Source: Thermomicrobiales bacterium
Lineage (GTDB): Bacteria; Chloroflexota; Chloroflexia; Thermomicrobiales; UBA6265
Direction of reading: 5' to 3'
Assembly (NCBI GenBank): GCA_965218235.1
Contig: OZ244595.1
Location: 806,561 to 870,560 of the forward strand
Length of the DNA: 64,000 nt
Under the pieces are notes generated by a model. It saw only the letters and a list, made by a program, of their open reading frames with translations. It searched no databases and was not told where the DNA came from. Each line of letters starts with the position of its first letter. The first letter of the stretch is position 1. The position numbers were made by a program, and so were the translations under genes. Shown here piece by piece: positions 1 to 64,000 of the stretch.

Positions 1-533
1 CTGGTCTGGACGATCGACCCGGCCAGGAGCTGGGACGCGACGGGGGACGACTGTTCAACTGGCTCGACGATCGAGAGTCCGACGGCCCGAGCGGGCAGGT
101 TTGCCGCGAGATGGACGCGACCGGCGCGGTGATCTCGGGCCGGCGGACGTTCGAACTCGCCGGGCGCTGGCAGGGCGACCATCACGACGGCGTGCCGATC
201 TTCGTCCTCACCCACCATGTGGACGACGGGGACGTGCCACCCGGCCAGGCGCGATTCGTCACCGATGTCGAGCGCTGCGCCCGTGAAGCCCGCGCGGCCG
301 CCGGGGACCGTGCGGTCATGGTCCACGGGGCGAGCGCGGCCCAGGCGCTTCTCCGAGCCGGGCTCATGGACGAGATGGAGATCCACCTGGTTCAGGTCCT
401 CCTTGGGGACGGCCGGCGGCTGTTCGACCATCTCGGGGGTCATCGCATCGAGCTCGACCTCGTCCGACGGCTCGAAGATCGAGACGTGACGCACCTCCGT
501 TATCGCGTCCATCGCCCCAAGGAGTCCGCATGA
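1..533 (+). CDS. RibD C-terminal domain (dihydrofolate reductase-like) protein, 5' end outside window
   Basis: The frame of ORF 111..533 stays open back to nt 3. It aligns by eye with the paralog at 1284..1913 (VPIFVLTHH / VPVVVVTHE; LMDEMEIHLVQVLLGDGRRLF / LLDEVAVDLVPVVMGKGRPYF). Its stop overlaps the next start (ATGA, 530-533). Confidence 0.7.
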   Translation, partial: GLDDRPGQELGRDGGRLFNWLDDRESDGPSGQVCREMDATGAVISGRRTFELAGRWQGDHHDGVPIFVLTHHVDDGDVPPGQARFVTDVERCAREARAAAGDRAVMVHGASAAQALLRAGLMDEMEIHLVQVLLGDGRRLFDHLGGHRIELDLVRRLEDRDVTHLRYRVHRPKESA

Positions 534-958
534 AGACGCTCTTCGTCGGTTACCGCGTCACGGATCTGGACCGCTCGCGCGATTTCTACACCACGCTGGG
601 CTACGTCCCACTGGGCTACGTCGAGACAGGTAGCGCCGCGGGCGGCGACGAGGGTCGCCTCATGATGCTCAAGTTCCCCGATGAAATGTCAGCCTCGCTC
701 GAATTGGTCCACCGTCCCGGCGACGGACGCGTCGAGGTGGGGAGCGGTTTCGACCACCTCGCGATCCAGGTGGACTCACTGGCCGCCACCCTGAAGAGGC
801 TGATCGAGGCCGGTCTGGAGCCGGAAGCTGTCCAGTACCCGGCGGGACCCCACGGCCCGAAGACGTCGATGCTCACCGACCCGGACGGTTACCGGATCGA
901 GCTGGTGGAGTGGCCGCCCGGACATCCCGACGGCATCACCGCGGCGGACTTCTCCTGA
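530..958 (+). CDS. VOC / glyoxalase-bleomycin resistance family protein
   Basis: 142-aa ORF with N-terminal GYRVTDLDRSRDFY and C-terminal LTDPDGYRIELVE motifs typical of the glyoxalase-I-like fold. Translationally coupled to the upstream gene. Confidence 0.75.
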   Translation: MKTLFVGYRVTDLDRSRDFYTTLGYVPLGYVETGSAAGGDEGRLMMLKFPDEMSASLELVHRPGDGRVEVGSGFDHLAIQVDSLAATLKRLIEAGLEPEAVQYPAGPHGPKTSMLTDPDGYRIELVEWPPGHPDGITAADFS

Positions 959-1283
959 GGCGATCACGGTGAGTCGAGTGACGAAGTCCGCCGTCGGTCA
1001 TCGCGGAAGCGAACCAGAGCCGTGCGGGTTCAGCCACCTGACCAGCTACGTTGGAACTGGCCGCGCGCATTACCGTCGACAACGATGCCCGGCGTGGTCG
1101 CGGCAGCGGCGGCCTGATGACGTGGACCGCGAGATCGAGGAGGTCGACACGCTGAACGTCGAGGCAGGCAGAGCGGCGCACCTGTACCGCGTCGCCACGG
1201 GTGACGCCCTCGCCCTGGTCGAGTGAAACGCCCCTTGTCGGGGTCGGCGAGGCGATTCCATCTTTGCGTTGAAGGAGGATGAC

Positions 1284-1913
1284 ATGGGAAAAGTCGTATC
1301 GTCGGCGGCAATGTCACTGGACGGCTACATCGCGAAGGACGACAACACGATCGGTCGATTGTTCGACTCCCTGCAGAACGGTGACGTGGAGGACTCCACG
1401 GCGTCGGAGGGCATCACGTTCCACCAGACCCCCCAAAGCGCCGACTACCGGCGCCGGTGGATGTCTGGGCTCGGTGCGCTGGTCTGTGGGCGGACCCTCT
1501 TCGATTACACCGACGGGTGGGGAGGACGGCACACCATGGATGTGCCGGTCGTCGTCGTCACCCACGAGGTGCCGACCGACTGGGTGGAGGCCCATCCGGG
1601 CGCCCCGTTCCACTTCGTCACCGGTGGCGTCGCGGAGGCGGTGGCCAGGGCCCAGGAGATTGCCGGACACCGCACCGTAGCGATCAGCGCCGGTACGGTT
1701 GCTCGGCAGTGTCTGGAACTCGGGCTGCTCGACGAGGTCGCGGTCGACCTGGTGCCCGTTGTGATGGGGAAAGGTCGGCCCTACTTCGGCAGTCTCAGCA
1801 TTGAGGATGCCCTGCTTGGCGATCCGACGGTTTGCATCCAGGGAGATCGGGTCACCCACCTGGTATTCCCCGTGATCCACACCGACGCCGCGGACGCCGC
1901 GGTCCAGAGCTAA
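1284..1913 (+). CDS. RibD C-terminal domain (DHFR-like) protein
   Basis: AGGAGG lies a few nt upstream of ATG 1284; the track start at 1269 would translate the RBS. Motifs AMSLDGYIA, VVVVTHE and VMGKGRPYF. Paralog of 1..533. Confidence 0.75.
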   Translation: MGKVVSSAAMSLDGYIAKDDNTIGRLFDSLQNGDVEDSTASEGITFHQTPQSADYRRRWMSGLGALVCGRTLFDYTDGWGGRHTMDVPVVVVTHEVPTDWVEAHPGAPFHFVTGGVAEAVARAQEIAGHRTVAISAGTVARQCLELGLLDEVAVDLVPVVMGKGRPYFGSLSIEDALLGDPTVCIQGDRVTHLVFPVIHTDAADAAVQS

Positions 1914-1936
1914 TCGAAGGGCGGACCGGCGGACTA

Positions 1937-2347
1937 ACGGACCCGCTGATCTGCTGCCAGCGCCTGTTCGACCTTACCCGAGGATGGGAGGCGATCATCC
2001 GACCGGCGGGTGTCCCGGTCTTCGTTGTGACGCAGTCCACCCCAACGGACTAGCCCTACCCTGAGGCACCGTTCATGTTCGTAACGGACGGTGTCGGGAG
2101 CGCCGTCCGGCAAGCTCGCGCGGTGGCAGGGGGAAAGGATGTCAGCATCGCGAGCCCGGCCATCACCCAGCACTGTCTGAACGCTGGCCTGCTGGACGAG
2201 ATCGTGGTCGAACTCGTGCCGGTCCTGATGGGTGAGGGCATCCGGTTCTTCGACCACCTGGCGGCCGCGCCGATCCGGCTCACGGATCCGGACGTCATTC
2301 AGGGCACCGGCGTCACCTATCTCCCGGAGCAGGTTCTGCGATCCTGA
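1937..2347 (+). pseudogene. Decayed third RibD_C (DHFR-like) paralog: 5'-truncated, with an in-frame TAG
   Basis: ORFs 1832..2053 and 2075..2347 share one frame, separated only by TAG at 2051-2053. The read-through text VFVVTQSTPTD*PYPEAPFMFVTDGVGSAV aligns with VVVVTHEVPTDWVEAHPGAPFHFVTGGVAEAV of the upstream gene, so the stop replaces a Trp codon (TGG to TAG). The first ~70 residues of the family are missing. Confidence 0.7.
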
Positions 2348-2372
2348 CGCGGTCCTGGACGAAGCATCATCG

Positions 2373-2417
2373 ACGTCACCGCCAACCACGTCACCGCCAA
2401 CGACATCACCGCCAACG
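2373..2417. repeat. Three tandem copies of a 15-bp unit (ACGTCACCGCCAACC / ACGTCACCGCCAACG / ACATCACCGCCAACG)
   Basis: Read directly from the sequence. Intergenic, just upstream of the RBS of the 2448 gene. Confidence 0.9.
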
Positions 2418-2447
2418 TTCGGCCCGAGGCCGAAGAGGAGACTCATC

Positions 2448-2870
2448 ATGGACTGGAAGCTCGAAGTGATCGTCATCCCGGTCTCCGACGTCGACCGCGC
2501 GAAGCGGTTCTACAGCGAACAGCTGGGCTTCAACGTGGACGTCGATCAGCGCATGAGCGAGACGTTTCGGGTCGTCCAGCTCACCCCGCCGGGGTCGGCC
2601 TGCTCGGTCACCATGGGTGACGGGCTCGCCGGCGACATGGTGCCCGGATCGCTGCGTGGACTGCAGCTCGTCGTGGCCGATGTCCCGGCGGCTCGCGCCG
2701 AGCTGGTCGAGCGCGGCGTCGAGGTCGGCCCGGTCAGCCACTTCGAGGACGGCGTGATGCACGACGGGCCGGGCGGCGACTGGAACTCGTTCATCTTCTT
2801 CAGCGATCCAGACGGGAACGCCTGGGCGGTCCAGCAGAAGCCTGCCCAGTCGGCACCAGACGCTCCCTGA
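2448..2870 (+). CDS. VOC / glyoxalase family protein
   Basis: GAAGAGGAG RBS at 2432-2440, ATG at 2448. MDWKLEVIVIPVSDVDRAKRFY and FFSDPDGNAWAVQQ motifs. The longer track ORF from 2232 reads through the tandem repeat and is unlikely. Confidence 0.75.
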   Translation: MDWKLEVIVIPVSDVDRAKRFYSEQLGFNVDVDQRMSETFRVVQLTPPGSACSVTMGDGLAGDMVPGSLRGLQLVVADVPAARAELVERGVEVGPVSHFEDGVMHDGPGGDWNSFIFFSDPDGNAWAVQQKPAQSAPDAP

Positions 2871-3403
2871 CATCGTCCCGGTCGCCGGCCCTCGACTTGG
2901 CACGGGCCCGGGCTGTTATCGTGCCGATCTTGTCCCACTCGATCGGCGCGATGACGATGTAGAGCGATCGGCAATATGCAGATGCCCCGTCCGATCACCA
3001 TGCTGTTTCACCCAGCACTGATGCGGTTCAAGTGGAACCGGTGAAGGACCGGGCCGAGCCCATTGCCGGTCGCTCGCAGTCGTACTCACCAGAGTCATCT
3101 TGGGCGTTGCAATAGCGCTGCCCGAGGAAGGGCAAGGTGAGTAACGCGCTATCAGCCATCGGTCATCCGGTATTAATTGCATTAGAGCGAGGCTCAGAAG
3201 AGTTGTCCTGATCGTGACTGGCCGTTTCCTTTCGCCTGCGGCGATGCCCGGCCATAAATGGACCGGGCTCAGGAACGGCGCGAAGCGTCCCCTCGGACCC
3301 GCCTGATCTTGAGAACGATGAGCCGATAACATTTCTGAGAGCTACTGTAGTTGACGGCGTTCCAACTCATTGTCGTCAGATTGATGGAAGAGGACAGTCC
3401 CAG

Positions 3404-4282
3404 ATGACACAAGACTCTAACAATCGATCGTCTCCGCGTTGGAGAGATGTTGGTGCCAAGCAAGATCCGATTCGTCTGGGATGGATCGGAGTGCTCTTAG
3501 CAGTCGCGGCCCTAATCGTAGCTGGAATAGCGGCTACGTTGGCTAGTACGCCGACTCCTTTGGAACTGGACGGGTTAACCGGGACTCCGGATGTTGATGC
3601 CAGGATCATCCAAACGCAGATCAGTCAACGTAGTGAGGATCGAGTGTTCGAGTTATCCGTCTGGTCACTTGGTAGTGTCGTAACGGCAGCCACTCTCCTC
3701 GTCGCCTTTAATTTCTTTCAGAATAGGACTGCGTCGGAGCGTGAGCGGCAGGCTTTGGATCGCACTATTGACGATGCCGTTGGGGATCGGTTCTCAGATC
3801 AGCAGCGAACCGTTCGAGAGTCTATGAGTCGTATAGAAACCAGTCTCAGTTCAGAAATCGACCGGATCGACAGGAAAGTTGATCACAACCGACAGCTTCA
3901 GACGGTCGACTGGAACGGTCATGAGGAAGCGTTGACGCAGCACAGTCGGTCACTGAGGGGCAACTTGGATATTTCGAAGACACAAATTTTCGATCTCGAG
4001 CGCCGTCTGATTCTGGAGGGTAAGTTGTCGGGATCAGCAGCTGACGTAAGCGCCAAGCGAGTAATGAGCTCCCAATCTGGGATCACGATAGGAGGTGTTC
4101 CGATTCAACTTCAACTTTCGCTTGACCATCTCCGCGCCGACTTGCAATCAGGGCACAAACTGGAGGCTACCTTAATCTACCGAATGGCTGAAGCTGTTAA
4201 TCCTGTCCCTGATCAGATCAAGCCTTTGTGGGAAGAGATATACGAGCTGATCGACCAACAACGAACGCGAGATTCGAATTGA
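3404..4282 (+). CDS. Hypothetical membrane protein with two predicted TM helices and a long charged, coiled-coil-like C-terminal region
   Basis: GGAAGAGGA RBS 9 nt before ATG 3404. Hydrophobic stretches WIGVLLAVAALIVAGIAATLA and VWSLGSVVTAATLLVAFNFF. Q/R/E/S/D-rich remainder. G+C is about 50% by hand count of one 60-nt line, versus about 77% in one core-gene line. No family recognised. Confidence 0.6.
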   Translation: MTQDSNNRSSPRWRDVGAKQDPIRLGWIGVLLAVAALIVAGIAATLASTPTPLELDGLTGTPDVDARIIQTQISQRSEDRVFELSVWSLGSVVTAATLLVAFNFFQNRTASERERQALDRTIDDAVGDRFSDQQRTVRESMSRIETSLSSEIDRIDRKVDHNRQLQTVDWNGHEEALTQHSRSLRGNLDISKTQIFDLERRLILEGKLSGSAADVSAKRVMSSQSGITIGGVPIQLQLSLDHLRADLQSGHKLEATLIYRMAEAVNPVPDQIKPLWEEIYELIDQQRTRDSN

Positions 4283-4302
4283 CAAGTCGGAAGGCCCCTT
4301 AA

Positions 4303-5508
4303 CTAATCCCTCTTGGACCCGTCCTGGTTGGCCTCCCGGCGGAGGGCGGCGTAGCTCTCGTAGCGCTCCCGGCCGATCTCGCCCCGATCGGTCGCGGCGA
4401 TGACGGCGCAGTCTGGCTCGTCGAGGTGCTCGCAGTCGTCGTAGTAGCACTGCCCGAGGACGGGCCGGAACTCGGGGAAGCACTCCGGCAGCTGCTCGCC
4501 CGCGACGGCGCTCATCGCCAGCGACCGCATCCCCGGCGTGTCGGCGACAAAGGTCCCCGGTGCGATCCTGTAGAGCTGCGTACCGATCGTCGTGTGGCGG
4601 CCCTTGCGGTTGGCGGCCGATACGTCGCCGATCAGCCGCTCGCCCGTCGGGTCGATCGCGTTGAGCAGGCTGGACTTGCCGACGCCCGACGGCCCGGCGA
4701 TCGCCGTGACCTTGCCGGTCAGCGCCGCCCGGAGCGCGTCGACGCCGTAGCCGTCGGCGACGCTGAGGAAGTGGAGCGGGTAGACGTTCCGGTAGTCCCG
4801 AAAATGCTCCTCGGCCAGCACCCGGGCGCCGTCGAGCCCGATCGGCTGCCCGTCCGGTCCGGGGTCGGCGGCGGCGAGGTCGAGCTTGTTGATCGCGATC
4901 CGGGGTGGGAGGTGCTGCGCCTCGGCCAGGACGAGGAAGCGGTCCAGCATCCGCAGGTGCGGCTCCGGGAAGCGAAGCGAGAAGAAGAAGATCACCTGGT
5001 CGCCATTGGCCAGGATGACCTGCTCGATCGCCTCGGCGCTGCGGGTCGGCCGGGACAGCACCCCGGTCCGCGGCGCCCGCCACTCGATCTGCCCCTCGTT
5101 CTCGCCGACGTCGATCACCGAGACCTGGTCGCCGACCGCGATCGGGTCGGTCCGGAGCCGGAACCGCTTGAGGCTGCCCTTGATCGTCGCGAGCAGCACC
5201 CGCGGCTCGCCCGAGAGCTGGACGTCGTACCAGAGCCCGTAGGACCGCAGCACCACGCCCGGAACGCCTCGCGGCGTTCGCCGGCCGAGCCCCTCGTCCG
5301 ACCCGGTCGCCGCGTCAACCCGGGATGGGACGTCCGTCATCGCCTGCCGGACGACGGCGCGGTCCGAGGAATCGGCGACCGAACCGGTATCGCTGATCCG
5401 TTCGCTCGAACTGAATCCGGTACCGGGAGCTATTCCGGTTCGAGCGCCGCCGCGGCCGATCGTTCCAGTCTGCTGGCGTCTGCCGCCTCGTCGTCCACGG
5501 TCCGTCAC
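4303..5508 (-). CDS. rsgA: Ribosome small-subunit-dependent GTPase A
   Basis: Circularly permuted GTPase signature NKLDL ... GPSGVGKSSLLNAI ... GRHTT ... ADTPG, plus the C-terminal zinc-finger CYYDDCEHLDEPDCAV. The start is uncertain: GTG 5508 or ATG 5340. Confidence 0.85.
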   Translation of the reverse strand: MTDRGRRGGRRQQTGTIGRGGARTGIAPGTGFSSSERISDTGSVADSSDRAVVRQAMTDVPSRVDAATGSDEGLGRRTPRGVPGVVLRSYGLWYDVQLSGEPRVLLATIKGSLKRFRLRTDPIAVGDQVSVIDVGENEGQIEWRAPRTGVLSRPTRSAEAIEQVILANGDQVIFFFSLRFPEPHLRMLDRFLVLAEAQHLPPRIAINKLDLAAADPGPDGQPIGLDGARVLAEEHFRDYRNVYPLHFLSVADGYGVDALRAALTGKVTAIAGPSGVGKSSLLNAIDPTGERLIGDVSAANRKGRHTTIGTQLYRIAPGTFVADTPGMRSLAMSAVAGEQLPECFPEFRPVLGQCYYDDCEHLDEPDCAVIAATDRGEIGRERYESYAALRREANQDGSKRD

Positions 5509-5828
5509 ATGTCAACCACGGGAATCCGTCCCCGAGGAGAGTGGCAAGACCCACCGAAACGCCTTCGCGGCCCCAACTGATGGCCCGCGGCTGGCGGTCG
5601 GTGGGTCGCTGTCGCCCGACAGGCGCACGCTCTCCGAATCTGTACGAAGGGTACTACCGATCGCCGTTGCCCATCGCCAGAATGACGATTCCGGCCGGAG
5701 ACTGGCGTTGCCGGGGCGGTCCGGTGACGGTCGGACGGCACTTCGGTGATACTGCCGGTGCCGACGACCGGGACAGAGTGGGTCATGCCGTCGTGCTGAA
5801 CGGCGAGCGGGGATCGGGGAGGGGCCGG

Positions 5829-6818
5829 ATGGCGGGCGGGAAGAGCGGCCGGTTGCCGCGCGGCGCTGACGCCTCGCCGGTCATCATCGCGGCCGCCGTC
5901 AATGGTGGCCGGGACCGCCGCGATCACCCGGCGATCCCCTACACCCCCGAGGAAGTCGCGGCCGAGGCGATCGCCTGCGTCGACGCCGGCGCGAGCATCG
6001 TCCACATCCACGCCCGGGGCCGCTACGGCGCCTGGTCGGCGTCGCCCGCCTGGTACTCCCACGCGATCCGCCGGATCCGCCACTACCGGCCCAACGTGCT
6101 GATCAGCCTGACCTCGATCCGACCCGACACGATCCCGGTCGATGTCATCCTCGGCCTGATCACGACGCTCTCCAACAGCGACAGCACCCGGCCCGACCTG
6201 ATCTCGGTCAACCTTGGCCACGTCATGCTCTGGGAGCCGGTCGCCGCCGGGGACGCCGCCGCCGGCAGGCCGATCCCCCGTCCCGTCCGGGGGATCGGCC
6301 TGCATCGTCGGACGGTCCACTACCCGAACAGCTACAGCGACGTCGTCGCCCTGCTCGATGCCTGCCGGACGCACGGCATCGTCCCGGAACTCGGGATCAT
6401 GGACCTCGGCTTCGTCAGCAACGCCGTGACGCTGCACGAGGACAGGTTGATCGGCGACGAGCCGTGGTGCCTGGTCGAGCTGGACAGCCCGCGCTACGGC
6501 GCCGGCGCGCAGGTCGCCCCGTCCAGCACCGAGGACTATGACGTCCTCACCAACCGGCTCCAGCGCTACCTGCCCGGCGCCCGATGGGCGGCCCACGGCA
6601 GCGGCCGGCCCGGCTTCGCCGTGATCGAGCGGGCGCTGGCGACCGGCGCCCACCTCCGGGTCGGCTTCGAGGACAGCGTCGTCGCGCCGGACGGCCGCCG
6701 CGCCAATGGCAACGCCGAACTGGTTGGCTGGGCGGCTGGCCGCGTCCGGGAAACCGGCCGGACCATCGCCACGGTCGATCATGCCCACACCATCGTCGCG
6801 GCGGGCGTCACGGTCTGA
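5829..6818 (+). CDS. BKACE family enzyme (3-keto-5-aminohexanoate cleavage enzyme-like, DUF849)
   Basis: VIIAAAVNGG ... PYTPEEVAAEAIACVDAGASIVHIHAR ... HLRVGFEDS are characteristic of the family. ATG 5829 is preceded by a G-rich RBS. The track start 5541 adds an unlikely 96-aa Arg/Gly-rich leader. Confidence 0.7.
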   Translation: MAGGKSGRLPRGADASPVIIAAAVNGGRDRRDHPAIPYTPEEVAAEAIACVDAGASIVHIHARGRYGAWSASPAWYSHAIRRIRHYRPNVLISLTSIRPDTIPVDVILGLITTLSNSDSTRPDLISVNLGHVMLWEPVAAGDAAAGRPIPRPVRGIGLHRRTVHYPNSYSDVVALLDACRTHGIVPELGIMDLGFVSNAVTLHEDRLIGDEPWCLVELDSPRYGAGAQVAPSSTEDYDVLTNRLQRYLPGARWAAHGSGRPGFAVIERALATGAHLRVGFEDSVVAPDGRRANGNAELVGWAAGRVRETGRTIATVDHAHTIVAAGVTV

Positions 6819-6950
6819 CCGATAGCCGATCCCGGGTCCATGGCGATCTGGCGCCGCAACGTATCGGCATCTCTCAACCGTCCGTCAATCGCGTGCTCAT
6901 CAATCGCAGCGAGGCGGTCAGCGCCAGGAACGCCGCCCCACGTCCCGACC

Positions 6951-6989
6951 GGGTTCAGCCGGTCGCCAGCATCGCGACCGGCTGAACCC
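6951..6989. terminator. Perfect 16-bp stem hairpin between convergent genes (probable bidirectional terminator)
   Basis: GGGTTCAGCCGGTCGC (6951-6966), a 7-nt loop, then GCGACCGGCTGAACCC (6974-6989). There is no clear U-tract. Confidence 0.5.
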
Positions 6990-7006
6990 GTGCCGTTGCC
7001 GGTGCC

Positions 7007-7453
7007 CTATTCCGCGACGCCGCTCTGCGCGAGCACCCGGCTCGGCCGGAGCCGGACCAGCAGCTCGCCCGCGACGGCGTTGCGCTTCCCGAGCGCCTCG
7101 GCCCGCTCCGCGCCCATGTAGCGGCCCCCGATCCGGGTGGCCCAGCTGAGCAGCTCGTCGGGATCCTCACTGACCTCGGCCATCCCCTCGACCAGCACGA
7201 ACGCGAACGGCAGGCGCTCGTCATCGACCGACAGCATCACCCGGTTGTCCCGCCGGATCGTGCGTCCCTTGACCGTCTCGGCCCCGGTGTTGAAGATCAG
7301 GTCGAAGCCCCACTCGTTGTCAGCCTCGTCGAGCACGTACCAGATCGGGGCGACGTGGGGACGGCCATCAGCCCGAACGGTCGCGAGCTTGCCCGTGCGG
7401 GTGTCCGTGTTCAGGAACGTCCGGATCTCGTCCGGAGCCATCGTCTGCGCCAT
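7007..7453 (-). CDS. Pyridoxamine 5'-phosphate oxidase family (PPOX-class, possibly F420/FMN-dependent) protein
   Basis: MAQTMAPDEIRTFL...GKLATVRADGRPHVAPIWYVLD...VMLSVDDE fits the split-barrel PNPOx-like family. GAAAGG RBS precedes ATG 7453. Confidence 0.7.
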   Translation of the reverse strand: MAQTMAPDEIRTFLNTDTRTGKLATVRADGRPHVAPIWYVLDEADNEWGFDLIFNTGAETVKGRTIRRDNRVMLSVDDERLPFAFVLVEGMAEVSEDPDELLSWATRIGGRYMGAERAEALGKRNAVAGELLVRLRPSRVLAQSGVAE

Positions 7454-7535
7454 GTCGTGGCCTTTCTGTCGCGGGATGGGTTGGCGAACGGGACGGCTTC
7501 TGGCCGGGCGATGGCAATCGCTCTGCCACCGCTTA

Positions 7536-7886
7536 CTAGGTGCTGCCCAGGCGGGCACCGGGCGGCGGCGACTGGCAGGGCTCGATGTGCCAGATCACCT
7601 CGGCGCCGCCGGACAGCACGACTTCCGCGACGAAGTCGGCCAGTTCCTCCCGGGCGACATAATAGTCGTTCTCGTGCGGGATCAGCTCGTCCGACTCCAG
7701 CCGGGTCCGGACGAGGTAGAACGGAGTCTGGGCGGCCCGCGCGTCGGTGAGCGGCGCGCCGTGCCGGTAGTGATAGCGGCTGCCCTGGGCGGCGCTGACC
7801 CAGTCGACGGCGGCCCAGCCGCTGCCGTCCGGGTTGTCCGGCACCCACAGCCGGTCGCTGATCGCTCGCTTCTGTTCCGGCGTCAT
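7536..7886 (-). CDS. Hypothetical protein (116 aa)
   Basis: GGGAG RBS before ATG 7886. It starts 20 nt after the MerR stop on the same strand, so operon placement is likely. No family recognised. Confidence 0.5.
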   Translation of the reverse strand: MTPEQKRAISDRLWVPDNPDGSGWAAVDWVSAAQGSRYHYRHGAPLTDARAAQTPFYLVRTRLESDELIPHENDYYVAREELADFVAEVVLSGGAEVIWHIEPCQSPPPGARLGST

Positions 7887-7906
7887 CGGTCGCTCCCGTT
7901 CACTGC

Positions 7907-8473
7907 TCAGTCCAGCCGGTCGATCACGGGCTGGGCCAGCCCGACGATCAGCTCGACCGCGTCGTTGAAGGCATCGTTGTTGGCTCCAGCCGGCGGGACC
8001 CGGATGTGGAGCTCGATATCCGTGTGCAGCAGGATCCGGCGCCAGGTGTCGGTCTGTGGCGCCACCTGGACGCCGAGCGCCGCTTCGATGTCGGCGTCCG
8101 ACATCTCGCCCAGTCGCTCCCGGATCTCGTCCAGGGGGTGGCGCTCGTCCTTGAGCCGGGCGATCAGCCGGAGCCGGAGCAGGTGGCCGAGGTCGTAGGT
8201 CGCGGATGGGCCACGCCCGTAGGCCGGCGCGAGCAGGCCGCGGCTGATGTAGTAGCGGATCGTCCGCGCCGGGATCCTGGTCTCTTCCTCGAGCTCGGTG
8301 ATCTCGTACCGGTAGCGTGGCACTGGGATCGGCGGGCGGCTCCCCCGGCCGATTGGCGGGATGGTTCGGCTCCGGCCCCGGGTGGTGCTGGCATCGCGCG
8401 CGGACCCGGCCCCGGACTGCGTCGGGCGGATAGGGGGTCGCTCGGTGCCTTCATCGTCGTAATCCACCACCAT
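7907..8473 (-). CDS. MerR family transcriptional regulator
   Basis: The HTH segment YEITELEEETRIPARTIRYYISRGLL is typical of MerR. It has an N-terminal Pro/Arg/Gly-rich extension, so the start is uncertain. Confidence 0.75.
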   Translation of the reverse strand: MVVDYDDEGTERPPIRPTQSGAGSARDASTTRGRSRTIPPIGRGSRPPIPVPRYRYEITELEEETRIPARTIRYYISRGLLAPAYGRGPSATYDLGHLLRLRLIARLKDERHPLDEIRERLGEMSDADIEAALGVQVAPQTDTWRRILLHTDIELHIRVPPAGANNDAFNDAVELIVGLAQPVIDRLD

Positions 8474-8743
8474 GGGCCCACTCCACCGGACCGGCGCTCC
8501 GCTCCTCGCTGGGCTGGCGCCGGGCCGCTCATCGGGGCATGGTGCGTCATGGGCCGGGTCGCTGCAATGTCAGGGCCGGTCGATCGGAGCTGATCGGCTG
8601 CCCGATCGTGAGCGTCATCTCGGGATCGGCACCGCATATGCGTAGCGTTCGGGTGGAGTGATGGATCGCCCGGACGGCGGCTCTGGCGTGGGCGACGGAT
8701 GACGGCGCCCCGCGACGATTGCATCTGAATCGAGGAGACACCG

Positions 8744-9589
8744 ATGACCGATGGCAGCGATCAGAACCGCGACGCGCTGGTGAACCTCGACCGGGACTAC
8801 GCGGCGAACGAGCTGGCGGTGGCGACCGAGATCCGTGACGGCGAGCTCGTCCTGAGCGGGGTCGTCGATTCGGACGAGAACCGTCAGGCCGCCGTCGATC
8901 TCGCTCAGCCCTACGCCGACGCGCTGGGCCTGCGGCTGAACGAGGGACTGGACGTCGAGGTCGTCGCGCCGGAGAACGCCTTCGAGGACGACGACCGGGC
9001 CGCCCAGGGCTTCGGCGACCTCAACGCCGTCCGCCTGAACGAAGGTGACGACTCGGTCCGGATCGACGCCGGGAATGACGACGACGAGCGGGCTGGCAGC
9101 GACGAGTCCGGTGGCTCTGACGGCGAGCAGGAGCGCGAGGACGTGATCTCGCTCGACGCCAGCTTCGCCGATGACCCTGGCACGACCAACGTCATCGATG
9201 TCGTCGAGGAAGGCGCGACCTACTTCCCGCCGACCGATCCGCCCACTGGCCGGTCCGACGACAACGATGGCTTCACGGTCCTGAGCGGGTTCGCCGACTC
9301 CTCGACCGACACCATCAGCTCCAACGCGGACGAGCCCGAGGACGATAGCCGGCGAGTCCCGACCGACGACGAGCTGGCCGACATCGTCCGGCGCGAGTTG
9401 CGCGAGGACGCCCTGACGACCGACCTCGCGATCCGCGTCAGCGCCCGGGGCAGCACCGTCATCCTGCGCGGTGAGGTCGATACGCTGGAGGACGCCGAGA
9501 ACGCCGAGGCGATCGCCAACGAGGTCCCGTCGGTGGTCGAGGTTCGTGAGGAACTGACGATTCTCGGTATCACCGAGCCGGAGCAGTAA
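8744..9589 (+). CDS. BON domain-containing, highly acidic protein
   Basis: GAGGAG RBS. BON-like segments sit at both ends (IRDGELVLSGVVDSDENRQAAVDLA and VSARGSTVILRGEVDTLEDAENAEAIANEVPSVVEV), separated by a D/E-rich linker. Confidence 0.7.
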   Translation: MTDGSDQNRDALVNLDRDYAANELAVATEIRDGELVLSGVVDSDENRQAAVDLAQPYADALGLRLNEGLDVEVVAPENAFEDDDRAAQGFGDLNAVRLNEGDDSVRIDAGNDDDERAGSDESGGSDGEQEREDVISLDASFADDPGTTNVIDVVEEGATYFPPTDPPTGRSDDNDGFTVLSGFADSSTDTISSNADEPEDDSRRVPTDDELADIVRRELREDALTTDLAIRVSARGSTVILRGEVDTLEDAENAEAIANEVPSVVEVREELTILGITEPEQ

Positions 9590-9923
9590 GGGATGCGGGT
9601 GATCGGCTGGCGCTATCACTGGCCCTGAAGAGGCCGGCTGAACCACGGTGGGTTCGGCGATGGTGGGCCGGTGGGGACGTTCCGAGCGGGCGTTGTTCAC
9701 CGTTTCTGACGGTTCGTGGCCAACGTCGTTCAGCCGGTACGCTGCGCTGCCACTCAGGGCCAGTCTGCGGTCTGGATCAGGTTGGAGCTCCGATGGGACT
9801 GGTCACTGGGTTCGACCGCCGTCGTGCGAGTCGTCGTCGCCAACGGGTGAAACCACCCACGCGGAATGGCGGGCCCCGTGCTACGCTCCAACCATTCACA
9901 CTCGCTGGTGAGTTCGTGGGGGA

Positions 9924-11147
9924 ATGCGTGTCATGGTGCAGGCTCAGGCTCAGGCTCAGGCTCAAGTTCAGGCTGGGACGCGGCAATCGGTTGCGAATCC
10001 GTTCGACGATCTGGCGCTCGACCGGCTCCGGCGCCGGACCAGCGCCAAGTGGCGGATGTACCCGGAGGACGTTCTGCCGCTCTGGGTCGCGGAGATGGAC
10101 GCCACCGTTGCGACGTGCGTCGTCGACGCCGTCCAAGAGGCCCTGCTGATGGGCGACACCGGCTATCCGGCCGGCCACGCCTGCGCCGAAGCGATGGCCG
10201 GCTTCGGCCAGGAGCGCTGGGGCTGGACCTTCGACCCCGAGACGACCGCCAAAGTGACCGACGTCATGACCGGGATCCTCGAGATCGTCCGCGTCACCAG
10301 CGTCGACGGTGAGGCGATCGTCCTGACGCCGCCCGTCTACCCCCCGTTCTACATGATCGCGAAGACACTGGGCCGGCCCGTCGTCGAGGCGCCGCTGACC
10401 AGCGACGACCGGATCGACCCGGAGACGCTCGAGCGTGTCTTCACCGAAGCGACCAGCGGCGGACGGTCAGCGACGCTGATCCTCTCGAACCCGCACAACC
10501 CGACCGGCACTGTCCACACCCGCGAGGAGCTGGAGACGGTCGCCCGGCTGGCCCGGCAGCACGGCGTCCGCGTCATTGCCGACGAGATCCACGCCCCGCT
10601 CCAGATGGCGACCTCGACGTTCGTCCCGTACCTCGACGCCGCCGGGACCGAGCGGGACTTCTCGGTCATGTCGGCCTCGAAAGGCTGGAACCTGGCCGGG
10701 TTCAAGGCGGCGCTCGTCATCCCCGGCGCCGACGGGACGGCGGAGGCGGCGAGCCTGGCGGGTCGGGCCGGGAACCACCCCGGTCACATCGGCCTGATCG
10801 CCCACACCGCAGCGATCACCCATGGTGGCGACTGGCTCGACGCGGCGATCGCCGGGATCGATGCCAACCGGGTAGCGCTGACGGGGATGCTGGCGGAGCA
10901 CCTGCCGGGGACCAGCTACCGGCCGCCGGAGAGTACCTACCTGGCCTGGGTAGACTGCCGGGCGCTTGGCCTCGGCGACGACCCGGCCCAGGTCTTCCTG
11001 GAGCGGGGCCGGGTCGCGCTGAGTTCCGGCGTGCCGTTCGGGCCGGGCGGCGCTGGCCACGTCCGCGTCAACCTCGCGACCTCACAGGCCGTCCTGACCG
11101 AGGCCGTGGCCCGGATGGCGTCCGTCCTTCCCGTTCCCACTGCCTGA
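9924..11147 (+). CDS. PLP-dependent C-S lyase / aminotransferase class I-II (MalY/PatB-like cystathionine beta-lyase)
   Basis: FDDLALDRLRRRTSAKW, PVYPPF, SNPHNPTG and SASKGWNLAG (PLP lysine) motifs. The start is ATG 9924 or ATG 9933. Confidence 0.8.
   Translation: MRVMVQAQAQAQAQVQAGTRQSVANPFDDLALDRLRRRTSAKWRMYPEDVLPLWVAEMDATVATCVVDAVQEALLMGDTGYPAGHACAEAMAGFGQERWGWTFDPETTAKVTDVMTGILEIVRVTSVDGEAIVLTPPVYPPFYMIAKTLGRPVVEAPLTSDDRIDPETLERVFTEATSGGRSATLILSNPHNPTGTVHTREELETVARLARQHGVRVIADEIHAPLQMATSTFVPYLDAAGTERDFSVMSASKGWNLAGFKAALVIPGADGTAEAASLAGRAGNHPGHIGLIAHTAAITHGGDWLDAAIAGIDANRVALTGMLAEHLPGTSYRPPESTYLAWVDCRALGLGDDPAQVFLERGRVALSSGVPFGPGGAGHVRVNLATSQAVLTEAVARMASVLPVPTA
9939..9974 (+). repeat. Hexanucleotide microsatellite (CAGGCT)4-CAAGTT-CAGGCT, encoding (QA)n at the lyase N-terminus
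   Basis: Read directly. In frame within codons 6-17 of the 9924 ORF. Confidence 0.9.
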
Positions 11148-11174
11148 GCCGAACCGATGTGAACCGGAGATGGA

Positions 11175-11206
11175 CCGGGACAGCACCATACCTGGCGCTG
11201 TCCCGG
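11175..11206. terminator. 10-bp stem hairpin between convergent genes
   Basis: CCGGGACAGC (11175-11184), a 12-nt loop, then GCTGTCCCGG (11197-11206), followed by T-rich TTCGTCGTTCGTCT. Confidence 0.5.
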
Positions 11207-11246
11207 TTCGTCGTTCGTCTGGCTGTTCGACATCGGCGCGGCGACG

Positions 11247-11738
11247 CTACCCGCGGATCACGCCCAGCGTTCGCCGGACCTCGCCGAGGTGGTAGGCGCA
11301 GTGAGCAACCATCCCGATTCCGCCCGTAATCGCCTTCGGATGGGTCCAGGTCGCCGGTTGGGCGACAGCGTTCTGGAGCGCGTCATAGGCTGCCTGGAGC
11401 GTGTCCTGGAGTCGCGTCCACTGGTCGTCATCGACCGCGCCGACCTGCCAGCTGCCGTCCCAGTCGACCTTGCCGGGCTGCTCGCCCCGCAGAAACCGGA
11501 GCGTTACGTTGATGTAGAAGGCGGTGTGGTTGACCTCGGCCGCGATGTTGGAGATCCCGTTGGCGGCCGGCTGGGAAGCCTCTTCAGCCGAGACCGTCGC
11601 CAGCGTCTGGAAGAAGGCGTCGCCGGGGTCGAGGAACATGCTCGGGCTGGAAACGCTCTCGAAGCATTCCTTCAGGACTTCCGACAGGCCGTCGGAGAAC
11701 TGGGTCAACGGGACCGTCTGCCGCGCTGTCATCTTCAA
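11247..11738 (-). CDS. DinB family protein
   Basis: TLATVSAEEAS ... NIAAEVNHTAFY ... AHCAYHLGEVRR (four-helix-bundle DinB-type His motifs). Paralog at 19302..19781. Confidence 0.7.
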   Translation of the reverse strand: MKMTARQTVPLTQFSDGLSEVLKECFESVSSPSMFLDPGDAFFQTLATVSAEEASQPAANGISNIAAEVNHTAFYINVTLRFLRGEQPGKVDWDGSWQVGAVDDDQWTRLQDTLQAAYDALQNAVAQPATWTHPKAITGGIGMVAHCAYHLGEVRRTLGVIRG

Positions 11739-12314
11739 TGTCCTTCCTGGTAGCCGGTCCTAGTAGCCGGTTACTCCGGTCCGATGTCCGGCCGCGGAGC
11801 TCAGGGTACCCGTCCATGCGGACAATCGGTGGCCTGATGGATCGCCGGCGGCCATCGACCAGCACCGCTCCCCGCCGTTGATTTGTCGGGAGGTCAACCG
11901 TCCCCACGGTCAAGACCTGGAGCACCGGAGCCGGGTGGAGCTCGAGCGTTCCTTGCCCGAATCCGTGTCCCGGAGCTCATTCCCTGGCTTGGCGCCGGGA
12001 CGTTCGTCGTGCTCCGGGCGATAGGGGCACCCAATGGGCGCCGTGACCGTCGACCTCCGGCCGGTCACCGGCGGAGTCGACTGATTCCGTAGTCCGACTC
12101 CGTAGTTCTACCGATGCGCGCCATGGCCTGCGTCCGGCAGACTGGGCCGGAGCCGGACACGGCGCGCCACCCGTTTGGAATCGACGGGTTGCCGCGGCGG
12201 CGATCGCCAAACGACTGTCCCAACCGTAACTGGCGCAACGTCGTATGCTGATCGCAACCTCCGACAACGCGCCTCGCTACCCGGAACTCCGTCGATCGAT
12301 CAGGAGTCACGTTC

Positions 12315-14390
12315 ATGGACCTCGTGCTGCTCCTCGCCCGTCTGCTCCTTGCCGGCGTCTTCGTCGTCGCTGGAATCGGCAAGCTGGTCGATCTTCCTGG
12401 CTCCCGCAGAGCCGCCGGCGAATTCGGTGTTCCGGATCGATTCGCCCCGGCGTTCAGTTTAGTCCTGCCCACCGCAGAACTCGTCGTCGCGGCCGCGCTG
12501 CTGCCCGTCGCGACGGCCCGATGGGGGGCGCTCGGGGCGCTGGCGCTGCTGCTGGTCTTCATCGGCGGGATCGGCTACCAGCTCGCGCGTGGTCGCACGC
12601 CCGACTGCCACTGCTTCGGCCAGATTCACTCCGCCCCGGCTGGCTGGCCCACGATCGGCCGCAATGCGGGGCTGGCCGCCATCGCGCTGCTCATCGCCGT
12701 GGGCGGGTGGAGCGATCCGGGGTCAAGCACTGTCGCCTGGTTGAGCGACCTGCCGGGAACAGGGATCGCTCTGGTCATCGCCGGACTGCTCGGGGTCGCG
12801 ATCCTGGCCGGGCTCGCCTGGATCGCCGTCAACCTCATCAGCCAGAACGGGCGTCTGCTGCTCCGGATCGAGGCGGTCGAGCAGGCCCTGGCCACCGCCG
12901 GCACGGCGCCAGCGGTGGCGCCGGTCACCGCCGCCGTGGTCAGCCCGAAGACGTTGCCGCTCGGGCTCGCGGTGGGAACGCCGGCCCCGGCGTTCTCACT
13001 GCCTGATCTCGATGGCGCGATGGTCTCGCTGGACACGCTCCGGGCGGGTGGAACACCGGTCCTGCTGCTCTTCACCGATCCGAACTGCGGCCCCTGTAAC
13101 CAGGTCATGCGCGAGGTCGGCCGGTGGGAGCGGGCCCTCGCGGGGCGCCCGGCGATCGCGGTGCTGAGTCGCGGGTCCCATGAGGCAAACGCCGCGAAGC
13201 GAGACGAGCACGGGCTGAGCACCCTGCTCATTCAGCCCAATCGGGATACCGCCGACGCCTACCGCACGCAGGGCACGCCAGCGGCGGTGTTGATCGGGCC
13301 TGACGGGACCATCGGCGCGCCGACCGCCGGCGGCCTGGACGCCGTTCGGGCGCTCGTCGCGAGCCTGATCCGGAACGGCGCCGCGACCTCGCCGGCGTCC
13401 GCCCCGGCCGACTCCTCGTCCAACGCCGCCCTGGCAACCCCGGCGACCCCGGCGGCCCCACTGTCCAACGACGCGCCCGAGTTCCAGCTCTCGGACCTCA
13501 CGGGCCGGCAGGTCTCGCTGAGCGATTTGCGCGCGGCCCGCCTGCCGGTCGTCCTGTACTTCACCGATCCACAGTGCGACCCCTGCGACGTTCTGATGCC
13601 GGACCTCGGCCGCTGGCAGCGGGACCACGGCGATCGCGTCACGGTCGCGCTCGTGAGCCGCGGCACGCCGGAGGCCAACCTGGCCAAAACGGAACGACAC
13701 GGCGTCGCCAACGTCCTGCTGCAGCGGGACATGGAGATCATCGAGGCCTATGGGGTGACTCAGGCCCCGGCCGTCGTCGTCGTCCAGCCGGACGGCACGC
13801 GAGATGGCGCGCCCGCATATGGTGACCTCGCGGTCAGGATGCTGGTCGCGCGGGTGGCTGATGTGCCGGAGATTCGCCCCGAGACCCCTGAGCCGGTTGC
13901 GACGGGACCGATGCTCCGGATCGGCGATCCCGTCCCGTCGATCCAGCTCCCGGCGATCGGGGGCGAACTGGCCGACCTCGCCAACGTCCGTGGCGCCGAG
14001 ACGGTGCTGCTGTTCTGGAGCCCCACCTGCGGCTACTGCCTGCGGATGCTGAATGACCTGAAGGCGTGGGAGGCCCAGCGGCCGGCCGGGTCCCCCCGGC
14101 TCGTGATCGTCTCGACCGGCACGGCCGAGATGACCGCGGCCCACGGCCTTCGCTCGCCGGTCGTGCTCGACCACGGGGTCGGGGTCGGGCGCCGCTTCGG
14201 GACCCACGGCACGCCGGCCGCAATCCGGATCGACGAGCACGGCAACGTCGCCTCGCCGGTCGCTTCGGGCGTGACGGCCGTCCTGGGGATGCTGTGGGCT
14301 GGCGCTCCGGCACCGATCGATCCAGAGCCGACCGCGACGGTAGTGGCGGCCAACGGGCACGGCGCACTGCCAACCGCGTCAAGGAACTAG
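12315..14390 (+). CDS. MauE/DoxX-type membrane domain fused to three tandem TlpA/redoxin-like thioredoxin-fold domains
   Basis: CAGGAG RBS. The N-terminal ~175 aa carry about 5 hydrophobic helices and the CHCFG motif. Three repeats of the pattern P.F.L.D..G..VSL..L.....V.L.F..P.C..C follow, with CxxC at C258-C261 (13086..13097), C421-C424 (13575..13586) and C572-C575 (14028..14039). Confidence 0.8.
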   Translation: MDLVLLLARLLLAGVFVVAGIGKLVDLPGSRRAAGEFGVPDRFAPAFSLVLPTAELVVAAALLPVATARWGALGALALLLVFIGGIGYQLARGRTPDCHCFGQIHSAPAGWPTIGRNAGLAAIALLIAVGGWSDPGSSTVAWLSDLPGTGIALVIAGLLGVAILAGLAWIAVNLISQNGRLLLRIEAVEQALATAGTAPAVAPVTAAVVSPKTLPLGLAVGTPAPAFSLPDLDGAMVSLDTLRAGGTPVLLLFTDPNCGPCNQVMREVGRWERALAGRPAIAVLSRGSHEANAAKRDEHGLSTLLIQPNRDTADAYRTQGTPAAVLIGPDGTIGAPTAGGLDAVRALVASLIRNGAATSPASAPADSSSNAALATPATPAAPLSNDAPEFQLSDLTGRQVSLSDLRAARLPVVLYFTDPQCDPCDVLMPDLGRWQRDHGDRVTVALVSRGTPEANLAKTERHGVANVLLQRDMEIIEAYGVTQAPAVVVVQPDGTRDGAPAYGDLAVRMLVARVADVPEIRPETPEPVATGPMLRIGDPVPSIQLPAIGGELADLANVRGAETVLLFWSPTCGYCLRMLNDLKAWEAQRPAGSPRLVIVSTGTAEMTAAHGLRSPVVLDHGVGVGRRFGTHGTPAAIRIDEHGNVASPVASGVTAVLGMLWAGAPAPIDPEPTATVVAANGHGALPTASRN

Positions 14391-14493
14391 ATGGCCAACT
14401 GTCGTCCCAGACCGGCCCCGGGACCTGATCCGGGCCGGTCTGCCATGCCAGTCACGGTTCTGATGGGCCAGAGACACGCAGGCGACTATCTGA

Positions 14494-14529
14494 CTATTGC
14501 GAGTAGTGCAATTCCGCGATAGATTGCGA
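14494..14529 (+). promoter_or_regulatory. Promoter-like motif CTATTGCGA-N13-GCGATAGATTGCGA (-35 TTGCGA, 17-nt spacer, -10 TAGATT)
   Basis: -35 at 14497-14502 and -10 at 14520-14525. A near-identical copy lies at 16742..16777. It sits 67 nt upstream of ATG 14597. Confidence 0.45.
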
Positions 14530-14596
14530 TTGATGTGATCCGAACCCTTTCGGCGCAGTACGCGCGATCCCATGTCTGAAAGGAATCCCGAACCCG

Positions 14597-15412
14597 ATGG
14601 AAACCGCACGCCGCGACGGCATCGCGCGATCGATCGCTGCCCGCTTCTCTCGCCGGACCGCGGTCCACGCGTCCGGGATCGGTCTCGCCGCCGGGCTCGT
14701 CGCGACATCGCCTTTGAGCGGTTCAGCGCGGGAAGCGACGCCCGACCCGCTCAGCGAGGACGCGACGTTCCTCTTCGTCCAGTCCGCCGCCTCCGGCACC
14801 TTCGCCGCCAACCCATTGGCTGGCACTCCCACCATTGACAGCGTCTCGGTCGGTGGCGGGGCGGACTACCTCCTGACCCTCGAAGGCCACACCGGCAACA
14901 CGATCTACTTCTCCGACCGGCCCGAGCGCATCTTCGGCGAGGCGCCGACCCAGGCCTTCCTGGATGGGCTCGGTTTCCAGCCCGACAACCCGCCCAACGC
15001 CGCGCTGGTCACCAACGACGCCGACGGCAACGAGGACATCCTCGTCGTCGAGCTACTGACGCCGAGCTATGACGCCGACGCCGGATCGATCACCTATGGG
15101 GCCAATATCCTGACCGCCTACGAGGGAAGCGGGCTGGCGCATGTGGCCGGTCGGCAGCGGGACGAGGATCTGGCGCCGACTTTTGGGGAAGCGAGTCTGT
15201 TCATCGACGACTGCCCCGACATCACCAACTGCTACAACGACAGATTGCAGCCGGTCGGTCTGGTGCCTGGCGGACCGATCGGTCTCTGCTGGGTGTGGAG
15301 CGAGGTGAGTTGTCAACCGTGCGACGGCCAGTCGATCCAGTCGCTGAACGACCTCTGCACGCAAACGTATCCGGACGATTGCGTCAATGGATGCGTCGTC
15401 CTGACCGCCTGA
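14597..15412 (+). CDS. TAT-signal secreted protein with an 8-cysteine C-terminal module
   Basis: The N-terminus FSRRTAVHASGIGLAAGLVA resembles a twin-arginine signal. All 8 Cys (206, 212, 231, 239, 242, 254, 262, 266) lie in the last 66 residues (nt ~15212..15409). No family recognised. Confidence 0.65.
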   Translation: METARRDGIARSIAARFSRRTAVHASGIGLAAGLVATSPLSGSAREATPDPLSEDATFLFVQSAASGTFAANPLAGTPTIDSVSVGGGADYLLTLEGHTGNTIYFSDRPERIFGEAPTQAFLDGLGFQPDNPPNAALVTNDADGNEDILVVELLTPSYDADAGSITYGANILTAYEGSGLAHVAGRQRDEDLAPTFGEASLFIDDCPDITNCYNDRLQPVGLVPGGPIGLCWVWSEVSCQPCDGQSIQSLNDLCTQTYPDDCVNGCVVLTA

Positions 15413-15488
15413 CGCCTCGTTCCCAAACGAGCGCTTCACTCGTCCGGCCAGTCATCCAATCCCCCGATCCATCGAAAGGACCAAGTTC

Positions 15489-16532
15489 ATGGGCCGTTCC
15501 CTTGTCGCCATCGCCTGTCTCCTCATGCTCAGTCTCAACGTCTGGTCCGTCCCCACCAGCGCTCAAGAGGCAACGCCCGCCGCAACTCCTGATGGCGCAG
15601 CCTCGCAGGCCACGGACTGCGTCGCCGGGACCGAGGAGCGCAACGCCGAGGTCGCTCGCCAGTGGGAGGCGGTCTGGGGCAATGAGGACGATGCCGCACT
15701 GGAGGCTCTGTCCCAGCCCGATATCACGCATCACGTGACCGATACCGAAGATATCTCCAACGTGGCGGACCTCCGCTCCCGGGTCCGGGCCTTCGCCGCG
15801 GCTTTCTCCGATCACACGCTGACGGTCGATGAGGTCATCGCCGATGGTGACTACGTCGTGGTCCGCTGGACCGCGACTGGCACCCAGACCGGCCCCTTCT
15901 TCGATCTGGAGCCGAGTGGCGTCGAGGCGACCTGGACCGGCATCAACATCTTTCGCTTCGAGTGTGGGCTCGTCGCTGAGAGCTGGAACGAGTTCGACGG
16001 GATCGGGCTCCGGGCGCAGCTGACCGGCGCGGACGACCCGACGGTGGGCGGTCCGGCGACACCGACCGCAGCCGCCACGCCGGCGGCCGACTGTGCCCCG
16101 ACCACGGAGCAGGACGTCGCCGGCGTCGCCACCCGCTGGGCGGATGTCTGGGATTCAGGCGATGTCGATCTCTACGACGAGCTGGCGTCTCCGGACTCCA
16201 TCCATCACTGGGGACTGGGCGATGACACGGCGTCCCTGGACGACTTCAAGGATCGGATCGGCGATTTCTTCACGGCCTTCCCGGACCTGACATCCACCGC
16301 GGAGGAGCCGATCGTCGAGGGCAATCTGGTCGCGATCCGCTGGTCGGAGACCGGAACGCAGACCGGCCCGCTGTTCGGCTTCGCGCCGACCGGCACCGAG
16401 GTCACCTGGACTGGGATCAACATCTTCCGGGTTGAGTGCGGCCAGGTCGTCGAGAGCTGGAGCGAGGCCGACGGGTTCGGGCTCCGCGACCAGCTTGAGG
16501 CCGCCTCCGGCGCCGCGACACCTGCCGCCTGA
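15489..16532 (+). CDS. Secreted protein with two tandem SnoaL-like (predicted ester cyclase / NTF2-like) domains
   Basis: Sec-type signal MGRSLVAIACLLMLSLNVWSVPTSAQ. Two internal repeats of ..RW..VW....D......HH....D....F..R....F.AF.D......VI..GD.V..RW..TGTQTGP.F...PTG.E..WTGINIFR.ECG..VESW.E.D, joined by a Pro/Thr/Ala linker. Confidence 0.75.
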   Translation: MGRSLVAIACLLMLSLNVWSVPTSAQEATPAATPDGAASQATDCVAGTEERNAEVARQWEAVWGNEDDAALEALSQPDITHHVTDTEDISNVADLRSRVRAFAAAFSDHTLTVDEVIADGDYVVVRWTATGTQTGPFFDLEPSGVEATWTGINIFRFECGLVAESWNEFDGIGLRAQLTGADDPTVGGPATPTAAATPAADCAPTTEQDVAGVATRWADVWDSGDVDLYDELASPDSIHHWGLGDDTASLDDFKDRIGDFFTAFPDLTSTAEEPIVEGNLVAIRWSETGTQTGPLFGFAPTGTEVTWTGINIFRVECGQVVESWSEADGFGLRDQLEAASGAATPAA

Positions 16533-16741
16533 TACCGCAAATCGAGGCGTTGGCCTGACGGTGTGCCCATGAGCATCTGGCGCCATGGCTATTCGCGGGA
16601 GGTGACGCGACGGTGCTGCGGCTGCCAGCGGCGTGGCTCCGGCTACGACGGCCGATCTCGCCGTTGCCCACGGCGGCCCGGCGGCCATGAGCCGAGCCTG
16701 AGACGATCTTGCCGAGTGACGGCATGGTAGCGACAATCAGC

Positions 16742-16777
16742 CTATTGCGATCCGTGACGTGCTGCGATAGGTTGCGA
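16742..16777 (+). promoter_or_regulatory. Second copy of the promoter-like motif CTATTGCGA-N13-GCGATAGGTTGCGA (-35 TTGCGA, 17 nt, -10 TAGGTT)
   Basis: -35 at 16745-16750 and -10 at 16768-16773. The downstream TGATGTG..CCG is also shared with the 14494 copy. It sits ~195 nt upstream of ATG 16973. Confidence 0.4.
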
Positions 16778-16972
16778 AATGGACACCAGGAGTGATGTGG
16801 GCCGGTGTTTACATCTCGGCGCCTACGTGACCGGCTCGCGTCAGCGTTCGATTCATGGAGGTGAGCGACGCGTGTCGAGCCGCGCGGGGTAAGAACAGCG
16901 TTCCGCCAACCGGTTGGCTGGGTCCAGTCGTCGTCGGATTCACCATCGCCCGCACAGGAAGGACATTGACCG

Positions 16973-18001
16973 ATGCGTCGTTCAGTAGTCGCCATCGCCT
17001 GGCTCCTCATGCTCACGCTCAACGTCTGGCTTACGCCCGCCAACGCTCAGGACGCGACGCCGGGCGCCGCAACGCCCTCCGCTAATTGCGCCATGAGCAC
17101 GGAGGAGCAGAACGTCAAAGTCGCCCGGCAGTGGTACGACGTCTGGGGCTCCGAAGACTCGGCCGTATTTGAGGACATCGTCCAGCCCGACATCATCCAT
17201 CACGGGGGCGTCGGCGAGGACGCATCCAACGTGGTAGACCTTCGCGCCCGAAGCGATGTCTTCGCCGTGGCGTTCCCGGACCTCAGCCTCGTGGTCGAGC
17301 AAGTCATCGCCGATGGCGACTACGTCGCGGTCCGTTGGATCGCGACCGGAACCCAGGACGGTCCGTTCTTCGACATCGAGCCGAGCGGTGTCGAGGCGAC
17401 CTGGACCGGCATCAACATCTTCCGCTTCGAGTGCGGCAAGATCGCCGAGAACTGGAATGAGTTCGATGTCGTTGGTCTCCAGGCGCAACTGACCGGGATG
17501 ACGGACCCGATCGTCGGCACCCTCGCGACCCCAGCCGCGGACGCCACGCCCGCCACCGGCTGCGCGCCGACCACTGAGCAGGACGTCGCCGACGTGGCCG
17601 CGCGCTGGGGCGACCTGTGGGACGAGGGCGACATCAACGTCTTCGACGAGCTCGCCTCCCCGGATTCCGTCCATCATTGGGGTCTGGGTCAGGACACGAC
17701 GTCCCTCGCCGACTTCAAGGATCGGATCGGCACCCTCTTCGCTGGTTTCTCCGACCTGCGCCAGACCAATGAGGAGCCGATCGTCGACGGCGACCTGGTC
17801 GCGATCCGCTGGACCATGACCGGCACGCAGGACGGGCCGATCTTCGGCTTCGCGCCGACCGGCGCCGAGGTCACCTGGACCGGCATCAACATCTTCCGGG
17901 TCGCGTGCGGCCAGATCGTCGAGAGCTGGAGCGAGGTCGACAGCCTCGGGCTCAAGTCCCAGCTGGAGGCGGCGTCCAGCACCGCGACGCCCGCCGCCTG
18001 A
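16973..18001 (+). CDS. Secreted tandem SnoaL-like (ester cyclase-like) protein, paralog of 15489..16532
   Basis: GGAAGGA RBS. Signal MRRSVVAIAWLLMLTLNVWLTPANAQ. Same two-domain layout and the same four Cys positions as the upstream paralog. Confidence 0.75.
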   Translation: MRRSVVAIAWLLMLTLNVWLTPANAQDATPGAATPSANCAMSTEEQNVKVARQWYDVWGSEDSAVFEDIVQPDIIHHGGVGEDASNVVDLRARSDVFAVAFPDLSLVVEQVIADGDYVAVRWIATGTQDGPFFDIEPSGVEATWTGINIFRFECGKIAENWNEFDVVGLQAQLTGMTDPIVGTLATPAADATPATGCAPTTEQDVADVAARWGDLWDEGDINVFDELASPDSVHHWGLGQDTTSLADFKDRIGTLFAGFSDLRQTNEEPIVDGDLVAIRWTMTGTQDGPIFGFAPTGAEVTWTGINIFRVACGQIVESWSEVDSLGLKSQLEAASSTATPAA

Positions 18002-18045
18002 CCTCCCTCACCGGAGCGTTGGCCTGGCTCACAGCCAATGCCAGC

Positions 18046-18100
18046 GAACAGCCGGCGCCCGGGGCGATGTCCTGGGTGCCGGCTGTTCGGTTTTCGTTTG
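18046..18100 (+). terminator. Rho-independent terminator candidate
   Basis: 11-bp stem GAACAGCCGGC (18046-18056) / GCCGGCTGTTC (18078-18088), followed by GGTTTTCGTTTG. Confidence 0.6.
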
Positions 18101-18182
18101 CCGTATCATGCTTCCCGGACGATTCGGTGGTCAATGACGGGCAGTGGGCGGCCCGTAGACCGGTGCAGAGGAGAGATCGATC

Positions 18183-19268
18183 ATGGCGTTGCCCCGGACG
18201 ATGATGGCGATCCGGACCTGGGCGCCGCAGGATTACCGGCTCGAGGAAGTGCCCGTCCCCGAGGTCGGCCAAGGCGAGGTGCTGATCGAGGTCGAGTCCG
18301 TCGGCATCTGCGCCTCGGACGTGAAGTGCTGGCACGGCGGTGGCCACTTCTGGCCGTCGGACGATGGGCCCGGCTATGTCGAGGCACCCGCCATCGCCGG
18401 GCACGAGTTCAGTGGCCACGTCGTCGCGCTGGGTGAGGGGGCGGCCGAGCGGCACGGCGTCGCGCTGGGCGACCGGGTCGTCGCCGAGCAGATCGTCCCC
18501 TGCAATGTCTGCCGCTTCTGCCGTGATGGCCACTACTGGATGTGTCAGCGCTCCTGGATCTTCGGCTTCAAGCAGGTGCTGGACGGCGGGATGGCTCGCT
18601 ACTGCCGGTTGCCGCGGGAGTCGCGGATCCATCAGGTGCCGGCGTCGTTGAGTGTCGGCGCGGCCGCCTACATCGAGCCGCTGGCCTGCGCCTGGCACGC
18701 CGTCGACCGCGGCGAGATCCTGCCCAACGACACCGTCGTCGTCTGCGGGATCGGCAACATCGGCCTCTGCATGGTCCAGATCGCGAAGCGGCATTTGGCC
18801 GGGACGGGACGGGTCGTCGCCCTCGGGACGCGCCAGAACCGTCTCGACCTCGCCCGGGAGCTGGGCGCCGACATCTGCATCGACGTCACCCAGGTGGACG
18901 CGGTCGCCGAGGTCATGGCCCTGACCGGCGGTTACGGCTGCGATGTCTACATCGAGACCAGCGGCAACCCGGACGGCGTCACCCAGGGGCTCGGGATGAT
19001 CCGCAAACTGGGGACGTTCGTGGAGTTCAGCGTCTTCAGCCGGCCGGCGACGGTCAACTGGACGGTGATCGGCGACAGCAAGGAGCTCACGATCCACGGT
19101 AGTCACCTCGGGCCGCACTGCTATCCGAAGGCGATCGCGGCGCTGGCCGACGGCACGATCGACGTCAGCCGTCTCGTCAACAACGTCTACCCGCTGGACC
19201 GGTTCGACGAGGCGATCCGGGAGGCCGTGACCGGCTCGGTGATGAAGAACCTCGTCCGGCCGATCTGA
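18183..19268 (+). CDS. Zinc-dependent medium-chain alcohol/polyol dehydrogenase (MDR family)
   Basis: GICASDVKCWHGG, GHEFSGHVVALGEG, structural-zinc Cys cluster CNVCRFCRDGHYWMC, and nucleotide-binding VVVCGIGNIGL. Confidence 0.8.
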   Translation: MALPRTMMAIRTWAPQDYRLEEVPVPEVGQGEVLIEVESVGICASDVKCWHGGGHFWPSDDGPGYVEAPAIAGHEFSGHVVALGEGAAERHGVALGDRVVAEQIVPCNVCRFCRDGHYWMCQRSWIFGFKQVLDGGMARYCRLPRESRIHQVPASLSVGAAAYIEPLACAWHAVDRGEILPNDTVVVCGIGNIGLCMVQIAKRHLAGTGRVVALGTRQNRLDLARELGADICIDVTQVDAVAEVMALTGGYGCDVYIETSGNPDGVTQGLGMIRKLGTFVEFSVFSRPATVNWTVIGDSKELTIHGSHLGPHCYPKAIAALADGTIDVSRLVNNVYPLDRFDEAIREAVTGSVMKNLVRPI

Positions 19269-19301
19269 TCGACTGGCCCGCCGATCCGGCCACGTCTCTT
19301 G

Positions 19302-19781
19302 TCAGGCCCGACCCAGCGGCAAGGACCGGCGGATCTCGCCGAGATGATAGGTGCAGTGCGCAATCAGGGCGATCCCGCGCTGGATCGGCTCGTCGTCCTG
19401 CCAGGCCGACGGGTCCGCCATCAGCATCAGTAGCTCGTCGTAGGCCGTGCCGAGCCCCGCGACCAGCGCCGCCCACTGCGCGTCGTCCACCTCACCAACC
19501 AGCCAGCTTGCGTCCCAGTCGACTCCCTCGGGCTGGCGTCCTTGCAGGTACTCGCCGATCGTCACGATGTAATAGGTCGTGTGGTTGACCTGGGCGGCGA
19601 TGTTCGAGGCGCCGGGGGCGACCGGCCGCGAAGCCTGTTCGGCGCTGACCGTCGCCAGCGTCTCGAACATCGCCGTCCCCCGGTCGAGGTACATCCCTTC
19701 GACCTTCTCGAACGTCTCGCGGAGGACGGCCATCATCGCCGCGGTCACGTCACCGAGGGGGTAGGTCTGTGGCGTTGTCAT
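19302..19781 (-). CDS. DinB family protein (paralog of 11247..11738)
   Basis: GGGAGTGAAG RBS before ATG 19781. TLATVSAEQAS ... NIAAQVNHTTYY ... AHCTYHLGEIRR. Confidence 0.7.
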   Translation of the reverse strand: MTTPQTYPLGDVTAAMMAVLRETFEKVEGMYLDRGTAMFETLATVSAEQASRPVAPGASNIAAQVNHTTYYIVTIGEYLQGRQPEGVDWDASWLVGEVDDAQWAALVAGLGTAYDELLMLMADPSAWQDDEPIQRGIALIAHCTYHLGEIRRSLPLGRA

Positions 19782-19822
19782 GCTGTCTTCACTCCCGCAG
19801 TGCTGGCGAAAAACGATGTCGT

Positions 19823-19849
19823 CCATCCCCTTCGTTCTGGAGGGGATGG
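19823..19849 (-). terminator. 9-bp stem hairpin downstream of the LLM gene
   Basis: CCATCCCCT (19823-19831) / AGGGGATGG (19841-19849). On the minus strand a T5 run follows 9 nt later. Confidence 0.4.
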
Positions 19850-19910
19850 GCGACGCGGGCGATTACGGCCCGGATCGACGCCTGGATACCGGCAGACGAC
19901 CATTTCGGGT

Positions 19911-20987
19911 TTAGTCGGCGACCGAGGCGAGCTCCCGGCCGGCCGGAGCCGCGGCGCCAGCGCCGAGCTGCTCGGCCATCAGCTCGAAGGTCCGGAGGCG
20001 GACGGCGAGGTCGGGGACGATGGTCATCAGCATGAGCTCGTCGGCTGCCGTCTGGTCGGCGAAGGTTCGGATCTCGGCGGCGACCTGTTCGGGCAGCCCG
20101 ACGAAGCGGCTCCCCGGCATCCGGCGCAGCATCGCCCGGTCGCTGTCGGTGAACTGGTAGGCCAGCGCCTCAGTCCGGGACGGCCGGGCGCCGCGCTGCC
20201 CGCGGACGATCATCAGCAGGAAGAAGTTGGACAGGTGCTGGAGCTCCGCGACTTCCTGCTCGGTCTCGCCGACGACGACCCCAACGGTCAGGACAGCGTA
20301 CGGCGTAGGGTAGCGCTCTGACGGGGAGAAGGTCTCCCGGTAGGTTGTCATCGCCGGGAGGGCTGTCGCGCCGCCGATATGGGCGGCGAAGGCGAGCCCG
20401 AGGCCGGCCTGGGCGGCCAGCTCGGCGCTGAACATGCTGGAGCCGAGCAGGAACACCGGCGGCAGGCGGACATCGCCGGGGACCGGCGTGATCTCGCGGA
20501 AGGGGTGGTCCTCGGGGAAGGAGCCGTCGTCGAAGGCGAGCAGTTCGGCCAGCAGCTGTGGGTAGTCGTCGCCGCTGAGCGCCTCGCGGGAGCGGCGCAG
20601 CGCGAAGGCCGTCAGCGTGTCCGTGCCGGGCGCGCGGCCGAGGCCGAGGTCGATCCGGCCAGGGTGCAGAGCCTCCAGTAGACGGAAGCCCTCGGCGATC
20701 CGGAGGGGCGGGTGGTTGGGCAACATGATCCCGCCGGCGCCGAGGCGGATCCGGTCCGTATGGGCAGCAAGGTGAGCGATCAGGATCTCGGGGGAGCCGG
20801 AGGCCAGTCCGGCCGAGTTGTGATGCTCCGACACCCAGAGGCGGTGGTAGCCGAGCCGGTCGCCGAGCTGGGCGACGGCGGTCGTCGCGGCGAGGGCCTC
20901 GCCGGAGCTCTGGCCGGATTCGATCGGGGAGAGGTCGAGGATCGAGATCGGGCGGGCGGTGGAGGTTGTTGTAACGGTCATGGTCAT
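19911..20987 (-). CDS. LLM-class (luciferase-like) flavin-dependent oxidoreductase
   Basis: ISILDLSPI...LGYHRLWVSEHHN...GAGGIMLPNHPPLRIAE...GRIDLGLGRAPGTD are typical of the family. AGGGAG RBS. Confidence 0.8.
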   Translation of the reverse strand: MTMTVTTTSTARPISILDLSPIESGQSSGEALAATTAVAQLGDRLGYHRLWVSEHHNSAGLASGSPEILIAHLAAHTDRIRLGAGGIMLPNHPPLRIAEGFRLLEALHPGRIDLGLGRAPGTDTLTAFALRRSREALSGDDYPQLLAELLAFDDGSFPEDHPFREITPVPGDVRLPPVFLLGSSMFSAELAAQAGLGLAFAAHIGGATALPAMTTYRETFSPSERYPTPYAVLTVGVVVGETEQEVAELQHLSNFFLLMIVRGQRGARPSRTEALAYQFTDSDRAMLRRMPGSRFVGLPEQVAAEIRTFADQTAADELMLMTIVPDLAVRLRTFELMAEQLGAGAAAPAGRELASVAD

Positions 20988-21077
20988 GCTCCCTGTGCGC
21001 GAGGATAGTCGCTTACCATTAGGAAGTATAAGCCATGATCCAGTCCCTGAGAGCGCTTGCCGGTCGGCGGTGACGGG

Positions 21078-21308
21078 TCACCGGGCCCACGGAAACTCGC
21101 CGTGATGGCTGCCGGAGGGCGTCGAGACGTGGGCTCCGGCCAGCAGCGCGACCACGATGCTGACCGAGCAATCGCCGGCGTTGCCGATCTGCCGGAGAGC
21201 GTCGCCAGGCACGAAGCTTGAGTCACCGATGCCGGCAACCTCGAACGTGCCGTCGATGCTGACGGTCAGCGATCCGGTCAGTACGGCGTAGACCTGGTCG
21301 ACGTCCAT
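21078..21308 (-). CDS. Cupin domain ORF with unresolved or decayed N-terminus
   Basis: Cupin-like text continues upstream of the first Met (..WRATLPPGASGPEHR|MDVDQVYAVLTGSL..). No ATG, GTG or TTG occurs in frame before the upstream stop at 21522-21524. Confidence 0.4.
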   Translation of the reverse strand: MDVDQVYAVLTGSLTVSIDGTFEVAGIGDSSFVPGDALRQIGNAGDCSVSIVVALLAGAHVSTPSGSHHGEFPWAR

Positions 21309-21827
21309 CCGGTGCTCCGGGCCGCTTGCTCCCGGTGGCAGCGTCGCCCGCCAGACGGCGAGCGCTGAGCGATGACGCGCTGGGCTGCCCAGGAGCGCGA
21401 CTGGGAGCGACTGATTGGCGCGCCGGGAACGGCCGCGGTCCGCTCCGGCCTTGCCGCATTCATCGAGTACTGGGGCGGCTTCGACCCGCCGCTTCGCCTC
21501 CGTCCGACGTGGTAAAGCCGGTCAAGGTCCCGCTCGCGCAACGGCGTTTCCCCTCAGTCGCTGATCGGCACGCAACGTCGTTGACCGTTGCGTGTCGTGC
21601 TCCTCCCATACCGGTGGCTGGATCGAGTCGACACCATCGGATCATGAGATCAGGTCCATGGCGGCTCCGTCCCGGCGTCCGTGTTTCGGCAGCGGCCCGA
21701 AGGTCCGTTGAAATGAGTGATTGACAGCCCGAAGCCGCTGTGGCACAAACCGGACTGCATTCCGGGGTGCCGAAAGACGATCAATGACGATTGACCTCGA
21801 TCAGGCACATCGAGAGGGGAAGCGACC

Positions 21828-22262
21828 GTGAACGCAACGTCTGATTCCGGCTCTGTGCCCTCCGGTGACGAGAGGGCGCGGATGCGTCGCAAGCATGTCT
21901 TCGCGATCAATGCCTCGCCCCCGTTCCTCGATGTGATCCGGGAGTTGTTCCAGGACGAGCGGTACAACGTCACGACGACCAACTTCGTGCCCAACACCTT
22001 CGCTCAGGTCGCCGCCCTGCAGCCCGACCTCCTGCTGATCGATCTCGTCGTCCAGACACGCGCCGGATGGGACCTGCTGGAGCAGCTGCGGACGGACGCG
22101 GCCACCAGCGAGATCCCGGTTATCGTGACCTCGACCGATCGTCACATGCTCGAACACGCCGAGGCCGACAGGGCCCGGTTCGCGGGGGACCGGTACATCG
22201 TCAAGCCATTCGACATCGAGGACATCCTGTCCACCGTGCATGATCTGATCGGTGTCGCCTGA
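21828..22262 (+). CDS. Stand-alone response-regulator receiver domain protein (atypical acidic pocket)
   Basis: CheY-like landmarks are present: LLLIDLVV (Asp), VIVTSTD (Thr/Ser) and YIVKPF (Lys). The usual N-terminal DD pair reads AINASP. GTG start. Confidence 0.6.
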   Translation: MNATSDSGSVPSGDERARMRRKHVFAINASPPFLDVIRELFQDERYNVTTTNFVPNTFAQVAALQPDLLLIDLVVQTRAGWDLLEQLRTDAATSEIPVIVTSTDRHMLEHAEADRARFAGDRYIVKPFDIEDILSTVHDLIGVA

Positions 22263-22320
22263 CACGACCGGAATCGGTTCGGGTTGTTGCGAGTCCCGCA
22301 CTGCCCGGCTGGACGTCAAC

Positions 22321-22366
22321 ACCCAGCGGGCCGCCGCGACATCATCGTCGTGGCGGCCCGCTGGGT
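22321..22366. terminator. 15-bp stem hairpin between convergent genes
   Basis: ACCCAGCGGGCCGCC (22321-22335), a 16-nt loop, then GGCGGCCCGCTGGGT (22352-22366). Confidence 0.5.
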
Positions 22367-22402
22367 TGGCAGGGGGTTGAGGGGTCCGCGCCGGGGACGG
22401 GG

Positions 22403-23635
22403 CTAGAGCAGGCGCATCACGACCGCGCAGTCGATGATCGCGCCGCTGGAGCCGAAGTCCGCGCCGTCCGGGCCAGTGAGCCAGCCCTGATCGGCAAGTC
22501 CGAGGATCTCGAACTCCTGCAGGTTGCGGGCTTGGTAGCCATTGTCGATGGCGTCCTGCGTCCAGGAGTAGATATTGGCGTCCCAGAGTGGACTGTAATC
22601 CGTGGCAACGGTCGGAATTCCGCCGAAGACATTCAGCGGTCCGCCGCCGTCGACGATGGCGCTGGTCAGTCCTTGCCGCTGCGGGTTGTCCGCGCCGGTC
22701 TGGCCGTTGGTCGCAACGAAGATCCGCTCGGTCGCGCTGAAGGCACCATCGTCGAAGCCGACCCGAATATCATTCAGTCCTGGCGCGAGCGTTGCGCCCT
22801 CGAGCGCGGCCACCATTTCGACGCTGGCATCAGTGCTCAGATAGAGGATCGGTCGTCCGAAGCTGAAGCCGGTCGTGAGCTTCATCGTGACCGTCATCTC
22901 GTCGGGGCAGATGTTCACGACGTGGTCGTGAACCAGGCTGTAGTCGGGAGCGGTGTCGCAGAAGTTGAGATCGGCGGCGTCGGTGTCATACGCCACAACG
23001 GGTGCGTTGTAGATTGCGCCGCCCCCGTTGGTGATCCGGATCACCGGTGTGTAGCCGTCGTCACCGACGGATCCGGGCATGGCGACGGACGGCGGGAAGG
23101 CGGCGTCGCCCTCGCCCGGCACGACCGTCAGGTCCGGGCTGAAGTCGACGGTGCCGCTTTCGAACGTCAGGGAGGCATCGGTCTCCAGGGTGGCATTGCG
23201 GACGCCCTGACCGGTTCCGGCGTAACCGAGCTTGGCCGAGTAGTTCAGGCCGAGCGCCGTGGCATTGCCCTGGTCGTTGGTGTCGGTCAGGATGTACCAG
23301 ACGTTGGTTCCGTCCGGCATGTGGCCGAGATAGAGTGGCATAGTGATCGTGCTCGTCGCGACGTCAACCGGACCGGACTTGAGGAGCTGGTATGGGCCGA
23401 TCAGCTCTCGCTGGGCTTCAGAGGGCACCGGTCCGAAGTAGCCGGCCTGGATGTCGGTTCCGATCGGGTTCAATGTCTCCGGACCGGCCTGGGAGTTGTC
23501 GGCCGGCGGTGCGGGTGGCGGCGTGCCGCCGTCCTGGGCGAGGGCCGGGGCGGACGAGCCGAGCATGAGCACGAGCGCGACGAAGAGCAGCAGCAGACGG
23601 CGACGAGACAGGTCGAACGTGGCTGGACGGAACAT
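22403..23635 (-). CDS. Secreted hypothetical protein (410 aa)
   Basis: GAAGGAG RBS before ATG 23635. Signal peptide RRRLLLLFVALVLMLGSSAPALAQ. No family recognised. Confidence 0.6.
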   Translation of the reverse strand: MFRPATFDLSRRRLLLLFVALVLMLGSSAPALAQDGGTPPPAPPADNSQAGPETLNPIGTDIQAGYFGPVPSEAQRELIGPYQLLKSGPVDVATSTITMPLYLGHMPDGTNVWYILTDTNDQGNATALGLNYSAKLGYAGTGQGVRNATLETDASLTFESGTVDFSPDLTVVPGEGDAAFPPSVAMPGSVGDDGYTPVIRITNGGGAIYNAPVVAYDTDAADLNFCDTAPDYSLVHDHVVNICPDEMTVTMKLTTGFSFGRPILYLSTDASVEMVAALEGATLAPGLNDIRVGFDDGAFSATERIFVATNGQTGADNPQRQGLTSAIVDGGGPLNVFGGIPTVATDYSPLWDANIYSWTQDAIDNGYQARNLQEFEILGLADQGWLTGPDGADFGSSGAIIDCAVVMRLL

Positions 23636-24084
23636 GGATGCTCCTTCGGGTAGCTGACAATGGGCACTGAACGGGGACGGCTCGGGTAGAGACGCGGCGA
23701 ATGCTTGAGCGACGATTCCTCCGTTGCGGGTCGATACCGGTCGTGGGACGCTCCGCGATGAGGTCCTCCTCACACCGTATCCGGAGAGTGTCAACGTCCC
23801 GGTGGCGCGGCGGTATCAGTTCCGTAAACGCCGGTGTCCGTCCAGTAAACAGAGCTCGGATGAGCAGTCCAGACCGGTGCCCCGGACCGGTACCAAACCG
23901 GCGATCAACCGTTCATGCTGAATTGCTCGAAGAGGTACGACGCACGATTCGTAAGCACGGCATGGATTGCGCGTAGGGATTGAGAGAACCCACGACCGGT
24001 CGGACATCGGCCGATCGGTTACGGCAGCGGTCAGTTCGCGACCGGTCGACTCAAGACAGACCAAGAGAGAACGAGGACACCCCA

Positions 24085-24603
24085 ATGGAGACGTTCGAAG
24101 CCGTCCGGACCGTGCTCGCGGTCCGCTCCTACACCGACCAAGCCGTCCCGTCGGAGATCGTCTGGAAGATCGTCGAATCAGCCCACCTGACCGCCAGCTC
24201 CTCCAACAAGCAACCGTGGCACTTCATCGTCGTCCAAGACCGCGAGACGCTTCGCCAGCTCGGCGAGGCGCTTTCCGGGAATGGGCCGTACATCGCCGAC
24301 GCCCCGCTCGCGATCGCCGTGGTGATCGACCGGACGCCGTCGGCGGTGTCCGATGGCAGCCGAGCGGTCCAGTCGATGCTGCTGACGGCGTGGTCCGAGG
24401 GGTTGGGTGGCAACTGGGTTGGCGGCGTCGGTCCGAACGCGGGTGCCCGGCCGATCCTGGGCATTCCCGAGGACCGCGACATCCTGGCGATCCTGCCGAT
24501 CGGCTACCCGACCAACCCCGGCGGCAAGGGCCAGAAGAACCGCAAGCCGTTCGACGAGGTCGTCTACGACGAGCAGTGGGGCCAGCCGTTCGCCCGGTCG
24601 TAG
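24085..24603 (+). CDS. Nitroreductase family protein
   Basis: METFEAVRTVLAVRSY...SSSNKQPWHFIVV...QSMLLTAWSEGLG. GAGGA RBS before ATG 24085. Confidence 0.75.
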   Translation: METFEAVRTVLAVRSYTDQAVPSEIVWKIVESAHLTASSSNKQPWHFIVVQDRETLRQLGEALSGNGPYIADAPLAIAVVIDRTPSAVSDGSRAVQSMLLTAWSEGLGGNWVGGVGPNAGARPILGIPEDRDILAILPIGYPTNPGGKGQKNRKPFDEVVYDEQWGQPFARS

Positions 24604-24701
24604 ACGCGGTCAGGCGGTCGTCCTGAAACGGAACACCCTGGGCAATCTGCTCGGGGTGTTCCGTTTCTCTCCTGTCTGGAACGACGATGACTTGCTGGTT
24701 G

Positions 24702-25349
24702 TCAGTTCGCCGGATCGGCCCGGTTCGCCAGCCGGAGATGATTGCCGACCCAGGTGACCAGCCAGGTCATCGCGATGACGCCGACCGCGATCCCGACCGC
24801 TGAGCCGGCCACGCCAGCGTAGCCGCCCGCCGCATCCGGGTTCAGGAACGGGTAGGGGTACCAGTCCACGATCGGCCCACGGATCAGCGAGTAGACGAGG
24901 TAGAGGATCGGGAAGGCCAGCCAGGGCAGCGCCTCCCGAAACGCGATCTGGACAGCTGGTGGTCGGATCAGCCAGTCGGCCAGCAGGACGATCGGGAAGA
25001 TTCGATGGACGACGTTGTTCACCCACGGCGTCGCGGTCTGGAGCTCATCGGTGTAGCCGCTCAGGAGCAACCCGTAGACGATGCCGGTCGTGACCATGTA
25101 GAGGACGGCCGCTCCGCGAATGAGTTCCGCCGTGCGTGACGGCGGTGAACCGACGCGGTTCAGCCCAAATGCGAGCAGCACGAGCACGGCGAGGATGTTG
25201 CTCTCGATCGTGAAGAAGCTGAAGAAGTTGCCGACGCTAAAGTCGGGTTTGATGTCGATCGAGTGGATGAGCTGGTAGAGGATCGCGATCAGCGAAAGCA
25301 GTGCGAAGGCGATCCGGTAGGCCGCGACCCACGTCGGTTGAGTTGACAC
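24702..25349 (-). CDS. Integral membrane protein (Pr6Pr/FAR-17a-like, about six TM helices)
   Basis: AGGAGGG RBS before GTG 25349. Repeated hydrophobic helices and FFTIESNIL / RIFPIVLLADWL motifs. Family assignment is tentative. Confidence 0.6.
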   Translation of the reverse strand: MSTQPTWVAAYRIAFALLSLIAILYQLIHSIDIKPDFSVGNFFSFFTIESNILAVLVLLAFGLNRVGSPPSRTAELIRGAAVLYMVTTGIVYGLLLSGYTDELQTATPWVNNVVHRIFPIVLLADWLIRPPAVQIAFREALPWLAFPILYLVYSLIRGPIVDWYPYPFLNPDAAGGYAGVAGSAVGIAVGVIAMTWLVTWVGNHLRLANRADPAN

Positions 25350-25538
25350 GCAACGCCCTCCTGCCGGACGGCCCGGCGATCCCTACCCCCGTTCAGACCG
25401 CCGCGTTCCGTCCACTTCCAATGGGGCTGAACCGCGGCGTCCGCCACGCCTATCTTCGCAGCAATCGGGTGAATGCACGACCGGACCCTTGGCTCGGACA
25501 ACCACGCCCGATCGTCGCGATCGTCGCTGGGCAAGCGC

Positions 25539-28247
25539 TCAACGGTCGTCGCGAACCTGATTGCCGGACATCGCCGCCCGGACCCGTTCCGGGGTAAATG
25601 GAACGGTCCGGAGGCGGGCGCCGGTGGCGGCAAAGATCGCGTTGCCGACGGCGGCGACCATCGGGCAGATCGCGCCCTCGCCGGCGCCGCATGACGGCTC
25701 GTCCGGCCGATCGATCAGGTCGATCGCGATCGCCGGGATGCCGGCGAAGCCGAGGATGGGGTAGCTGTCCCAGTCAAGTGCGGTGACGCGCGTCTCGTCC
25801 CAGGTCACCTCCTCGATCAGCGCCCGGCTGATTCCCTGGATGACGTTGCCCTCGATCTGGTTGCGGACGCCGTCCGGGTTCACGATTAGCCCGCAGTCAT
25901 GGGCGACGTAGACCCGGCTGACGCGGACGGCGCCGCTCGCCGGGACGACTTCGACCTCCGCGACGATGGCGACGTAGGCGTAGGCCGTTTCGTACCGGGC
26001 GAAGGCGACGCCGCGCCCGGTCAGCGCACCGTCGTCATTCGGCACTGGTCTGGCGGCATTCGACCCGGCGGGTCGTTGCTGCCAGCCGGCCAGCACGGCG
26101 GCCCGCTCGATCACGGCGATGGCGCGGGGATCGTCCAGGTGCCGGAGCCGGAACGCGACCGGGTCGGCCCCGGCGAGGGCGGCCAGCTCATCCATCGCCG
26201 TCTCGTTGGCGGTCGTGTTGGCGAGGCCACCGAGGCTGCGCAGGGCCGAGGGCCGCAGCGTTGGGTTCGTCACCCAGTGGGCGGTCAGCCGCTGGTTCGG
26301 GAAGCGGTAACTGGTCAGCGCGTTGCGGGTCCCACCGCCCCGGCCGAGCGGGGCGTAGGTGACCGGCGGCGACTTGAGCTGCGCGGCCAGCAGGTTGCCC
26401 GGCTGACCGCTGGGCCGGGTCGAGTGGGTCGGCGTCCAGACCTCGTAGGCCCAGGCGACGATGTCGTCGTCCGCACCGAGCCCGGTCCGGACCTCACAGA
26501 CCATCGCCGGCCCCTTGCCCTCCCAGGCGAACTCGCCCTGCCGCGACCAGATCACCCGGACGGGCCGTCCGACCGCCCGCGAGAGCAGGGCCGCGTCGGC
26601 CGCGACGTCGTCCGCCCCGTTGTGCCCGTAACAACCCGGTCCCTCCATATGGACGACGCGGACCGACGCTTCCGGCAGCCCGAGCACCGGCGCCAGCGCC
26701 TCTCGCAGCGAGAAGACGCCCTGCGACGCGCACCAGACCGTCGCGCCGTCCGGCCGGACATCGGCGACGGCGCAGGACGGCCCGATCGAGGCGTGGGCCT
26801 GCCACGGGTGCCGGTACGTCGCGGACAGGGTCTGCGTCGCCGCCGCGAAGCCCAGGTCGAGATCGCCGTCCGTCGCGATGTCCTGGTCGATGGTCGGTGC
26901 GTCGCGGATCGCGTCGAAGCGGTCGGCGAACGGCGGCAATCGGGCCGGCTCGGTCAACGTCGCCCGGAGCGCCTGGGCCGCGGCCAGCGCCTGGGCGTCC
27001 CGCTCGGCGACGACGCCGAGGAAGCTGCCGCTCCGGACCACGGCGACGATCCCTGGCAGGCCGTCGAGCGACGACTCGTCGACCGACACCAGCGTCGCGC
27101 CGACCCCGTCGATGGTCCGGACCATCGGCCGGATGACGCGGCCGTGGAGCATCCCGTCCAGCGTCAGGTCATGGACGTACGCTGCCCCGCCGGTCAGCTT
27201 GGCGAGCAGATCCACCCGCGGGACGGACTGCCCGACGACCTGATAGGCAGCCGGGTCCTTGAGCGTCACCTCGCCCGGCTCAACGATGGTCTGCCCGTCG
27301 ACGGGCGGATCACCGATCAGGTCGCCGTAGCCGATGCCAGGACCAAGCGAGGACGGATCGCGGATCACGCCGTCGGAGACGACCAGCCGATCGGACGGCT
27401 GATCGAGGCGCTGGGCGGCCCGGTCAAGCAGCGTTGTCCGGGCCCCGGCGGCGGCCCGCCGGAGGATGGGGCCAGCGCTCTGGATCGTCTTGCTGCCGGC
27501 CGTCGTTCCCTGATCCGGGGTCGTGGCGGTGTCGCCAGCGATCATCGTCAGGCAGTGGATTGGCAGATCGAGCTCCTCGGCGACGATCTGCGTCAGGGCG
27601 GTGCGGACCCCGGTCCCGAGCTCGACCTTGCCGGCCCGGATCGTGACGCGGCCGTCCGGGTGGAGCTCGATCAAGTCATTGAGCCGCTCGCCTGGTTCGC
27701 TCTCGGTCGCCGGTTCCGGTGTCGCGGGTGGGGTAAGGGACAACGCGGCGGCCGGGAGCGCCGCCGACAGTTTCGCCATCGCCCGGGCGGCGCGGCGGAC
27801 GGCCCGCATGATCCGGACGTGGGCGCCGCAGCGGCAGAGGTTGCCAGCGAGCGCGGCGTGGATCTCGGCGTTGGTCGGGTCGGGGGTCGTCGCGAGCAGC
27901 GCCGCGGTCGCGACGATCATGCCGGGGATGCAGTAGCCGCACTGGGCGGCCTGCTCATCGAGAAACGCCCGCTGGATCGGGTGAAGATCATTGCCGGGCG
28001 CGAGCCCTTCCAGCGTGGTGATCGCCGCCCCGGCCGCCTCCCGCACCGTCGTGACGCAGGACCGGATCGGCTCGCCGTCCCGCAGCACCGTGCAGACGCC
28101 GCACTGCGACAGCGCGCAGCCGATCTTCGCCCCATTGAGCCCGAGGTCGTTGCGCAGGGCGAGCAGCAGCAGGCTGTCCGGTTCGGCCGCGATGTCGTGG
28201 GTGTGGCCGTTGATGGTCAGAGTCATCGGGATTGTGGTTAGAGTCAT
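25539..28247 (-). CDS. Fused [2Fe-2S] small subunit and molybdopterin-binding large subunit of an IorA/IorB-type (aldehyde oxidase / xanthine dehydrogenase family) oxidoreductase
   Basis: The N-terminal ~155 aa carry both ferredoxin cluster motifs (GCALSQCGVCTV...SC and QCGYCIPG...CRCG). An Ala/Pro linker leads into IorB-like sequence (GKVELGTGVRTALTQIVAEELD...TPDQGTTAGS). No signal peptide. Confidence 0.8.
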   Translation of the reverse strand: MTLTTIPMTLTINGHTHDIAAEPDSLLLLALRNDLGLNGAKIGCALSQCGVCTVLRDGEPIRSCVTTVREAAGAAITTLEGLAPGNDLHPIQRAFLDEQAAQCGYCIPGMIVATAALLATTPDPTNAEIHAALAGNLCRCGAHVRIMRAVRRAARAMAKLSAALPAAALSLTPPATPEPATESEPGERLNDLIELHPDGRVTIRAGKVELGTGVRTALTQIVAEELDLPIHCLTMIAGDTATTPDQGTTAGSKTIQSAGPILRRAAAGARTTLLDRAAQRLDQPSDRLVVSDGVIRDPSSLGPGIGYGDLIGDPPVDGQTIVEPGEVTLKDPAAYQVVGQSVPRVDLLAKLTGGAAYVHDLTLDGMLHGRVIRPMVRTIDGVGATLVSVDESSLDGLPGIVAVVRSGSFLGVVAERDAQALAAAQALRATLTEPARLPPFADRFDAIRDAPTIDQDIATDGDLDLGFAAATQTLSATYRHPWQAHASIGPSCAVADVRPDGATVWCASQGVFSLREALAPVLGLPEASVRVVHMEGPGCYGHNGADDVAADAALLSRAVGRPVRVIWSRQGEFAWEGKGPAMVCEVRTGLGADDDIVAWAYEVWTPTHSTRPSGQPGNLLAAQLKSPPVTYAPLGRGGGTRNALTSYRFPNQRLTAHWVTNPTLRPSALRSLGGLANTTANETAMDELAALAGADPVAFRLRHLDDPRAIAVIERAAVLAGWQQRPAGSNAARPVPNDDGALTGRGVAFARYETAYAYVAIVAEVEVVPASGAVRVSRVYVAHDCGLIVNPDGVRNQIEGNVIQGISRALIEEVTWDETRVTALDWDSYPILGFAGIPAIAIDLIDRPDEPSCGAGEGAICPMVAAVGNAIFAATGARLRTVPFTPERVRAAMSGNQVRDDR

Positions 28248-28502
28248 GAAGAGTCTTTCAAGCGCGACAGATGTCGTCCGATTTGTGGTACAGGGTAGTT
28301 CGTTGCACGATACCTGCCGGTCGGGAGCTGGTGTCGTTGCGCTTTTCGATCACTGGAGAGGGTTTGTGCGGCGTTCATTCGCCTGAAAACTTCGACAGAT
28401 GGGAAGGAGCAGCTGATTCGAGTGTCGGAGTTGTGGCAAATCATGGGAAGATCACCTGTATGGCTCTGAATCTGGAGACGGCAAGAGAGGGCGGCCGGGA
28501 TC

Positions 28503-28691
28503 ATGGCGATGACGATCGATGCACGAGTCGAAGTCTGGAAACAGGAATTGCTCGAGTTGTCCAACCGCAATCCACTCCTGAGCATGAGTCGGTCGACAAC
28601 TCGCATGGCAACGCTCAGGATTACGGCTCCCTCAGCCGGTGAGATCTACGCCCACCTTGCCGACGGTGGGCGGCCGCTCATCCTGATGTGA
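28503..28691 (+). pseudogene. N-terminal DUF4011-like fragment of the large helicase gene, ended by an in-frame TGA
   Basis: MAMTIDARVEVWKQELLELSNRNPLLSM matches the usual N-terminus of DUF4011 helicases. It shares the frame of 28770..33395 and is separated from it only by TGA at 28689-28691. Confidence 0.65.
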
Positions 28692-28769
28692 ACCGAACCC
28701 TCGCTCCCGCTCGACCAAGAGGCATTCAGCGACCGCGCTGACCTGCAGGCCACACCGGACGATGACTTC

Positions 28770-31700
28770 GTGGTTGGCAAGCTCGACGGTGTGGCCAATT
28801 CGGATCCCGATCTCAGGACCGCGTCCAGCAAGCCGACGGACAAGCTTCCCGCAAAGGGCACTGTTCGGGTCGGTCTGTCCCCTGAGCGGGCAATCCATGT
28901 CAGCCGGGCAGTGCGGAAAAGAGCTCGAGAGTCGGAGCAGGAGCAGGGCATCAACACGCTGTTTGCGGCCTGCGGGACGTTGAAATGGCGTGAGTCCGCT
29001 ACGGGCAGTGGTTCCGACGCCTGGCGTTATGCCCCGCTGCTTCTCCTGCCGGTGCGAATCGAAGAGAATGTCCGGGCCGGCCGTCATACTCTGTTGGCGA
29101 CGGGCGACGACCCGGAATACAACCAGACACTAGCCGAGCGACTTCGCCGCGATTTTCGGATCGAGTTGCCCATCGACGTCGATGTCAGCGACGCGGACGA
29201 CATGGCCGGACTGGCGGCGATACTCCAGGCAGTTCGGTCGGCGGTCGCACTGATGCCGGACTGGGAGGTTCTGGACGAAGTAAATGTCGGGACGTTCAAG
29301 TTTCACAAGCTGCGGATGTTCCAGGATCTTGATGAGCACCGCGATGTCGCGATCCGTCACCCGATCGTGCAGGCACTTGCCGACCCAAACCGGACGGTCG
29401 CGGGCCTGCCGTCCGATGTGCCTCGCCCCGAGGATCTGGACCGGGTGGTCACACCGAAGCAGACCTTTAGTGTGCTGGACGCTGATGCGAGCCAGATGTG
29501 GGCGATCCAGGCGGCGAAACGGGGTAGCAACCTGATCGTTCAGGGGCCGCCGGGTACGGGCAAGAGCCAGACGATCGCGAATATCATCGCCGAATGCCTC
29601 GCGGCCAACAAGACGGTGCTCTTCGTCTCTGAGAAAGCCGCTGCAATCGAGGTCGTTCATCGTCGCCTGACCCAGCGCGGTCTGGGCGAGTTCTGCCTGA
29701 TGCTCCATAGCCAGAAATCGAATAAGCTCCAAATCGTTCGCGACCTTGCGGCGCGGCTCACTCCGGCGACGGTCGATGGTGACCCGCGACAGGAAGATCA
29801 TGATCTTGACCGGCTCGGGCAGGTTCGCGAGCGATTGAATGCCTACGCGACCTCGCTGCATCGGCGACACGAGCCGCTGGGCCGGTCAGCATTCGAAGTC
29901 CACGGCCTGCTCACAGCCCTCGACGACAACGGAGAACTTCCTGATCTCGTTGCCTCAATGCCTTCGGTCTCGATGCTGACATGGAGTGCTCTGGAAGGCT
30001 GGCAGACCATCGTTGGGGAAGCGGTTCGATCTGCACCAGTTCTGGCGGAAGGCGACCTTCACATCTGGGCGGGTTTTCGGCTCCGGGAGATCGGCTTTAC
30101 TGAGCGCTCGGAACTCACCCAGCTCCTGACTGATATGTCTGCGACGTTGAACGATACCGAAGGATCGGGCGCCCGGCTAGCGTCGACGCTCGGGATGCCT
30201 GCGCCCGAAACGATTCCGGCCGCCAGGGCACTTCGAGATCTGGCGGAAGCGATCCCGGTCGAGCGCGTCCTGCGTGCTGACTGGCTCGGGGCCGACCAGC
30301 ACGCCAGAGCGACGATGCTGTTGAACGAGGCGATGGAGCGGACCCGCTCGGCCACCGAGATGCGGACTGGATTGTTCTCGCGCTACGGTGACCGCATCCT
30401 GCGGGTCGCCACCCCGGAGACGATCGCGACCTATGAGACGGGGTGGTTCAGTCGCCTGTTCTCGGGGCCTCACCGTGGAGCCCGGGCTGCCGTTCGAGCT
30501 GCGTCGATCGACGCTAAGCAGCGATCGGTCACCAAGGAACTCGCCGATCTCCGTCGCGCAGCCGAACTCCATGGACAACTCGCCTGGTTCGGGGAGCAGG
30601 AGACTCCCCTCCGGACAGCACTCGGAGTCGATCTCGACCCAACGGGCATCGCGGACGCCGGCGCGCTCGCCGAGCGTCAGGCTGACCTCGCTGCCTCAGC
30701 CAGTCTCATCGACCGATATCGTCTCCGGTCCGTTCCGGCGTCGCTGGTCGCGGCGATCGGTCAGCCAGGCGCCGGAGTCCGTGTAGCGACGGCGCTTTCC
30801 GAATTGAACGACTGCATGACCCGACTTATTAGCCACCTCGCGGGATTGCAACGGTTCTTCGAACCGGAAACAATGGTGGTTCGAAGCGATACCACCATCG
30901 TCCCAATCGATCAGGGGACCGTTGGGCTCGGCCGGGAATGGCTAGAGGCGCGCCTCCAGCGGATGGACGACCTTGACGACTGGCTACGGGCGCAACGGGC
31001 GGCCGATGCCATCCGGGCCGCCGGTCTCACGGATGCCGTTGCTGAGCTCGAGCGCAAGGGCGTCGACACCGTCCGCTGGGTGGATACCCTCACCCGAACG
31101 GCCCTGCGGCGTTGGCTGGATTACGCCTATCGTCAGGACGGGATGCTCTCCCGCTTCAGCGGTGCCGACCACGAGCGGGACATCTCCGCGTTTCGGGATC
31201 TCGACCGCCGTCAGGTCGACTTCGCGGTGCGGCGCATCCGCCGTCGTCTAGCCACGGGCCAGCCCAACCTGAATGGGGCCGTGGGAGAGCCGGGCATTCT
31301 GCTCAAGGAGGCGAACAAGCGGCGCAACGTCAAGCCGCTGCGCTGGCTGTTCGCCCGGATCCCGACCCTGGTCCCGATCCTCAAGCCCTGTCTGATGATG
31401 AGTCCATTATCGGTTGCCCAGTTCCTGCCAGCCGACCAGTACCACTTCGATGTGATCATGTTCGATGAGGCATCGCAGGTTCGCCCGCACGACGCGATCG
31501 GCTCGATCATGCGGGGGACACAGCTCATCGTCGCCGGTGACGAGCAGCAGTTGCCCCCGACGAGTTTCTTCGACCGGTCCTCGACCGAGACTGAGGATGA
31601 TTCAGACGAAGATGACAGTCTTGCGGCGATGGAGAGTATCCTCGGCGCTTTGTCAGCCAAGCAGATGCCGACCGCGCCGCTGCTCTGGCACTACCGAAGC

Positions 31701-33395
31701 AGGCATGAGGACCTGATCGCCTTCTCCAACCACAACATCTACGACGGCCGGCTCATCACGTTCCCGTCCCCCAGCGCCGAGCGCGGACCGCGGGCCGGCG
31801 TGCGGCTGGAGTACGTCCCGGATGGCGTCTACGACGTAGGCATGGGCACATTTGGGGGCTCGTCGGACCGCTCCAATCCGGTCGAGGCCAAGCGGGTGGT
31901 CGAACTAGTGATGGCGCATGTCCGGGAGCGACCGGATGAGTCTCTGGGGGTCGTCGCCCTCAACGAGGATCACGCGCAAACAATCCAGTCGGCCCTTTTC
32001 GTCGCCCAGCAAGCCACCCCCGAGCTCCAGGAGTTCTTCCGTGAGGACCGCCCAGATCCGTTCTTCGTCAAGCCCCTGGAATTGATTCAAGGGGACGAGC
32101 GCGACGTGATCTTAATCAGCATCGGCTTCGGACGGAACGCGAAGGGGGTGCTGTCGCACAACTTTGGGCCGATCAACAACGAAGGCGGGGAGCGCCGCCT
32201 GAACGTGCTGGTCACCCGCGCGCGTGAACAGATCGTCGTTGTGTCATCCATTCGCGCCGGCGACATCGACCTGAACCGGACTCAGAAGCTTGGGCCGAAG
32301 CTGCTGCGCGACTATCTCGACTTCGCTGAGCGGGGCGCGGTCGCGTTGTCGCAGGCAACCCGAGGCGGTGATGGCGCGTTCGAGTCGCCATTCGAAGCTA
32401 GCGTTTGCGTGGCGCTTGAGTCGGCCGGCCATACCGTGCGCAGGCAGGTCGGCGCATCGTCGTTCCGGATTGACCTGGCGATCGTGGATCCTCGTCAGCC
32501 GGGGCGCTATCTGCTGGGCATCGAATGCGACGGCGCGACCTATCACTCGTCGAAGACTGCGCGAGACCGTGACCGGTTGCGGCAGGAGATCCTCGAGGGT
32601 CTGGGCTGGACGATCCATCGGGTCTGGTCGACCGACTGGATTAGGAACCCGCAGCGCGCACTGGCCAAGCTGACGGACCGCATCGAAGCTTTGCTCGCCC
32701 AACCAGTTGCGAAACGTCCCGTCCTTCGTGAGTTATCTCCGCCGCAGCCAACCGAGACCGTTATCCAGGCGGACAGTCCGACTCTGTCGTCAGGGAAGTC
32801 AATGGGTCGTCCCGGGACTGAAACGTTTGTGATCCCGACTGACCGCCCGCCGCTGCTGCCGCCATACCGAATGGCGCGGTTGACGACTCGCACCGGAGAA
32901 CTAACGGCTACACCGATCGCCCTGGTCGCGGAGGTCGTCATCGAGTGCGTCACGATCGAAGGGCCGATCCATCGCGAACTTCTGGGACGGCGGATCGCCG
33001 GAGTTTGGGGACATGGTCGTCAGGGCAACCGAATCGTCTCCCATCTGGACGCGGCGGTGGCGCTTGCCGTTCTACATGGGAACATCCGCCAGTTCGACGC
33101 GTTCCTATGGCCCACGACGAGTCTCGGTCTGGTCGCTCGCGGTCCGGCGATCGAAGGGGAGCCCCGGGCGATGGGGGTCATTGCCGGGGAGGAACTCGTT
33201 CTGGGTATGGTTGCGGTGCTCGGTCAGGCGCTGTCGCTTCCGGCCGACGAGCTAATTACCCAGACGACCCGTGCGTTCGGCTTTCAGCGCGTAGGAGCCG
33301 ACAACCGCGCTCGTCTTGTCGGAGTCCTTGGCGCCGCAGTTGCCAGCAAACAGATAGAGGCGGTCGGGGAGATGTATCGGCTGCCCAGAACGTAG
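28770..33395 (+). CDS. Large DUF4011 / Upf1-like SF1 helicase (AAA_11/AAA_12) / PD-(D/E)xK (DUF559-like) nuclease / DUF3320 protein; longest intact ORF from GTG 28770
   Basis: Walker A GPPGTGKSQT (~29544), FDEASQ (~31461), VAGDEQQLPPT, YRSRHE, VLVTRAREQ. Vsr/DUF559-like block FRIDLAIVDP...IECDGATYHSS..ARDRDRLRQ..LE.LGW.IHRVWSTDW (~32385..32660). DUF3320-like tail. Hand-counted lines inside the gene gave 48% and 53% G+C. Confidence 0.8.
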   Translation: MVGKLDGVANSDPDLRTASSKPTDKLPAKGTVRVGLSPERAIHVSRAVRKRARESEQEQGINTLFAACGTLKWRESATGSGSDAWRYAPLLLLPVRIEENVRAGRHTLLATGDDPEYNQTLAERLRRDFRIELPIDVDVSDADDMAGLAAILQAVRSAVALMPDWEVLDEVNVGTFKFHKLRMFQDLDEHRDVAIRHPIVQALADPNRTVAGLPSDVPRPEDLDRVVTPKQTFSVLDADASQMWAIQAAKRGSNLIVQGPPGTGKSQTIANIIAECLAANKTVLFVSEKAAAIEVVHRRLTQRGLGEFCLMLHSQKSNKLQIVRDLAARLTPATVDGDPRQEDHDLDRLGQVRERLNAYATSLHRRHEPLGRSAFEVHGLLTALDDNGELPDLVASMPSVSMLTWSALEGWQTIVGEAVRSAPVLAEGDLHIWAGFRLREIGFTERSELTQLLTDMSATLNDTEGSGARLASTLGMPAPETIPAARALRDLAEAIPVERVLRADWLGADQHARATMLLNEAMERTRSATEMRTGLFSRYGDRILRVATPETIATYETGWFSRLFSGPHRGARAAVRAASIDAKQRSVTKELADLRRAAELHGQLAWFGEQETPLRTALGVDLDPTGIADAGALAERQADLAASASLIDRYRLRSVPASLVAAIGQPGAGVRVATALSELNDCMTRLISHLAGLQRFFEPETMVVRSDTTIVPIDQGTVGLGREWLEARLQRMDDLDDWLRAQRAADAIRAAGLTDAVAELERKGVDTVRWVDTLTRTALRRWLDYAYRQDGMLSRFSGADHERDISAFRDLDRRQVDFAVRRIRRRLATGQPNLNGAVGEPGILLKEANKRRNVKPLRWLFARIPTLVPILKPCLMMSPLSVAQFLPADQYHFDVIMFDEASQVRPHDAIGSIMRGTQLIVAGDEQQLPPTSFFDRSSTETEDDSDEDDSLAAMESILGALSAKQMPTAPLLWHYRSRHEDLIAFSNHNIYDGRLITFPSPSAERGPRAGVRLEYVPDGVYDVGMGTFGGSSDRSNPVEAKRVVELVMAHVRERPDESLGVVALNEDHAQTIQSALFVAQQATPELQEFFREDRPDPFFVKPLELIQGDERDVILISIGFGRNAKGVLSHNFGPINNEGGERRLNVLVTRAREQIVVVSSIRAGDIDLNRTQKLGPKLLRDYLDFAERGAVALSQATRGGDGAFESPFEASVCVALESAGHTVRRQVGASSFRIDLAIVDPRQPGRYLLGIECDGATYHSSKTARDRDRLRQEILEGLGWTIHRVWSTDWIRNPQRALAKLTDRIEALLAQPVAKRPVLRELSPPQPTETVIQADSPTLSSGKSMGRPGTETFVIPTDRPPLLPPYRMARLTTRTGELTATPIALVAEVVIECVTIEGPIHRELLGRRIAGVWGHGRQGNRIVSHLDAAVALAVLHGNIRQFDAFLWPTTSLGLVARGPAIEGEPRAMGVIAGEELVLGMVAVLGQALSLPADELITQTTRAFGFQRVGADNRARLVGVLGAAVASKQIEAVGEMYRLPRT

Positions 33396-33416
33396 ATTCA
33401 CACACGATACCAAAAA

Positions 33417-33456
33417 GGCAGGGCCGAGAATGCTAAATCCCCGGCCCTGCCTTTCT
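33417..33456. terminator. Bidirectional rho-independent terminator
   Basis: AAAAA, then GGCAGGGCCG (33417-33426), a 15-nt loop, CGGCCCTGCC (33442-33451), then TTTCT. It lies between convergent genes. Confidence 0.75.
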
Positions 33457-33485
33457 GATGTCGCTTGGACTCCCGTCGATGGCCC

Positions 33486-35897
33486 TTACGCCGACAACGC
33501 CTGGATCGCGGCCAGGACCTTGGCTGGGGTGTAGGGGGTCTGGCGGAGGCGGGCGCCGGTCGCGTCGAAGATCGCGTTGCTGACGGCCGCCGCGATCGGG
33601 CAGATGGCGGGCTCGCCGGCGCCGAGGGGCGGCTGATCCGGCCGGTCGATCAGCTCGATCTCGATCAGCGGGATGTCGGCGAACCCCATGATCGAGTAGG
33701 TCGACCAGTCCAGGCTCGTGACCGCTGCGGCGTCGAAGGTGACTTCCTCCTTGAGCGCCCGGCCGATCCCCTGGATCACGCAGCCGTCGATCTGGTTCAT
33801 CAGCCCATTCGGATTGATGATCAGCCCGCAGTCATGCCCGACGACGATCCGGTCGACCCGGACCGTCCCGTCGGCCGGGTTGACCGTCACCTCGGCGATC
33901 GTCGCGGCGTAGGCGAACGCGGTCTCGTAGCGGGCGAACGCGATCCCGCGACCGGTCACGGTGCCATCGGCCGCCGGGACGACGCCGGACGATTGCGGAC
34001 CGGACGGTCGGGCCTGCCAGCCCGCCCGGGTCGCGGCCCGCTGGATGACCTCGATCGCTCGGGGGTCGGCCAGGTGCCGGAGCCGGAACTCGACCGCGTC
34101 GGCCCCGGCCAGCGCCGCCAGTTCCTCCATGAAGCTCTCGTTGGCTGTCACATTGGCGACCGCGCCAAGACTCCGGAGCGCCGAGGGACGCAGCGGTGGC
34201 GTCTCGACCCAGTTCACGGTCAGGCGCTGGTTGGGGATGGAGTAGTCGTTCGGCGCGTTGCGGTCGCCGCCGACCTGTCCGAGCGGGGCGGTCTCGACCG
34301 GTGGGTCGATCTGCTGCCCGACGAGCATGTTGCCGGGCTGGCCACCGGGCCGGGTCGAGTGGGTGGGGGTGAAGACAGTGTAGTCCCAGGCGACGATGTT
34401 GCCGTCCGAGTCGAGCCCGCCGCGGATGTCCATCACCATCGCCGGACCCTTGGGCTCCCAGGCGAACTCGCCCTGCCGCGACCACAGGAGCCGGACCGGC
34501 CTCCCGACCGCCTGCGACAGGACCGCCGCGTCGGCACAGACGTCGTCGGCGCCGTTGTGGCCGTAGCAGCCGGCCCCCTCCTTGTAGATCACACGGACCT
34601 GCTCCGGCGCCAGCCCGATGATCGGGCCGATCGCCGCCGGCAGCGCGTAGACGCCCTGGGAGGCCGAGTAGATCGTCGCGTCGTCGGGCCGGACGTCGGC
34701 GATCGAGCAGGACGGTCCCATCGAGGCATGGGCCTGGAACGGGTGCTGGTAGGTTGCCTCCAGCATCCTGGTCGTCCGGGTCGTGAAGGCACCGTCGACG
34801 TCGCCGGTCCGGACGGTCTCGTCGGTCTCGGCCGGCATCTCCCGGATCAGGTCGTAGAGCTGGTTGATGTCGGGCAGCGTCTCGGTCTGCGTCCACGTCA
34901 CCTTGATCGCGTCGGCGTAACGGAGCGCCTGCTCCTCGCGCTCCGTCACGACCCCGACGAAGGAGCCGTTCTGGACGATGGCGATCAGCCCCGGCTGCCC
35001 CTGGACGGCACTGTCGTCGATGCTGGCGACCGTCGAGCCGATCCCGTTTAGGGTGCGGACGTAGGGCCGGATCACCCGGGCGTGGACCATCCCTTCGACG
35101 GTGAGGTCGTGGATGTAGGCCTCGCCGCCGGTCAGCTTGGTCGTGATGTCGATCCGCGGGATGGACTGGCCGACCACCCGGTAGGCGTCGTAGGGCTTGA
35201 CGGGGGCGTCGCCGGTGATGGCCTGGCCGAACGACGCGGTCGCGAGCTGGCCGTAGGTAACGGTCTTCGTCGAATCGAACAGCGCCGTGACGACGCCAGA
35301 CTCGACCTGCAGGTTGTCGACCGGGACCGCGAGCTGCTCGGAGGCGCGGGTCAGCAGCACGAGGCGGGCTTCGGCCGCGGCCTGCTGGAGGACGGGGCCG
35401 GCGACCTGGATGCTCTTGCTGCCGGCCGTCGTGCCCTGGTCGGGCGTCGTCAGGGTGTCGCCGGCGATCAGGGTGGCGGACGCGAAATCGACGTCGAGCT
35501 CCTCGACCACGATCTGGGTGAGCGAGGTCCAGAGCCCGGTCCCGAGCTCGACTTTGCCGCAGTAGATCGTGACCTTGCCCTCGCCGTCGATGCTCAGCCA
35601 GGAGTCGATCGTGTCGCCGGTGACGTCGCGGGTCTGGACGTCCTGGCCGGTCTGGTCGGCCGGCGTCGCGACGATGCCGGGGCCGGTCGTCGGCGTTCCG
35701 GCTGGAGTGCCCGCCGGTGCGACGGTCGGCTCCTGCGCCATCAGGCCGGCCCGGCGGAAGGCCGCGGCGAGACTGAAGCCGATCACGACGCCACCGGAGC
35801 CCTTGAGCAGGGTGCGGCGGCTGACCGGCGAGACGCGGGCTTCGGACTCGAACGGTGCGTCAGGAGAGACGGGGGCCTCGGGAGGTGCTGCGGTCAT
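33486..35897 (-). CDS. IorB-type molybdopterin-binding oxidoreductase large subunit with a TAT signal
   Basis: AAAGGA RBS before ATG 35897. Twin-arginine motif SRRTLLKGSGGVVIGFSLAAAF. Roughly 55-60% identical by eye to the C-terminal part of 25539..28247. Confidence 0.8.
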   Translation of the reverse strand: MTAAPPEAPVSPDAPFESEARVSPVSRRTLLKGSGGVVIGFSLAAAFRRAGLMAQEPTVAPAGTPAGTPTTGPGIVATPADQTGQDVQTRDVTGDTIDSWLSIDGEGKVTIYCGKVELGTGLWTSLTQIVVEELDVDFASATLIAGDTLTTPDQGTTAGSKSIQVAGPVLQQAAAEARLVLLTRASEQLAVPVDNLQVESGVVTALFDSTKTVTYGQLATASFGQAITGDAPVKPYDAYRVVGQSIPRIDITTKLTGGEAYIHDLTVEGMVHARVIRPYVRTLNGIGSTVASIDDSAVQGQPGLIAIVQNGSFVGVVTEREEQALRYADAIKVTWTQTETLPDINQLYDLIREMPAETDETVRTGDVDGAFTTRTTRMLEATYQHPFQAHASMGPSCSIADVRPDDATIYSASQGVYALPAAIGPIIGLAPEQVRVIYKEGAGCYGHNGADDVCADAAVLSQAVGRPVRLLWSRQGEFAWEPKGPAMVMDIRGGLDSDGNIVAWDYTVFTPTHSTRPGGQPGNMLVGQQIDPPVETAPLGQVGGDRNAPNDYSIPNQRLTVNWVETPPLRPSALRSLGAVANVTANESFMEELAALAGADAVEFRLRHLADPRAIEVIQRAATRAGWQARPSGPQSSGVVPAADGTVTGRGIAFARYETAFAYAATIAEVTVNPADGTVRVDRIVVGHDCGLIINPNGLMNQIDGCVIQGIGRALKEEVTFDAAAVTSLDWSTYSIMGFADIPLIEIELIDRPDQPPLGAGEPAICPIAAAVSNAIFDATGARLRQTPYTPAKVLAAIQALSA

Positions 35898-35928
35898 CGG
35901 GTGATCCTTTCCCACGACGTCGGATGAA

Positions 35929-36408
35929 CTACGCGGTGGCGCCGGCGGCCCGCTGGATGGCGCGGACGATCCGGACGTGGGTCCCACAGCGGCAGAGGTT
36001 GCCGGCGAAGGCCGTGTTGATGTCGTCCTGGGTCGGCTCCGGTGTGGATTCGAGCAGTGCGGCGGCGGTCATCATCATGCCGGGGATGCAGTAGCCGCAC
36101 TGGGCGGCCTGCTCGGCGATGAACGCCTGCTGGATCGGGTGGAGCTCGCTGCCGGGCGCGAGCCCTTCGAGGGTCGTGATCTCGGAACCGGCGACGGACT
36201 GGACCTGGGTGACGCAGGAGCGGATCGGCTGTCCATCCTGGTGGACGGTGCAGGCGCCGCACTGGGCCAGGCCGCAGCCGAACTTGGCGGCGTGAAGGCC
36301 GAGCTCGTTGCGGAGCACGTAGAGGAGCGGCGTGTCGGGCGTGGCCTGGACCTCGTGCGGCTGGCCGTTGATCGAGAGGGTGAGGGGCGTGGCCGGGGTG
36401 CTCTGCAT
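35929..36408 (-). CDS. IorA-type (2Fe-2S)-binding small subunit
   Basis: GAAGGAG RBS before ATG 36408. GCGLAQCGACTV...SC and QCGYCIPG...CRCG motifs. It sits 31 nt upstream of the large-subunit start. Confidence 0.85.
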   Translation of the reverse strand: MQSTPATPLTLSINGQPHEVQATPDTPLLYVLRNELGLHAAKFGCGLAQCGACTVHQDGQPIRSCVTQVQSVAGSEITTLEGLAPGSELHPIQQAFIAEQAAQCGYCIPGMMMTAAALLESTPEPTQDDINTAFAGNLCRCGTHVRIVRAIQRAAGATA

Positions 36409-36484
36409 CTGCAGCTCCTTCGTCGATTGTGGTCCACGACGACCACATGGTGTCCCCTGAGGTGGGGACGGCAGGAAGAATCTC

Positions 36485-36513
36485 ATTATCGTAGCCAGTC
36501 GGGCCGTGGTCAA
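36485..36513 (-). promoter_or_regulatory. Sigma-70-like promoter candidate for the split iorA/iorB-like operon (TTGACC-17 nt-GATAAT on the minus strand)
   Basis: -35 is the complement of 36508-36513 and -10 is the complement of 36485-36490. The ~75-nt leader contains two 6-bp-stem hairpins (36430-36447 and 36452-36469). Confidence 0.45.
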
Positions 36514-37008
36514 TGTCTCAGCAGTACCCGGTTTCTCCAAAGACAAACACTTCGGAGAAATGGTGACTAGTCAACGATTGAATATCATGCTCGACGAACC
36601 CAGATGTGAATGTCGTGTCAGCCCTCCCATCACGATGGTTGATCACCACCGGCCGGACACGACGAATCCACCTGGCGAATCACGCAGGATCGTCCCTCGA
36701 TGCAACGAGTCGATCGCCGATGGGTAGGTCCGGTCCTCTCACGCCAGGCTCCGTATACTGCCTGAGACACCGGCGGAGGTGACCCAGGTGGTGTAGGTTG
36801 CTCATGTCGTCCGGCGTGGACCACACCCCGGCCTGGACGGGAACCATCCAGACATCGACAATCGCTGGTCGGTTCATCCCGGCCGGATTTCTTGCTGTCC
36901 GCCGACATCATCAACCGACCGTCACCCACGACAATCATTCGCATCCGCCCTCGCTCGTCATCGGAGCCGATCCTCTCTCGATGGTTCTGAGCGAAGGGAA
37001 CACGACGG

Positions 37009-38283
37009 ATGCACGACACCAACCCGAAAACGCGCCGGGGACGTTTCGACATCGGGCTTGAACCGGCGGTCGCGGCGCTTTTTCGGAGCTGGCTGCTCTG
37101 GAACCTCGGCTTCGCCCTCTACGCCACCGTCTCGACCCTGTACCTGCGGCAGATCGGCGCGAGCTACGACGAGATCGGGCTCGTCCTCGGCGGTGCCGCC
37201 GTCGGCCGAACGATTCTCTCGATCCCGGCCGGAATCCTCGCCGACCGCCAGTCGCCGGCGCTGATCCTCGTCGGCACGATGGCGCTGCCGGTCCTCGGTA
37301 TGGTCGGGCTGCTCGCCAGCACGGTCTGGTGGCAGGCGCTCGGGGCCGTGCTGGTCGTCGAGCTATCCGGACTCGGCGTCCCGGCGCTGTCGAAGCTGCT
37401 GTCGGCCTCGGCGACGGCGGAGACCCAGACCCGCGCCTTCACCTGGCTCTACACCGTCGCCCCGCAGTCGGCGTCCCTGATCGGCCCGGCCGTCAGCGGC
37501 CTGCTGGCGGACGCGAACGGCTTCGACGTGGTCTTCGTCGCGGCCGCGGCCTGCTTCGCCGCGGGCGTGGCCGTGCTCATCCCGCTGGTGCGGGCGAGCA
37601 GGGGCATCACTGGTCCAGCCCCGGAGGCAAGCACGTCAACAACGGTCGCCCCGTCAGGCGCCGACGTTGCGCCCGCTCCAGATGGATCGGCCGCAACGAT
37701 CCGGGAGGCGCTGCACCAGCCCGGGGTCCGGTTCGTCGTGCTGCTCCACGTCCTGGTGCCGCTGCTGCCGTACACCGGACTCATCCTGCTGGCGAATTTC
37801 CTCGTCGACGAGCGCGGGGTATCGGTCGCGACGGTCGGTCTGCTCGGCTCGGTCAGCGCCGGGGCGGCCCTCGTCGTCGGGCTCGTGCTGGGCCGGTGGC
37901 GCCGGCTCGCGAACCCGTTCACCGGGCTGGCGCTCTGCCTTGGCGGCGGCGCGCTGGCGCTCGGGCTGGTCTGGCTGGGCGGCCCGTTCGTCGTGCTGGT
38001 CGTGGCGGTCGTCCTCCGCGGCGCCCTCAGCCCGGTCTTCGCCCTGCTGTCCGTCGCCGTCGCCCAGGTCACCCCGCCGCACCTGCGCGGCCGCGTCTTC
38101 GGCATCGCCGAGACCGGCGCCGGGGTGGGCGACATCGCCGCTCCCGTCCTCGCCGGCGGCCTCTACCAGACCAACCCGGTCCTCCCGCTGGTCGCCGGCC
38201 TGATCACGACCGCCCCGCTGGCGGTCTGGGTGGCGCTGGTCCGCAATCGCTATCGCACCGACGCGGGTAGTCTCCCAGACTGA
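37009..38283 (+). CDS. MFS transporter
   Basis: About 12 hydrophobic helices, the loop motif GILADRQSP, 424 aa, and an AAGGGA RBS. Confidence 0.8.
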   Translation: MHDTNPKTRRGRFDIGLEPAVAALFRSWLLWNLGFALYATVSTLYLRQIGASYDEIGLVLGGAAVGRTILSIPAGILADRQSPALILVGTMALPVLGMVGLLASTVWWQALGAVLVVELSGLGVPALSKLLSASATAETQTRAFTWLYTVAPQSASLIGPAVSGLLADANGFDVVFVAAAACFAAGVAVLIPLVRASRGITGPAPEASTSTTVAPSGADVAPAPDGSAATIREALHQPGVRFVVLLHVLVPLLPYTGLILLANFLVDERGVSVATVGLLGSVSAGAALVVGLVLGRWRRLANPFTGLALCLGGGALALGLVWLGGPFVVLVVAVVLRGALSPVFALLSVAVAQVTPPHLRGRVFGIAETGAGVGDIAAPVLAGGLYQTNPVLPLVAGLITTAPLAVWVALVRNRYRTDAGSLPD

Positions 38284-38391
38284 TGTGACTCTGAGTCCCG
38301 GTCGAGGGGTTGGGTCACAAGGTCGCGTCGCGTGGCTGGTATGGTATATGTAAACCACATGTTTGCAGGTGAACACGAGGGGCAAGCGACG

Positions 38392-38841
38392 ATGCGATGG
38401 TCCAGCCAAACCTTCGAGGCGTACGAGATCGGGACGGTCCGGGCGACCACGGGCCGGACGATCACCGAGGCCGACATCGTCCTTCATGCCGGGCAGACGG
38501 GCGACTTCTACCCCCATCACATGGATGAGGCCTGGTGCCAGACGCAGCCGATCGGGCGCCGGATCGCCCACGGCACCCTGATCCTCAGCGTTGCGGTCGG
38601 GATGACGGCCAGCGACATCAACCCGCTGGCGATCTCCTATGGCTACGATCGCGTCCGGTTCGTTCGTCCGGTCTTCATTGGCGACACCATCCGCGTCCGG
38701 TCCACCATCAGTGGCAAACGCGACCATACCCGCCGGACCGGCGCGGGCATCGTCGCCGAGGCGGTCGAGGTTCTCAACCAGGACGATGAGCTCGTCCTGG
38801 TCTGCGAGCATCTCTATCTGGTCGAGCGCGAGGCTGAATGA
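38392..38841 (+). CDS. MaoC-like (hot-dog fold) dehydratase
   Basis: [24 protein letters not shown]...IAHGTLILS...[16 protein letters not shown] 38392 has a GAGGGG RBS; the track start is 38332. Confidence 0.7.
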
Positions 38842-39941
38842 GCGCCAGCCCGGATCTGGGTCACGAACCGCTGGCATTGGTTCCCAGCGCCGCGATGCGC
38901 CCGCCCATGCCGGAGCGGCCGCGGCCGGTCGTGCTGGTCGGGGCCGGTGGGATCGTCCGTGACGCCCACCTTCCTGCCTACCGCAAGGCCGGGTTCCCGG
39001 TCGTCGCGGTCGTGAACCGCGACCTGGCCCGGGCGCGGCGGCTGGCGAGCGATTTCGCCATCCCGGCAGTCCATGGATCGCTCGACGAGGCGATCGCGGC
39101 GGCGCCACCGGGGACGGTCTTCGATCTGGCCCTGCCGGCGGCGGCCCAGCTCGATGCCCTCGAACGCCTCCCCACAGGGGCGAGCGTGCTGATTCAGAAG
39201 CCGATGGGGGAGAACCTCGAGCAGGCAACCAGGTTCCGGCGGGTCTGCGAGGAGCGTCATCTCAACGCCGCCGTCAATTTCCAGCTCCGATACGCCCCCG
39301 CCGTGCTCGCCGCCCGGAATCTGATCGCGCGGGGAGTGATCGGGGAACTGACCGATCTGGAGATCCGGATCGCGGTCCGGACGCCGTGGCACCTCTGGCC
39401 GTTCCTGCGCGATGTCCCCTTCGCCGAGATCTACTACCACAGTATCCACTACCTCGATCTTTGCCGGTCCTTCCTGGGCGACCCGGCCGGCGTCTGGGCC
39501 AGCACGTTGCCGCACCCGGCCACGCCCGGTTTGGATGGGTCGCGGAGCATGTATATCCTTGACTACGGGGCCCGGGTCCGCGTCACGATCTCCGCCAACC
39601 ACCATCACGGATACGGCGACGGGCACGCCGAGGCGTTCATCCAGTGGTCGGGCACGGCCGGGGCAATTCGCGCTACCCTCGGGGTCCTGATGCGGTACCC
39701 CGAGGGGGCGCCTGACCGGTTCGAGCTCTGCGAGCTGCGCGGTGAGGTCGCCCAATGGCGCGACCTGCCGATCAGGGGAAGCTGGTTCCCGGACGCCTTC
39801 ATCGGGACGATGGCGAGCGTGATGCGCAGCGCCGACGGGCTCGATCTGACGCCCGCCACCGCGCCGGCCGACGCCTGGCAGACGATGCTTCTCGCCGATG
39901 CCGCCGTCCGCTCCAGCCAGTCAGGCGCCACGCGGGTCTGA
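38838..39941 (+). CDS. Gfo/Idh/MocA family oxidoreductase
   Basis: Rossmann N-terminus [18 protein letters not shown]. The start overlaps the upstream stop (ATGA). Confidence 0.7.
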
Positions 39942-39968
39942 TGTGGTCCGGGTGACCAGCTGATGACA

Positions 39969-40790
39969 TCAGGGCTCTGGATGGTGGTCGGGAGACGGGT
40001 CCGCGTCCGGGAGGATGCCCGCGGCATGACCGATCCGCGTCGCGCACTGGCGGACCAACGGGAGGGACGAGGCGATGAAGGCATCGTGGTCCCGGGCCAG
40101 AGCCGCCACGGCCAGGGCCGCCCGGGTCTGGGAGCGGGGTGCGCCGATCAGCACGGCGAGGTCGCTGACCCCCTCGGTCTGCTCGCCGCGGACGGCCTCG
40201 TAGCCCTGAGCCCGGATGACGTCGAGTCGGTCATCGAGCCGCTGTTCGCCGGTCCCGGTCCTGGCTGGATGTGGCCGCGCGGTCCCCGGTTCCAGCAGGA
40301 GCTCCGCGCGCTCGTCCGGAGGGAGGCTGGCCAGGAGCAGGCGGCCGGAGGCACTCTCCAGGACCGGGATCGAGCTGCCGACTTCGACCGAGAGCCGCAC
40401 CCGCGTCATGCCTTCCTCCTGGTGGAGCACGATCAGCCGGCCGTGCTGGATCACCCCCAGATGACAGGACTGGCCGAGCGCGATCGCCAGCTCGCGCATC
40501 GACCGCCGCGCCACCCGGATCAGATAGTCATAGGGCGAATGGGTCTGCCCCAGCTCGTAGAGCCGGAGCGTCAGGTCGTAGGCGCCCGAGACCGGATCGC
40601 GCCGGAGATAGCCGCGCCGCTCCAGGACGGTCAGCATCCGGAAGAGCTCGCTCGGCCCGCGCCCGAGGTGCCGCGCGATCTGGGCCTGCGTCTGCGGACG
40701 ACGCTGGCCCGACAGGTACTCCAGGATGTCAAGTCCCTTCTCCAGTGCGGGGACGGCGTAGTTGGGGCTTCGGCCAGAGTCCTGGCTCAT
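39969..40790 (-). CDS. IclR family transcriptional regulator
   Basis: ALEKGLDILEYL...QAQIARHLGRGPSELFRMLTVLERRGYL (wHTH) followed by an IclR effector domain. A GAGGGA RBS favours ATG 40790 over 40808. Confidence 0.8.
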   Translation of the reverse strand: MSQDSGRSPNYAVPALEKGLDILEYLSGQRRPQTQAQIARHLGRGPSELFRMLTVLERRGYLRRDPVSGAYDLTLRLYELGQTHSPYDYLIRVARRSMRELAIALGQSCHLGVIQHGRLIVLHQEEGMTRVRLSVEVGSSIPVLESASGRLLLASLPPDERAELLLEPGTARPHPARTGTGEQRLDDRLDVIRAQGYEAVRGEQTEGVSDLAVLIGAPRSQTRAALAVAALARDHDAFIASSLPLVRQCATRIGHAAGILPDADPSPDHHPEP

Positions 40791-40801
40791 GCTGTTCCCT
40801 C

Positions 40802-40834
40802 TTGACATCGTTCATTGATGAATGCAATATTCAT
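40802..40834 (+). promoter_or_regulatory. Promoter (TTGACA-17 nt-CAATAT) overlapped by AT-rich palindromes (TTCAT-TG-ATGAA; ATGAAT-GCAAT-ATTCAT), a probable IclR operator
   Basis: -35 at 40802-40807 and -10 at 40825-40830. Palindromes at 40811-40822 and 40818-40834. This is the divergent intergenic region between the IclR gene and the 40907 operon. Confidence 0.5.
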
Positions 40835-40906
40835 CCACGAACCACATGCGAATACCGAACCATCTGACTCGACTCCCTCGACCGACGACGATTGAGAAGC
40901 TCGCCG

Positions 40907-42049
40907 ATGCGCCTGACCGGAATAACCTGGAACCATACCCGGGGCTATCTCCCGCTGGTGGCGACTGCCCAGCGATACGAGGAGTTGCACCCCGGTGTCG
41001 GCATCTCCTGGGAGCGACGGTCGCTCCAGGCCTTCGCCGACGCGCCGGTCGACCAGCTGGCCGAGCGGTACGACCTGATCGTGCTGGATCACCCGTGGGC
41101 CGGGTCGCTGGGCCGGAACGGGCAGATCGTACCGCTCGACGAGCATCTGCCGGCGGCGTTCCTTGATGACCAGCGTCGCCACAGCGTCGGTCGGTCCCAT
41201 GAGAGTTATAGCGCCGGCGGCCACCAGTGGGCTCTGGCGATCGACGCCGCCACCCCGGTCGCCTCGTGGCGCCCGGACGTGATGGGGACAGCCGGCGCCA
41301 CGGTTCCGGAGACGTGGGACGACCTGTTGGCGCTCGCCCGGCGAGGGCTCGTCGCGCTCCCGGCCATCCCGCTCGACAGCCTGATGCACCTCTACATGCT
41401 CTGGATCGGTCTGGGCGAGACGCCGTTTACGTCGCCCGATCACGCCGTCCCCGCGGATACCGGCGTCGAGGCGCTGGAGGTGTTGCGCGAACTGGTCTCG
41501 CTCTGCGATCCACGCTGCCTCACGCGCAATCCGATCCAGACGTTCGAGGCGATGACGACGACCGATGATATTGGCTACTGCCCGTTCGCCTACGGCTACG
41601 TTCCCTATGCCCGTCGGGACTTCACCGCACGGCCGCTGCGTTTCGGATCACTCGTCGGCTTCCCCGGCTGTCCCCTGCGGTCGACGCTCGGCGGGACCGG
41701 CCTGGCGATCTCGCGGCGCTGCGCGGACATCCCGCTCGCGCTTGATTATGCCCGCTACGTCGCCGGCGCCGAATGCCAGACACACCTCTACGTGGCGGTC
41801 GGTGGTCAGCCGGGGTACCGGTCGGCCTGGATGGACACCGATGTCAACGCCCGCTGCGGCAGCTTCTTCGCCGCGACGCTGAAGACCGTCGATGACGCCT
41901 TCCTCCGGCCCACCTACAACGGGTACATCGGGTTCCAGGACCGGGCGGGCCCCGTCATTCACGGTTACCTCCACGACGGCGGCGACCCGCGCCCCGTGGT
42001 GGAGGCGGTCGATCGGCTCTATCGGGAAAGCAGGGAACAGGGTGATTGA
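40907..42049 (+). CDS. Solute-binding-protein-like (ABC SBP family 1 fold) protein without a signal peptide
   Basis: Begins directly MRLTGITWNHTRGYLPL with no hydrophobic leader. SBP-like length and composition. The family call is tentative. Confidence 0.55.
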   Translation: MRLTGITWNHTRGYLPLVATAQRYEELHPGVGISWERRSLQAFADAPVDQLAERYDLIVLDHPWAGSLGRNGQIVPLDEHLPAAFLDDQRRHSVGRSHESYSAGGHQWALAIDAATPVASWRPDVMGTAGATVPETWDDLLALARRGLVALPAIPLDSLMHLYMLWIGLGETPFTSPDHAVPADTGVEALEVLRELVSLCDPRCLTRNPIQTFEAMTTTDDIGYCPFAYGYVPYARRDFTARPLRFGSLVGFPGCPLRSTLGGTGLAISRRCADIPLALDYARYVAGAECQTHLYVAVGGQPGYRSAWMDTDVNARCGSFFAATLKTVDDAFLRPTYNGYIGFQDRAGPVIHGYLHDGGDPRPVVEAVDRLYRESREQGD

Positions 42050-43256
42050 GACGGGATCGAACCTCCGCGAGACCGCGACGATCACCGGTCCGGCCGTCCT
42101 CCCCGAGGCGGTCCGGCCGTTGCACGGGCTGGTCGTGCTGGACCTGAGCCAGTTCCTCGCCGGGCCGTCCTGTGCACTGCGCCTGGCCGACCTGGGCGCG
42201 ACGGTCATCAAGGTCGAGCGCCCGCGGACCGGGGAGCTCGGTCGTCAGCTGTACATCTCCAACCTCGAGCTGGACGGCGACAGCACGCTGTTCCATTCGA
42301 TCAACCGGAACAAGCGCAGCTACGCCGCCAATCTCAAGGACCCAGACGATCTTGCCCGGGTCAGAACGCTGATCGCCCAAGCCGATGTGCTGATCCAGAA
42401 CTTCCGACCCGGCGTGATCGAGCGGCTCGGGCTCGACTACGAGACCGTCCGGCTGCTCAACCCCCGGCTGGTCTACGGGTCGATCTCGGGCTACGGACCG
42501 GAGGGACCATGGCGGGACCGGCCGGGGCAGGATCTGCTCGCCCAGTCCCTGTCCGGGCTGGCCTGGCTGAGCGGCGACCGGGACCAGGGCCCGGTGCCGA
42601 TGGGTCTGGCCGTGGCGGACCTGTTCGCCGGTGCGCACCTCACCCAGGGGTTGCTCGCCTGCCTGGTTCGCCGCGGGATCATCGGTCAGGGTGGCCACGT
42701 CGAGGTCAGCCTGCTGGAGTCGGCCCTTGACGTCCAGTTCGAGGTCATCACGACCCATCTCAACGACGGTGGGCGTCTGCCCGGACGGAGCGCGGTCAAC
42801 AACGCCCATGCCTATCTCGGTGCGCCTTACGGCATCTTCCCGACCGCCGACGGCTTTCTGGCGCTGGCCATGAACCCGGTGCCGCGCATTGGGGAGCTGC
42901 TGGGCTGCCCGGAGCTCGCTGTCTACTCCGACCCGGCGACGTGGTTCAGCCACCGGGATGCGATCAAGGCCACGCTCGCCGATCACCTCACCGGTGAGAC
43001 CACCGATCACTGGCTGGCCCTGCTGGACACCGCGGACGTCTGGTGTTCCGACGTCTTCACCTGGGACCAGCTCGTCCGGCACGACGGGTTCCGGGTGCTC
43101 AACATGACCCAGCGCGTGAGACGGACGAATGGCGCGTCGCTGGAGACGCTGCGCTGCCCGATCCGGATCGACGGCGGGATCCTGACCTCGCCGGTCGGCG
43201 CACCGATCGTTGGGGAGCATAACGCCGAGCTCGGCGAGGAGTTCCGGCTGGAGTAG
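42042..43256 (+). CDS. Family III CoA-transferase (CaiB/BaiF type)
   Basis: GLVVLDLSQFLAGPSCALRLADLGATVIKVERP...ADVLIQNFRPG..ERLGL. GTG 42042 overlaps the upstream stop (GTGATTGA). Confidence 0.8.
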   Translation: MIETGSNLRETATITGPAVLPEAVRPLHGLVVLDLSQFLAGPSCALRLADLGATVIKVERPRTGELGRQLYISNLELDGDSTLFHSINRNKRSYAANLKDPDDLARVRTLIAQADVLIQNFRPGVIERLGLDYETVRLLNPRLVYGSISGYGPEGPWRDRPGQDLLAQSLSGLAWLSGDRDQGPVPMGLAVADLFAGAHLTQGLLACLVRRGIIGQGGHVEVSLLESALDVQFEVITTHLNDGGRLPGRSAVNNAHAYLGAPYGIFPTADGFLALAMNPVPRIGELLGCPELAVYSDPATWFSHRDAIKATLADHLTGETTDHWLALLDTADVWCSDVFTWDQLVRHDGFRVLNMTQRVRRTNGASLETLRCPIRIDGGILTSPVGAPIVGEHNAELGEEFRLE

Positions 43257-43330
43257 TCGGGACGGACCAGCGCGACAATCACCGGCCAGCGGCGACGAAG
43301 CCCAATCCGAATGCAGGGAGGACACCTGAG

Positions 43331-45805
43331 GTGCAGAGCGAGTTTCAGCCATACGAACGGGCCGCCCGTCACCCGATCGTGAGCGACCGGCCGGCGCTGC
43401 GCTTCTTCGAGGGCGCGCTGCTCGGCAACGGCGGGCTGGGCGTCGTCGTCACCGAGCGGCCGGACGCCATCGAGATCACGCTCGGCCACAACAACGTCTG
43501 GGACGTCCGGCTCGACGAGCGCCACGCCGCGGAGATCGGCACGTTCGCCGAGGTCTTCGCGAAGGTTCGGGCGATCGACCCGTCGCTGACGACCCTGGAC
43601 GATGACCCGTGGTACGCCGCGTACTGCCGGACCATGGCCGATGACTACGACAGCCCGTACCCGCGACCCTTCCCCTGCGGCCGGATCGTCTTCGGCTTCG
43701 ACCGCCGCGACGTCGAGGTGCTCGGTCACGAGCTGGATGTCGCCAATGGGCTCTGCCGGGTCGCCCTGCTGGCCGGAGGCGAGCGCGTCACCGTCCGGAT
43801 CTTCGTCGATCAGACCGCGGATCAGGTCTGGATCGAGACGGTCGACGTGGACGGCAAGCCGGCGCCCGGCCCGTTCAACCGGGTCCGGGTGATGCCGGAG
43901 ACGGTCGCCGCCCCGCCGGCCGGAACGGCGCCGGGCGAGCATGGGGGGCTCCCGTTTCCGTCCTTCGCCATCCCGGCCGGGCTCGCGGCCGACGTTCTCG
44001 CCTTCCACCAGCGGCTGCCGGCGACGACCAACACCGGGGCCGATCAGATTCAGCGGGAGCCGGACCGGGCGTTCCGCGTCACGCTCCGGACGTCGGTCTC
44101 GCTTGGCCAGCGCGACCGGCCGGACGTGTTCGGGTCGCGGGTCGCGATGGGTCCGCTGGAGCGAGCGGTCCCGGCCGGCCCGGCGTTCGTCGCCTGCATC
44201 CGTCTGGACGAAGGGCTGGCGGTGGCGATACCCGCGACGGCTGGCGACCCGCCGGCCGCCAACGCGGACGGGTTCGCGGAGGCCTGGCGGCAGTCGGACG
44301 CTGTCTGGCGGGCGTACTGGGACCGTTCCGGCGTGGCGCTCGACGACGAGGACCTCGAGCGCCTCTGGTACCACAACCTTTACTTCCTCAACTGCGCTGT
44401 CGCCGCCGGCGTCCAGACGCCGGGTCTCTGGGCCAACTGGTGCTACCGCGAGATCGGCACCAAATGGCACGGCGACTACCACATGAACTACAACACCCAG
44501 CAGCCCTTCTGGGTGACGTTCTCCAGCAATCACCTTGACAAGCACCTGCCCTACGTCGACCTGGTCGAGCGGCTGCTCCCGGAGAGTCGGCGCTGGGCGT
44601 CGGACTACTACGGCCTGCGCGGGGCCTGCTTCCCACACTCGGCCTACCCGCTGGAGAACACCGTCCCGCCCTATCCCGTCCCGACCTGGGGCTGGGAGAT
44701 CTGCGAGACGCCATGGACCGTCCAGAGCCTGTGGTGGCACTACCAGTACGGCGGCGATGTCGACTTCCTCCGGGATCGCGCCTTCGGCCCGATCGCCGAG
44801 GCGGTCCGGTTCCTGATCGACTACGCCCGGCGACCGGAGGCGAGCGGTCCGGACTGGGGCGATGATCACCTTCACCTGTTCCCGTCGGTCGTCCCCGAGC
44901 TCTACGGTCTGACACCCGGCCTGCGCCACAACGCCGACATCCTGGTCGACCTGACCCTGACCCGGTTCGTCCTGAACGCCTACGTCTCGGCCTGCGGCGT
45001 CCTCGGGCGCGATGTCGCCACCGAGCCGATGCTGGCCGAGGCGCGGGAGCTGCGCGACCTCCTGCCGCCCAACCCGACGGCCCGATCGGAGCGCTTCGGG
45101 ACGGTCTTCGTCTCCGTCACGAACGAGGACCCGGAGATCGTCTACAACGTCCCGATCCCGGCGATGCCGGTCTTCCCCGGCGAGGAGATCGGGCTCGGAT
45201 CCGACCCGGCGCTGTTGGGGGTCGCCGTCAACTCGTACCGCAACCAGCGGAACGAGGGCGGCAACGAGCTGGTCTTCAGCCACCTTCAGGGCGCCCGGCT
45301 CGGAGTGCTCGACCTCGAGAAGTTCAAGCGGCAGGTGCGCTACTGCCTGCTGCCGAACGGGACTTGCACCGACCTCGCCCTCCAGTCGCTCGGCCGGTAC
45401 TCCGACCAGACCCGGTTCGACTTCATGGGCGACATGGGAATCTGGCTGGAGAACTTCGCGCTGCCGGTCGTCATCAACGAGTGCCTGCTCCAGAGCCACG
45501 ACGGGAACCTGCGGCTGTTCCCCAACTGGCCGCTGGGGAACCAGGCGGCGTTCCGGACGCTGCGGACGGTTGGCGCGTTCCTGGTCAGCGCAGCCTGCGC
45601 CGGTGGCTCGGTCCAGGAGGTCGAGGTTACGAGCGAGGCCGGTGGCTCGCTGCGACTGGTCAACCCGTGGCCCGGCCTGGTGCTCTGCCGGTCCCCGGCC
45701 GGCGAGCGGCAACTCGATGGCGCGGTGCTGACCCTTGAGACGCGACCGGGCGAGACGCTGACGTTTCGCCCCAGCGAGGGGAGGGCAGCGGGCATCAACC
45801 GATAA
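43331..45805 (+). CDS. Putative glycoside hydrolase, GH95-like (alpha/alpha)6 family
   Basis: GGGAGGA RBS and GTG start. The segment WHGDYHMNYNTQQPFW..NHLDKHLPYVDLVERL..YYGLRGACFPHS resembles the GH95 catalytic-domain pattern. The function is not certain. Confidence 0.5.
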   Translation: MQSEFQPYERAARHPIVSDRPALRFFEGALLGNGGLGVVVTERPDAIEITLGHNNVWDVRLDERHAAEIGTFAEVFAKVRAIDPSLTTLDDDPWYAAYCRTMADDYDSPYPRPFPCGRIVFGFDRRDVEVLGHELDVANGLCRVALLAGGERVTVRIFVDQTADQVWIETVDVDGKPAPGPFNRVRVMPETVAAPPAGTAPGEHGGLPFPSFAIPAGLAADVLAFHQRLPATTNTGADQIQREPDRAFRVTLRTSVSLGQRDRPDVFGSRVAMGPLERAVPAGPAFVACIRLDEGLAVAIPATAGDPPAANADGFAEAWRQSDAVWRAYWDRSGVALDDEDLERLWYHNLYFLNCAVAAGVQTPGLWANWCYREIGTKWHGDYHMNYNTQQPFWVTFSSNHLDKHLPYVDLVERLLPESRRWASDYYGLRGACFPHSAYPLENTVPPYPVPTWGWEICETPWTVQSLWWHYQYGGDVDFLRDRAFGPIAEAVRFLIDYARRPEASGPDWGDDHLHLFPSVVPELYGLTPGLRHNADILVDLTLTRFVLNAYVSACGVLGRDVATEPMLAEARELRDLLPPNPTARSERFGTVFVSVTNEDPEIVYNVPIPAMPVFPGEEIGLGSDPALLGVAVNSYRNQRNEGGNELVFSHLQGARLGVLDLEKFKRQVRYCLLPNGTCTDLALQSLGRYSDQTRFDFMGDMGIWLENFALPVVINECLLQSHDGNLRLFPNWPLGNQAAFRTLRTVGAFLVSAACAGGSVQEVEVTSEAGGSLRLVNPWPGLVLCRSPAGERQLDGAVLTLETRPGETLTFRPSEGRAAGINR

Positions 45806-45895
45806 CGTAGCGGGTTCTTCGATTCATGCTGGCCGGGCGTCTGGCCGTCGGCGTCGGGGCGACGACGTTTCGACACGATTCACAGGGAGACGACG

Positions 45896-47659
45896 ATGAC
45901 TCAGCAACAGGATGGGACGACCCCGGATGCGGCGAGTGAGATGCCGGTGACGGGCAGCTGGGCGGCCAGGACGCTGTCCCGCCGGCAGGCGGTCGTGGGG
46001 GCCGGGGCGGCGGTCGCCGGCGTGGGGGGCGGACTGTCGTGGCTGCGCAACCCGACGCCGCTCCAGGCCGCGCGGCAGCAGAGCACTCCGGCGGCGGAGT
46101 TCCGGCCGTCACTGCACACCTACCCGTTGGTCCAGGAGAAGAAGACCCTGCGGGTCCTGATCCCGCACTGGGGGATCAACTGGGCCGAGAACGCCTTCAC
46201 GCAGTGGTACGAGGACCGGACCAACGTCCACATCGAGTGGACGGTCGTGGAGGACGAGATCGCGCTGACCCAGCTCAATCTGCAACTGGCGAGCGGCGAT
46301 TATCCTGACATCATCATGGGCTTCAACTGGGCGCCCTTCGAGCTGACTCCGACGACCATCTCGGCCTACGGCGGTCAGGGGCTCTTCGTTCCACTGAACG
46401 ACTACCTCGCGACCAGCGCGCCCAACTACAACACCTACGTCCTGCCCGAATACCCGATCGCCGAGAAGCTCGTCACGATGCCGGACGGCGAGATCTACTC
46501 CCTGCCGCACGTCAACGACTGCTACCACTGCCAGTTCACCACCCAGAAGCTCTGGATCCAGACTGCCTGGCTGGAGCAGCTCGGAATGACGGCGGCGACG
46601 ACGCTGGATGAGTTCGAGGCCGTCCTCCGCGCCTTCAAGGACATGGACCCGAACGGGAACGGCAGCCCGGACGAGATCCCGCTGACCTCGCAGACCGGCT
46701 GGCCGCTCGATGGCTTCTTCATGAGCCCGTTCACGCCCAACCCCGGCAAGCCCTGGCTGTACCGGGACGGCGGCAAGGTCACCGCCGCCTACATGCAGGA
46801 CGGCTGGGTCCAGGGCAGCAATTACCTGCGCCGCCTGCTCGAGGGGCAGTTGCTCAGCCCGGACGCCTTCACCCAGAACGAGGAGCAGATCACCGGGCTT
46901 GGCAACAACAACCGGATCGGCGCGGCACCGGGCGTCGTCCAGGGCAACTTCGTCCGGCTGACGGACGGGGCGGCTGGTCTCTGGTCGACCTTCCTGATCC
47001 AGGCCCCGCTGGCCGGTCCCGACGGCACCCGGCGGAGCTTCCGCCGGTTCAACGAGGCCAACCTCGGCAACGTCTTCGTCGTGACCGACAAGTGCGAGGA
47101 TCCGGCGCTGGCCGTCGCCTGGGCCGACGGGCTGTACGAGTGGGAGACCGGGCTGCGCGCGACTTTCGGCGTCCCGGATGTCGACTGGCGCTGGGCGGAC
47201 GGCACCGAGCTGGGCATCGACGGGGAGCCGGCCCGCTACTCGCGGATTCCCGGTGACCCGAACGCGCCGGAGGACACCTCGGACAACGACTCCGCCTGGA
47301 ATCAGCTCGGCCCCCTGTTCCGCTCGAACAAGGACCGGCTCTCCGAGGCGGTGCTCAACGATCCCGACGTCAGCGCGGAGGTCCTGCTCTATCGCGGCTG
47401 CAAGGAGCAGCTGGAGCCGTTCGGCACCACCGAGGACATGGACGTGCTGCGCCCGATCTTCACGCCGGACGAGGCGACCCGGGTCAGCGAGCTCGAGACG
47501 GTCATCGCTGGCTACGTCGAGGAGCAGCTCGCCCTGCAGGTGACCGGGCAGGTCGACGCCGAAGCGGGGCGAGGCGACTTCCTCGACCAGCTCAGCGGCC
47601 TTGGCATCGAGGAGTACCTGTCGATCCAGCAGACCGCCCACGACCGGATGGGCGCCTAG
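45896..47659 (+). CDS. Large extracellular solute-binding protein (LplA/YtcQ-type, carbohydrate ABC transporter)
   Basis: TAT-like leader LSRRQAVVGAGAAVAGVGG. 587 aa. Followed by two permease genes. Confidence 0.75.
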   Translation: MTQQQDGTTPDAASEMPVTGSWAARTLSRRQAVVGAGAAVAGVGGGLSWLRNPTPLQAARQQSTPAAEFRPSLHTYPLVQEKKTLRVLIPHWGINWAENAFTQWYEDRTNVHIEWTVVEDEIALTQLNLQLASGDYPDIIMGFNWAPFELTPTTISAYGGQGLFVPLNDYLATSAPNYNTYVLPEYPIAEKLVTMPDGEIYSLPHVNDCYHCQFTTQKLWIQTAWLEQLGMTAATTLDEFEAVLRAFKDMDPNGNGSPDEIPLTSQTGWPLDGFFMSPFTPNPGKPWLYRDGGKVTAAYMQDGWVQGSNYLRRLLEGQLLSPDAFTQNEEQITGLGNNNRIGAAPGVVQGNFVRLTDGAAGLWSTFLIQAPLAGPDGTRRSFRRFNEANLGNVFVVTDKCEDPALAVAWADGLYEWETGLRATFGVPDVDWRWADGTELGIDGEPARYSRIPGDPNAPEDTSDNDSAWNQLGPLFRSNKDRLSEAVLNDPDVSAEVLLYRGCKEQLEPFGTTEDMDVLRPIFTPDEATRVSELETVIAGYVEEQLALQVTGQVDAEAGRGDFLDQLSGLGIEEYLSIQQTAHDRMGA

Positions 47660-47796
47660 CACTCACCGGAGTCTGAGCGACGCGCCAGCACCGCCGTCGG
47701 TCACGGGCGGTGCTGGCACCGCGTATCCGGTGCCGGGACGTCAAGCCGGTGCGGCGGCGCGGGTCTCGGGATCCGTCATGGGCAGGAGGACAGCGA

Positions 47797-48693
47797 ATGG
47801 CCCAGAACTTCATTGGCGAGCGTGGGGTCGACCGGGGCTTCACGGTCGGGAACTACCTGATCCTCGGCTTCTTCCTGATCGTGGTGGCGTACCCGCTGAT
47901 CTGGGTCGTGAGCGCGTCGATGAGCAACCCGACGGAGGTGATCGCCGGGCGGATGTGGCTCTGGCCGGTCGACATCACCTTCGACGGCTACCGGGCGGTC
48001 TTCAACCACGAGCGCGTGCTGATCGGCTTCCGCAACTCGTTCTTCTACACCGTCGCCGGCACGTTCGTCAGCGTCGTGCTGACGATCCTGGCGGCCTACC
48101 CGCTGTCCCGCCGCGACCTGCCCGGCCGCAACGTGATCATGTTCCTCTTCGTCTTCACCATGCTGTTCGGCGGAGGGCTGATCCCGACGTATCTCGTCGT
48201 TCGCGCCACGGGGATGCTCAACACGCCGTGGGCGATGATCATCCCGGCCGCCCTGTCGGTCTACAACATGATCATCACCCGGACGTTCTTCCAGTCCACG
48301 ATCCCGGAGGAACTGCGCGAGGCTGCCCAGCTCGACGGGTGCAGCGATTTCCGCTTCCTCTGGGACGTCGTCCTGCCGCTGTCGGGCCCGATCATCGCGG
48401 TCAACGCCCTGTTCTACGCCGTCGCGCAGTGGAACGCCTTCTTCAACGCCCTGATCTATCTGATCAACCCGGACCTGTACCCGCTGCAGTTGATCCTGCG
48501 CGAGATCCTCGTCCAGAACCAGGTCGATCTGTCGCAGATCTCCGACATCGACCGCCTCGTCCAGCAGCAGCAGATCCGCGACCTGCTCAAGTACGCGCTG
48601 ATCGTCGTGGCGAACCTGCCGATCCTGCTGATCTACCCCTTCGTCCAGCGCCACTTCGTCCGTGGTGTGCTGATCGGCTCGCTCAAGGGCTAG
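47797..48693 (+). CDS. Carbohydrate ABC transporter permease
   Basis: GGCAGGAGGA RBS before ATG 47797. EAA-loop-like segment EELREAAQLDGCSDFRFLWDVVLP. Six TM helices. Confidence 0.8.
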   Translation: MAQNFIGERGVDRGFTVGNYLILGFFLIVVAYPLIWVVSASMSNPTEVIAGRMWLWPVDITFDGYRAVFNHERVLIGFRNSFFYTVAGTFVSVVLTILAAYPLSRRDLPGRNVIMFLFVFTMLFGGGLIPTYLVVRATGMLNTPWAMIIPAALSVYNMIITRTFFQSTIPEELREAAQLDGCSDFRFLWDVVLPLSGPIIAVNALFYAVAQWNAFFNALIYLINPDLYPLQLILREILVQNQVDLSQISDIDRLVQQQQIRDLLKYALIVVANLPILLIYPFVQRHFVRGVLIGSLKG

Positions 48694-48728
48694 GCGGGCG
48701 GCGGTGACCACCCCGAAAGGAGACCGAC

Positions 48729-49712
48729 ATGGCCCCGCTCGTTCCGACCCAGGCGCGGGACGCCCGCGCGACCGACCAGACGGCCCGGCGCGACCGGACC
48801 CGGACGGGGCGGTCCAGCGTCCGGCGCAACTGGCAACTCTACGCAATGCTGGCGTTGCCGATGCTCTGGCTGCTGGTCTTCATGTACGTTCCGATGTGGG
48901 GGGCGCAGATCGCCTTCCGGGATTACCGGCCGGCGGACGGGTTCGCCGGGCTCTCCAGCGCCCCGTGGGTAGGTCTGGAGCACTTCCGGCGCTTCGTCGA
49001 CTCCTACAACTTCTGGCCGATCATCCGCAACACGCTGGTCCTGAACCTGTACTCGCTGGCGGCGGGCTTTCCGCTGCCGATCATCCTGGCGCTGTCGCTG
49101 AACTACGCCACCCGGGCCTGGTTCCGTAAGACCGTCCAGATGGTGAGCTACGCGCCGCACTTCATCTCGACGGTCGTGATCGTCGGTATGCTGTTCCAGT
49201 TCGTCGCCAGCGAGGGGTTGTTCAACCAGTTGCTGGGGCTGATCGGGGTCGACCCCATCGCCTTCATGTCCGAACCGCAGTACTGGAAGTCGCTGTACGT
49301 CTGGTCCGGCGTCTGGCAGAACGTCGGGTTCAGCTGCATCATCTACCTGGCCGCGCTGGCCGGGATCGACCCGACGCTGCACGAGGCGGCGATCGTCGAC
49401 GGCGCCAACAAGTTCCAGCGGATGCGGGACATCGACATCCCGGGGATCATGCCGGTCGCGATCATCCTGCTGATCCTCAACGTCGGCTCGCTGCTGAGCA
49501 CGGGGTTCGAGAAGATCATCCTGATGCAGAACGCGCTCAACACGAGCACCTCCGAGGTGATCGATACCTACGTCTATCGGGTCGGGCTCGCCTCCGAGAT
49601 CCCGCAGTTCTCCTACGCCGCCGCGATCGGCCTGTTCAAGGCCGTGATCGGACTGATCCTGATCTACGGCGTGAACTACCTCGCCCGGCGGCGCGGCACC
49701 AGCCTCTGGTAG
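48729..49712 (+). CDS. Carbohydrate ABC transporter permease (LplB-like)
   Basis: GAAAGGAG RBS. EAA-loop segment LHEAAIVDGANKFQRMRDIDIPGI. Multiple TM helices. Confidence 0.8.
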   Translation: MAPLVPTQARDARATDQTARRDRTRTGRSSVRRNWQLYAMLALPMLWLLVFMYVPMWGAQIAFRDYRPADGFAGLSSAPWVGLEHFRRFVDSYNFWPIIRNTLVLNLYSLAAGFPLPIILALSLNYATRAWFRKTVQMVSYAPHFISTVVIVGMLFQFVASEGLFNQLLGLIGVDPIAFMSEPQYWKSLYVWSGVWQNVGFSCIIYLAALAGIDPTLHEAAIVDGANKFQRMRDIDIPGIMPVAIILLILNVGSLLSTGFEKIILMQNALNTSTSEVIDTYVYRVGLASEIPQFSYAAAIGLFKAVIGLILIYGVNYLARRRGTSLW

Positions 49713-49935
49713 GCGGTGCCCGCGATCCACGGACGATCGTGGCCGGAACAGGGCCGGCTGGTCACGATCAGCTCCCGAACGTCCGATTCCCTGAGTTGCT
49801 GGGCAGACGCCCGGTCGATTTCCGGCGCCGCCGTTCGTCGTATGGTCAGGGCGATCGTCGAATGTCGACGATCGCCCGGCGTCCGCCGGACCTGTCGGCG
49901 GCGCGTCCGGTAACGATCGAAGGGAACGTCCGATC

Positions 49936-50322
49936 ATGGGACAGCCAGTCGTCCATTTCGAGATCATCGGCAAGGACCCGAACCAGCTCCGTACGTTCTT
50001 CGGCGACCTGTTCGGCTGGGAGTTCGATACCGATGCTCCGGTCGCGGGGGCGGTCTCGGAGCCGGGGAACTACGGGTTCGTCGATCGCAACACGACCGGC
50101 GACGGCGTCGGGATTCCGGGCGGCATCGGCGGTGGCGCTGGGTACGAGACCCATGCCGTCTTCTATGTCGGGGTTCCGGACGTGGAGACGGCGCTCTGGC
50201 ACGCCGAGCGGCTGGGCGGGACGCGGCTGATGGGACCGGCGACGAACGTCAACGGAGGCGTCGTCGTCGGTCAGTTCCGCGACCCCGAGGGCAACCTGAT
50301 CGGCGTGGCTGGACCGACGTAG
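49936..50322 (+). CDS. VOC / glyoxalase family protein
   Basis: PVVHFEIIGKDPNQLRTFFGDLFGW ... FRDPEGNLIGV. GAAGGGA RBS. Confidence 0.75.
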   Translation: MGQPVVHFEIIGKDPNQLRTFFGDLFGWEFDTDAPVAGAVSEPGNYGFVDRNTTGDGVGIPGGIGGGAGYETHAVFYVGVPDVETALWHAERLGGTRLMGPATNVNGGVVVGQFRDPEGNLIGVAGPT

Positions 50323-50430
50323 CCGGACGCGACAGTCACGGTCGAACGGCCCCGTGGAGACTTACGGCCCCGGAACATCAGCTCATCCCGAGGCCGTTGG
50401 CGTATTCGCTCGAAGATGAACGTCGGTCGC

Positions 50431-51864
50431 CTAGAACTGGGCGTCGAACAGGGCCCAGCGCAGGAAATAGACGAGAAAGGCGGCCGCGACGACGTGGAGA
50501 CCGACCGGCACCTTCGTCGCCTTGCCGCGGGCGATCTTGATCAGGACATAACTGACGAAGCCGACGCCGATCCCGTTGGTGATGTTGTAGGTTAGCGGCA
50601 TGACGAGGATCGTCAGGACGACCGGGACGCCGATCTCGAGGTCGCTGAGATCGATCCGGCGGCCAGACCCCGCCTCGGTGTCGGTCAGGACCGACGCCAT
50701 CAGGATGCCGACGATGATCAGCGCCGGGGCCGTCGCCACGCCGGGGATCGCCGTGACGAGGTTGACGAACGGCAGCGCCAGCAGGAACAGGACGCCGGTC
50801 GTGACCGAGACCAGCCCGGTCCGGCCGCCGGCCTCGACCCCCGCCAGGCTCTCGATGTAGGACGTCGCCGACGAGGCGCTCGCGGCCCCACCGGCGATCG
50901 CGGCGACGGAGTCGACGAGGAGCGGCTTCTGGGCGTCCGGTAACTGGCCGCTCCGGTCGAGGTAGCCGGCCCGGTTGCCGACGCCGATCAGCGTACCCAT
51001 CGTGTCGAAGAAGTCGGCCAGCAGGATGCTGAAGACGACCAGCACCGCCGTCAGCCCGCCGAGCGTGCTCCAGTAGTTGAAGCTGAACTCGCCGAGCAGC
51101 CCGAAGTCCGGCCCGGCGAAGGGCTCGTCCGGGAAGGTCGCGACGTCGCCGGGAACGATGAAGGCGACGATGGTCGCGATCACGATCCCGACCAAAATCC
51201 CGGCCCGGAAACCCCGCGCCATCAGGACGAGCGTGACGATCAGGCCGACGATGGCGACGAAGATTGGCCAGGTGTCGAGCGCGGCGAGGGCCGGCATCCC
51301 GTCCGTCGTCGAGATGGCGATGCCGGCGTTGCGCAGGCCGATGAACAGGATGAAGAAGCCGATCCCGACCGCGATCGCCTGCTTGAGGACGAACGGGACG
51401 AGATCGAGGACGTAGCGCCGCACGCCGGCCAGCACCAGGATGGTCGCGACGATGCCCTCGGTGACGATGACGCCCATCGCCTCCGGGAAGCTCAGGCCGA
51501 GCGAGCCGACCAGCGTGAACGAGACGATCGCGTTGATCCCCAGCCCGGGGGCGATCGCGATCGCCATGTTGGCGTAGAGTCCCATGAGGATCGTCATCAC
51601 CCCGGCGACGAGGCAGGTGACGGTCGCGACCTGGCGGATCTCGAGGCCGCCGCCGCCTAGGTTCAGGATGATCGGGTTGACGGCGATGATGTAGGCCATG
51701 ACCAGGAACGTGCTCAGTCCGGCCAGTACTTCCGTCCGGACGTTCGTGTCGAACCGCGAGAGGTGGAACAGCCGCTCCAGCAGACCACTGGCGCCGGACG
51801 CCGGGGCGTTGCGCGAGGGCGTGTTGTGCGACGGGAGCGATGCGGCCGAGCGTCGTTGTGCCAT
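50431..51864 (-). CDS. NCS2 family nucleobase permease (AzgA / adenine-guanine-hypoxanthine permease type)
   Basis: FDTNVRTEVLAGLSTFLVMAYIIAVNP and about 12 TM helices. GAGGA RBS before ATG 51864. Confidence 0.8.
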   Translation of the reverse strand: MAQRRSAASLPSHNTPSRNAPASGASGLLERLFHLSRFDTNVRTEVLAGLSTFLVMAYIIAVNPIILNLGGGGLEIRQVATVTCLVAGVMTILMGLYANMAIAIAPGLGINAIVSFTLVGSLGLSFPEAMGVIVTEGIVATILVLAGVRRYVLDLVPFVLKQAIAVGIGFFILFIGLRNAGIAISTTDGMPALAALDTWPIFVAIVGLIVTLVLMARGFRAGILVGIVIATIVAFIVPGDVATFPDEPFAGPDFGLLGEFSFNYWSTLGGLTAVLVVFSILLADFFDTMGTLIGVGNRAGYLDRSGQLPDAQKPLLVDSVAAIAGGAASASSATSYIESLAGVEAGGRTGLVSVTTGVLFLLALPFVNLVTAIPGVATAPALIIVGILMASVLTDTEAGSGRRIDLSDLEIGVPVVLTILVMPLTYNITNGIGVGFVSYVLIKIARGKATKVPVGLHVVAAAFLVYFLRWALFDAQF

Positions 51865-51908
51865 GGTGGGTTGTTCCTCGTCTCATTGTCAGCGCGACAC
51901 GATTCGTC

Positions 51909-51923
51909 TGTACGTACACTATA
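51909..51923 (-). promoter_or_regulatory. TATAGT (-10-like, minus strand) abutting the perfect 10-bp palindrome TGTACGTACA upstream of the permease
   Basis: Palindrome at 51909-51918. The complement of 51918-51923 reads TATAGT. It lies ~50 nt upstream of ATG 51864. Confidence 0.3.
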
Positions 51924-52700
51924 GGGTCCGTGCGCGGCGATGGGAAGCGTACGGCTGGATATCGGCGGACGGGCACCGGTGGGGCACCGGCTATCGCCCT
52001 ACGGCGAGGCCCGGCCGTAACTGACCGGGCTCAACGACATTGGTCACAGCGTCGCTGGCTCATTCGATCACCGGAGCCTCCATGTACCGCGTACCGCTGA
52101 CGATCACCAAAGCGCTGATGCACTCCGTCCGGGATACGGCGGCGCGGGCGATACTGGCGGGGCGAGGGATTGATCGGCGGCGACGATGGGCCGATCTCCT
52201 GACGGCGCGGTGCGGCGCGGCGGAGAGGAGCGACGATGGGCTACGAGGAGGCCAGGCGGCTGGCGGGGGAGGCGTCGGACCTCGAGTTCGAAGGCCGGAG
52301 CGACGACGCCATGGGCGTCTACGGCGAGGCGCTCGAGATCGCCCACCGCGACGCGGACCCATGGGACCTCGCCGTGTTCCTGTCGACGATGGCGTCGTTC
52401 CTGATGCGGCGGAAGCGATACGATCTCGCCCTGACGCTGTTCGAGGAGGCGATCCCACTCCACCGGGCCCATTCCGAGCCTGACCGGCTGGCGCACTGGC
52501 TGATGCGGACGGCCGAGTGCCTCCGCAAGCTCGGGCTGGACGACCGGGCGACCGTCTACTTCGACCGGGGGCTGGCCCTGTCGCGCCAGCACGCCGAGGG
52601 CGGGGTACTGTTCGACCGGCTGTTGTCCAGCGCTGCCTTCCACCAGACGCTCGGCCACCGCGACCAGGCGCTGGCCCTCTACCTGGAGGCGCTGCCGCTA

Positions 52701-53563
52701 GAGCGTGTCATGGACTTCCGAGTGGCAGGAGCGAGAGTTTGTGAAGCATGAGGCAGGCAAAGGCGACGAAATGCAAGCCGGCCACGGTCGTGGGCAGGCG
52801 CTCATAGTCCTTGGCCAGCCGCCGGAAGCGCGTCGCCCAGGCGAACGAGCGCTCCACCACCCAGCGCCGCGGCAGCAAGACGAAGCCCTTCTTTGCTCCC
52901 GGCAGCCGGACCACGACCAGCTCGATCCCGCGTGCCTCCGCCTCGTCAGCCGGCTCCTCCCCCGTGTAGCCCTGATCGACCCAGGCCAGTTCCACGGTGT
53001 TGCCGGTCGCCGCCTGCACCGCGTCCGCCAGCTCGCCCACCTGCGCCCGCTCCTGATCGTTGGCCGGCGTCACGCGCAGCGCCAGCAGGTGCCCCAGCGT
53101 GTCGACCGCCGCGTGGAGCTTGCTGCCGCGGGTCTTCTTGTGCCCGTCGTAGCCGGCCCGGTGCCCGCTCTCCGGGGTGCCGCGCAGGGTCCGCGCGTCC
53201 AGGATCACCGCGGTGGGATCGGGATCGCGGCCGCTCGCTTCGCGCAGCAGCGCCCGCAGGTCGTGGACCATCTCCTCGAAGCAGCCGGCGGCGATCCAGC
53301 GCAGCGTCTGCTGGTGGACCGCTGCCCACGGCGGCAGATCGCCGGGCAGATAGCGCCACGGCGAGCCGGTCCGCACCATCCAGCGCAGGGCGTTGAAAAC
53401 CTCGCGGGGATCATGCCGGCGCTGCGGGGCGTCCGGGGTCATCAGCGTCAGGTAGGGGGCGACGAAGGCCCACTCGTCGTCCGTCACGTCGCTCGGGTAG
53501 GGCTTGCGGGAGATCGTGCTCATTTGCTGAGTTTACGACCCCCGCAGAGTCCATGACACGCTC
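52701..53563 (-). mobile_element. IS5-family insertion sequence (~863 bp)
   Basis: 16-bp perfect terminal inverted repeats GAGCGTGTCATGGACT (52701-52716; complement of 53548-53563). Flanks read ..CTA|IS|TAG.., consistent with insertion at CTAG with a TA or CTAG duplication. A single transposase ORF fills the element. Confidence 0.85.
52708..53523 (-). CDS. IS5-family DDE transposase
   Basis: PYPSDVTDDEWAFVAPYL...FNALRWMVRTGSPWRYLP...KGFVLLPRRWVVERSFAWATRFRRLAKDYER are typical of IS5/IS4-superfamily DDE_Tnp_1 proteins. Confidence 0.85.
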   Translation of the reverse strand: MSTISRKPYPSDVTDDEWAFVAPYLTLMTPDAPQRRHDPREVFNALRWMVRTGSPWRYLPGDLPPWAAVHQQTLRWIAAGCFEEMVHDLRALLREASGRDPDPTAVILDARTLRGTPESGHRAGYDGHKKTRGSKLHAAVDTLGHLLALRVTPANDQERAQVGELADAVQAATGNTVELAWVDQGYTGEEPADEAEARGIELVVVRLPGAKKGFVLLPRRWVVERSFAWATRFRRLAKDYERLPTTVAGLHFVAFACLMLHKLSLLPLGSP

Positions 53564-54101
53564 TAGTCCGGGAGCACGGCGAGCCGCGTGATCTCTCGCG
53601 CTGCCTGAAGAACGTCGCGATCGGCTTCCAGAAGACGCGGCAGTACCCGCGGGCGCGTCGTCACTTCGAGGAGGCGCTGCAGGTCCGGCGGCGGCACTCG
53701 ACGCCCCGCGACCTCGCCCACAGCATGATCAACACGGCGAAGTGGATGACGGAGATGGGCCGCTGGGACCGCGCCCTGGAGCTGTGCGAGGAGGCCCTGC
53801 CCGTCGCCCGCGAGCAGGCCACCCGCGCCGACCTCGTCCTCTGCCTGACGATCGCCGCACACGGCCTGCGCCGGGGTGGTGAGCCCATCCGGGCGATGGA
53901 GCTTTTCCGTGAATCTGAGGAGGTGAAGGGGAGATCGGTGGCGTTAGCCCAGGAGTGATGACGATGCCGGCCAGGCCGTTCGATCCGGCCCGGCCGACCC
54001 CCGCACCATCAAGCGGTGATCTCGCTCGAGGCGCCCAACCGTCAGACCAGGAATCGCGAGCCATTGGAGTAGCTCGCTGAGTTGAGGCTCAATGAGACAC
54101 T

Positions 54102-54455
54102 TCACGAGACCTTGATCATCCGCTCGACCAGCGTGGCGCATCTCTGGAGCGTCGTCCGACTGACCGTGCTCCTCCGATACAACAAACGACGATGATCAAC
54201 GGCCCGAATCTGATCGCAGAGGATGTCGGAGTCGTCGTCCAGGCCGGTTTCAGACGCATCGACATGGACGCGAGTGGGGATATTCTTGATCTGTCGCGAC
54301 ATGGGAAGGACGATCGAGACCCAACGGGCGGCGTTGACGCCGTCGACCGAAAGGATCAACGCCGGGCGAATCCCGCTCTGCTCATGCCCCAGGGTGGGCT
54401 CGAAGTCGATCTCCCAGATCTCTCCCTGCCGCGGGAATGGGTTCGCCGTCGTCAC
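54102..54455 (-). CDS. MazF/PemK-family type II toxin (endoribonuclease)
   Basis: GEIWEIDFEPTLGHEQSGIRPALILS...VLPMS...ILCDQIRAVDHRRL fits the PemK pattern. It overlaps the upstream antitoxin gene by 4 nt. Confidence 0.8.
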   Translation of the reverse strand: MTTANPFPRQGEIWEIDFEPTLGHEQSGIRPALILSVDGVNAARWVSIVLPMSRQIKNIPTRVHVDASETGLDDDSDILCDQIRAVDHRRLLYRRSTVSRTTLQRCATLVERMIKVS

Positions 54456-54709
54456 GGCTTCGGTTCGTCGTGGAGACCATCAAGCAGGGTTCCGTCGAAT
54501 ACCTTGACCTCATCCTGCAGTACGGACCACTGGACAGGATCGGCGCGAATCGTCGCGATCTTCTCTTGATAATCCGCCCAGAAGCTCGCGTCGTCATACT
54601 GGCTGACGGCTTCCTCGACGATCGTGCTGATCGACTGCTTCCGCGCCGCGGCGAGTTGCTGGAGACGGTCTCGAGTCTTCGTCTGAATTCTGATCGTGGC
54701 TGTGTTCAT
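54452..54709 (-). CDS. Ribbon-helix-helix (CopG-like) antitoxin
   Basis: GGGAGGGA RBS before ATG 54709. MNTATIRIQTKTRDRLQQLAAARKQSISTIVEEAV has the RHH pattern. ATGA overlap with the toxin start. Confidence 0.7.
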   Translation of the reverse strand: MNTATIRIQTKTRDRLQQLAAARKQSISTIVEEAVSQYDDASFWADYQEKIATIRADPVQWSVLQDEVKVFDGTLLDGLHDEPKP

Positions 54710-54767
54710 GTCGTCCCTCCCGGCGGTGTGGCGATCACAGGGACCATCCGTGGTTGTCACGCATTCT

Positions 54768-54784
54768 GTGTCACATTATGACAC
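54768..54784 (-). promoter_or_regulatory. Inverted repeat GTGTCA-CATTA-TGACAC next to a TATAGT -10-like box: probable toxin-antitoxin operator/promoter
   Basis: Perfect 6-5-6 palindrome ~60 nt upstream of the antitoxin ATG. A further GTCAC half-site lies at 54756-54760. The complement of 54783-54788 reads TATAGT. Confidence 0.5.
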
Positions 54785-54810
54785 TATATTGCGAGCGTTC
54801 ATGGCAAAGA

Positions 54811-55821
54811 TCATCTCGTTCGCGCTGGACCGGTTGATCCACGCACCATCAGCTCGACCGGTAGGTCCATCCCGTCGACGATACCGTCCTCTCCGGCGAT
54901 CCGGCCGAGGAGCAGTCGGACCGCCGCCGCGCCGATGTCCTCGAACGAGATCCGGATCGAGGTCAGCGGCGGGTCGGTGAAGCGGGTCAGCTCGATGTCG
55001 TCGCAGCCGACGACCGAGACGTCCTTGGGGATCCGTAGCCCGCGCCGCCGCAGGGCGTGCATCGCCCCGATCGCCATGTAGTCGTTCAGGACGAAGACCG
55101 CCGTGATCCCCGGTGCCCGGTCCAGCAACGTGTTCATCGCCCGGTAGCCGCCTTCGGCGGTCCACGAGCCGTTCTCGACCAGCCGGCTGGCCCAGTCCGA
55201 ATCCGCCCGCCCGATCCCCGCCGCGAAGCTGTGCAGCCGGCCGACGATCGGCTGCCAGACGGGGTCGCCGGTAATCGCGGCGATCTCCCGGTGGCCCAGG
55301 GCAGTGAGGTGGTCCGCGGTGAGCCGGCCGGTCTGGCGGTGATCCTCGACGACATGCGGGATGCCGGCGCCGAAGCTGGAGACGGCGCTGACGCTCGGGA
55401 TGGTTCCGAGGAGGTCGATCAGTGGAGTGTAGGTCTGATGGGCGATCGCGGCGCTGACGACCCCGTCGACCCGGCGCTCAAGCAGCTGCTGGACGAGCTG
55501 GTCGATGTGCGCGCCGTCCCCCTCGGCCAGCGTGAAGATCGAGAAGTAACCCTGCGCCGTCGCCTCTCGCTCGACGCCGCGCATCAGCGGCGTCAGGACG
55601 TACGACGCCAGTCCTGAGGCGACGAAGCCGATCGACCGGGTGCTGCGCGTCTTGAGGCTGCGGGCAACGGTGTTGGGGACGTAGCCCAGCTCCGCGGCCG
55701 CCGCCAGGATCCGCTCCCGGGTGGCGGGGGCGATCCGCCCCTCGCCATTGAGCGCCTTGCCGACGGTCTGGAAACTCACGCCCGCGTGCTCGGCGATGTC
55801 GCGCAGGGAGACGTGAGCCAT
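54811..55821 (-). CDS. LacI family transcriptional regulator
   Basis: MAHVSLRDIAEHAGVSFQTVGKALNG...ILAAAAELGYVPNTVARSLKT (HTH_LacI) followed by a periplasmic-binding-fold domain. GGAAGGAAAGGA RBS before ATG 55821. Confidence 0.85.
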   Translation of the reverse strand: MAHVSLRDIAEHAGVSFQTVGKALNGEGRIAPATRERILAAAAELGYVPNTVARSLKTRSTRSIGFVASGLASYVLTPLMRGVEREATAQGYFSIFTLAEGDGAHIDQLVQQLLERRVDGVVSAAIAHQTYTPLIDLLGTIPSVSAVSSFGAGIPHVVEDHRQTGRLTADHLTALGHREIAAITGDPVWQPIVGRLHSFAAGIGRADSDWASRLVENGSWTAEGGYRAMNTLLDRAPGITAVFVLNDYMAIGAMHALRRRGLRIPKDVSVVGCDDIELTRFTDPPLTSIRISFEDIGAAAVRLLLGRIAGEDGIVDGMDLPVELMVRGSTGPARTR

Positions 55822-55946
55822 CGGGGTCCTTTCCTTCCATCCGCTCGTGGCCCTGCCAGCGGCTGACTTTCCGCTGACCATTCGGGTCGTCACATTCGGC
55901 GGCAACACTACCGCAGACAGGCCACGATTTGCCCCGGTTCGTCCGG

Positions 55947-56006
55947 TTGACGGCGACGAAAGCATAGGATAAGCTCATCGCCATAACGTGAGCGAACGTT
56001 CGCGCA
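55947..56006 (+). promoter_or_regulatory. Promoter candidate (TTGACG-17 nt-TAAGCT) followed by the LacI-type operator TGAGCGAACGTTCGCGCA
   Basis: -35 at 55947-55952 and -10 at 55970-55975. The 18-bp palindrome at 55989-56006 has a perfect 12-bp core GCGAACGTTCGC and the central CG typical of LacI-family operators. Confidence 0.6.
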
Positions 56007-56177
56007 TCGGTCGTCGGGATGGAGTTGACTGCGGCCGGTCGGGCCGCGACTGATACGGTCCCGAGCGATCCTGGCTCAGCGGCGGAGGTGTCGCGAGCGG
56101 CCATTTTCGGGATCGAGGTCATCGTCCCAGTCGTGATCAGCCCGCCGGATCAGCCGCTCCAACGAAGGGGTCGTCCA

Positions 56178-57272
56178 GTGACGAACGCACGGAAACGCGT
56201 CCTGCTCATCGGTGCCGGTGGTTTCGCCAACGTCTGGGTTCACGAGTTCCTGCCCGCGTTCCAGGATCGGATCGAGGTCGTCGGCCTCGTCGACATCAAC
56301 CCCGAGACGCTCCGCCGGGCCGGCGACCGGCTCGGTGTCCCGGACGGCCAGCGCTTCCTCAGCATGGAGGAGGGGTTCGCCGGGACCACGGCCGACGCCT
56401 GCATCATCGTCGTCCAGCCCTTCCTTCGCTGGCAGGCCGTCAACCTGGCCGTCGCCCACGGTCTGCCGATCCTGGCCGAGAAGCCGATCGCCGACTCCTG
56501 GGAGACGAGCCTCGCCATCCTGAACCTCGTCCGGACGACCGGGACGAAGATGGCCGTCGTCCAGAACTACCGCTACTCCCGCCCTATCCGCACGCTCAAG
56601 CGCGTCCTCGAGAGCGGGGAGCTGGGCCGGACCAACTTCATCTCGTCCCGCTTCGCCGCCGACTACACGATCGAGACGGCCGGCGGCGCCTTCCGCCACC
56701 AGATTCCCTACGCGATGCTCTACGAGGGCGCCGTTCATCACTTCGACCAGTTCCGCAACCTGGCGGACGCCGACGGCGAATCCATCGCCGGCTTCCAGTG
56801 GAATCCGGCCTGGACGACGTTCGCCAACGACACGACGGCCGCCTTCCTGATCCGGATGACCAACGGCGTCGTCGGCCAGTTCGAGATCAACCACCTCGCC
56901 CGCGGCACCCAGAACGGCTGGCACGAGGAGGGCTACCGCGTCGAGTGCGAGCACGGCGCCGTCACGATCGACGGCGACGGGCTGGTCCGGACCCATGTCC
57001 ACCTCGGTGACAACCGGCTCCAGGTGACTGATGTCGCGCCGGTGGTCGGGGAGCACGAGGACCATCTCCAGGTCATCGCCGACTTCCTCGACTGGCTGGA
57101 CGGCGGGCCGGTCCCGAGGACGAACATCGAGGACAACATCCAGACCGCCGCGCTCTCGTTCGCGGCCGTCGAGGCGGTCCGGACGAACGCGATGATCGAT
57201 ATCCGAGCCATGGCGGAGGCGGGGCTTGCCTCGATCGCCGCCGGGGATGCCGTGTCGCTGGCAACGCGCTGA
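56178..57272 (+). CDS. Gfo/Idh/MocA family oxidoreductase
   Basis: KRVLLIGAGGFANVWVHEFLPAF Rossmann N-terminus right after GTG 56178 (GAAGGGG RBS). The track start 56019 would add 53 non-family residues. Confidence 0.7.
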   Translation: MTNARKRVLLIGAGGFANVWVHEFLPAFQDRIEVVGLVDINPETLRRAGDRLGVPDGQRFLSMEEGFAGTTADACIIVVQPFLRWQAVNLAVAHGLPILAEKPIADSWETSLAILNLVRTTGTKMAVVQNYRYSRPIRTLKRVLESGELGRTNFISSRFAADYTIETAGGAFRHQIPYAMLYEGAVHHFDQFRNLADADGESIAGFQWNPAWTTFANDTTAAFLIRMTNGVVGQFEINHLARGTQNGWHEEGYRVECEHGAVTIDGDGLVRTHVHLGDNRLQVTDVAPVVGEHEDHLQVIADFLDWLDGGPVPRTNIEDNIQTAALSFAAVEAVRTNAMIDIRAMAEAGLASIAAGDAVSLATR

Positions 57273-57308
57273 TCGTCCTTCGATCGATCAACCACGAGGA
57301 GGTGGGAG

Positions 57309-57689
57309 ATGCCGGTTATCCGGTCCGTCGACGACAAGCCCGAGTGGGTCCAGTGGAGCAACTTCGGTGTTGGCATCGTCCACGACGCCGAGCCGTTTGA
57401 CCGCCATTTCCACGACGCCCATGAGTACTGGTTCATCTACTCCGGCCGGGCTCGGGTCATGAGCGAAGGGCAGGAGTACGAGATCGGGCCAGGCGACATC
57501 CTGGTCACGAGGATGGGCGACGAGCACGACATCCTCGAGATCCTGGATGGACCGCTCAGATCGTTCTGGGTCGAAGATCGGTTGCAGGGCCAGCGGCGTC
57601 CCGGGCACCTGCACCTGCCGGACGAGCAGCCGGACCGCTCCGGACGAAGCGAATCCGACGGACCGGTAACGGCGAAAGGGGAGGGTTGA
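57309..57689 (+). CDS. Cupin domain protein
   Basis: GAGGAGG RBS. HFHDAHEYWFIYSGRARV...GPGDILVTRMGDEH has the two-motif cupin pattern. Confidence 0.7.
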   Translation: MPVIRSVDDKPEWVQWSNFGVGIVHDAEPFDRHFHDAHEYWFIYSGRARVMSEGQEYEIGPGDILVTRMGDEHDILEILDGPLRSFWVEDRLQGQRRPGHLHLPDEQPDRSGRSESDGPVTAKGEG

Positions 57690-57777
57690 TCCGAGTCGTA
57701 AAGATGAGATTCGAGCCTGAAGGAACCGGAGCCTCACCATCCGTCCCGTGTAGCAACGACGTAGAAGGAGCACTTCG

Positions 57778-59169
57778 ATGACGAACCGCACCGACCGCCC
57801 CCTGCACGACATGTTCAAGATCAATGGCTCTGCGTTCACGCGCCGAAGCCTGCTCGCCGCCGGCGGTGGGACAGCCGCGCTGCTGGCGGCTGGCCGCTTC
57901 GCCGGTCCCGCCGCCGCTCAGGATCCGGCCGAGCTGGTCTTCCAGTACTGGGGTTCGCCCCAGGAGCAGGACGCCGTCAAGGGGATGACCGACAGCTTCA
58001 ATGCGCAAAACCCCGACGTCTCGGTCCGCGCCCAGTACGTCGCCAACGATGGCTACAACGAGCGCATGACGACCGCGCTGGCCGGTGGCACCGTCCCGGA
58101 CGTCGCCTACATCGACCCCGGCATGGCCTTCGACTGGGCCGCCAACGGCCATACCCTCGATTTGACCGACTATGTCACCAACGACACCGAGACCGGCGAT
58201 CTCATGCCGAACACCAATTACACGTACAACGGGGGCCGGATCCTGAGCACCAGCCTCGCGCTCACGATCAACTGCGTCCTCTACAACAAGACCCTCTTCG
58301 GGGACGCCGGCGTCGCGGCGCCGCCGACCACCGGTGAGACGGCCTGGACCTGGGACCAGTTCGTCGACACCGCGAAGCAGCTAACGAAGGACCGTGACGG
58401 CCGCAACGCCCTCGACCCCGGTTTCGACCCGGAGAGCATCGATGTCTACGGGACTACCCTCCCGTACTGGCTCCCGATGCTCTGGAGCAACAACGCCGGC
58501 GTTGCCTCCGAAGACGGCCTGACGTTCACGATGAACTCGCCCGAGGCGCTCGACGTCCTCCAGAAGCTCCAGGACCTGATCTACGTCCACCACGTCTCGC
58601 CGACGCCGGCGGCATCCGACGCGCTGCCCGCGACCAACGTGCTCATGCAGACAGGCAAGCTCGCCATGGACTGCAACGGCGCCTTCGTCATCCTTGACTA
58701 CGCCAACAACGAGGGCCTCGACTGGGGGCTCGGCGTGCTGCCGAAGCATCAGGTCCCGGCGGTCGACCTGGCCGGCATCCCGCTCGTCGTCTCAGGTACG
58801 ACCCAATTCCCGGACCAGGCCTACGAGTTCTATCGCTGGCGCTACAGCCCGGAGCGGATCGACCTCTACGCCCGCGGTCTCTGGATGCCGGCCCTGCAGA
58901 AGTACTACACCGACGAGGCCAGCATCAATCTCTGGCTGGACCCGGCCAACGGCGTCTACCCGCCGGAGGCCCGTCAGGTCCTGATCGATTACCCGCTCAA
59001 CCACTCCAATGATCAGGCGCCGATCTACTGGCTGAAGAACTTCAACCAGCTCAACATCGAGGTCATCGGTCCGGCCTTCGAGGCGCTCTTCGCCGGCGAG
59101 GGCGACGCGGCCACGCTGTTCAACGCCGCCGCGACGGCGGCTGCCCCGCTGATGCAGGGCCGTAACTAG
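57778..59169 (+). CDS. Sugar ABC transporter substrate-binding protein (CUT1 family), TAT-like signal
   Basis: FTRRSLLAAGGGTAALLAAG leader. LVFQYWGSPQEQDAV. Paralog at 61433..62887. Confidence 0.8.
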   Translation: MTNRTDRPLHDMFKINGSAFTRRSLLAAGGGTAALLAAGRFAGPAAAQDPAELVFQYWGSPQEQDAVKGMTDSFNAQNPDVSVRAQYVANDGYNERMTTALAGGTVPDVAYIDPGMAFDWAANGHTLDLTDYVTNDTETGDLMPNTNYTYNGGRILSTSLALTINCVLYNKTLFGDAGVAAPPTTGETAWTWDQFVDTAKQLTKDRDGRNALDPGFDPESIDVYGTTLPYWLPMLWSNNAGVASEDGLTFTMNSPEALDVLQKLQDLIYVHHVSPTPAASDALPATNVLMQTGKLAMDCNGAFVILDYANNEGLDWGLGVLPKHQVPAVDLAGIPLVVSGTTQFPDQAYEFYRWRYSPERIDLYARGLWMPALQKYYTDEASINLWLDPANGVYPPEARQVLIDYPLNHSNDQAPIYWLKNFNQLNIEVIGPAFEALFAGEGDAATLFNAAATAAAPLMQGRN

Positions 59170-59284
59170 CTGGCCTCGTGGGGATGGTCGCCGGTCCGGC
59201 CATCCCCGCGCGGCTCCATCTGCCGCCACGACCCGCCTCTGACCTGCTTCAGGGTGAGCGACGAACCAGAGAGGTGACAAGCGT

Positions 59285-60229
59285 ATGGTCAACGCCATTG
59301 AATCGAACCTGGCGGTGGACCACGTCCGGGCCGAGCCAGTCCGCAAGCAGCGGGTCCGGTCGGAGACGCTCTGGGGGATGCTCTGCGTCGCGCCGGCGGT
59401 GATGGGATTCCTGCTGTTCGAGTTCGGCCCGATGGTCGCCAGCTTCATCCTGACCCTGTCCGACTGGAGCGTTTCCGGCCAGACGCACTGGCTTGGCCTC
59501 CAGAACTTCCAGACGATCTTCCAGGATGACGCGCTGTTCCGGAAGGCGGCCCGAGTCACCCTCACCTACGCGGCGGTTAGTGTCCCGCTCCAGATCGTCG
59601 TCGCCTTCCTGCTGGCGCTGCTGCTCAACGAGCGCATCAAGGGGCTGCCGATCTTCCGGACGATCTTCTACCTGCCGGCGACGGTCCCGCTGGTCGCGTC
59701 GAGCGTGCTCTGGCTCTGGATGTTCAACCCGGACTTCGGTCTGCTCAACACCATCATCACCAGGGTCGGCCTGCCCGAACAGCAGTGGATCTACTCGTCC
59801 GACACGGTGCTGCCGTCGCTGATCCTGATGAGCCTCTGGGGCGTCGGCCCGATGATGATCATCTTCCTGGCCGGGCTGACCGCCATCCCGCAGCACCTCT
59901 ACGAGGCGGTCTCGCTCGACGGCGGCAACGTCTTCAACCGCCTCTGGAGCGTGACGATCCCGATGATCACGCCGACGATCTTCTTCAACCTCATCCTCAG
60001 CGTGATCGGCGCGCTTCAGACGTTCATCCAGGCCTACGTCATCACCGACGGAGGGCCGAACAACGCCAGTCTGTTCTACGGGCTCTATCTCTACCGCAAG
60101 GCGTTCGAACTCGGCGATCTCGGCTACGCGGCCGCTCTGGGCGTGATCCAGTTCGCGGTCATCGCCGTGTTGACCGTGATCGTCTTCTCGACATCCAACC
60201 GCTGGGTCCATTACGGGGGAGAGGATTAG
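59285..60229 (+). CDS. Sugar ABC transporter permease (MalF/UgpA-like)
   Basis: Six TM helices and EAA loop LYEAVSLDGGNVFNRLWSVTIPMI. Confidence 0.8.
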   Translation: MVNAIESNLAVDHVRAEPVRKQRVRSETLWGMLCVAPAVMGFLLFEFGPMVASFILTLSDWSVSGQTHWLGLQNFQTIFQDDALFRKAARVTLTYAAVSVPLQIVVAFLLALLLNERIKGLPIFRTIFYLPATVPLVASSVLWLWMFNPDFGLLNTIITRVGLPEQQWIYSSDTVLPSLILMSLWGVGPMMIIFLAGLTAIPQHLYEAVSLDGGNVFNRLWSVTIPMITPTIFFNLILSVIGALQTFIQAYVITDGGPNNASLFYGLYLYRKAFELGDLGYAAALGVIQFAVIAVLTVIVFSTSNRWVHYGGED

Positions 60230-61132
60230 ATGGCGACCATCCGTACCGATGACGCGCTCGGGGTCCGGGCGCCCCGACGTTCCTTCCTGCAGAGCCAGCG
60301 CGCGAGGCGGCGGATCGCGCTGGGCATCGCCTACGCGATCTGTCTGGTCTTCAGCGTGGCCATGTTGTTCCCCTTCGCCTGGCTGGTCCGCAGCTCCGTG
60401 ATGAGCCTGAACCAGATCTTCGTCTTTCCTCCAGAATGGATCCCCCGGCCCTGGCTCTGGAGCAACTACGACGAGGCGCTGACCGAGACCATCCCGTTCG
60501 GCCGGTACTTCATGAACACGCTGGTCATTGTTGTGCTCGTCGTGACGGGCACCGTGATCTCCTCGACGCTGGCGGCCTACGGCTTCGCCCGGCTGCGCTG
60601 GCCAGGTCGGGACATCGTCTTCGGAATCATGCTCAGCACCCTGATGCTGCCCTACGCGGTGACGCTGATCCCAACCTTCATCATCTGGAGCCACCTCGGG
60701 CTGACCAACACGATCATTCCGCTGACGCTGCCGGCCTGGTTCGGCGGCGGGATGTTCAACATCTTCCTGCTCCGCCAGTTCTTCCGGACGATCCCGCGTG
60801 ATCTCGACGACGCGGCCCGCCTCGACGGCGCTTCGCCGCCCCGGATTCTCTGGGACATCATCGTCCCGCTCAGCCGCCCGGCCCTGATCACGGTCGGCAT
60901 CTTCTCGTTCCTCGCCACCTGGAACGACTTCCTCAACCCGCTGATCTACCTGACCGACGATCGCAAGTACACCCTGGCGCTGGGCCTGGCTCAGTTCAAG
61001 GGCCTCTACAACTCCGAGTGGGGCTTGCTCATGGCCGCCTCGACCGTCGTGCTCATTCCAACGCTCGTCCTGTTCTTCATTGCCCAGCGGTACTTCATCG
61101 CCGGAATCGCCGTGACCGGCCTCAAGGGCTAG
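60230..61132 (+). CDS. Sugar ABC transporter permease (MalG/UgpE-like)
   Basis: Its start abuts the upstream stop. EAA loop LDDAARLDGASPPRILWDIIVPL. Confidence 0.8.
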   Translation: MATIRTDDALGVRAPRRSFLQSQRARRRIALGIAYAICLVFSVAMLFPFAWLVRSSVMSLNQIFVFPPEWIPRPWLWSNYDEALTETIPFGRYFMNTLVIVVLVVTGTVISSTLAAYGFARLRWPGRDIVFGIMLSTLMLPYAVTLIPTFIIWSHLGLTNTIIPLTLPAWFGGGMFNIFLLRQFFRTIPRDLDDAARLDGASPPRILWDIIVPLSRPALITVGIFSFLATWNDFLNPLIYLTDDRKYTLALGLAQFKGLYNSEWGLLMAASTVVLIPTLVLFFIAQRYFIAGIAVTGLKG

Positions 61133-61150
61133 GGGAGGGAGAGGACAACT

Positions 61151-61168
61151 GCCGCCCCGGAGGGCGGC
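61151..61168 (+). terminator. Small GC hairpin just after the permease stop
   Basis: GCCGCCC-CGGA-GGGCGGC (7-bp stem, 4-nt loop). No U-tract. Confidence 0.3.
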
Positions 61169-61175
61169 GACACGA

Positions 61176-61344
61176 CCCCTCCCCAACCCCTCCCCGGCCC
61201 GGATCGTCCCTTCGGTCCTCACCGTCCGGAGAGGGGCTCCGTTTCCGCAGCGTCGTTCCGGACTACGACGCCGGAGGCAGCCAGACACCCCTCTCCGGCC
61301 GCGAGCCCGCAGGCGAGCAGGGTCGGGGAGGGGCTGGGGAAGGG
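61176..61344. repeat. 169-bp nested-palindrome, G-quadruplex-prone repeat element (copy 1)
   Basis: Outer arms CCCCTCCCCAACCCCTCCCC (61176-61195) and GGGGAGGGGCTGGGGAAGGG (61325-61344) are 18/20 complementary. Inner arms CCGGAGAGGGG (61226-61236) and CCCCTCTCCGG (61288-61298) pair perfectly. It shares the 13-mer GGAGAGGGGCTCC with copy 2. Confidence 0.8.
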
Positions 61345-61432
61345 TTATCCGGCAAGCCACCACGCCGTTTAGCTCCCGCCGCCCACCGTTCACCGTCCAT
61401 TTGACATCGCCGTAGATCTGAAAGGGAATGCA

Positions 61433-62887
61433 ATGACGCACGGTAATGAACCCCGTACCGCCTCCGCTGCCCACCCCGCCACCGCCTTCGAGGCGATCAT
61501 GCAGGCGCTGGACCGGGCGCAACTCTCCCGCCGCAAGCTGCTCGTTGGGACGGCGGCGGCCAGCGCGGCCGTCGCCGCCGGAGCCGCCAGTGGCCCGCGG
61601 TTCGCGGCCGCGCAGGACGCGACGGAGATCGTCTTTACCTACTGGGGCTCGCCGCAGGAGCAGGACGCCGTCGCCAGCATGTGCGACAGCTTCAACGAGC
61701 AGAACCCGACCATCCAGGTCCGGGCCCAGTACATCCCCAACGACGGCTACATCGAGAAGATCACCACGATGCTGGCGTCCAACACGCTGGCCGATGTCGC
61801 CTACATGGACGCCGCCCAGGCGTGGGATATCACCGTTGGTGGCGCGACGCTGGACCTGGCCCAGTTCGTCGCCGGCGATGCAGAATCGGGCACCCTCGTC
61901 CCGAACACCAACTACGTCTACGACGGCGGCAAGGTAATGAGCACCAGTCTCGCCATCGGCATCATCCTGACCTATTACAACAGGAAGCTGTTCGACGACG
62001 CCGGGATCCCTGTCCCGTCCTCGAAGGCCGCCGACGCGATGGCCTGGCCGGCCTTCGTCGATCTCGCCAAGAGCCTGACGAAAGACCGCTCCGGCCGCGA
62101 CGCCCACGACCCCGAGTTCGACGCCGGGAGCATCGACGTCTACGGCGTCACCTTCCAGCAGTTCCTCGAGGGTTATATGCCCTACATCCTGAGCAACGGC
62201 GGGAACTTCGCCAGCGCCGACGGGACTCAGCTGCTGCTCAACCAGCCCGAGGCGGTCGAGGCACTCCAGAACCTCCAGGACCTGATCTACGTCCACCACG
62301 TCGCCCCGACACCCGCCCAGTCGTCGGCGCTCCCCGCCACGGATGTCCTGATGCAGACCGGCAAGATCGCGATGGATCTGAACGGCATGTGGAAGGTCCT
62401 CGACTATAGCCAGCACGAGGGGCTGGACTGGGGCGTCGCGCCGCTGCCGTACTTCAAGGAGCCGGTCACCGTCCGGTTCGGCATCCCGATCATCGTCTCG
62501 GCCCAGACCGCCAACCCGGCCGCGACCTACGAGTTCTACCGGTGGCGCTACAGCCCGGACCGGATCGACCTCTACCGCCGCGGCCTCTGGATGCCGATCG
62601 AGCAGGCGTCCTACACGGACGAGACGAAGATCGCGGCCTGGATCGACGCCGAGGAGGGCGTCTACCCGGAGAACGCCCGCGACGTCTTCATCGACTACGC
62701 CCTCAACAACGCGCCCTACCAGACGCCGGGCTACTGGCTGAAGAACCTCAACCAGATCCTGCTCGAGGCCGTCACTCCGGCCCTCGACCTGATCTGGACC
62801 GGCGAGGCGACGGCCCAGGCGGCGATGGATCAGGCCGTCGCCAACGCGACTCCGCTGATGCAGGGCGTCTACCAGCCCCCGGCTTGA
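61433..62887 (+). CDS. Sugar ABC transporter substrate-binding protein (CUT1 family), TAT-like signal; paralog of 57778..59169
   Basis: LSRRKLLVGTAAASAAVAAG leader. IVFTYWGSPQEQDAV. AAAGGGA RBS. Confidence 0.8.
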   Translation: MTHGNEPRTASAAHPATAFEAIMQALDRAQLSRRKLLVGTAAASAAVAAGAASGPRFAAAQDATEIVFTYWGSPQEQDAVASMCDSFNEQNPTIQVRAQYIPNDGYIEKITTMLASNTLADVAYMDAAQAWDITVGGATLDLAQFVAGDAESGTLVPNTNYVYDGGKVMSTSLAIGIILTYYNRKLFDDAGIPVPSSKAADAMAWPAFVDLAKSLTKDRSGRDAHDPEFDAGSIDVYGVTFQQFLEGYMPYILSNGGNFASADGTQLLLNQPEAVEALQNLQDLIYVHHVAPTPAQSSALPATDVLMQTGKIAMDLNGMWKVLDYSQHEGLDWGVAPLPYFKEPVTVRFGIPIIVSAQTANPAATYEFYRWRYSPDRIDLYRRGLWMPIEQASYTDETKIAAWIDAEEGVYPENARDVFIDYALNNAPYQTPGYWLKNLNQILLEAVTPALDLIWTGEATAQAAMDQAVANATPLMQGVYQPPA

Positions 62888-62903
62888 CGGACGGCGGGCG
62901 TAA

Positions 62904-63071
62904 CCCCACCCCTCCCCATCTCGCATCTGCGGATGCGGATGGAGAGGGGCTCCATGCTGGTCGTGCCTGAAGCCCTCTGTGATTGGCGTGGTCGTTCGCG
63001 ACGTTCTCCCCCTCTCCATCCGATGAGTCCTTGAAGAGGCGAATCGAGATGGGGAGGGGGCCGGGGGTGGG
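62904..63071. repeat. 168-bp nested-palindrome, G-quadruplex-prone repeat element (copy 2)
   Basis: Two hairpin units: CCCCTCCCCATC (62909-62920) / GATGGAGAGGGG (62938-62949), and CCCCTCTCCATC (63009-63020) / GATGGGGAGGGG (63048-63059). The outer C-tract 62904-62917 faces the G-tract GGGGAGGGGGCCGGGGGTGGG (63051-63071). Confidence 0.8.
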
Positions 63072-63105
63072 CTCTGGCCCGATCACCATCACATGGAGGA
63101 CAGGC

Positions 63106-64000
63106 GTGAGCCAACGTGACCCAGTCGTCGTTCTGATCGGTACGCTCGACACCAAGGGCACCGAGTACGCCTTCGTCCGCGATCGCCTGCGGGATCAGGG
63201 TGTCGCCGTCACGGTCGTCGATGCCGGCGTCCTGGGAACGCCGGGGTTCGATCCGGACATCTCCCGTGAGGAGGTGGCCCGCGGCGGCGGCGCCGATCTC
63301 CAGGACCTCGTGGCCGCCGGCAATCGCGGCGCCGCCGTGACGGCCATGGGGGAGGGGGCCGCCGCGGTCGTCGGTCGGCTGCACGCCGCCGGGCAGCTCG
63401 ACGCCGTCTTCGGTCTCGGCGGGTCGGGCGGGTCGTCGCTGTTCGCCCGGGCCGTCCGGGATCTGCCGGTCGGGGTGCCGAAGCTGCTCGTCTCGACCGT
63501 CGCCGCCGGCGACACGCGGCCCTACGTCGGCTCGACCGACCTGACGATGATGTACTCCGTCGTCGACATCGCCGGGATCAACTCGCTCTCGGTCCGGATC
63601 CTGACCAACGCCGCCGCCGCGATCGCCGGGATGGCCCGGGCAGCGGCCGAGCATGACTCCCTCTCTCCATCCGCGGATGGGGAGGGGGTCGGGGGGTGGG
63701 GCTCGTCCGCCGGTCGCCCACTGATCGGCGCGACCATGTTCGGTGTCACCACCCCGGCGGTGACCGCCGCCCGCGAGCGGCTGGAGGCGCTGGGCTACGA
63801 GGTGCTGGTCTTCCACGCGACCGGCTCCGGCGGTGACACGATGGAGGCGCTGGTCCGGAGCGGCATCATCACCGGCGTGCTTGACATCACGACGACGGAA
63901 CTGGCCGACGAACTGGCCGGCGGGATCTGCGCGGCCGGGCCGCACCGGCTGGAGGCGGCCGGGACGCGCGGACTGCCGCAGGTCGTCTCGCTCGGGGCGC
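63106..64000 (+). CDS. UPF0261 family (Tm-1-like ATP-binding domain) protein, 3' end outside window
   Basis: GGAGGA RBS and GTG 63106, open to the window end (not in the ORF track because it has no stop). VVVLIGTLDTKGTEY, GLGGSGGSS, VGVPKLLVSTVAAGDTRPYVG, DLTMMYSVVDIAGIN, ATMFGVTTP and VFHATGSGG match the family pattern. Confidence 0.75.
   Translation, partial: MSQRDPVVVLIGTLDTKGTEYAFVRDRLRDQGVAVTVVDAGVLGTPGFDPDISREEVARGGGADLQDLVAAGNRGAAVTAMGEGAAAVVGRLHAAGQLDAVFGLGGSGGSSLFARAVRDLPVGVPKLLVSTVAAGDTRPYVGSTDLTMMYSVVDIAGINSLSVRILTNAAAAIAGMARAAAEHDSLSPSADGEGVGGWGSSAGRPLIGATMFGVTTPAVTAARERLEALGYEVLVFHATGSGGDTMEALVRSGIITGVLDITTTELADELAGGICAAGPHRLEAAGTRGLPQVVSLGA
63657..63701. repeat. Short copy of the G-rich palindromic repeat, embedded in frame inside the UPF0261 gene
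   Basis: CTCCCTCTCTCCATCCGCGGATGGGGAGGGGGTCGGGGGGTGGGG aligns with the right half of copy 2, minus ~22 loop nt. It encodes ..SLSPSADGEGVGGWG.. in the interdomain linker. Confidence 0.75.

What the first reader, a model, noticed from the sequence alone, without database searches (positions are those of the whole stretch)
61132..63701. Family of ~169-bp nested-palindrome repeats with G-quadruplex-type tracts flanking one SBP gene
Both intergenic regions around the second SBP gene carry an element of almost identical size and plan: 61176..61344 (169 bp) and 62904..63071 (168 bp).
- Each has terminal poly-C and poly-G arms that are mutually complementary.
- Each has an inner pair built on GGAGAGGGG / CCCCTCTCC.
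- Both share the exact 13-mer GGAGAGGGGCTCC.
- The G-rich arms (GGGGAGGGGCTGGGGAAGGG; GGGGAGGGGGCCGGGGGTGGG) fit the canonical pattern of four G-runs with short loops. In copy 1 the C-rich arm also fits that pattern on the opposite strand; the C-rich arm of copy 2 has only three C-runs.

A third, shortened copy lies at 63657..63701. I saw no target-site duplications, and the elements carry no ORF. They could be a REP/MITE-like mobile repeat, transcript-stabilising or terminating structures, or recombination substrates that bracket the extra SBP gene.
Basis: seen in the sequence. Interest (0 to 1): 0.6.

Follow-up and report, generated by a model that had tools for sequence, protein, structure and literature searches.

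The report
BoxC-like hairpin/triplex/G4 repeat pairs
The two 169-bp "nested palindromes" and the short third copy are real members of a dispersed repeat family, best described as inverted pairs of a module already known from E. coli (BoxC) and methanogens, here in a Thermomicrobiales-like genome with unusually strict placement after stop codons.

Summary
Copy 1 (61176-61344) and copy 2 (62904-63071) are far beyond chance. Copy 2 has full-length relatives (75-81% identity over 160-180 nt) at 12 or more other loci in related metagenomic genomes.

The basic unit is not the 169-bp palindrome. It is a roughly 35-65-nt module: a C-rich arm, a loop, a G-rich arm, a 2-3-nt loop, then a mirror-image G-rich arm. 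This is the plan of the published BoxC/PIT/TMECO "intrastrand triplex motif" and of recurrent G-quadruplex-plus-C-tract repeats. Each large element is two such modules in inverted orientation around a structured spacer, so the nested complementarity follows automatically.

Copy 3 is a solitary module lying in frame inside the UPF0261 gene, in its inter-domain linker. Some orthologues share it.

In relatives, solitary modules sit 0-13 nt after stop codons with the G-rich strand as template strand (32 of 40 distinct sites).

I found no target-site duplications (TSDs), no Rfam family and no U-tract terminator. Orthologous loci lack copies 1 and 2.

Function is inferred: a REP-like 3'-end structure plus local instability. 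I class it as a new variant of a known kind, of moderate interest.

The parts
61176..61344 (.). Copy 1: an inverted pair of modules. The left module is on the - strand and the right module on the + strand, around a 51-nt spacer.
   Evidence: Inverted repeats. RNA fold -115 kcal/mol, z = -6.6. The left half is 92% identical to L215.
61176..61236 (-). Copy 1, left module, read on the - strand: Y CCCCTCTCC (61228-61236), long loop with inner hairpin, R GGGGAGGGG (61187-61195), loop TT, RH GGGGAGGGG (61176-61184). It starts 44 nt after the permease stop codon.
   Evidence: Found as a complete triplex-type module by the strict script, with 0.0 expected. Sequence.
61288..61344 (+). Copy 1, right module: Y CCCCTCTCC (61288-61296), loop, R GGGGAGGGG (61325-61333), loop CT, RH GGGGAAGGG (61336-61344, one mismatched triplet).
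   Evidence: RNA and DNA folds. G4Hunter 2.8.
62904..63071 (.). Copy 2: an inverted pair of modules with a conserved spacer. It starts 17 nt after the SBP2 stop codon.
   Evidence: Full-length homologues of 75-81% identity in 12 or more loci. Alignment A6.
62904..62949 (-). Copy 2, left module, read on the - strand: Y CCCCTCTCC (62941-62949), loop with inner hairpin GCATC-TGCG-GATGC, R GGGGAGGGG (62909-62917), and a degenerate RH (62904-62907).
   Evidence: Hairpin fold -32.2 kcal/mol, z = -5.3.
62963..62975 (.). Central mini-hairpin of the spacer. The family consensus is CGxGC-TGAA-GCx'C. In copy 2 it is slightly degenerate.
   Evidence: Pair x:x' in A6 is AU 5, CG 5, GC 5, i.e. compensatory.
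63004..63071 (+). Copy 2, right module: Y CCCCCTCTCC(ATC), long loop with inner hairpin, R GGGGAGGGGG (63051-63060), loop CC, RH GGGGGTGGG (63063-63071). The T lies opposite the A.
   Evidence: Strict module. Folds. Compensatory pair at column 150:172.
63657..63701 (+). Copy 3: a solitary module inside the UPF0261 coding sequence. Y is CTCCCTCTCTCC (63657-63668), with a short loop. R is GGGGAGGGGG (63679-63688), loop TC(G). RH is GGGGGGTGGGG (63691-63701). It encodes ...SLSPSADGEGVGGWG... in the inter-domain linker.
   Evidence: Translation. Pfam domains end at aa 180 and restart at aa 204. It is an insertion relative to Tm-1. Present in the window, L124 and L122; absent in L120 and L121.
60230..61132 (+). 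ABC-transporter permease gene, whose stop codon precedes copy 1.
   Evidence: Pfam BPD_transp_1.
61433..62887 (+). Second solute-binding protein gene (SBP2), flanked by copies 1 and 2. Its C-terminus is 9-14 codons shorter than in the orthologues.
   Evidence: Pfam SBP_bac_1. Alignment of the 3' ends.
63106..64000 (+). UPF0261 / Tm-1-like gene, which runs off the window and hosts copy 3. The database protein P0001 starts at ATG 63049 inside copy 2, which is probably an over-extension.

Best explanation
**What the elements are.** They are copies of a dispersed, non-coding repeat whose unit is a BoxC-like module on one strand: 5'-pyrimidine arm (CCCCTCTCC) - loop - purine arm (GGGGAGGGG) - 2-3-nt loop - mirror-image G-rich arm (GGGG[T/A]GGGG)-3'.

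- As single-stranded nucleic acid, the first two arms form a very stable hairpin.
- As single-stranded DNA, the third arm can lie on that hairpin as an antiparallel purine-motif triplex. Alternatively, the two G arms together can form a G-quadruplex.
- Copies 1 and 2 are two such modules in inverted orientation around a spacer that has its own small hairpin. This is why they read as nested palindromes.
- Copy 3 is a solitary module that became part of a coding sequence.

**Shown:** the family membership, the module plan, the position and strand rule in relatives, the structural conservation of the local hairpins, and the presence/absence differences between orthologous loci.

**Inferred:** modules lodge directly after stop codons with the C-rich strand in the mRNA. 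There the hairpin would act like REP elements, as a 3'-end barrier or insulator between genes of the ABC-transporter cluster. The G-rich structure-prone strand stays on the template strand. As a side effect, such sites make the surrounding intergenic DNA unstable. How the modules spread is unknown.
For: **Module plan**
- Reverse-Hoogsteen-compatible third arms are present in the window's modules.
- The third arm was not part of the search pattern. Even so, 78 of 128 metagenome hits carry one with at most 1 mismatch.
- In those 78, the base opposite the A is T (49) or A (29), never G or C. Only 3.4% of shuffled tails pass the same test.

**Same plan in the literature**
- TMECO/BoxC, including inverted pairs of two types (PMC4666352).
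- E. coli motif pairs on opposite strands (PMC5100583).
- An archaeal repeat with nearly the same arm sequences, shown in vitro to switch between hairpin, triplex and G4 (PMC8044849).

**Link between the window's architecture and the published family**
- My nested pattern found at least 119 loci across many phyla.
Where I compared coordinates (L005, L018) the match lies within the element.

**Family in relatives**
- At least 120 loci.
- Full-length homologues of copy 2.

**Structure**
- Local hairpins show compensatory changes. The covariation score is 0.189 against 0.098 in shuffles, with 0 of 500 shuffles reaching it.

**Position**
- Cross-phylum elements lie between tandem (53), convergent (17) and divergent (7) gene pairs.
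- For solitary modules in relatives, the G-tail faces the 3' end of a gene on the other strand at 32 of 40 de-duplicated sites (p = 1.8e-4). 18 of those 32 lie within 13 nt of the stop codon.
- Those upstream ORFs are real genes.
- The window obeys the rule: 44 nt and 17 nt after stop codons.

**Instability**
- The intergenic segments that carry the copies are unrelated in L120 and L124. Homology ends at the stop codon and resumes at the next gene's ribosome-binding site.
- This matches the variability reported around TMECO sites.
Against: - The strict TMECO consensus is not matched in the window.
- The first loops of four of the five modules are 23-33 nt, beyond the 1-6 nt used to define triplex motifs.
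- Several modules are imperfect. Copy 3 has two T.G mismatches, the left module of copy 2 lacks a proper third arm, and the right module of copy 1 has one bad triplet.
- Triplex formation was not detected in vivo in E. coli. BoxC showed no promoter or terminator activity there (PMC4666352), so the proposed 3'-end function has no experimental precedent for this class.
- The mRNA-sense hairpin is the weaker one: -25.5 against -34.6 kcal/mol, because of a C.A mismatch. That is odd for an RNA-level stabiliser.
- No U-tract follows the hairpins.
- The copy number in this genome itself is unknown.
Confidence: 0.7

Rival explanations
1. REPIN-type mobile DNA: singlets and inverted doublets of a hairpin repeat, moved as single-stranded DNA by a RAYT/IS200-like tyrosine (HUH) transposase encoded elsewhere in the genome. 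The strand bias would reflect insertion into one replication strand.
For: - The element shows a doublet-plus-singlet organisation, with inverted hairpins about 60 nt apart.
- A conserved stem mismatch makes the two strands unequal.
- There is a strong strand bias.
- Presence differs between orthologous loci.
Against: - There is no GTAG or CGTC tag at the hairpin base (reading).
- No transposase was found among the 85 + 34 flanking genes.
- Non-orthologous full copies are only 68-82% identical, with no near-identical master copies.
- Replication-strand bias alone does not explain the tight adjacency to stop codons.
- The presence of a RAYT gene could not be tested.
Confidence: 0.15
2. Classical MITE: a deletion derivative of an insertion sequence with terminal inverted repeats, moved in trans by its transposase.
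For: The size (about 169 bp), the terminal inverted C/G arms and the intergenic location.
Against: - There are no target-site duplications.
- Halves occur alone far more often than the pair.
- The arms are the stems of local hairpins.
- There is no linked transposase.
- Copies are old and diverged.
Confidence: 0.04
3. G-quadruplex (or i-motif) regulatory switch: the four G-runs fold into a quadruplex in DNA or RNA and control transcription or translation of the neighbouring SBP and UPF0261 genes.
For: - R+RH tracts score 2.8-3.4 on G4Hunter.
- Related sequences fold into G4 in vitro when the C tract is removed, or after annealing in K+ (PMC8044849; PMC5100583).
Against: - Every G tract is tethered to a complementary C arm. 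G4Hunter for the whole element is about 0.
- The base between the G-runs of the third arm is only A or T, as the triplex rule demands.
- In relatives the G-rich strand is usually the template strand, so the mRNA carries the C-rich version.
- Flanking genes are functionally diverse.
Confidence: 0.08
4. Recombination substrates that brought in, or can excise, the second SBP gene.
For: - Two similar inverted-repeat elements flank SBP2.
- The locus is rearranged among relatives.
- TMECO sites are associated with variable loci.
Against: - L120 has permease-permease-SBP2-UPF0261 with neither element.
- L124's deletion joins the body of SBP1 to the 3' end of SBP2, so it arose by recombination between paralogous genes.
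- Copies 1 and 2 share only their arms. Blastn of one against the other gives a 62-nt match at 68% identity.
Confidence: 0.03

Closest known systems
BoxC / PIT element / TMECO intrastrand triplex motif of E. coli and other Proteobacteria (Bachellier 1990s; Hoyne & Maher 2000, 2002; Holder et al. 2015, PMC4666352)
   Same: - The same three-block plan on one strand: C-rich arm, loop, G-rich arm, short loop, mirror G-rich arm, with A or T opposite the A.
- Multi-copy and intergenic, with loops more variable than stems.
- A common single mismatch.
- Occurrence as inverted pairs of two module types.
- No link to gene function or to mobile-element genes.
- Surrounding intergenic DNA differs between close relatives.
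- 16 of the cross-phylum loci that share the window's architecture match the strict TMECO consensus.
   Different: - The arms use G4-5/C4-5 runs instead of G3/C3, and the strict consensus is not matched.
- The second loop is 2-3 nt.
- The first loop is often 23-33 nt with its own hairpin.
- Pairs are separated by a conserved spacer of about 55-60 nt carrying a covarying mini-hairpin.
- There is a strong strand and stop-codon rule, whereas the E. coli authors reported no bias. My tally of Table 1 in PMC5100583 gives only a weak trend: 15 of 23.
- One copy lies inside a gene.
- The host is a Thermomicrobiales-like Chloroflexota genome.
Recurrent PQS + C-tract repeats of Methanomicrobiaceae (Chashchina et al. 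2021, PMC8044849), and the E. coli 'G-quadruplex-hairpin-duplex switch' (Kaplan et al. 2016, PMC5100583)
   Same: - Almost the same arm sequences. The archaeal repeat has GGGGGGTGGGGG-CA-GGGGAGGGGG-CTCG-CCCCCTCCCC. Window copy 3 has CTCCCTCTCTCC..GGGGAGGGGG-TC-GGGGGGTGGGG.
[quoted passage not shown]
- The quadruplex potential is always coupled to a complementary C tract.
- E. coli motifs occur in close pairs on opposite strands.
   Different: - The archaeal blocks are in the opposite order (G-G-C, class I) to those here (C-G-G, class II).
- The archaeal repeats lie about 300 nt from genes with no orientation rule. Here they lie 0-13 nt after stop codons with a strand rule.
REP / BIME / REPIN elements of Enterobacteria and Pseudomonas
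   Same: - GC-rich imperfect hairpins at the 3' ends of genes and between genes of operons, classically between SBP and permease genes of ABC transporters.
- Singlets and inverted doublets.
- Mosaic arrays with other repeats.
- The proposed mode of action, a 3'-end barrier, is borrowed from these elements (my own knowledge of malE-malF and hisJ-hisQ REPs).
   Different: - No GTAG or CGTC tag.
- A homopurine/homopyrimidine stem plus a third arm.
- Copies are diverged rather than near-identical.
- No RAYT has been shown.
Rickettsia palindromic elements (RPE) inserted in frame in protein genes (Ogata/Claverie; my own knowledge)
   Same: - Copy 3 is a palindromic repeat carried in frame in a surface or linker region of a conserved protein.
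- The short module (copy 3 / Form A consensus) has no stop codon in any frame, by my manual reading.
   Different: It is a single case here. The other two Pfam-supported 'inside ORF' hits are over-extended N-termini, and two more had no Pfam hit. RPEs do this often.

Membership tests
Class II purine-motif intrastrand triplex motif (generic definition, Holder 2015 / Hoyne & Maher 2000) | Three consecutive blocks on one strand, 5'-pyrimidine arm - loop - purine arm - loop - third arm-3', with arms 1 and 2 Watson-Crick complementary and at most one mismatch. | tested here: met
   The strict script finds copy 1-left (- strand) and copy 2-right (+ strand), against 0.0 expected in 200 simulations. 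Copy 3 has two T.G mismatches. Copy 1-right has one mismatched triplet (reading).
Class II purine-motif intrastrand triplex motif (generic definition) | The third arm is antiparallel to the purine arm, with G opposite G and A or T opposite A. | tested here: met
   In the window: GGGGAGGGGG-CC-GGGGGTGGG, GGGGAGGGG-TT-GGGGAGGGG and GGGGAGGGGG-TCG-GGGGGTGGGG. In the family: 78 of 128 hits with at most 1 mismatch, the base opposite the A being T 49, A 29, G/C 0, against 3.4% of shuffled tails.
Class II purine-motif intrastrand triplex motif (generic definition) | Stems of 6-15 nt and both loops of 1-6 nt (ITxF search criteria). | tested here: inconclusive
   Stems are 9-13 nt and loop 2 is 2-3 nt, so these are met. 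Loop 1 is 4 nt in copy 3 and in the common short form. It is 23-33 nt, with an internal hairpin, in the other four window modules.
TMECO / BoxC sensu stricto | Consensus CCCTCNCCC N3-6 GGGNGAGGG N3 GGGNGAGGG. | tested here: not met
   There are 0 matches in the window. There are matches in 16 of the cross-phylum loci that share the window's nested architecture.
TMECO / BoxC sensu lato | Multi-copy, intergenic, some copies in an inverted-pair configuration made of two module types. | tested here: met
   In this genome only 3 copies (5 modules) can be seen, because only 64 kb is available.
TMECO / BoxC | The single strand folds into a triplex in vitro (CD/NMR). | not testable with these tools
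   ViennaRNA gives only the hairpin part.
REP / REPIN (RAYT-associated) | A conserved GTAG or CGTC tetranucleotide at the base of the palindrome. | tested here: not met
   Module ends are C- or G-runs. There is no such tag at the stem base (reading).
REP / REPIN (RAYT-associated) | A cognate RAYT gene in the genome. | not testable with these tools
   The genome beyond the window was not retrievable. No transposase was found among 119 flanking genes of relatives.
MITE | Target-site duplications flanking terminal inverted repeats. | tested here: not met
   The flanks are gcgacacga / ttatccggc for copy 1 and gcgggcgtaa / ctctggccc for copy 2. There is no duplication.
Canonical G-quadruplex motif | Four runs of three or more G separated by loops of 1-7 nt. 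| tested here: met
   Copy 1-right, copy 2-right, copy 3 and copy 1-left (- strand) meet it. Copy 2-left has only three runs. G4Hunter is 2.8-3.4 for the G part and about 0 for whole elements, because of the paired C arms.
Intrinsic (Rho-independent) terminator | A GC-rich hairpin followed by a U-tract. | tested here: not met
   There are 0 terminator-like sites in 60900-63900. The hairpins are followed by CUUC or CUCC.
Described structured RNA family (Rfam 15) | A match to a covariance model at the gathering score. | tested here: not met
   There is none in the window and none in 18 representative loci.
In-frame palindromic-repeat insertion (RPE-like) - copy 3 only | The repeat lies in frame inside a conserved gene, at a site where more distant homologues have no sequence. 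| tested here: met
   - There is an open frame through the module.
- It lies between Pfam domains at aa 181-203.
- It falls in a gap relative to Tm-1.
- The linker is about 16 aa shorter in distant homologues.
- The module is present in the window, L124 and L122, and absent in L120 and L121.

The most novel reading that the evidence does not exclude
In high-GC bacteria that lack U-tract terminators, BoxC-like modules may be a strand-specific 3'-end signal rather than junk. Placed within a few nucleotides of the stop codon, the G-rich triplex/G4-prone strand is the template and the C-rich version is in the mRNA. The module would then end or insulate transcription, or act on the terminating ribosome. 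It would do so through a template-strand non-B structure or a C-rich RNA hairpin/triple helix. This would give the long-orphan BoxC class a function and explain why the same arm sequences recur from Proteobacteria to Chloroflexota and methanogens.
Probability: 0.15. Interest if true: 0.7.

Novelty: new variant of a known kind. Interest (0 to 1): 0.42.

Why it matters
BoxC/PIT/TMECO-type repeats have been known since the 1990s and still have no accepted function. This window adds three things.

- **A well-populated relative in a distant phylum.** It shows that the same architecture is spread over at least eight phyla.
- **A strict positional and strand rule.** Modules sit directly after stop codons with the G-rich strand as template. 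This rule was not reported for E. coli or archaea, and it can be tested by 3'-end mapping.
- **Compensatory changes that keep the local hairpins, and a copy fixed in frame in a protein linker.** These are useful leads for anyone asking whether such non-B-DNA-prone repeats are functional or merely tolerated.

For annotation it also matters practically. The repeats cause over-extended gene starts (P0001) and mark hypervariable intergenic cassettes.

Tried and rejected
- **Rfam.** Searches at gathering and permissive thresholds on the window, and on 18 loci from other phyla, gave nothing.
- **Retrieving the source genome.** Exact-protein look-ups for SBP2, the permease and P0001 were not on record. 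Genome-wide copy number therefore could not be obtained.
- **A specific link to SBP genes.** This is only a mild excess: 5 of 85 upstream genes across phyla and about 5 of 34 in relatives. Upstream genes are otherwise diverse.
- **The nested long-range pairing as the conserved structure.** The arms are almost invariant, so they carry little information (covariation 0.110 against 0.089). The covariation sits in the local hairpins.
- **My own idea that the T.G (G.U) position marks the transcribed strand.** The strand rule contradicts it. The mRNA usually carries the C.A version, which is the weaker hairpin.
- **The conserved stem mismatch as a family-wide feature.** It could not be assessed without bias, because both search patterns imposed it. 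Only 12 unselected modules were available: 6 perfect and 6 mismatched.
- **Further in-frame copies.** The other 'inside ORF' cases are the same UPF0261 gene, or ORFs over-extended at the N-terminus.
- **Sigma-70 promoter and U-tract terminator scans.** Both gave none.
- **A second repeat family seen next to the modules in relatives** (GGCGCCTTGCGGCGC...). It is absent from the window.
- **Recent transposition.** No near-identical copies occur at different sites.

Full report
**1. The observation**

- Copy 1 has 32-nt outer arms (84% complementary) and the inner pair GGAGAGGGG / CCCCTCTCC.
- Copy 2 has a perfect 15-nt outer pair and a perfect 14-nt inner pair.
- The 13-mer GGAGAGGGGCTCC occurs exactly twice, against 0.01 expected.
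- Seven of the eight GGGGAGGGG sites of the 64-kb window lie in this 2.6-kb stretch.
- Both large elements fold far better than shuffles: z = -6.6 and -4.1.
- A blastn of the copies against the window, and a scan for C/T and G/A arms, found no other copy in the remaining 61 kb.

The gene context on the + strand is: SBP1 (57778-59169), two permeases (59285-61132), copy 1, SBP2 (61433-62887), copy 2, then a UPF0261/Tm-1-like gene from GTG 63106.

Copy 3 (63657-63701) lies inside that last gene, in frame. It encodes ..SLSPSADGEGVGGWG.. between the two Pfam domains.

**2. It is a real family, and a widespread architecture**

- The hosts include Longimicrobium, Methylobacterium, Azospirillum, Burkholderiales, Acidobacteriota, Armatimonadota, Ktedonobacterales, Thermomicrobiales and Planctomycetota.
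- Nearly all hits also carry the outer C arm, which the pattern did not demand.
- The hits are intergenic. They lie mostly between tandem (53) or convergent (17) genes and rarely between divergent ones (7). They follow genes of all kinds.

A second pattern, specific to the copy 2 / copy 3 flavour, hit at least 120 metagenomic loci. Most belong to the same assemblies as the orthologues of this locus.

- Copy 2 has full-length homologues (75-81% identity over 160-180 nt, both orientations) in 12 or more of them.
- Copy 1 is matched half by half; for example, its left half is 92% identical to L215.

No Rfam family covers any of this. The host of the window is a Thermomicrobiales-like organism, judging from the names attached to the closest UPF0261 homologues and from L046.

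**3. The unit is a module, not the 169-bp palindrome**

In the relatives the commonest form (44 hits) is a short solitary unit, CCCCTCTCC-ATCCGCAGAT-GGGGAGGGG-TT-GGGG(T/A)GGGG. This is the same as window copy 3.

The large elements are two such units in inverted orientation around a spacer. The left unit is read on the - strand and the right unit on the + strand. Two inverted copies of one unit automatically give perfect outer (C1:G2) and inner (G1:C2) complementarity.

I aligned 18 full elements (A6) and counted pairs under two models.

- **Local hairpins:** 47 cells with changes on both sides; covariation 0.189 against 0.098 in shuffles, with 0 of 500 shuffles reaching it.
  - The central mini-hairpin CGxGC-TGAA-GCx'C has x:x' as AU 5, CG 5, GC 5.
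  - A pair inside the long loop of the right unit is GC 8, AU 5, CG 5.
- **Long-range arms:** almost invariant and hardly informative; covariation 0.110 against 0.089.

**4. What the module is**

The third block is a mirror image of the second. G lies opposite G, and A or T lies opposite the single A.

- In the window: GGGGAGGGGG-CC-GGGGGTGGG (copy 2), GGGGAGGGG-TT-GGGGAGGGG (copy 1 left, - strand), GGGGAGGGGG-TCG-GGGGGTGGGG (copy 3).
- In the metagenome hits, whose third block was not part of the search, 78 of 128 have it with at most one mismatch.
- In those 78, the base opposite the A is T 49 times, A 29 times, and never G or C. Only 3.4% of shuffled tails pass.

This is exactly the class II purine-motif intrastrand triplex plan described for BoxC / PIT / TMECO in E. 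coli and 262 proteobacterial genomes (PMC4666352).

- Those authors also report inverted pairs always made of two module types, a frequent mismatched triplet, and no link to gene function or mobile elements.
- The same E. coli repeats were re-described as a G-quadruplex-hairpin-duplex switch, again with close pairs on opposite strands (PMC5100583).
- Methanomicrobiaceae carry a repeat with nearly identical arms in the reverse block order. In vitro it moves between hairpin, antiparallel triplex and G4 (PMC8044849).

The strict TMECO consensus does not match the window. Where I compared coordinates (L005, L018) the match lies within the element, which ties the two together.

In the window, strict criteria recover two complete modules against 0.0 expected. 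The other three are slightly degenerate. The G parts score 2.8-3.4 on G4Hunter, but whole elements score about 0 because each G tract is tethered to its complement.

**5. A positional and strand rule**

For solitary modules in the relatives, the gene lying beyond the G-rich tail is on the opposite strand in 40 of 44 cases.

- After collapsing orthologous or duplicate sites, the count is 32 of 40 (p = 1.8e-4).
- 18 of those 32 lie within 13 nt of that gene's stop codon.
- On the other side, the next gene is 19-894 nt away.
- The abutting ORFs are genuine genes: SBPs, citrate synthase, SecA, KdpA, argininosuccinate synthase and others.

Read in the sense of the upstream gene, the layout is STOP, 0-13 nt, CCCCACCCC-AA-CCCCTCCCC-loop-GGAGAGGGG. 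The mRNA therefore carries the C-rich version, and the triplex/G4-prone G-rich strand is the template strand.

The window obeys this rule. The - strand modules of copies 1 and 2 start 44 nt and 17 nt after the permease and SBP2 stop codons.

The mRNA-sense hairpin is the weaker one: -25.5 against -34.6 kcal/mol for the consensus, because a T.G becomes C.A. That argues against a simple "strongest RNA hairpin" logic.

E. coli authors reported no bias. My tally of Table 1 of PMC5100583 gives 15 of 23 in the same sense, which is only suggestive.

There is no U-tract terminator or sigma-70 promoter consensus around the window copies.

**6. Comparison of orthologous loci**

- **L120** (about 90% identity) has permease-permease-SBP2-UPF0261 but neither copy 1 nor copy 2.
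  - Homology with the window stops at the permease stop codon and at the end of SBP2.
  - It resumes just upstream of the next gene. The intervening segments are unrelated.
- **L124** (same 90% protein cluster) lacks window 59161-63093.
  - Its single SBP gene has an SBP1 body and an SBP2 3' end.
  - The deletion therefore arose by recombination between the paralogous genes, not between the repeats.
- **L122** keeps only the last 133 nt of SBP2.
- **The window's SBP2** is 9-14 codons shorter than its orthologues. The divergence begins at its stop codon.

So the repeats sit in hypervariable intergenic cassettes of a rearrangement-prone locus. This echoes the variability reported around TMECO sites. 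They do not explain the presence of SBP2.

Full copies at non-orthologous sites are only 68-82% identical. The family is therefore old rather than recently expanding.

**7. Copy 3**

- The module is present in the UPF0261 genes of the window, L124 and L122/L123/L190. The last three are about 80% identical at protein level.
- It is replaced by a shorter unrelated linker in L120 and L121, which are 88-91% identical.
- More distant homologues and Tm-1 have a linker about 16 residues shorter.

It is thus an in-frame repeat insertion in an inter-domain linker, comparable to Rickettsia palindromic elements. It is the only verified case in the material. The other 'inside ORF' hits with Pfam support are N-terminal ORF over-extensions, and two more had no Pfam match.

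**8. Interpretation**

- **Identity:** a new variant of the BoxC-type hairpin/triplex/G4 repeat class, present as two inverted pairs and one solitary coding copy. I hold this with good confidence.
- **Mechanism (inferred):** a REP-like structural element at gene 3' ends, acting as a barrier or insulator in the ABC-transporter cluster, with local genome instability as a side effect.
- **Caveats:** in E. coli no terminator or promoter activity and no in-vivo triplex were found, and the means of dispersal is unknown.
- **Rivals:** REPIN/RAYT mobilisation cannot be excluded without the genome. A classical MITE, a pure G4 switch and a bracketing recombination role are each disfavoured by specific results given above.

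Noticed in passing
window 63049-63105: The database protein identical to the window's UPF0261 product (P0001, 451 aa) starts at ATG 63049, inside the right arm of copy 2 (MGRGPGVGSGPITITWRTG...). Orthologues start at the GTG/ATG equivalent to 63106, which has a GGAGGA ribosome-binding site 7 nt upstream. This is probably an annotation over-extension caused by the stop-free repeat.
   Followed up: partly
window 55000-64000 versus L120, L122, L124: The segment between the cupin gene and UPF0261 is a rearrangement hot spot.
- The window has SBP1-permease-permease-SBP2.
- L120 lacks SBP1.
- L124 has one chimeric SBP (SBP1 body, SBP2 3' end) and no permeases.
- L122 keeps only a 133-nt remnant of the SBP2 3' end.
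   Followed up: yes
L120 7955-8000 and 9600-9800; L124 9905-9960; many of L125-L244: At least two other intergenic repeat families accompany the modules in the related genomes and form mosaic arrays. Examples are ..tatggcgcctgcggcgcggacaaggcaagccatgtccctac.. and ..ggttatcgccctgcggggcgatggccgctgcggcggccgggcgaggcaagccgtcgcccctacga... The first is absent from the window.
   Followed up: partly
window 59249-63019, - strand: A 1256-aa open reading frame runs antisense through two permease genes, copy 1, SBP2 and part of copy 2. It has no support and is the usual high-GC artefact. The short module is also free of stop codons in all six frames.
   Followed up: no
L120 19682-19738: A decayed right-half module (CCCCATCTCCATCCG...CGAGATGGGGATGGGG) lies between the SBP and permease genes of a different ABC transporter, on the - strand. 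This is the same kind of position as REP in malE-malF.
   Followed up: partly
L218 630-726; L023 342-935: Modules can be tandemly reiterated together with their flanks. Two copies lie 74 nt apart in L218. Two near-identical Longimicrobium elements lie 493 nt apart in L023.
   Followed up: no
L010, L011, L044 (Methylobacterium): The Methylobacterium subfamily (about 125-170 nt) has an extra outermost stem (GCGCGGGTTT ... AAACCCGCGC) beyond the C/G arms, and a conserved spacer found in both orientations.
   Followed up: no
window 63348-63358: GGGGGAGGGGG inside the UPF0261 coding sequence (..MGEGA..) is conserved in the orthologues. It is ordinary coding sequence, not a repeat copy.
   Followed up: partly
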